From the IMG/VR virus record IMGVR_UViG_3300029476_000074: DNA of 5,906 nt. One strand, 5' to 3'. Within the stretch, counting starts at the first letter, position 1; each line of letters begins with the position of its first letter. Both the position numbers and the translations under genes were made by a program. Source of the DNA: a virus (lineage: Duplodnaviria > Heunggongvirae > Uroviricota > Caudoviricetes). This document shows, in pieces, positions 1 through 5,906 of the stretch. The notes under the pieces were generated by a model. That model worked only from the letters and a program-made list of their open reading frames with translations. It had not been told where the DNA came from and made no database searches.

Positions 1-170
1 CCGGGAAGTTTGAGCAGAATAACCATGTGGTGATTAACAACGACGGCACGAACGGGCAGATAGGTCCGGCTGCTCTGAAGGCGGTGTATGACATGGCCCG
101 CAAGGGTGCCCGTGATGAAATTCAGACACAGATGCGTGATGGTGGACTGTTCTCCGGAGGTGGACGATGA
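1..170 (+). CDS. H: Tail tape-measure protein, C-terminal end (5'-truncated by window edge)
   Basis: Open frame in codon phase from position 3 to TGA at 168-170, translating ...GKFEQNNHVVINNDGTNGQIGPAALKAVYDMARKGARDEIQTQMRDGGLFSGGGR*. This matches my recollection of the lambda gpH C-terminus. The stop overlaps the next start (ATGA), as in lambda H/M. Lies immediately upstream of M in conserved order. Confidence 0.88.
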   Translation, partial: GKFEQNNHVVINNDGTNGQIGPAALKAVYDMARKGARDEIQTQMRDGGLFSGGGR

Positions 171-496
171 AAACCTTCCGCTGGAAAGTGAAACCCGGGA
201 TGGATGTGACATCGGCTCCTTCCGTCAGGGAGGTGCGCTTTGGTGATGGCTATTCCCAGCGTGCGCCTGCCGGGCTGAACGCTGACCTGAAAACGTACAG
301 CGTGACGCTGTCTGTCTCCCGTGAGGAGGCCACGGCGCTGGAGTCGTTTCTGGCTGAGCACGGGGGCTGGAAGGCCTTTCTGTGGACGCCGCCTTATGGT
401 TACAGGCAGATAAAGGTGACCTGCGCAAAATGGTCGTCGCAGGTCAGTATGTTGCGTGTTGGGTTCAGCGCAGAGTTTAAACAGGTGGTGAACTGA
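167..496 (+). CDS. M: Minor tail protein M (tail tip assembly), 109 aa
   Basis: ORF 167..496 encodes MKTFRWKVKPGMDV...AEFKQVVN, 109 aa, the same length as lambda gpM and near-identical by recollection. GGAGG at 156-160 sits 6 nt upstream of the ATG. Stop TGA 494-496 overlaps the L start (TGATG). Confidence 0.95.
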   Translation: MKTFRWKVKPGMDVTSAPSVREVRFGDGYSQRAPAGLNADLKTYSVTLSVSREEATALESFLAEHGGWKAFLWTPPYGYRQIKVTCAKWSSQVSMLRVGFSAEFKQVVN

Positions 497-1194
497 TGCA
501 GGATATCCGGCAGGAAACACTGAATGAATGCACCCGTGCGGAGCAGTCGGCCAGCGTGGTGCTCTGGGAAATCGATCTGACAGAGGTCGGTGGTGAACGC
601 TATTTTTTCTGTAATGAGCAGAACGAAAAAGGTGAGCCGGTCACCTGGCAGGGGCGGCAGTATCTGGCGTATCCCATTCAGGGGAGTGGTTTTGAACTGA
701 ATGGCAAAGGCACCAGTACGCGCCCCACGCTGGCAGTCTCTAACCTGTACGGCATGGTCACCGGGATGGTGGAAGATCTGCAGAGTCTGGTCGGCGGAAC
801 GGTGGTCAGGCGTAAGGTTTATGCCCGTTTTCTGGATGCGGTGAACTTCGTCAACGGAAACAGCGACGCCGATCCGGAGCAGGAGGTGATTAGCCGCTGG
901 CGCATCGAGCAGTGCAGCGAATTGAGCGCGGTCAGTGCCTCCTTTGTACTGTCCACGCCGACTGAAACGGATGGTGCCGTTTTTCCGGGGCGCATTATGC
1001 TGGCTAATACCTGCACCTGGATCTATCGCGGTGATGAGTGCGGTTATAACGGTCCGGCGGTCGCGGATGAATATGACCAGCCGACGTCCGATATCACGAA
1101 GGATAAATGCAGCAAATGCCTGAGCGGCTGTAAGTTTCGCAATAACGTCGGCAACTTTGGCGGCTTCCTTTCCATTAACAAACTTTCGCAGTAA
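496..1194 (+). CDS. L: Minor tail protein L (tail tip assembly, Fe-S cluster-binding), 232 aa
   Basis: ORF 496..1194 encodes MQDIRQETLNECTRAEQSASVVLWEIDL...FLSINKLSQ, 232 aa, the length of lambda gpL. C-terminal Cys cluster (CTW...DEC...DKCSKC...SGC) at nt 1012-1131. Start coupled to the M stop. Confidence 0.95.
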   Translation: MQDIRQETLNECTRAEQSASVVLWEIDLTEVGGERYFFCNEQNEKGEPVTWQGRQYLAYPIQGSGFELNGKGTSTRPTLAVSNLYGMVTGMVEDLQSLVGGTVVRRKVYARFLDAVNFVNGNSDADPEQEVISRWRIEQCSELSAVSASFVLSTPTETDGAVFPGRIMLANTCTWIYRGDECGYNGPAVADEYDQPTSDITKDKCSKCLSGCKFRNNVGNFGGFLSINKLSQ

Positions 1195-1199
1195 ATCCC

Positions 1200-1943
1200 A
1201 TGACAGAGACAGAATCAGCGATTCTGGCGCACGCCCGACGATGTGCGCCAGCGGAGTCGTGCGGCTTCGTGGTGAGAACGCCGGAGGGGGAAAGATATTT
1301 TCCCTGCGTGAATATCTCCGGTGAGTCGGAGGAGTATTTCCGGATGTCTCCGGAAGACTGGCTGCAGGCAGAAATGCAGGGTGAGATTGTGGCGCTGGTC
1401 CACAGCCACCCCGGTGGTCTGCCCTGGCTGAGTGAGGCCGACCGGCGGCTGCAGGTGCAGAGTGATTTGCCGTGGTGGCTGGTCTGCCGGGGGGCGATTC
1501 ATAAGTTCCGCTGTGTGCCGCATCTCACCGGGCGGCGCTTTGAGCACGGGGTGACGGACTGTTACACGCTGTTCCGGGACGCTTACCATCTGGCGGGGAT
1601 TGAGATGCCGGACTTTCATCGTGAGGATGACTGGTGGCGTAACGGCCAGAATCTCTATCTTGATAATCTGGAGGCCACAGGGCTGTATCAGGTGCCGTTG
1701 TCAGCGGCGCAGCCGGGCGATGTGCTGCTGTGCTGCTTTGGTTCATCGGTGCCGAATCATGCCGCTATTTACTGTGGTGACGGCGAGCTGCTGCACCATA
1801 TTCCTGAACAACTGAGTAAACGAGAGAGGTATACCGACAAATGGCAGCGACGCACACACTCCCTCTGGCGTCACCGGGCATGGCGCGCATCTGCCTTTAC
1901 GGGGATTTACAACGATTTGGCCGCCGCATCGACCTTCGTGTGA
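1200..1943 (+). CDS. K: Tail tip assembly protein K (JAB/MPN + NlpC/P60 two-domain protein), 247 aa as the long ORF
   Basis: ORF 1200..1943. JAMM-like motif HSHPGGLPWLSEAD (HxHx7SxxD) at nt 1401-1442. NlpC/P60-like catalytic Cys in GVTDCYTLF (Cys codon 1560-1562) with a downstream His in PNHAAIY. The C-terminal 199 aa starting at MSPEDW (ATG 1344) correspond to the classical lambda K annotation. ATG 1200 lies 5 nt after the L stop, consistent with coupling. Confidence 0.93.
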   Translation: MTETESAILAHARRCAPAESCGFVVRTPEGERYFPCVNISGESEEYFRMSPEDWLQAEMQGEIVALVHSHPGGLPWLSEADRRLQVQSDLPWWLVCRGAIHKFRCVPHLTGRRFEHGVTDCYTLFRDAYHLAGIEMPDFHREDDWWRNGQNLYLDNLEATGLYQVPLSAAQPGDVLLCCFGSSVPNHAAIYCGDGELLHHIPEQLSKRERYTDKWQRRTHSLWRHRAWRASAFTGIYNDLAAASTFV

Positions 1944-2512
1944 AAACGGGGGCTGAAGCCATCCGCGCACTGGCCACACAGCTCCCGGTGTTTCGTCAGA
2001 AACTGAGCGACGGCTGGTATCAGGTACGGATTGCCGGGCGGGACGTCAGCACGTCCGGGTTAACGGCGCAGTTACATGAGACTCTGCCTGATGGCGCTGT
2101 GATTCATATTGTTCCCAGAGTCGCCGGGGCCAAGTCAGGTGGCGTATTCCAGATTGTCCTGGGGGCTGCCGCCATTGCCGGATCATTCTTTACCGCCGGA
2201 GCCACCCTTGCAGCATGGGGGGCAGCCATTGGGGCCGGTGGTATGACCGGCATCCTGTTTTCTCTCGGTGCCAGTATGGTGCTCGGTGGTGTGGCGCAGA
2301 TGCTGGCACCGAAAGCCAGAACTCCCCGTACACAGACAACGGATAACGGCAAACAGAACACCTATTTCTCCTCACTGGATAACATGGTTGCCCAGGGCAA
2401 TGTTCTGCCTGTTCTGTACGGTGAAATGCGCGTGGGGTCACGCGTGGTTTCTCAGGAGATCAGCACGGCAGATGAAGGGGATGGTGGTCAGGTTGTGGTA
2501 ATTGGGCGGTAA
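1841..2512 (+). CDS. I: Tail tip assembly protein I (ubiquitin-like N-terminal domain, Gly/Ala-rich hydrophobic C-terminal region), 223 aa
   Basis: ORF 1841..2512 encodes MAATHTLPLASPGMARICLYGDLQRFGRRIDLRV...GGQVVVIGR, 223 aa, the length of lambda gpI. Overlaps the 3' end of K by 103 nt in a different frame, the arrangement I recall for lambda K/I. Confidence 0.93.
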   Translation: MAATHTLPLASPGMARICLYGDLQRFGRRIDLRVKTGAEAIRALATQLPVFRQKLSDGWYQVRIAGRDVSTSGLTAQLHETLPDGAVIHIVPRVAGAKSGGVFQIVLGAAAIAGSFFTAGATLAAWGAAIGAGGMTGILFSLGASMVLGGVAQMLAPKARTPRTQTTDNGKQNTYFSSLDNMVAQGNVLPVLYGEMRVGSRVVSQEISTADEGDGGQVVVIGR

Positions 2513-2585
2513 TATTATTTTACTCATGTTCTAACTAATTTAATATTTATATCGAACACTGATAATTATTCTATTGGTTAGCTAT
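2513..2585 (+). promoter_or_regulatory. Putative sigma70-type promoter region for the moron gene (exact -35/-10 uncertain)
   Basis: Very AT-rich 70 bp directly upstream of the lipoprotein ORF with several -10-like hexamers (TAATAT 2541-2546, GATAAT 2561-2566) and weak -35-like elements (TTTACT 2518-2523, TTTAAT 2539-2544). No single convincing consensus pair, so low confidence. Confidence 0.25.
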
Positions 2586-2924
2586 ATGAACAAAACGATT
2601 TTATTCTGCACGATTATTGCCTTAACAGGATGTAAATCTTTGGATTACGTAAAATCCGGAAAACCTGTAATGGAAGGTAATTCATTAAAAAATATTGATG
2701 AATTGTCAGGCTGCATATCCAGACAATGGGCTGGTAATGGAACACCTATAACATCCCTTCCTATTGAGAATGGGGTAAGCCTTTTAGTTCCACAGGCTAT
2801 GGGGGGATATGATGTTGTGCTTGATATCAAAAAAGCAGGAAATGGCAGTAGTTTTACTCTTTATGAACGTGTACCAGCATTAACGCCAAAAATTTTTGCT
2901 GATAGTGTTAATGCATGTAAATAA
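2586..2924 (+). CDS. Predicted lipoprotein of unknown function (phage moron gene), about 112 aa precursor
   Basis: ORF in the track starts at TTG 2574; I prefer ATG 2586, giving MNKTILFCTIIALTGC|KSLDYVKSGKPVMEG... This has a basic n-region, a hydrophobic h-region and a lipobox L-T-G-C with Cys at residue 16, the signal peptidase II signature. Stop TAA 2922-2924. No strong Shine-Dalgarno. Codon usage is AT-rich and unlike the neighbouring genes. I do not recognise the protein family. Confidence 0.7.
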   Translation: MNKTILFCTIIALTGCKSLDYVKSGKPVMEGNSLKNIDELSGCISRQWAGNGTPITSLPIENGVSLLVPQAMGGYDVVLDIKKAGNGSSFTLYERVPALTPKIFADSVNACK

Positions 2925-2948
2925 TAGTTAATCCTGCCGTAACTCATG

Positions 2949-2976
2949 AGCCGCCTTTTGGGCGGCTTTGTTGTTT
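2949..2976 (+). terminator. Rho-independent terminator downstream of the moron gene
   Basis: Inverted repeat AGCCGCC (2949-2955) / GGCGGCT (2961-2967) with a 5-nt loop TTTTG, followed by the T-rich tract TTGTTGTTT (2968-2976). Lies 25 nt after the ORF stop and 15 nt before the J start. Confidence 0.6.
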
Positions 2977-2990
2977 ATGGAGTGTGAGGA

Positions 2991-5906
2991 ATGGGTAAAG
3001 GAAGCAGTAAGGGGCATACCCCGCGCGAAGCGAAGGACAACCTGAAGTCCACGCAGCTGCTGAGTGTGATCGATGCCATCAGCGAAGGGCCGATTGAAGG
3101 TCCGGTGGATGGATTAAAAAGCGTGCTGCTGAACAGTACGCCGGTGCTGGATAGCGAAGGGAATACCAACATCGCCGGTGTCACGGTGGTGTTCCGGGCA
3201 GGTGAGCAGGAGCAGACACCGCCGGAGGGATTTGAATCCTCCGGCTCCGAGACGGTGCTGGGTACGGAAGTGAAATATGACACGCCGATCACCCGGACCA
3301 TCACGTCGGCAAACATTGACCGTCTGCGTTTTACTTTCGGCGTGCAGGCACTGGTGGAAACCACCTCAAAGGGTGACCGGAATCCGTCGGAAGTCCGCCT
3401 GCTGGTTCAGATACAACGTAACGGTGGCTGGGTGACGGAAAAAGACATCACCATTAAGGGCAAAACCACGTCGCAGTATCTGGCCTCGGTGGTGGTGGAT
3501 AACCTGCCGCCGCGCCCGTTTAATATCCGGATGCGCAGGATGACGCCGGACAGCACCACAGACCAGTTGCAGAACAAAACGCTCTGGTCGTCATACACCG
3601 AAATCATCGATGTGAAACAGTGCTACCCGAACACGGCACTGGTCGGCGTGCAGGTGGACTCGGAGCAGTTCGGCAGCCAGCAGGTGAGCCGTAATTATCA
3701 TCTTCGCGGGCGCATTCTGCAGGTGCCGTCGAACTATAACCCGCAGACGCGGCAATACAGCGGTATCTGGGACGGAACGTTTAAGCCAGCATACAGCAAC
3801 AACATGGCCTGGTGTCTGTGGGATATGCTGACCCATCCGCGCTACGGCATGGGGAAGCGTCTCGGTGCGGCGGATGTGGACAAATGGGCGCTGTATGTCA
3901 TCGGCCAGAATTGCGACCAGTCGGTGCCGGATGGCTTTGGTGGCACGGAGCCGCGCATCACCTGTAACGCTTACCTGACCACGCAGCGTAAGGCGTGGGA
4001 TGTTCTCAGCGATTTCTGCTCGGCGATGCGCTGTATGCCGGTATGGAACGGGCAGATGCTGACGTTCGTGCAGGACCGACCGTCGGATAAGGTGTGGACC
4101 TATAACCGCAGTAATGTGGTGATGCCGGATGATGGCGCGCCGTTCCGCTACAGCTTCAGCGCCCTGAAAGACCGCCATAATGCCGTTGAGGTGAACTGGA
4201 TTGACCCGGATAACGGCTGGGAGACGGCAACAGAGCTTGTGGAGGATACGCAGGCCATTCTCCGTTACGGTCGTAACGTCACGAAGATGGATGCCTTTGG
4301 CTGTACCAGCCGGGGGCAGGCGCACCGCGCCGGGCTGTGGCTGATTAAAACGGAACTGCTGGAAACGCAGACCGTGGACTTCAGCGTGGGCGCAGAAGGG
4401 CTTCGCCATGTACCGGGCGATGTCATTGAAATCTGCGATGATGACTATGCGGGGATCAGCATCGGTGGTCGCGTACTGGCGGTGAACAGCCAGACCCGGA
4501 CGCTGACGCTCGACCGTGAAATCACGCTGCCATCCTCCGGCACCACGCTGATAAGCCTGGTTGACGGTGAGGGTAATCCGGTCAGTGTGGAGGTCCAGTC
4601 CGTCACCGACGGCGTGAAGGTGAAAGTGAGCCGTGTTCCTGACGGCGTTGCTGAATACAGCGTGTGGGGGCTGAAGCTGCCGACGCTGCGCCAGCGCCTG
4701 TTCCGCTGCGTGAGTATCCGTGAGAACGATGACGGCACGTATGCCATCACCGCCGTGCAGCATGTACCGGAGAAAGAAGCCATCGTGGATAACGGGGCGC
4801 ACTTTGACGGTGACCAGAGCGGCACGGTGAATGGTGTCACGCCGCCAGCGGTGCAGCACCTGACCGCAGAAGTCACCGCAGACAGTGGGGAATATCAGGT
4901 GCTGGCGCGCTGGGACACGCCGAAGGTGGTGAAGGGCGTGAGATTCCTGCTTCGCCTGACCGTGGCAGCGGATGACGGCAGTGAGCGGCTGGTCAGCACG
5001 GCCCGGACGACGGAAACCACATACCGCTTCACGCAACTGGCGCTGGGGAACTACAGGCTGACAGTCCGGGCGGTAAATGCCCGGGGGCAGCAGGGCGATC
5101 CGGCGTCGGTATCGTTCCGGATTGCCGCACCGGCAGCACCGTCGCGGATTGAGCTGACGCCGGGCTATTTTCAGATAACCGCCACGCCGCATCTTGCGGT
5201 TTATGATCCGACGGTACAGTTTGAGTTCTGGTTCTCGGAAAAGCGGATTGCGGATATCAGGCAGGTTGAAACCACAGCACGCTATCTTGGCACGGCGCTG
5301 TACTGGATAGCCGCCAGTATCAATATCAAACCGGGCCATGATTATTATTTTTACATCCGCAGTGTGAACACCGTTGGCAAATCGGCATTTGTGGAGGCTG
5401 TTGGCCAGCCGAGTGATGATGCATCCGGCTATCTGAATTTTTTCAAAGGAGAGATAGGGAAAACCCATCTGGCTCAGGAGTTGTGGACGCAGATTGATAA
5501 CGGTCAGCTTGCGCCTGACCTGGCTGAAATCAGGACGTCCATTACGGGTGTCAGCAATGAAATCACGCAGACCGTCAATAAGAAACTGGAAGACCAGAGT
5601 GCAGCGATCCAGCAGATACAGAAGGTTCAGGTTGATACAAATAATAACCTGAACAGCATGTGGGCTGTGAAGCTGCAGCAGATGCAGGACGGACGCCTTT
5701 ATATCGCGGGTATTGGTGCCGGTATTGAGAACACCCCTGACGGCATGCAGAGTCAGGTGCTGCTGGCGGCGGACAGGATTGCGATGATTAATCCTGCGAA
5801 TGGCAACACAAAGCCGATGTTTGTTGGGCAGGGCGATCAGATATTCATGAACGAAGTGTTCCTGAAATATCTGACGGCTCCCACCATTACCAGCGGCGGT
5901 AATCCT
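2991..5906 (+). CDS. J: Host specificity protein J / central tail fibre (tail tip), N-terminal ~972 aa, 3'-truncated by window edge
   Basis: ATG 2991 preceded by GGAG (2979-2982). The frame stays open to the last base of the window (2916 nt, 972 codons), which is why it is missing from the ORF track. Translation begins [53 protein letters not shown]... and ends ...[30 protein letters not shown], matching lambda gpJ by recollection over most of its length. Confidence 0.95.

Follow-up and report, generated by a model that had tools for sequence, protein, structure and literature searches.

The window, i.e., the whole stretch of 5,906 nucleotides analysed here, holds a lambda-like prophage tail-tip module, arranged as M-L-K-I-AT-rich insert-J (Table 1). 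Among phage records, ev017 comes closest (98.9% identity); the nucleotide identity to lambda-type phages is ~96.6% over the 901 nt from 1100 to 2000. The K gene sits between L and I in the M-L-K-I-J order and is highly identical to its lambda counterpart (about 96-97% of nucleotides), which makes it the lambda gpK orthologue; its product matched the minor tail protein family phrog_30 (E = 3e-163), and its 3' end is overlapped by 103 nt of gene I. The window K is an ordinary, already known member of the gpK family, already correctly annotated on prophages.

Table 1. Positions of genes, domains and sequence signals in and around gene K.
Feature	Position	Strand	Basis or remark
Gene M	167-496		Pfam identity of M (profile search of the window)
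Gene L	496-1194	+	Pfam Phage_tail_L, E = 3e-99; upstream partner for coupling
L stop TAA (1192-1194), 5-nt spacer and K start ATG (1200-1202)	1192-1202	+	Candidate translational coupling site
Gene K, full 247-codon form	1200-1943	+	TGA stop 1941-1943; ORF list, Pfam, RefSeq PGAP
Disputed first 48 codons of K	1200-1343	+	Predicted helix 3-15, strands 21-27 and 30-36; conserved residues, dN/dS, pLDDT
Predicted JAMM/MPN+ (Prok-JAB) metalloprotease domain, residues 1-103	1200-1508	+	Pfam, PDB profile matches, AF2/Foldseek
E19 GAG codon, predicted general acid-base Glu of the JAMM motif (E-x-C-G)	1254-1256	+	Conservation, 2kcq/2kks alignment
Shine-Dalgarno-like GGAGGAG (1328-1334) and internal ATG (1344-1346, codon 49), the 'classical' lambda K start	1328-1346	+	Duplex energies, alignment
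Predicted zinc-ligand motif H68-S-H70-x7-S78-x2-D81	1401-1442	+	Conservation
Predicted NlpC/P60 (C40) papain-like peptidase domain, residues 111-224	1530-1871	+	Pfam PF00877, 49 bits vs cutoff 23
Gene I	1841-2512	+	Pfam Lambda_tail_I, residues 14-97; ubiquitin-like N-terminal domain, Gly-rich linker, C-terminal domain
Gene J	from 2991		Separated from I by the AT-rich insert 2513-2990

The K frame is open for 247 codons without interruption, and ATG 1200 is its first possible start, as the frame opens only 7 codons further upstream and holds no ATG, GTG or TTG there. The analysis bears out the sequence-only reading, made beforehand from the letters alone, in that this ATG follows the L stop by 5 nt and lacks a Shine-Dalgarno sequence: the most stable pairing with the 3' end of the 16S rRNA was +0.7 kcal/mol, a value equalled or bettered at 97% of window positions. 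The same reading took this arrangement to fit translational coupling, and a tight junction between the upstream stop and the K start was indeed found in 18 of 20 divergent loci, the K start ranging between 11 nt downstream of the stop and an overlap of 8 nt (TGATG/ATGA-type junctions). From geometry and conservation, coupling to L fits as the normal mode of K initiation. In YYZ-2008 (NC_011356, 1-400), an anti-repressor gene (Ant) and not L precedes K, and the long-form ATG has an AGGAG 5 nt upstream, so that the long-form start has its own Shine-Dalgarno where coupling is unavailable. YYZ-2008 is an O157 prophage with a different N-terminal tip of K (M--LYSNIL...), and its tail-tip module has apparently been rearranged exactly at the L/K junction.

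The internal ATG at 1344 would give the 199-aa form beginning MSPEDW and, as had been proposed, corresponds to the start of K in the lambda annotation (14276-14875). It is preceded at a distance of 9 nt by the GGAGGAG run that the earlier reading rightly noticed but placed one base too far downstream, at 1329-1335; its duplex energy (-9.5 kcal/mol) is within the top 2% of window positions. The contrast between the missing Shine-Dalgarno at ATG 1200 and the strong one at ATG 1344 counts against the long form. Nevertheless, two copies of GGAGG-N4-11-ATG were counted in the window where 2.16 would be expected, and an internal signal found at chance rate is uninformative either way. By the same token, a 48-codon open extension would alone be weak evidence, and it is taken as non-random because it is homologous, residues 1-48 matching the Prok-JAB family.

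With regard to domain content, the long form matched Prok-JAB (PF14464) over residues 4-98 at 53 bits (cutoff 25), covering profile positions 4-103 of 114, whereas the short form reached 22.9 bits, below the cutoff, and covered positions 63-103 only. Residues 1-48 on their own matched profile positions 3-40, the N-terminal third of the profile (E = 4e-5), and alignments to the PDB profiles 2kcq, 2kks and 5lda likewise ran from profile position 3-4. The HSHP motif that had been located at residue 68 is present there as part of the full zinc-ligand motif, H68 being residue 20 of the short form; H68, H70 and D81 are invariant, and S78 was found in 60 of 64 distant homologues. In the C-terminal domain, the NlpC/P60 triad C121, H187 and H199 was retained in 63 of the 64 at each position.

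HMMER, run exhaustively against 1.84 billion representatives, returned 2686 matches. Among full-length relatives (34-59% identity, 228-262 aa), residue 2-10 of the query aligned to their residue 3-15, and in the alignment of 64 distant homologues most N-termini lay 0-3 residues from M1. Of the 24 columns of this alignment that are invariant or nearly so, six, E19 and G22 among them, fall within residues 1-48, and the conserved positions there comprise P17 (61 of 64), C21 (61), G22 (64), N38 (64) and F47 (63). The sequence-only reading had argued that the Glu needed upstream of the zinc motif exists in the long form only, and had offered APAESCGFVV and TPEGERYF as its possible sites. The first proposal is upheld, since E19 (APAESCG) is present in 63 of the 64 distant and in 63/63 mixed homologues, aligns with PEEGCG and PNEACG of the solved bacterial JAB proteins 2kcq and 2kks, and is absent from the 199-aa form; the second is not, as the TPEGERYF glutamates are not conserved and E19 is the only conserved upstream Glu.

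The putative GTG starts at codons 24, 25 and 37 were also considered, the last being the point at which the KT232076 annotation of K begins. These were rejected, since they would remove E19 or helix 1 and do not agree with the N-termini of homologues.

The earlier reading had named the absence of purifying selection on the first 48 codons as an outcome that would speak against the long product. By the Nei-Gojobori method on 17 close sequences, the comparison of lambda-like with Stx-like K gave a dN/dS of 0.12 for codons 2-48 and 0.13 for codons 50-247 (dS ~0.53). Other comparisons gave 0.32-0.40 for codons 2-48 against 0.14-0.17 for the rest, always well below 1; within the lambda-like clade, where substitutions are few, the values were 0.39 and 0.14, which was counted against the long form. 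Variable sites in the first 48 codons are distributed as 12/9/24 over codon positions 1/2/3, an enrichment at the third position. As judged from these substitution patterns, the first 48 codons are under purifying selection.

It is in this context that the proposal that the 199-aa protein alone is made, with the upstream 48 codons untranslated or vestigial, has to be weighed. It agrees with the historical lambda annotation, copied into HK630, DE3 and imm21, and with the strong Shine-Dalgarno before 1344. We regard it as exceedingly unlikely, given the purifying selection on codons 2-48, the conservation of E19, C21, G22, N38 and F47 across the family, a Prok-JAB match that is incomplete without residues 1-48, and the origin of the annotation itself, which goes back to a frame-breaking gap found only in reference-derived records (see below).

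The AlphaFold2 model of the 247-aa K (63-sequence alignment) reached a pLDDT of 95.1 and a pTM of 0.88, and the helix and two strands that it places within residues 1-48 have pLDDT 95-97. In Foldseek searches, the N-terminal domain was best matched by 5lda_A (TMt 0.66, rmsd 2.5 A), the Pyrococcus furiosus JAMM1 in complex with SAMP2, a ubiquitin-like protein, with further matches to Rpn11, AMSH and CSN5, while those of the C-terminal domain included MepS/Spr and Acd33800. The 199-aa form would begin at helix 2, without helix 1 and strands 1-2. Its model had a pLDDT of 93.1, with 87/93/87 in the JAB remnant (10-residue blocks) against 96/98/93 in the long form; this confidence carries no weight, because it is driven by the alignment and does not test the folding of a truncated domain. 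By profile and model, then, the N-terminal domain of K appears as a Prok-JAB domain with the upstream Glu, the zinc ligands and the MPN fold, and the C-terminal one, by its profile match and Cys-His-His triad, as an NlpC/P60 domain. The view of the sequence-only reading that the longer product is the functional one is supported by the completeness of the Prok-JAB match, the N-termini of homologues, the conservation of E19, the selection on the first codons and the predicted fold.

The same reading had added that both products could be made. Such nested products would be the 247-aa protein from ATG 1200 and, from ATG 1344 with its GGAGGAG, a 199-aa protein that lacks the catalytic Glu but has a working NlpC/P60 domain, in the manner of C/Nu3. 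The C/Nu3 and S107/S105 pairs, whose internal starts are experimentally established, resemble K codon 49 in that a longer ORF contains a second, in-frame ATG preceded by its own Shine-Dalgarno. Consistent with such a pair are the energy of the Shine-Dalgarno-like duplex and its spacing, the ATG at codon 49 in 12 of 13 lambda-like sequences (counted against the long form) and the position of the NlpC/P60 domain, wholly inside the short form. Unlike the C/Nu3 and S107/S105 starts, however, that of K is not conserved. Among 17 close relatives, five lack the ATG at codon 49: four Stx-type phages or prophages have ATT or ATC there, and one Escherichia ruysiae prophage has CTG. In the 64 distant homologues, residue 49 is most often Ile (41), followed by Met (12) and Leu (7), with Ile or Leu in 48. 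All five relatives without the ATG keep CCG GAG GCG, hence GGAGG, and its persistence there argues that the run is explained by Pro/Ser-Glu-Ala/Glu codons, that is, by the amino-acid sequence. A short form would moreover begin in the middle of the MPN fold, and its start signal occurs at the chance rate given above. In these alignments, Met49 is simply one of the hydrophobic residues (Ile, Met, Leu) tolerated at this position, and the internal start is not a conserved feature of the K family; a C/Nu3-like pair of conserved internal start and Shine-Dalgarno was not found. We consequently hold nested products to be unlikely and the statement that both could be made to lack support. A narrower variant, improbable in our estimate, would confine them to the lambda-like clade, where the Shine-Dalgarno and the ATG at codon 49 would give a nested, NlpC/P60-only gpK without JAB activity and with a tail-tip role of its own, a recent dual-start gene in a single-product family.

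The origin of the 199-aa form became apparent from the alignment of the window with the lambda reference. NC_001416 reads GGAGGC-TATTTCC where the window, HK630 and ev017 have one base more; in J02459/NC_001416 one G is missing after 14266 (GGAGGC[G]TATTTCC), and base 1334 of the window is that G. Its absence puts K codons 1-45 out of frame, the break lying 10 nt before the first in-frame ATG downstream, and the upstream ATG of reference lambda (14133) opens a 76-aa ORF that continues, in another frame, beyond 14276, where K is annotated to start. The 199-aa classical annotation exists because the missing G breaks the long frame in J02459/NC_001416, and, by sequence comparison, the real lambda K is 247 aa.

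By direct reading, the G is absent only from J02459, NC_001416 and OR974322; OR474059 equals the reference at 1001/1001 positions over the region, as judged from the match alone, with its gap not read. HK629, HK630, DE3, imm21, imm434, KT232076, PV340536 and LC730321 span one extra base, and in HK630, imm21, DE3, KT232076, PV340536 and LC730321 the G was read and the 247-codon K is intact. Furthermore, a scan of genome contigs with one genome per species found 26 lambda-type loci with the G and 0 without it. LC730321 was rejected as a proxy for the sequenced strain, as its stf region differs (+C at 20836, divergence from 21704). Of more use in this respect is MW057783, a de novo lambda assembly that was deposited under the name of a Campylobacter phage (CJLB-4), whose only differences from J02459 are 37589 C>T, 37742 C>T, 43082 G>A, 45352 G>A, the additional G and a deleted G at 139. 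We take its four substitutions to be the cI857 ind1 Sam7 markers, the genotype from which the 1982 sequence was obtained; the split S gene of this record is consistent with Sam7.

The re-sequenced lambdas, together with the 26 of 26 loci, indicate that the reference is in error at the missing G or, at the most, that the original stock carried a lesion there, a distinction judged here by comparison with present-day sequences. Were the lesion real, the 1982 stock would truly have lacked the G, K would have worked there from the internal start, and the short form would have been at least sufficient. We consider this improbable, since MW057783, with the markers presumed above, has the G, as do all 26 lambda-type loci of unrelated assemblies and every lambda derivative checked, and since the records without it amount to the reference, its RefSeq copy and OR974322, to which OR474059 may be added with the reservation given above. 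In its favour, laboratory lambda PaPa has a real frameshift in stf (PMC10721106). A literature search of partial coverage found no published erratum or statement on the missing G in J02459, which also speaks for a real lesion, although one may have been published.

Two further observations concern the lambda records themselves. At position 139, in the non-coding left end, J02459 has an extra G relative to LC730321 and MW057783, likely a second single-base error. In addition, lambda control-DNA contigs of low coverage and up to about 48.4 kb occur in many unrelated bacterial 'genomes' (among them Neobacillus, Shewanella, Pseudomonas, Bradyrhizobium and Chromatium); these contigs and MW057783 are contaminated or misattributed records.

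Taken together, our preferred reading, to which we assign a probability of roughly 0.88, is that K is a single 247-codon gene starting at ATG 1200 and encoding two peptidase domains, and that the 199-aa form is not an alternative product but derives from the gap in the reference.

In annotation practice, the 247-aa K was obtained where genes were called de novo, as in ev017, PV340536, MW057783, Lys8385Vzw and, by PGAP, on E. coli chromosomes; in RefSeq, the PGAP annotation of E. coli prophages nearly identical to the window has this 744-nt CDS too. The 199-aa K in HK630, DE3 and imm21, on the other hand, was annotated by analogy with lambda despite an intact ORF. The exact 247-aa lambda K protein is encoded on at least 1000 contigs, while the UniRef entry TIPK_LAMBD holds the 199-aa sequence. 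In a 2020 review (PMC7291167), analysis of the 199-aa entry revealed no domain other than the C-terminal peptidase, an effect of the truncated entry on published domain analysis.

In the window, the annotation of K should span the full frame (Table 1), as RefSeq does for prophages. The single-base gap that explains the 199-aa form is a useful by-product of the analysis, for K in J02459, NC_001416 and TIPK_LAMBD omits the first 48 residues, including the predicted catalytic Glu of the deubiquitinase-like domain, and cloning, modelling or mutating gpK by reference coordinates means working with an incomplete enzyme. As a side observation, phrog_7305 ('unknown function'), a 76-position profile, matches K residues 1-76 (window 1200-1427), and the artefactual ORF upstream of K in reference lambda is likewise 76 aa long; this suggests that K fragments have been catalogued as a separate PHROG family.

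Under the preferred reading of a single long product, ribosomes that end L at its TAA would most likely reinitiate at ATG 1200 without a Shine-Dalgarno. In the resulting protein, a JAMM/MPN+ zinc isopeptidase at the N-terminus, in which E19 would serve as the general base and H68, H70 and D81 would bind the zinc, is followed by a C-terminal NlpC/P60 papain-like domain carrying C121, H187 and H199. The JAB plus NlpC/P60 architecture of K-type proteins was described by Iyer et al. 2006 (PMC1779556), where gpI was also predicted as the substrate of the JAB domain, and cleavage of gpI has been described in a meeting report (PMC12908700). Lambda gpK was undetected in virions by mass spectrometry (PMC10721106) and was not resolved by cryo-EM (PMC12617516). 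By homology with lambda gpK, K may act during tail-tip assembly, remove the ubiquitin-like N-terminal domain of gpI and then not be kept in the virion. Gene I of the window is a matching candidate, with its Lambda_tail_I domain followed by ...AKSGG and the Gly-rich linker, and its product is presumed to be what the K JAB domain cleaves.

An active JAMM site needs the upstream Glu, which is the general acid-base residue in AfJAMM (E22, to which E19 of K corresponds in spacing) and is required for activity in CSN5, as seen with E56A (PMC300881). Since only the long form has E19, this requirement argues for the long form as the functional one.

Comparison with known systems places K as follows. 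Lambda gpK (TIPK_LAMBD, AAA96551; 199 aa as deposited) occupies the same M-L-K-I-J position and has the same JAB plus NlpC/P60 architecture as the window K, but the deposited entry starts at Met49; residues that differ between window and lambda K include E3/Q, R26/S, S43/P and E45/A, and the internal Shine-Dalgarno-like run is longer in the window (GGAGGAG) than in lambda (GGAGGCG). P. furiosus JAMM1 (5LDA/5LD9) shares with K the MPN+ fold, as modelled, over 106 columns at the rmsd given above, and a similar E...HxH...S..D spacing. The partner of archaeal desampylases is, as presumed for K, a beta-grasp ubiquitin-like protein ending in Gly-Gly; their identity to K is about 22-24%, and K scored 26.5 with NF041370, far below the cutoff of 130. 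Unlike the stand-alone archaeal JAMM, K is fused to NlpC/P60, and its candidate substrate would be a linear fusion within gpI rather than an isopeptide conjugate. Rpn11, CSN5 and AMSH resemble K in fold and catalytic motif but have insertions and partner subunits, and the target-normalised TM-scores were only 0.3-0.45. The C-terminal domain of K corresponds to E. coli MepS/Spr in fold and Cys-His-His triad; K, unlike MepS/Spr, has no signal peptide or lipobox, and would probably act in the cytoplasm during tail assembly.

Gene I shows an annotation problem opposite to that of K. PGAP and RAST call its start at GTG 1940 (190 aa), which cuts about 20 residues from the ubiquitin-like Lambda_tail_I domain, this beginning at residue 14 of the 223-aa form. 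The classical ATG 1841, which gives the 223 aa, is preceded by the Shine-Dalgarno-like GAGAGAGG (-9.3 kcal/mol), and a third candidate, ATG 1880 (Met14), has no Shine-Dalgarno.

Between I and J, where lambda has nothing, the AT-rich insert contains an ORF (2586-2924) for a 112-aa lipoprotein-like product (MNKTILFCTIIALTGC, lipobox LTGC), with a terminator-like hairpin at 2948-2968 after it. The ORF had no Pfam match but matched phrog_914, a family of unknown function (E = 7e-33), and the insert gave no megablast match in 50,697 phage records. Of 5426 complete E. coli genomes, 337 contain it, annotated as 'hypothetical protein'; it looks like a moron that possibly encodes a surface or exclusion lipoprotein.

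Follow-up and report, generated by a model that had tools for sequence, protein, structure and literature searches.

The junction between tail genes I and J of a lambda-like prophage carries an acquired accessory gene whose product is a conserved, uncharacterized lipoprotein of predicted outer-membrane type. We found it in a stretch of viral DNA of 5,906 nucleotides, called the window here. That the gene is an acquired accessory lipoprotein gene is, in our judgment, highly probable. Taken as a whole, the reading we favor, a moron-type cassette whose lipoprotein acts in envelope-level phage exclusion, is tentative and could well prove wrong. Morons are where prophages keep genes that change the host, such as those for toxins, serum resistance and phage exclusion. 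This kind of element is well known, and databases already list the gene itself, as a hypothetical protein and under PHROG 914; it is the family that is uncharacterized.

The + strand of the window holds tail-tip genes in a lambda-like block, which starts with the end of H and continues through M, L, K, I and J (Table 1). All of the flanking tail genes were assigned by Pfam with strong scores. A first-pass annotation of this DNA had described the H-M-L-K-I-J block as compact, and indeed M and L share one base, L and K are 5 nt apart, and K and I overlap by 103 nt. The I and J flanks are ~96% identical to phage lambda. In lambda, the spacer between the two genes is exactly 60 nt (I ends at 15444 and J starts at 15505), so the figure of about 60 bp that the annotation had given was correct; here the spacer is 478 nt. 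In lambda and more than 100 phage records, the match is confined to the I and J flanks, which bears out the claim that the segment is extra DNA at a junction that is normally short and conserved. In the prophages that carry the cassette, Lom lies directly 3′ of J.

Table 1. Positions of the features in the window and the basis of each assignment
Feature	Position	Strand	Basis
M	167-496	+	Pfam
L	496-1194	+	Pfam
K	1200-1943	+	Pfam, JAB and NlpC/P60
I, tail assembly gene, left flank	1841-2512	+	Pfam Lambda_tail_I, E = 1e-28
AT-rich leader, 73 nt, 21% GC	2513-2585	+	5′ of the lipoprotein ORF
Lipoprotein gene, 112 aa, PHROG 914 family	2586-2924	+	ORF list; PHROG profile; alignments; AF2; selection
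Signal peptide and lipobox (MNKTILFCTIIALTG followed by C)	2586-2633	+	Read from the sequence
Intrinsic-terminator-like hairpin (GAGCCGCC-TTTT-GGGCGGCTT) and T-rich tail	2948-2978 (hairpin 2948-2968)	+	Terminator scan; fold
Shine-Dalgarno sequence (GGAGTGTGAGGA) and start of J	2979-5906 (J from 2991)	+	
J, tip attachment gene, right flank	From 2991; first 972 codons, running off the window end	+	Pfam J domains

Base composition sets the I-J segment apart from its surroundings. A sliding-window profile, proposed along with the claim of an abrupt low-GC segment that carries one gene, gave a GC content of 35.6% (0.356) for positions 2513-2990, at z = -7.4 against the rest of the window. The 4472 other 478-nt windows had a mean of 0.581 (sd, 0.031; range, 0.487-0.651), so none of them fell below 0.487. 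Exactly one + strand ORF, the lipoprotein gene, is present in the segment, together with the hairpin. The GC3 of this ORF is 0.24, compared with 0.60-0.70 for M, L, K, I and J. As defined by Juhala and Hendrix, a moron is extra DNA of deviant composition that has its own promoter and terminator and is expressed from the repressed prophage (PMC3594210). The composition of the segment deviates from that of the surrounding genes, as this definition requires.

The lipobox, LTG followed by C, fits the pattern [LVI][ASTVI][GAS]C, and Cys16 is the predicted lipidated residue. The residue at +2 is Lys here and A, S, T, G, V, K, E, L or I across the family; a lipobox is present in 48 of 52 family members, and Asp at +2 in 0 of 52. 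With Lys and not Asp at +2, the Lol avoidance signal would be absent, and the protein is predicted to be sorted to the outer membrane. An exhaustive profile search returned about 125 cluster representatives at E ≤ 0.001, nearly all of them 105-125 aa long. Cys16, Cys43 and Cys111 are invariant in the 52-member alignment, and P27, K35, W48 and G63 are nearly so. AlphaFold2 modeled the mature part as an alpha/beta two-layer sandwich (pLDDT, 83.7; pTM, 0.76). Since Cys43 and Cys111 fall one in each predicted helix of the model, they probably form a disulfide in the periplasm.

The protein matched PHROG 914, annotated as "unknown function," at E = 7.3e-33, with residues 1-112 aligned to profile positions 1-118 of 118; no other PHROG was hit at E ≤ 1. 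Searches of Pfam, NCBIfam, PADLOC and PDB sequences, with the single protein and with the 52-member alignment, gave signal-peptide noise only. None of the 52 members matched Pfam Lambda_Bor/Iss, Ail/Lom, YebO/gp15 or DUF3568 at E ≤ 0.01. The same members had no meaningful match among the PADLOC-DB defense models, in which a lone SIR2 hit at E = 0.007 was noise. The best match to a viral model was an uncharacterized Pseudomonas phage protein, and the database names of the clusters are "hypothetical protein," "Lipoprotein" or "Phage protein," none of them functional. The accession of the protein, WP_001332187, is not mentioned in any paper found in the searched literature.

We considered that the ORF may be a chance reading frame or a decaying pseudogene, functionless in AT-rich junk. 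Its Shine-Dalgarno sequence is poor, and three IMG/VR copies (L068-L070) are frameshifted. However, the family is conserved over its full length across genera, with in-frame indels only. Among E. coli alleles, pS reaches 0.08 and pN is about 0.004; between genera, dN/dS is 0.06-0.3, well below 1. The invariant cysteines across about 125 cluster representatives, the confident fold prediction and the presence of the exact protein on at least 1000 contigs all speak against decay as well. The selection and conservation data effectively refute this alternative, and we give it a negligible probability. A gene under purifying selection stands annotated only as "hypothetical protein," without a Pfam family.

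The E. coli allele was absent from all 50,697 deposited phage records; Fraca and LMessi are the only phage genomes among them with a relative, at about 30% identity. We found the cassette in 337 of 5426 complete E. coli genomes (about 6%), at 349 places and with 97.9-99.8% identity. Junctions of the lambda type, with 60 nt, number about 8460 in 4270 E. coli genomes, so roughly 1 junction in 25 is occupied. The carrier prophages are mosaic and differ in head modules, integration sites and J alleles. For example, the UTI89 and O104:H4 prophages have lambda-type head genes and adjoin ompW/trp, whereas that of ETEC4069 is integrated at dusA and differs in its J, its longer tape-measure gene and a head module with a ClpP-capsid fusion.

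A census of 81 tail-module loci, the window included, found three occupied junctions, with every copy co-oriented with the tail genes. The I-J junction accounts for 61 loci, among them the window, and holds the E. coli allele. The K-I junction is occupied at 11 loci, in Klebsiella, Kluyvera, IMG/VR contigs, Fraca and LMessi, and the T-H junction at 9, in HK97-like Enterobacter/Citrobacter prophages. At K-I and T-H the tail genes usually touch or overlap. Thus a tail-tip gene block that is often regarded as fixed has several recurrent insertion junctions. More distant members lie elsewhere: one directly 3′ of a cI-like repressor, in the same orientation, in a Burkholderia gladioli prophage, one antisense inside a phage replication module, one in an integrase-bounded island and one in an ordinary chromosomal neighborhood.

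Because homologues sit at three tail-operon junctions, beside a repressor and in chromosomes, we regard this as a roving accessory gene. Mobility across junctions is a hallmark of morons, and these comparisons of loci support such an assignment. The first-pass annotation had proposed acquired AT-rich DNA with one gene, a moron; foreign composition, empty junctions, mosaic carriers and several insertion sites agree in upholding it. The distribution shows a family of cellular lipoproteins, one branch of which temperate phages have repeatedly taken up as an accessory gene. Since some homologues sit in chromosomes, outside a phage context, the fold also has a role in the cell, one that may have nothing to do with phages. 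In our reading, the cassette was acquired horizontally into the late tail operon of a lambda-like prophage as an accessory element, not a tail component. Homologous recombination in the conserved I and J flanks would spread it from one lambdoid prophage to another, and different phages have taken up relatives at further junctions.

The hairpin 3′ of the gene folds at -24.4 kcal/mol as RNA, with z = -2.5. A hairpin corresponding to the terminator claimed in the first-pass annotation is thus present, but it is not unique to the insert: the empty lambda spacer carries a homologous hairpin, AAACCGCC-TGC-GGGCGGTTT, which aligns with that of the window at the same distance from the J start. The sequence TTTATGGAG.GTGAGGAATG, 3′ of the hairpin, is common to the lambda spacer and the window. 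The cassette and lambda hairpins are positionally homologous and differ by one compensatory pair (G-C versus A-T). Junctions in IMG/VR come in two haplotypes only, empty ones always with the A-T pair and cassette-bearing ones always with the G-C pair, and the lipoprotein gene precedes the cassette-type hairpin in 108 of 108 occurrences. The cassette-type hairpin may have belonged to the spacer of the donor lineage, or the cassette may have brought it in as a replacement; both readings fit the data. A search for structured RNA in Rfam gave just GcvB, below threshold (19 bits versus a gathering score of 42; E = 0.09), and we rejected this candidate.

We compared the flanks of 26 distinct cassette-plus haplotypes with those of 49 distinct cassette-minus haplotypes. 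Only four differences are fixed, all within the last 13 nt of I (about 2500-2512) and present in all cassette-bearing haplotypes. They lie at -13, -7, -4 and -2 from the end of I; three are synonymous, and one changes TGA to TAA. On the J side, this comparison showed no fixed difference linked to the cassette within the first 400 nt. Because the fixed differences reach into the end of I and none lies in J, we place the cassette-linked block at about 2500-2968. The extent of 2513-2990 given in the first-pass annotation, which had left the limits to a reference alignment, holds for the bulk of the block but not for its exact ends. A 7-nt repeat, ACTCATG, occurs on both sides of the AT-rich DNA, at 2522 and 2942, and might be taken for a target-site duplication. 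We treat it as possibly due to chance, since the precise empty site that it predicts is absent from IMG/VR.

The junction could also be read in reverse, with the gene ancestral at I-J and lost in lambda-type phages, so that the 60-nt spacer with its orphan hairpin is a deletion scar. Indeed, the lambda spacer keeps a terminator-like hairpin without a gene to terminate, and no precise empty site matching the cassette haplotype was found in IMG/VR. But a GC3 of 0.24, against 0.60-0.70, shows an ORF still out of equilibrium with the tail genes; empty junctions are commoner by a factor of roughly 20, and their flanks are far more diverse. The different junctions occupied in different phages need repeated gain anyway. 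Loss from an ancestral state is improbable, and we retain acquisition.

The leader contains weak promoter-like hexamers, such as TTTACT-16-TAATAT (2519/2541) and TTAATA-15-GATAAT (2540/2561). A scan for sigma-70 consensus promoters found none on the + strand within 2300-3200, and the best matches in a relaxed scan of the leader, 8-9/12, are as expected in DNA of 21% GC. Upstream of the K-I and T-H homologues we likewise found no promoter of consensus grade, and for some of them the upstream spacer is only 6-30 nt: the ATG of K-I copies lies about 30 nt from the K stop, and the Fraca homologue starts 6 nt after another ORF. The Burkholderia homologue has a near-consensus LexA box upstream. At K-I and T-H, each copy is a low-GC ORF that is followed by a hairpin and T-run directly before the ribosome-binding site of the next gene. 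A terminator after every copy is a circumstantial sign of a transcript that would have to be stopped before the next tail gene. As an argument for an independent transcription unit it is weakened, because the empty spacer of lambda has its orphan hairpin. The self-contained cassette described in the first-pass annotation is therefore putative as a unit of transcription. We suggest two routes of expression: a weak promoter belonging to the gene could serve it in the lysogen, where the hairpin would keep transcription from running on into J, or the gene could be transcribed along with the late genes.

Expression with the late genes has a functional counterpart. In "lytic conversion," a gene co-transcribed with the tail operon would mask or inactivate receptors on the dying cell and its debris; sparing progeny from loss on cell debris is the rationale proposed for T5 Llp and T1 Cor (PMC11990801). 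The lack of a credible promoter upstream fits such a role. So do the narrow spacing at K-I and in Fraca, for which transcription from the late promoter is the simplest reading, the co-orientation of 81 of 81 tail-module copies and the LexA box by the Burkholderia homologue, which suggests expression linked to induction. However, the terminator-like hairpin 3′ of every copy would be pointless for a late gene expressed purely by read-through. One homologue, moreover, lies beside a repressor gene, a position typical of genes expressed in the lysogen. Nor is there any coupling to the receptor-binding domain of J. On balance, lytic conversion seems to us unlikely.

The absence of coupling to J is plain from the J sequences. 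J of the cassette prophage compares with lambda J at 84% overall and at about 42% over the C-terminal receptor-binding 150 residues. The same J C terminus (97-100% identical) is common in Stx-converting and other phages that do not have the lipoprotein gene. Conversely, copies of one lipoprotein allele, at least 98% identical, are paired with no fewer than four C-terminal classes of J, which are 21-63% identical to one another.

Cor is an outer-membrane lipoprotein that acts on the envelope. Like Cor, which inactivates FhuA and is found in phi80, N15, T1 and mEp167, the window gene encodes a small lipoprotein in the tail or host-range region of a siphophage. Unlike the window gene, cor is located downstream of J. 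Its product is about 77 aa and aligns with the window family over the signal peptide and lipobox only: hhalign of the family profile with Fraca Cor aligned 30 columns. Because Fraca carries both cor and a homologue of the lipoprotein gene, the two genes are not substitutes. T5 Llp sits in the inner leaflet of the outer membrane, where it binds the periplasmic face of FhuA, and it is the model for a periplasmic lipoprotein that blocks an outer-membrane receptor (PMC9586334; bioRxiv 10.64898/2026.03.26.714494). Llp, too, is a small lipoprotein and is encoded beside a receptor-binding function. However, it is the product of an early gene of a virulent phage and is specific for the receptor of its own phage, unlike the window gene. 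The Llp chain was absent among the matches listed, by sequence or fold, to solved structures.

A Cor- or Llp-type block of the phage's own receptor is therefore disfavored: the presence of the gene is uncoupled from the J receptor-binding domain. Without coupling to the J C terminus and without homology to Cor beyond the signal peptide, the protein is unlikely to be dedicated to blocking the receptor of its own phage. Any exclusion of phages would thus act through something other than the receptor of J. We also rejected two roles in the phage life cycle itself. Tails assemble in the cytoplasm. A protein with a lipobox is exported from there, and homologues occur outside tail modules, which argues against a structural or assembly role in the tail. 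A spanin or lysis role was set aside because the prophages carry their lysis genes, among them an Rz-like gene, in a cassette elsewhere.

The closest precedent for the cassette as a genetic element is HK97 gene 15, the founding moron, which lies at T-H and encodes a superinfection-exclusion protein; prophage expression and exclusion activity of gp15 were shown experimentally (PMC3594210). Like HK97 gene 15, the window gene is a gene of deviant composition for a small envelope protein in the tail operon of a lambdoid siphophage, with bacterial homologues that exist outside prophages. The Enterobacter homologue even occupies the very junction of HK97 gene 15, between the tail chaperone gene T and the tape-measure gene. 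The proteins differ: gp15 belongs to the inner-membrane YebO family, whereas the window product is a lipobox lipoprotein with a predicted outer-membrane location and an alpha/beta fold. More generally, siphophages encode lipoprotein exclusion factors, Cor and Llp, near a J-like hub (PMC11990801; PMC9586334).

We favor exclusion as the role of the window protein because gp15, Cor and Llp are precedents for small envelope proteins in such settings. A homology link to any exclusion or defense protein was not found in PADLOC, Pfam or NCBIfam. We propose that the product modifies the cell envelope and so keeps other phages out. It might bind an outer-membrane component from the periplasmic side, or it might hinder penetration by the tail tip or the ejection of DNA. 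As a mechanism on its own, exclusion at the envelope by a periplasmic protein anchored in the outer membrane is possible, and we hold it with similar reserve to the reading as a whole. A broader generalization is rather doubtful, namely that PHROG 914 is a new and widespread class of prophage outer-membrane lipoproteins that protect lysogens independently of the receptor. Such proteins might block passage of the tail tip or tape measure through the periplasm, or act on a conserved envelope machine. If protection does not depend on the receptor, one allele could serve prophages whose J receptor domains differ, and it would make sense that phages of Escherichia, Klebsiella, Enterobacter, Pseudomonas and Burkholderia retain relatives.

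The comparative anatomy, comprising the boundaries, the three junctions, the repressor-adjacent homologue and the lack of coupling to J, makes the gene a well-defined and cheap experimental target. An exclusion factor would have a bearing on phage therapy against ExPEC, and a fitness factor would add a new gene to those for lysogenic conversion. In the latter case, the product, as an outer-membrane lipoprotein, would alter serum resistance, envelope stress tolerance or host interaction, in analogy to lambda Bor/Iss or the Francisella lipoprotein Flpp3. We consider a lysogenic-conversion factor for host fitness unlikely. It would explain the abundance of the gene in extra-intestinal pathogenic E. 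coli: carriers include UTI89, NU14, S88, IHE3034, APEC O1, ATCC 11775 and O104:H4 2009EL-2050, among them reference uropathogenic, neonatal-meningitis, avian-pathogenic and O104:H4 outbreak strains. This strain bias, however, may reflect one prophage lineage in ST95-like clones.

The analogy itself is loose. Bor/Iss and Lom, the classical lambda morons, resemble the window gene in that they are lambdoid prophage accessory genes of lower GC that encode envelope proteins. Unlike it, Bor and Lom are found at other genome positions, and the window family has no Pfam Lambda_Bor or Ail/Lom match. Flpp3, a DUF3568 lipoprotein of Francisella tularensis, shares 6-9% identity with the family, which has no DUF3568 Pfam match, and the resemblance is one of fold class only. 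The fold match is weak and generic, as KA1, DUF302, Bet v 1-like and other unrelated alpha/beta sandwich domains score nearly as well. With Pfam negative in all 52 members, there is no sequence relation to Bor/Iss or DUF3568. Furthermore, the family is also present in environmental and plant-associated hosts (Burkholderia gladioli and Kluyvera).

A terminator-like hairpin lies 3′ of the lipoprotein gene in the window, and the much shorter I-J spacer of lambda carries its counterpart. The I-J hairpin is kept across thousands of E. coli prophage junctions. Just two haplotypes were observed, set apart by one compensatory A-T/G-C pair. In lambda, this hairpin may serve as an attenuator or stabilize an RNA 3′ end, or it may be the relic of a lost moron. 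We also considered a match to the Rfam family GcvB at window positions 2751-2976 (+), a region overlapping both the 3′ part of the lipoprotein ORF and the hairpin. At 19.1 bits (E 0.09) against a gathering score of 42, the match is below threshold, and we judged it to be due to chance.

The AT-rich DNA is flanked by a 7-nt direct repeat, ACTCATG (2522-2528 and 2942-2948). The precise empty site expected from this repeat, TTTTACTCATGAGCCGCC, was not found in IMG/VR, and the repeat may therefore be a chance occurrence. Further downstream, within J, GC content falls to 0.465-0.49 at about 5200-5560, and likeness to lambda J ends from about 5450 (J residue ~822); in the stretch that follows, the window J has an insertion of roughly 27 residues relative to lambda J. 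The change marks a mosaic joint in J, located upstream of the end that binds the receptor.

Three IMG/VR prophages carry the lipoprotein gene in frameshifted form, showing that it decays now and then. The cassette-bearing prophage of E. coli O104:H4 2009EL-2050 is probably defective, judging from its frameshifted large terminase gene; its lipoprotein gene is still intact, and the protein is identical in sequence to that of UTI89.

Coordinates of features in the window and in comparison loci
Feature	Locus	Position	Remark
Terminator-like hairpin	window	2948-2968	counterpart of lambda hairpin
Terminator-like GC-rich hairpin	L004 (lambda)	2565-2584	lambda 15464-15483; in 60-nt I-J spacer, within late operon
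Frameshifted lipoprotein gene	L068	3279-3613	split in two ORFs
Frameshifted lipoprotein gene	L069	6001-6335	split in two ORFs
Frameshifted lipoprotein gene	L070	6001-6338	split in two ORFs
Frameshifted large terminase gene	L142 (O104:H4 prophage)	5069-6998
Second small ORF, lipoprotein-like signal peptide (MRKFLSILACSLIIVGC...)	L002 (phage Fraca)	5647-5994	between K and PHROG 914 homologue
Second small ORF, same signal peptide	L003 (phage LMessi)	5647-5994	between K and PHROG 914 homologue
Extra 93-aa ORF	L083	1158-1439	between I-like gene and next large gene; no Pfam match
Near-consensus LexA box TACTGTACATAAATACAGTA (CTGT-N8-ACAG)	L136 (Burkholderia gladioli prophage)	about 7890-7910

In Fraca and LMessi, a second small ORF adjoins the PHROG 914 homologue, so that two putative lipoprotein genes stand in tandem at K|I. 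Downstream of its J gene, Fraca also has a gene annotated as cor. The short metagenomic contig L083, with a homologue of 30% identity at the K|I position, contains an extra ORF that is one more occupied junction in the tail-tip block. In the B. gladioli prophage, the DNA separating the cI-like repressor gene from the distant homologue P0077 contains the LexA box, some 95-110 nt upstream of P0077. The box suggests that P0077 expression is SOS linked.

What the first reader, a model, noticed from the sequence alone, without database searches (positions are those of the whole stretch)
2586..2924. Small secreted lipoprotein of unrecognised family as candidate exclusion, defence or host-interaction factor
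The ORF has a textbook lipoprotein signal peptide (MNKTILFCTIIALTG-C, Lys at +2 so probably not inner-membrane retained). The mature part is about 97 aa with two further cysteines (SGCIS and the C-terminal NACK) that could form a periplasmic disulfide. It does not resemble the lipoprotein morons I know (Bor, Cor, T5 Llp) or the outer membrane protein Lom. Envelope lipoproteins encoded by prophages commonly act by masking or inactivating phage receptors or by altering the envelope. Its position beside the receptor-binding tail gene J is suggestive, but the function is unknown.
Basis: inference. Interest (0 to 1): 0.75.

Follow-up and report, generated by a model that had tools for sequence, protein, structure and literature searches.

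The report
Prophage tail-operon lipoprotein of unknown function

Summary
Window 2586-2924 (+) encodes a 112-aa protein with a textbook lipobox (LTG-C16, Lys at +2) and two further Cys. The gene is real. It lies in a roughly 430-bp, 36% GC insertion between tail genes I and J (flanks 58% GC). It occurs in 338 of 5426 complete E. coli genomes and shows purifying selection. Homologues are found in Klebsiella, Kluyvera, Enterobacter, Yersinia and Pseudomonas prophages.

The family is PHROG 914 (unknown function). It has no Pfam model, and I found no paper on it. Across 119 diverse members only the three Cys are invariant. The AlphaFold model is confident: a small alpha+beta helix-grip fold with only generic matches (Flpp3, BamC-N). 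It does not resemble Cor, Llp, Rtp45 or Bor.

The family mostly sits between K and I, and sometimes before the tape-measure gene. One allele accompanies at least three J receptor-domain types. The same J domain occurs in many phages without it. Phage mEpX2 carries both it and Cor.

Best guess (about 0.35): a prophage envelope factor that blocks lambda-type tails after receptor recognition, as HK97 gp15 does. A host-fitness lipoprotein role is nearly as likely. Function and expression remain untested.

The parts
2586..2924 (+). Lipoprotein gene (112 aa including signal peptide; stop codon included). It is a member of PHROG 914.
   Evidence: ORF list and sequence. PHROG 914 match at E = 7e-33 over the full length. 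RefSeq CDS WP_001332187.1 in the same frame. Homologues.
2586..2630 (+). Signal peptide (residues 1-15, MNKTILFCTIIALTG), ending in the lipobox LTG|C.
   Evidence: Read directly from the sequence. The lipobox Cys column is invariant in 119 relatives. Nearly all of the family proteins retrieved match a lipobox pattern.
2631..2633 (+). Codon of Cys16, the predicted lipid-modified first residue of the mature protein. It is followed by Lys (+2) and Ser (+3).
   Evidence: GCKSLD is invariant in the close subfamily.
2712..2714 (+). Codon of Cys43, which is invariant. It lies in helix 37-50 of the model.
2916..2918 (+). Codon of Cys111, which is invariant. It lies in the C-terminal helix 103-111 and is the presumed disulfide partner of Cys43.
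   Evidence: The disulfide is an inference; the Cys-Cys distance in the model was not available.
2799..2825 (+). MGGYDVVLD motif (residues 72-80). It is invariant in the enterobacterial subfamily but not in the wider family, which makes it a candidate subfamily-specific interaction surface.
2513..2940 (+). Inserted low-GC segment (about 430 bp) between the stop codon of I and the backbone hairpin. This segment is the moron.
   Evidence: GC is 0.28-0.41 against 0.54-0.61 in the flanks. The gene is 36% GC and the flanks 58%. Alignment with the empty I-J junction of phage vB_EcoS-640R1 defines the boundaries.
2513..2585 (+). AT-rich 73-nt leader upstream of the start codon. It has no consensus sigma-70 promoter and only a weak Shine-Dalgarno sequence.
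   Evidence: The promoter scan found nothing on the + strand. Sequence.
2948..2968 (+). GC-rich hairpin followed by a T-run, 23 nt after the stop codon. It is terminator-like, but it belongs to the I-J backbone and not to the insertion.
   Evidence: dG -14.9. An equivalent hairpin is present at the empty site in 640R1, and one is annotated as a terminator between I and J in N15.
1841..2512 (+). Tail assembly protein I, the upstream neighbour.
   Evidence: Pfam Lambda_tail_I, E = 1e-28.
2991..5906 (+). Tip attachment / host specificity protein J, the downstream neighbour. It runs off the end of the window (first 972 of 1159 aa), so its receptor-binding C-terminus is not in the window.
   Evidence: Pfam J domains. 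Full gene in UTI89.

Best explanation
The gene is a moron: about 430 bp of foreign, AT-rich DNA inserted between tail genes I and J of a lambda-like E. coli prophage.

Its product is exported by Sec, lipidated at Cys16 and, with Lys at +2, sorted by Lol to the inner leaflet of the outer membrane. The 96-residue mature domain begins almost directly at the lipid anchor. It folds into a compact alpha+beta helix-grip module that is probably stapled by a Cys43-Cys111 disulfide. This part is shown or follows directly from established lipoprotein rules (confidence about 0.9).

The function is inferred (confidence about 0.35). The protein probably protects the lysogen, or the infected cell, by interfering with infection by lambda-type siphophage tails at the outer membrane or periplasm. 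It would act at a step that does not depend on which receptor J recognises, for example by hindering tail-tip opening or penetration, or channel formation by ejected tip proteins such as gpI or gpH. It would not work by masking one cognate receptor.

In logic it resembles the HK97 gp15 moron. That is also a tail-operon moron with chromosomal relatives, and it blocks DNA entry without blocking receptors. The difference is that this protein is anchored in the outer membrane and not the inner membrane.
For: Identity:
- ORF, lipobox and Cys pattern.
- The only invariant columns in 119 relatives are the three Cys.
- AF2 model with pLDDT 84 overall and about 90 for the mature domain.
- Low GC and an empty-site comparison.
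- Purifying selection, with all 57 copies intact.
- Present in 338 of 5426 E. coli genomes.

Always inside lambda-type M-L-K-I-J tail modules:
- The close subfamily is found only there, in three different slots: I-J, K-I and T-H.
- The same holds for more distant phage-borne members in E. coli, Klebsiella and Pseudomonas.
- The lipoprotein is 50-59% identical between lineages whose neighbouring tail proteins are only 30-38% identical.

Not tied to the receptor-binding domain:
- At least three J C-terminal types accompany one lipoprotein allele.
- The same receptor domain occurs without the lipoprotein.
- Klebsiella relatives sit beside J proteins of 3100-3367 aa.
- It co-occurs with Cor in mEpX2.

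Signs of an independent transcription unit and a lysogeny role:
- A GC-rich hairpin plus T-run follows the gene in 8 of 10 contexts. It is absent from the empty K-I junction of N15.
- In Pseudomonas phage phiAH14a, a family member plus a second copy of gene I lie downstream of the cI-like repressor on the same strand.
- Among 50,697 phage records, the family was found only in temperate phages.

Precedent:
- HK97 gp15 sits in the T-H slot, is expressed from the prophage, blocks entry and not receptors, and has chromosomal YebO relatives (PMC3594210). This family occupies that same slot in L069-L074.
Against: - There is no experimental or expression evidence.
- No consensus sigma-70 promoter lies upstream of the gene in any of the four contexts scanned. 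Expression from the repressed prophage is therefore unproven.
- In this window the downstream hairpin is a backbone feature, not part of the insertion.
- Association with tail modules may only reflect where insertions are tolerated. Other unrelated genes use the same slots: a small ORF in VT1-Sakai, HNH genes, and other lipoproteins.
- Distant family members are ordinary chromosomal genes in Rhodanobacter and other bacteria. That fits a general envelope function as well as it fits an anti-phage one.
- The fold gives no functional clue.
- No PADLOC defence model matches.
Confidence: 0.35

Rival explanations
1. It is a host-fitness or virulence lipoprotein, a lysogenic-conversion factor in the manner of lambda Bor or Lom. 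It would alter envelope properties such as serum resistance, adhesion, stress tolerance or outer-membrane integrity, and would have no role against phages.
For: - Distant relatives are chromosomal, non-phage genes beside ECF sigma, GGDEF or OmpA-family genes.
- The E. coli copies listed are mainly ExPEC/APEC strains such as UTI89, S88, APEC O1, IHE3034 and NU14.
- It is independent of the J receptor domain and coexists with Cor.
- Tail-region morons with host-fitness roles are well known, for example Lom (PMC3594210).
Against: - The phage-borne branch is strictly confined to lambda-type tail modules across Enterobacteriaceae and Pseudomonas. A generic fitness gene would not be expected to respect that restriction.
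- The same slot is filled by several unrelated lipoprotein families in other phages. That looks like alternative solutions to a tail-related problem.
- No promoter was detected for lysogenic expression.
- The ExPEC bias may only reflect clonal spread of one prophage.
Confidence: 0.25
2. It is a cognate receptor-masking superinfection-exclusion lipoprotein. It would bind the periplasmic face of the outer-membrane protein that this prophage's J uses and distort that protein's surface loops, as Llp does to FhuA, Rtp45 to LptD and Cor to FhuA. This would also protect progeny from adsorbing to debris.
For: - All experimentally characterised small lipoproteins encoded in siphophage tail/RBP regions of E. 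coli phages work this way (PMC9586334; PMC12685063; PMC8594841).
- The gene is adjacent to J in this window.
- The globular domain starts right at the lipid anchor, which places it at the periplasmic face of the outer membrane.
- The subfamily-specific invariant motif MGGYDVVLD could contact a target conserved in Enterobacteriaceae.
Against: - One lipoprotein allele goes with at least three J C-terminal types that are 56-74% identical. Over the last 130 aa, one of them (the L036 type) is about 81% identical to phage 21 J and about 40% identical to lambda and 434 J.
- An identical J receptor domain occurs without the gene in VT1-Sakai, PPompW phages and 640R1.
- Relatives at 52% identity sit beside Klebsiella J proteins of 3100-3367 aa.
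- Most family members are not next to J.
- mEpX2 already has Cor.
- There is no sequence or fold similarity to Cor, Llp or Rtp45, and the mature protein is about 10.5 kDa against about 6-7 kDa for those.
Confidence: 0.15
3. It is a periplasmic inhibitor of a tail-borne cell-wall hydrolase, analogous to T4 Spackle. The target would be the NlpC/P60 peptidase domain of gpK, whose gene lies immediately upstream in most lineages.
For: - K carries JAB and NlpC/P60 domains.
- In most lineages the lipoprotein gene directly follows K.
- Enzyme-inhibitor gene pairs are commonly adjacent. This is general knowledge, not tested here.
Against: - In this window the gene follows I, not K, and in L069-L074 it precedes the tape-measure gene.
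- From established knowledge, gpK is thought to act in the cytoplasm during tip assembly and is not a documented virion component.
- There is no structural similarity to known peptidase inhibitors.
Confidence: 0.05
4. It is a remnant or selfish passenger with no selectable function in E. coli, or an ORF that is not expressed.
For: - No promoter was detected, and the Shine-Dalgarno sequence in this window is weak.
- Databases annotate it only as hypothetical.
Against: - All 57 E. coli copies are intact, with an excess of synonymous changes.
- Length, lipobox and three Cys are conserved over 119 diverse relatives.
- The fold prediction is confident.
- Relatives in the K-I slot have a good Shine-Dalgarno sequence (AAGGAG).
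Confidence: 0.05

Closest known systems
HK97 gp15 moron (superinfection exclusion; YebO-related)
   Same: - It is a small envelope protein encoded by extra, compositionally deviant DNA inside the tail operon of a lambdoid prophage.
- Some members of this family occupy exactly the gp15 slot, between the tail chaperone T and the tape-measure gene.
- It has distant chromosomal, non-phage relatives (PMC3594210).
- Its action is not tied to the receptor.
   Different: - gp15 is an inner-membrane protein with no lipobox. This protein is a lipoprotein predicted to go to the outer membrane.
- There is no sequence relationship: no Pfam hit of any kind.
- The function of gp15 is demonstrated. Here it is only inferred.
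Cor (phi80/N15/HK022/mEp167), T5 Llp and Rtp Rtp45: receptor-blocking superinfection-exclusion lipoproteins
   Same: - All are phage-encoded small lipoproteins with a short tether, encoded in the tail/host-recognition region of siphophages.
- All are expected at the periplasmic face of the outer membrane.
   Different: - No sequence or fold similarity.
- The mature protein is larger (97 aa, against roughly 60 for those) and has an alpha+beta helix-grip fold.
- It is not genetically coupled to a receptor-binding allele.
- It coexists with Cor in mEpX2.
- It was found only in temperate phages.
Lambda Bor / Iss (outer-membrane lipoprotein moron, serum resistance)
   Same: It is a prophage-encoded outer-membrane lipoprotein of about 100 aa, carried as a moron in lambdoid phages of pathogenic E. 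coli.
   Different: - No match to the Lambda_Bor Pfam family.
- Bor lies beside the lysis genes, not in the tail-tip module.
Ltp of Streptococcus phage TP-J34
   Same: It is a prophage lipoprotein that blocks DNA entry by acting on the incoming tail (the tape-measure protein), not on the receptor (PMC3952083 abstract; target from my own knowledge). This is the functional analogy I favour.
   Different: Ltp works in a Gram-positive host, has an unrelated repeat/HTH-like fold and shows no sequence similarity.
Flpp3 (DUF3568) and BamC N-terminal domain
   Different: - Sequence identity is 6-10%.
- None of the 119 family members matches the DUF3568 or any other Pfam model.
- The resemblance is at fold level only and is shared with KA1, DUF302 and Bet v 1-like domains.

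Membership tests
Bacterial lipoprotein (Lgt/LspA/Lnt substrate) | Signal peptide with a positive n-region and a hydrophobic h-region, ending in the lipobox [LVI][ASTVI][GAS]-C | tested here: met
   The sequence is MNKTILFCTIIALTG-C16. The Cys column is invariant in 119 relatives. Nearly all of the family proteins retrieved match a lipobox pattern.
Bacterial lipoprotein (Lgt/LspA/Lnt substrate) | No Lol-avoidance signal (Asp at +2), so the protein is sorted to the outer membrane | tested here: met
   Lys is at +2 and Ser at +3, and CKSLD is invariant in the subfamily. The sorting rule itself comes from established E. coli knowledge.
Bacterial lipoprotein (Lgt/LspA/Lnt substrate) | Globomycin-sensitive processing and acylation | not testable with these tools
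   This needs an experiment.
PHROG 914 (phage protein family, unknown function) | Full-length match to the family HMM | tested here: met
   E = 7.3e-33 over residues 1-112 against profile positions 1-118 of 118. Relatives in Fraca, mEpX2, phiAH14a and D14P also match.
Moron (Juhala/Hendrix definition) | Extra DNA relative to otherwise collinear relatives | tested here: met
   The empty I-J junction in vB_EcoS-640R1 is 60 bp, against 478 bp here. The K-I junction of N15 is empty.
Moron (Juhala/Hendrix definition) | Base composition different from the surrounding genes | tested here: met
   The gene is 36% GC and the flanks 58%. Relatives show the same trend: 39-44% against 50-54%.
Moron (Juhala/Hendrix definition) | Own terminator | tested here: inconclusive
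   A hairpin plus T-run follows the gene in 8 of 10 contexts and is absent from the empty K-I site of N15. In this window, however, the hairpin also exists at the empty I-J site, so it belongs to the backbone.
Moron (Juhala/Hendrix definition) | Own promoter, with expression from the repressed prophage | tested here: inconclusive
   The consensus sigma-70 scan found nothing upstream in the window, L078, L069 or L086. The scan is crude, and no expression data were available.
Cor superinfection exclusion protein | Sequence similarity to Cor (PHROG 1119) | tested here: not met
   The window protein has no hit. The Fraca homologue hits only at E = 0.15, on signal-peptide residues 1-29.
Cor superinfection exclusion protein | Encoded downstream of J and linked to a FhuA-type host-recognition module | tested here: not met
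   The gene lies upstream of J or I. mEpX2 has a separate cor gene downstream of J.
T5 Llp / Rtp45 type receptor-blocking lipoproteins | Sequence or fold similarity to Llp (PDB 8A60_B) or Rtp45 (9RPS) | tested here: not met
T5 Llp / Rtp45 type receptor-blocking lipoproteins | Allele co-varies with the receptor-binding protein or domain | tested here: not met
   One allele is linked to at least three J C-terminal types. The same J C-terminus occurs without the gene.
Lambda Bor / Iss | Match to the Pfam Lambda_Bor family | tested here: not met
   No Pfam family matches at E <= 1. None of the 119 relatives matches either.
DUF3568 / Flpp3 | Match to the Pfam DUF3568 model | tested here: not met
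Known anti-phage defence systems (PADLOC) | Match to any PADLOC model | tested here: not met
   0 families match at E <= 1.

The most novel reading that the evidence does not exclude
PHROG 914 lipoproteins would be a new class of Gram-negative superinfection-exclusion factor. They would sit at the inner face of the outer membrane and block lambda-type tails after receptor binding, for example by capturing the ejected tip proteins gpI or gpH or by preventing tip opening. Protection would then be independent of which receptor the incoming phage uses. This would be an outer-membrane counterpart of HK97 gp15 and of Gram-positive Ltp. The pairing of a family member with an extra copy of gene I next to the repressor of Pseudomonas phage phiAH14a would then mark a two-part, lysogeny-expressed exclusion module.
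Probability: 0.2. Interest if true: 0.7.

Novelty: new member of a known kind. Interest (0 to 1): 0.45.

Why it matters
About 6% of complete E. coli genomes carry this gene, including the main ST95-type ExPEC/APEC reference strains (UTI89, S88, APEC O1, IHE3034). Related prophages in Klebsiella, Enterobacter, Yersinia and Pseudomonas carry it too. It has no Pfam family and no functional annotation, and I found no paper about it.

If it excludes phages independently of their receptor, it would be a compact, portable barrier relevant to phage therapy against ExPEC and Klebsiella. It would also open a route to the poorly understood step at which siphophage tail tips cross the outer membrane.

If it is instead a host-fitness lipoprotein, it is another prophage contribution to ExPEC envelope biology.

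Either way the test is cheap: one 340-bp clone and a phage panel.

The wider observation may be as useful as this one gene. Several unrelated lipoprotein families (PHROGs 914, 890, 2320, 3152) occupy the slots flanking tail gene I.

Tried and rejected
- Direct DNA search of the insertion against 50,697 phage records found no match. The gene is essentially a prophage gene.
- Pfam, NCBIfam and PADLOC gave nothing.
- PDB sequence searches with the single protein and with a 119-sequence profile gave only chance or signal-peptide matches.
- The locus search with the broad alignment failed for lack of conserved stretches. The genome-contig scan returned only one locus.
- The literature searches that looked for this family found no paper on it. 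One search was a background search on Rtp45/LptD.
- The LF82 prophage transcriptome paper, the Tai tail-assembly-interference paper and the NC-SV sRNA paper turned out not to concern this gene.
- Two long proteins in the profile search (P0091 and P0115) are repetitive and were judged spurious.
- I considered modelling a fused LP-gpI complex.
- I considered an o-spanin (Rz1) identity and rejected it. The genomic location is wrong (it is not in the lysis cassette), the protein is too large and folded, and there is no partner i-spanin.
- The antisense ORFs at 2614-2745 and 2645-2830 were judged spurious, because the + strand frame is the conserved one.
Full report
**1. The observation**

The window is a lambda-type tail-tip module. 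It holds M (167-496), L (496-1194), K (1200-1943, with JAB and NlpC/P60 domains) and I (1841-2512). The ORF in question follows, and then J from 2991 to the end of the window.

The ORF runs from ATG 2586 to the stop at 2922-2924 and encodes 112 aa. Its N-terminus is MNKTILFCTIIALTG|CKS..., a positive n-region and a hydrophobic core ending in the lipobox L-T-G-C16, with Lys at +2. RefSeq annotates the same CDS in UTI89 as hypothetical protein WP_001332187.1.

Several results show that the ORF is not a chance reading frame.
- The composition of the segment gives P = 1.3e-4 for 113 stop-free codons. Only 13 of 5000 shuffles reach 112 codons in any frame.
- Among 57 E. coli copies from IMG/VR loci and UTI89 there are 13 nucleotide alleles. 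All are intact, with 10 synonymous and 6 non-synonymous polymorphic sites, which corresponds to a dN/dS of roughly 0.2.
- Proteins of the same length at 50-62% identity occur in Klebsiella, Kluyvera, Enterobacter and Jejubacter.
- No Rfam family or tRNA lies in the window.

**2. The insertion**

GC falls to 0.28-0.41 across 2400-2999, against 0.54-0.61 on either side. The gene is 36% GC and its flanks 58%.

Phage vB_EcoS-640R1 has the same I and J backbone but only 60 bp between them. Aligning the two places the insertion at about 2513-2940.

The terminator-like hairpin at 2948-2968 is also present at that empty site. A hairpin is annotated as a terminator between I and J in N15. In this window the hairpin is therefore a backbone feature that the insertion sits in front of.

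VT1-Sakai carries a different 240-bp insert in the same slot, so the I-J junction is a general insertion site.

No consensus sigma-70 promoter lies in the 73-nt AT-rich leader, and the Shine-Dalgarno sequence is weak.

**3. The family**

Pfam, NCBIfam and PADLOC give nothing. PHROGs gives a full-length match to phrog_914, a family of unknown function (E = 7e-33).

A profile search of 1.84 billion cluster representatives found 125 clusters at E <= 1e-3. Nearly all are 105-125 aa and nearly all have a lipobox. Two long repetitive hits were judged spurious.

In an alignment of 119 members with 21% mean column identity, the only invariant columns are Cys16, Cys43 and Cys111. This is strong evidence for lipidation and for a conserved disulfide. 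None of the 119 members matches any Pfam model. Where members carry a name, it is only 'hypothetical protein' or 'lipoprotein'; the organisms include Yersinia, Shimwellia and Hafnia.

The enterobacterial subfamily has an invariant mature N-terminus, CKSLD, and an invariant MGGYDVVLD motif.

**4. Structure**

AlphaFold2 on a 12-sequence alignment gives mean pLDDT 83.7 and pTM 0.76. Ten-residue block means are 81-96 from residue 21 onward. The order of elements is a short helix 19-24, strand 29-33, helix 37-50, four strands between 56 and 94, and helix 103-111.

The folded domain starts within a few residues of the lipid anchor, so it should sit against the inner face of the outer membrane. Cys43 and Cys111 lie in the two long helices. 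I could not measure their distance in the model.

The fold searches gave no functional clue.
- Foldseek against the PDB has nothing at E <= 1e-3. Flpp3 is top at 5e-3.
- Against viral models the only significant match is a family member from Pseudomonas phage phiAH14a.

The fold is a generic helix-grip alpha+beta module. It is not a phage structural protein and it is not like Llp or Rtp45. The profile search against PDB sequences touches Llp only through the signal peptide (E = 1.3).

**5. Genomic context of relatives**

In E. coli the gene is in 338 of 5426 complete genomes, almost always once and on the chromosome. The listed hits are mostly ExPEC/APEC strains: UTI89, S88, APEC O1, IHE3034 and NU14. 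In UTI89 it lies in a complete lambda-like prophage followed by J, Lom and Stf.

Using tblastn of the window's tail proteins against the fetched loci, plus annotations, the close subfamily is always inside an M-L-K-I-J module. It occupies three different slots.
- I-J: the E. coli type seen in this window.
- K-I: Klebsiella L004-L007, Kluyvera L078, and L067, L068, L076 and L077.
- Between the T-like chaperone gene and the tape-measure gene: L069 and L072-L074.

More distant phage-borne members are also in the K-I slot: Fraca, LMessi, mEpX2, HK140 and P. aeruginosa D14P.

The lipoprotein is 50-59% identical between lineages whose M, L, K, I and J N-terminal proteins are only 30-38% identical. 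It has therefore moved between tail modules, or it is much more constrained than they are.

In the K-I slot the insertion starts about 45 nt before the ATG, replaces the last few K codons and has a good Shine-Dalgarno sequence. It ends with its own hairpin and T-run. The empty K-I junction of N15 has neither feature. Eight of ten contexts have such a hairpin. Consensus promoter scans are negative in all four contexts tried.

Among 50,697 phage records, the family was found only in about eight distinct temperate phages.

Distant members at 20-25% identity are ordinary chromosomal genes, for example in Rhodanobacter beside ECF sigma, GGDEF or OmpA-family genes.

**6.

If this were a cognate receptor blocker like Cor, Llp or Rtp45, it should track the receptor-binding end of J. 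In small siphophages the exclusion genes are encoded with the RBP alleles downstream of gpJ (PMC8594841; PMC12685063; bioRxiv 2026.04.02.716166). It does not track it.

- (a) Among 37 loci with a complete J and a lipoprotein more than 98% identical, the last 250 aa of J fall into at least three real types. There are 25 loci with a 1159-aa or 1131-aa J, 6 with an 1137-aa J and 3 with a 1132-aa or 1160-aa J. These types are 56-74% identical. Two further loci have a different C-terminal module. Over the last 130 aa, one type is 81% identical to phage 21 J and about 40% identical to lambda and 434 J.
- (b) A J C-terminus 97% identical to the UTI89 type occurs in more than 15 phage records, including VT1-Sakai, the PPompW phages and 640R1. 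The lipoprotein DNA has no match anywhere in that collection.
- (c) Klebsiella relatives sit beside J proteins of 3100-3367 aa that carry carbohydrate-binding modules.
- (d) mEpX2 encodes both a PHROG 914 lipoprotein (gp19) and Cor (gp24), with its own terminator, downstream of J.

Receptor masking of the phage's own receptor is therefore disfavoured, though not excluded.

**7. What it most likely does**

What is shown:
- It is a real, selected lipoprotein gene.
- It is carried as extra DNA in tail operons of temperate lambda-type phages of Enterobacteriaceae and Pseudomonas.
- It is independent of the receptor-binding domain.

What is inferred:
- It goes to the outer membrane (the +2 rule).
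- It has a disulfide.
- It acts in the envelope.

The closest precedent in logic is the HK97 gp15 moron. That gene lies between the tail chaperone and tape-measure genes and is expressed from the prophage. It blocks DNA entry without blocking receptors, depends on features of the incoming tail, and has non-phage YebO relatives (PMC3594210). This family shares the slot (in L069-L074), the independence from the receptor and the chromosomal relatives.

Two further observations fit a tail-related envelope role.
- Several unrelated lipoprotein families fill the same slot in front of gene I: phrog_2320 in Fraca and LMessi, phrog_3152 in L067 and phrog_890 in phiAH14a.
- phiAH14a carries, besides its normal tail module, a PHROG 914 gene followed by a second full-length copy of I (79% identical to the tail-module copy). 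This pair lies downstream of the cI-like repressor on the same strand, a position comparable to rexAB in lambda.

I therefore favour an exclusion factor that acts on lambda-type tails after receptor recognition, with confidence of about 0.35. A host-fitness lipoprotein in the manner of Bor or Lom is nearly as likely (0.25), given the chromosomal relatives and the Flpp3/BamC-like fold. Cognate receptor masking gets 0.15, and a Spackle-like inhibitor of gpK gets 0.05. No function, or no expression, gets 0.05. The remainder is unassigned.

**8. Novelty and verdict**

The gene is already in the databases as a hypothetical protein and as PHROG 914. No function is assigned, there is no Pfam family, and I found no paper on it.

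It is a new family within a known kind, prophage-encoded envelope lipoprotein morons. It differs from the characterised examples in fold, in size and in not being coupled to the receptor-binding protein.

It is worth a simple experiment. It is not, on present evidence, surprising to a phage biologist.

Noticed in passing
L079 (VT1-Sakai) 3038-3277, equivalent to the window I-J junction: VT1-Sakai has a different, unrelated insert of about 240 bp in the same I-J slot. It contains a small ORF of about 39 aa (MKINVMELFFRHQKSNAASLLRLQAIAGNVKSFRNFIPS). The junction is therefore a recurrent insertion site.
   Followed up: partly
L002 4725-4994 and L003 4647-4994 (Fraca, LMessi); L067 8406-8855; L091 19239-19661 (phiAH14a p83): Three other unrelated lipoprotein families (phrog_2320, phrog_3152, phrog_890) occupy the same slot in front of tail gene I. 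Sometimes they lie next to the PHROG 914 gene. The Fraca copy of phrog_2320 is annotated without its signal peptide.
   Followed up: partly
L087 6028-6945 (phiAH14a p33-p32) and L091 19717-20310 (p84): Pseudomonas phage phiAH14a has two copies of tail assembly gene I that are 79% identical. One is in the tail module. The other is paired with the PHROG 914 lipoprotein downstream of the cI-like repressor on the same strand, which suggests a lysogeny-expressed LP-I unit.
   Followed up: partly
L067 4063-8911: In one IMG/VR prophage the K-I slot holds an island of about 4.9 kb. It contains antirepressor/KilA-N-like ORFs, an XRE-type HTH gene directly upstream of the lipoprotein, and a second lipoprotein after it.
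   Followed up: no
window 2948-2968; L080 about 3225-3250; L088 4808-4831 (N15): A terminator-like hairpin between I and J is conserved in lambdoid tail operons even without any insertion. It lies in the middle of the late operon, and I do not know what it does there.
   Followed up: partly
window 1841-1943: The longest I ORF overlaps the 3' end of K by about 100 nt. RefSeq starts I later, at about window 1937. Which start is used was not resolved.
   Followed up: no
window 2170-2340 (I residues about 110-165): The middle of protein I is a long Gly/Ala-rich hydrophobic stretch (GGVFQIVLGAAAIAGSFFTAGATLAAWGAAIGAGGMTGILFSLGASMVLGGVAQMLAP). It looks like a membrane-inserting segment, which matters for the idea that ejected gpI could be a target.
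   Followed up: no
window 3591-5468 (- strand): A 625-aa ORF runs antisense to J. It is Arg/Pro/His-rich and lies in a GC-rich coding region, so it is almost certainly a shadow ORF and not a gene.
   Followed up: no
L064-L066 (IMG/VR): A few copies show an apparent frameshift in the lipoprotein gene. In L064 and L065, K is split as well, and in L064 so is J. That points to sequencing errors and not to pseudogenes.
   Followed up: partly
P0019 (ENA metagenome contig, 193 aa): This protein joins the first 38 residues of the lipoprotein to an acyl-carrier-protein domain (PF00550). It is probably an assembly chimera.
   Followed up: no
L091 17140-19180 (phiAH14a p80, p82): Two HNH endonuclease genes are inserted in the L-K and K-I junctions of the phiAH14a tail module. 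This is another sign that these junctions tolerate mobile insertions.
   Followed up: no

Follow-up and report, generated by a model that had tools for sequence, protein, structure and literature searches.

A probable recombinational exchange of the shaft module in the central tail fibre gene J of a lambdoid phage

Gene J at the end of the virus sequence IMGVR_UViG_3300029476_000074 follows lambda closely for most of its length and then departs from it, which raises the questions of what the departing block encodes and whether it was imported or changed in place. We analyzed a stretch of 5,906 nucleotides (the window), which carries the lambdoid tail-tip genes M (167-496), L (496-1194), K (1200-1943) and I (1841-2512), assigned from the open reading frame list and comparison with lambda, followed by a small low-GC insert of 480 nt and then J, all on the + strand. 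The whole window was 96-97% identical to the best-matching complete E. coli genomes, and an exact 49-mer spanning the insert-J junction had no match among species-representative genomes. Blastn against lambda gave identities of 95.6% over 67-2508, 94.5% over 2960-5487 and 73.6% over 5657-5906, and no match over 5488-5656. J, which encodes the central tail fibre or tip attachment protein, is read in frame 3, starts with the ATG at 2991, runs to 5906 and was identified by Pfam and by its position after M-L-K-I. It is truncated by the window end, so that 972 of ~1160 codons are present; full-length relatives continue for ~190 residues beyond aa 972 and carry several receptor-binding domain types. 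A Pfam search of the 972-residue product returned Ig_J, Phage-tail_3, FNIII-A_GpJ, Ig_J_second and Phage_Tail_Tip (PF24801, PF13550, PF24421, PF24489, PF09327), each above its curated cut-off. The domain set of the gpJ family (FNIII-A, Phage-tail_3 hub, two Ig/FNIII domains and tail tip fibre), the M-L-K-I-J order of lambda and 97.5% amino acid identity to lambda over aa 1-800 place the window J in that family.

Protein alignment with lambda gpJ showed how sharply identity changes along J. Over nt 2991-5390, 780 of 800 residues were identical, compared to 60 of 145 alignment columns (41.4%; the columns include a 28-residue gap in lambda) over nt 5391-5825 and 23 of 27 residues (85%) over nt 5826-5906. 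Nucleotide identity to lambda within nt 5391-5825 was 61.5%. In 30-residue windows, identity stayed at 93-100% up to aa 810, fell to 43%, 13%, 33% and 53%, and returned to 73%. These results confirm that the divergence of this block from lambda is real and far beyond chance. The preliminary description had stated that J is nearly identical to lambda gpJ up to about codon 815, departs strongly and then reconverges; all of this held, the peptide strings it quoted were all found in the J translation, and the windowed alignment that it proposed showed that identity across 5440-5820 is far from uniform. The edges of the block were located by a breakpoint analysis, also proposed there and performed as a maximum chi-square scan, which placed the left break at nt 5399 (chi2 = 386), with mismatches to lambda of 4.6% on the left and 34% on the right; mismatches became denser from nt 5390. 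The block start previously set at 5440 therefore lies ~40 nt downstream of the break, whereas the end set at 5820 agrees with the right edge at ~5825, where nucleotide identity to lambda recovers gradually from 63-68% to 77-94%.

The block had also been described as more AT-rich than the rest of J. Its GC content was indeed lower (0.508) than that of J codons 1-736 (0.600), but the drop starts at ~nt 5199, within FNIII-2 and ~240 nt upstream of the block, and the lowest-GC 384-nt window of J begins at 5301, again upstream of it. The stretch at nt 5199-5438 has a GC content of 0.496, yet is ~95% identical to lambda, and the homologous stretch of lambda is equally low (0.503-0.508). Because the drop begins upstream of the block and is the same in lambda, low GC is a common property of this J region and not a mark of import. 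It was thus ruled out as a marker of foreign origin, and the block lacks the deviant base composition that can characterize a mosaic cassette.

Synonymous divergence gave a different picture. We calculated dS between the window J and lambda J for each segment by the Nei-Gojobori method. The results showed dS values of 0.14-0.24 over aa 1-800, at least 1.6 or saturated over aa 801-945, and 0.32 over aa 946-972, with an abrupt change at both edges as expected of a mosaic cassette. Because this roughly tenfold rise is confined to the block, the common ancestor of the block and its lambda counterpart is much older than that of the flanks, which is the signature of recombination. The block also has incongruent neighbours. 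Phages cdtI and mEp460 have nearly the same receptor-binding domain (96% DNA identity), yet over 5450-5850 the window state was present at 120 of 123 informative sites in cdtI and the lambda state at 115 of 117 in mEp460; the BP-4795-like J of PhiR12_2 contains a window-like patch at 5631-5760; and short cassettes of the lambda type occur on diverged backbones. In cdtI the transition from lambda-like to window-like sequence lies at ~5450, compared to 5399 in the window, and the differing junctions in the window, cdtI and PhiR12_2 show that several independent exchange events have taken place. That the tail genes of lambdoid phages are mosaic is textbook knowledge. Lambdoid phages and prophages are documented to undergo relaxed homologous recombination with each other (PMC3945230). 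The dS jump, the incongruent modules and the phage-specific junctions support the earlier proposal that an internal module preceding the receptor-binding C-terminus was swapped, and show that the block was exchanged by recombination as an imported module rather than produced by fast local evolution.

The opposing explanation is that nothing was exchanged: the block would descend from a lambda-like ancestor and have evolved rapidly where it stands, under selection that was diversifying or relaxed. J is a host-interaction protein, a class in which diversifying selection is common, and the recovery of identity on the right side is gradual, with no sharp edge, both of which would suit such a history. 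However, saturation of synonymous sites is confined to the block, pN is below pS in all J segments compared with lambda, giving no sign of positive selection, and phages that differ in other regions and carry various receptor-binding domains have the block at 96-100% identity. We consider evolution in place very improbable. An assembly or sequencing chimera has a practically negligible probability, since a near-identical block lies in frame within an intact J in thousands of complete genomes and in 53 phage records. Exchange, in the form that we hold to be highly probable, means that two allelic cassettes, both widespread, are moved by recombination and that nt 5391-5825 represent the long one, with a 66-residue linker. 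Homologous recombination would transfer such a cassette from one lambdoid J gene to another, with the conserved end of FNIII-2 as the likely left homology arm and the conserved island marked by AKNADISG as the likely right arm, and the cassette would travel independently of the downstream receptor-binding domain.

The features of this region were then placed on the window, all on the + strand. FNIII-2, the second Ig/FNIII domain (aa 716-818, nt 5136-5444), was recognized by Pfam as PF24489 Ig_J_second (E = 1.6e-39). The left junction zone of the module (nt 5391-5449) overlaps its end and extends from the onset of denser mismatches, through the chi-square breakpoint, to the position of the switch in cdtI. 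The exchanged module itself (aa 801-945, nt 5391-5825; 41% amino acid identity to lambda) comprises a predicted alpha-helical shaft and a beta-prism top. The N-terminal part of the shaft (aa 806-835, nt 5406-5495) aligns to lambda aa 806-835 with 53% identity, and the C-terminal part (aa 864-889, nt 5580-5657) aligns to lambda aa 836-861 with 22% identity, a stretch that contains the lambda helices (841-861) which become beta-sheet when LamB is bound; further alignments paired this part with lambda 838-861. Between them, pairwise and MAFFT alignments placed 28 extra residues, or four heptads, that are absent from lambda (aa 836-863, nt 5496-5579), the placement of this gap being ambiguous within ~aa 830-866, where HMMER favours a slightly different register. 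The beta-prism top, or central straight fibre (aa 890-945, nt 5658-5825), is a divergent allele with 61% amino acid identity to lambda and a dS of 1.9, and PF09327 Phage_Tail_Tip covers aa 872-968. The conserved island, the putative right homology arm, starts at aa 946 and occupies the rest of the window (aa 946-972, nt 5826-5906; 85% amino acid and 88% nucleotide identity to lambda, dS 0.32). In full-length relatives it reaches ~aa 1000, after which a divergent receptor-binding domain follows; aa 961-990 of ev017 and GU2018 are 90-97% identical to lambda before that domain diverges.

The solved lambda structures provide the reference for the shaft. In lambda gpJ, residues 809-861 form a bundle of three helices that keeps the FNIII-2 units joined; upon LamB binding this shaft flips by ~180 degrees, with remodelling of its upper helix (809-840) and conversion of residues 841-861 from helix to beta-sheet atop the prism (PMC11101478). 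Between the FNIII domains and its tip, the closed lambda fibre is 29.7 nm long (PMC11101478). The flanks of the window block aligned to lambda gpJ 784-835 and 838-944 in the solved structures (E = 3e-56), and the shaft lies, as in lambda, between FNIII-2 and the beta-prism, with aa 819-871 uncovered by Pfam between Ig_J_second and Phage_Tail_Tip. Homology to lambda thus showed the block to be the predicted alpha-helical shaft and beta-prism top of gpJ. Period-3.5 hydrophobic power reached 28-51 in 28-residue windows over aa 836-891, which is comparable to lambda 829-863, and the zone of high power spanned aa 836-891 in the window J compared to roughly 822-863 in lambda. This power was not significant against whole-segment shuffles, as 0.07 of the shuffles reached it (aa 844-897). 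The coiled-coil-like character noted in the preliminary description is therefore supported by homology to the solved three-helix shaft and by the position of the period-3.5 peak, the height of that peak being only modestly above that of shuffled sequence. AlphaFold2 monomer prediction from the single sequence gave a long helix at aa 841-898 with low confidence (pLDDT <=65), while prediction from a 26-sequence alignment modelled FNIII-2 well and gave strands at aa 859-877 with pLDDT <50; the two models disagree on helix or strands, and in neither is the confidence over the shaft high enough to settle its fold. A PDB search with the 28-residue extra segment alone found no relative, the only match, to a coronavirus spike heptad-repeat core, being non-significant (E = 3.5).

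Shaft length was compared across J relatives as the linker from the end of FNIII-2 to the MWAVK motif, with 1.84 billion cluster representatives searched. The results showed exactly two linker classes among close J relatives, one of 38 aa that includes lambda (16 representatives) and one of 66 aa that includes the window (24 representatives), the difference of 28 residues corresponding to four heptads; distant fibre relatives had linkers of 92 to >1000 aa. The short cassette was 83-100% identical to lambda even where the backbone FNIII-2 was only 51-72% identical, and this near-constancy on diverged backbones shows that the short cassette has spread horizontally. The long class was more diverse (shaft identity 33-77%), diverged roughly in step with its backbone, and shared a conserved core, NEITQTV-K-LEDQSA-IQQIQ-VQ. 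Within the extra 28 residues, pN was 0.19 and pS 0.51 against BP-4795 (pN/pS ~0.37), which indicates that they are under purifying selection. Internal tandem duplication was ruled out as their origin, since the best self-alignment score (19) was below the shuffle mean (22.3). No paper describing the two shaft lengths was found in the literature searched, the coverage of which was incomplete. The four-heptad shaft dimorphism is the one modestly new point of this analysis.

The direction of the length change can be read in two ways, and we lean slightly towards the long shaft being older, the short shaft of lambda having lost four heptads by an in-frame deletion and then spread horizontally. The window form would then be the normal one and lambda the odd one. 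The long class is diverse and tracks its backbone, while the short class is near-invariant on very different backbones; the long form was found in more E. coli genomes than the lambda type (3595 vs 2599); and the linkers of distant relatives are longer still. T1 gp33 matches window aa 834-959 at equal length (126 vs 127 residues), and the F2-pyocin fibre gives a gapless alignment that starts at window aa 859 and takes in only the last few of the extra residues. Against this, the T1 gp33 and F2-pyocin alignments are weak (E = 4e-6 and 0.016), and both classes are old, with synonymous sites saturated between them. In this unrooted comparison, the short shaft of lambda may be the derived state, and the direction implied in the preliminary description is possibly reversed. 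A further proposal concerns what the long shaft does, namely that it is a fold-switching variant whose extra heptads are metamorphic, as in F-type pyocins, and add beta-prism layers on triggering. [quoted passage not shown] Window aa 859-913 align to F2 pyocin fibre 1054-1108 (E = 0.016), a strong period-2 hydrophobic signal is present at aa 871-905, and aa 859-877 are helical in the single-sequence AlphaFold2 model and form strands in the alignment-based one. However, both of these models are below pLDDT 70 at aa 859-877, and the F7 pyocin paper states that lambda is without an extensive switch (PMC12874032). The pyocin strand motif SxSxxMxxLxS (PMC12874032) was not enriched in the window shaft, with one full match, at aa 871, compared to 0.55 expected from shuffles, and lambda had none. 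Fold switching by the extra heptads is a doubtful reading, and we rate it as rather unlikely.

By homology to lambda, the shaft of the imported long cassette would clamp the three FNIII-2 domains in the closed tail tip and would relay receptor binding upward through its flip and partial refolding. The 28 extra helical residues would add ~4 nm to the closed fibre (28 x 0.15 nm), and the added length could alter the stand-off distance or the energetics of triggering. An altered fibre geometry, which the preliminary description had suggested, can reasonably be inferred. Its second suggestion, a link between the module and host range, received no support, because the same shaft type is paired with at least three receptor-binding domain types, so that the shaft assorts independently of the receptor-binding domain. 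A more far-reaching possibility, which we offer tentatively and judge improbable, is that the 38/66 dimorphism is functionally maintained in the relay and refolding element, with metamorphic extra heptads that alter stand-off or trigger energy and are shuffled independently of receptor specificity. If shaft length does affect triggering or reach, the shaft would be a second tunable module for lambdoid tail engineering, separate from the receptor-binding domain, and the conserved arms at ~nt 5280-5390 and from 5826 onward would be natural splice points for cassette swaps.

The distribution of the block was assessed in phage records and complete E. coli genomes. A total of 53 phage records contained block 5440-5906 at 95-99% identity, among them ev017, mEp460_4F5, cdtI and several Stx2a phages, and the block was 96-100% identical in DNA to ev017, phage 21, GU2018 and cdtI. 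The phage mEp460_4F5 is a recombinant derivative of mEp460 that carries the long allele, whereas the original mEp460 has the lambda-type shaft; classical phage 21 and most E. coli prophages of this type also have the long allele. Among 5426 complete E. coli genomes, nt 5440-5700 were covered to at least 80% in 3595, mostly at >=95% identity, and the genome of SK1144 was 100% identical over this stretch; the lambda-type stretch was covered in 2599 of the 5426. The long-shaft form is thus present in roughly two thirds of the complete E. coli genomes, and lambda is an unrepresentative reference for this region of J.

Among known systems close to it, the window J resembles lambda gpJ (PDB 8IYK, 8XCI, 8XCJ; Ge and Wang 2024, PMC11101478), with which it shares the gene, the place between FNIII-2 and the receptor-binding domain and a similar hydrophobic periodicity. 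It differs from lambda in its linker (66 vs 38 residues), in the identity of its shaft (22-53%) and beta-prism top (61%), and in the 28 extra residues, which are without a solved counterpart. The F-type pyocin (F2, F7) fibres and T1 gp33 have the same order of FNIII, trimeric helical shaft and beta-prism as gpJ (PMC13455828, PMC12874032, PMC11945409) and weak sequence homology to the window at the junction of shaft and prism; the shafts of these fibres are far longer, with a 163-residue switching coiled coil in F7 and linkers of hundreds of residues. The J of the BP-4795 or Stx-phage type has the 66-residue shaft and the NEITQTV-K-LEDQSA-IQQIQ-VQ core of the window; its block is ~70% identical in DNA, and its backbone differs along the entire length (53-88% nucleotide identity). 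Phage 21 (UMO75436.1), ev017, cdtI and many E. coli prophages carry essentially the allele of the window in a J of 1159-1165 aa; compared to the phage 21-type group the window has an extra lipoprotein gene between I and J, and compared to cdtI it differs at both junctions. The J block is thus a clean case of textbook mosaicism, real, well explained and ordinary. No new type of system is involved, and the long-shaft J is a very common and already sequenced allele, that of the phage 21 type.

Analysis of the region between I and J, the central tail fibre gene, revealed a low-GC insert (2513-2990; GC 0.28-0.41) that is present in none of lambda, phage 21 and ev017. The insert contained an ORF with an ATG at 2586 and its end at 2924, whose product begins with MNKTILFCTIIALTGC, a lipobox-containing lipoprotein signal, and a terminator-like hairpin was located 3' of this ORF (2948-2968). 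The predicted product matched PHROG 914, a family of unknown function (E = 8e-33), and no family in Pfam; the gene was also found in E. coli GU2018_CL13, where it is labelled 'hypothetical'. The insert looks like a moron, and its product could, purely by inference, be a Cor/Llp-like receptor-blocking exclusion lipoprotein.

To characterize the base composition of J, GC content was followed along the gene. The results showed a fall from about 0.60 to about 0.50 at 5199-5440, within the second FNIII domain and well upstream of the divergent block, the exchanged shaft and prism-top module, and GC remained low beyond this point. The same step was observed at the same position in lambda J, indicating that the 3' third of J differs in composition in both alleles. 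Additionally, a 625-codon antisense ORF was detected on the minus strand inside J (3591-5468), and its end coincides with the GC drop. High GC in the sense frame most likely gives rise to this ORF as a side effect; the Pfam matches of J lie on the plus strand, and pN is far below pS in J.

In PhiR12_2, a phage whose BP-4795-like J carries a window-like patch, J (546-3410) was only 954 aa long and ended just past the shaft and prism-top block, where the conserved island begins. Separate genes annotated as tail fibre and hypothetical followed downstream, and the distal fibre and receptor-binding part of this phage may be separately encoded or replaced.

We searched species-representative genomes with a 42-mer from the extra segment, the 28 shaft residues of J (aa 836-863) absent from lambda. 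The sole exact match was at 200-241 of JAGZNZ010000056.1, a 1350-bp scaffold from a metagenome bin labelled Collinsella sp., which is almost certainly a misbinned E. coli prophage fragment.

Finally, AlphaFold2 gave two different low-confidence predictions for J aa 859-877 (nt 5565-5621): a helix when run on the single sequence, and beta-strands when supplied with a 26-sequence alignment. Differing prediction behaviour with shallow versus deep alignments has been reported for fold-switching pyocin fibres (PMC12874032). The helix/strand disagreement between our models recalls that behaviour, at a strength too weak for interpretation.
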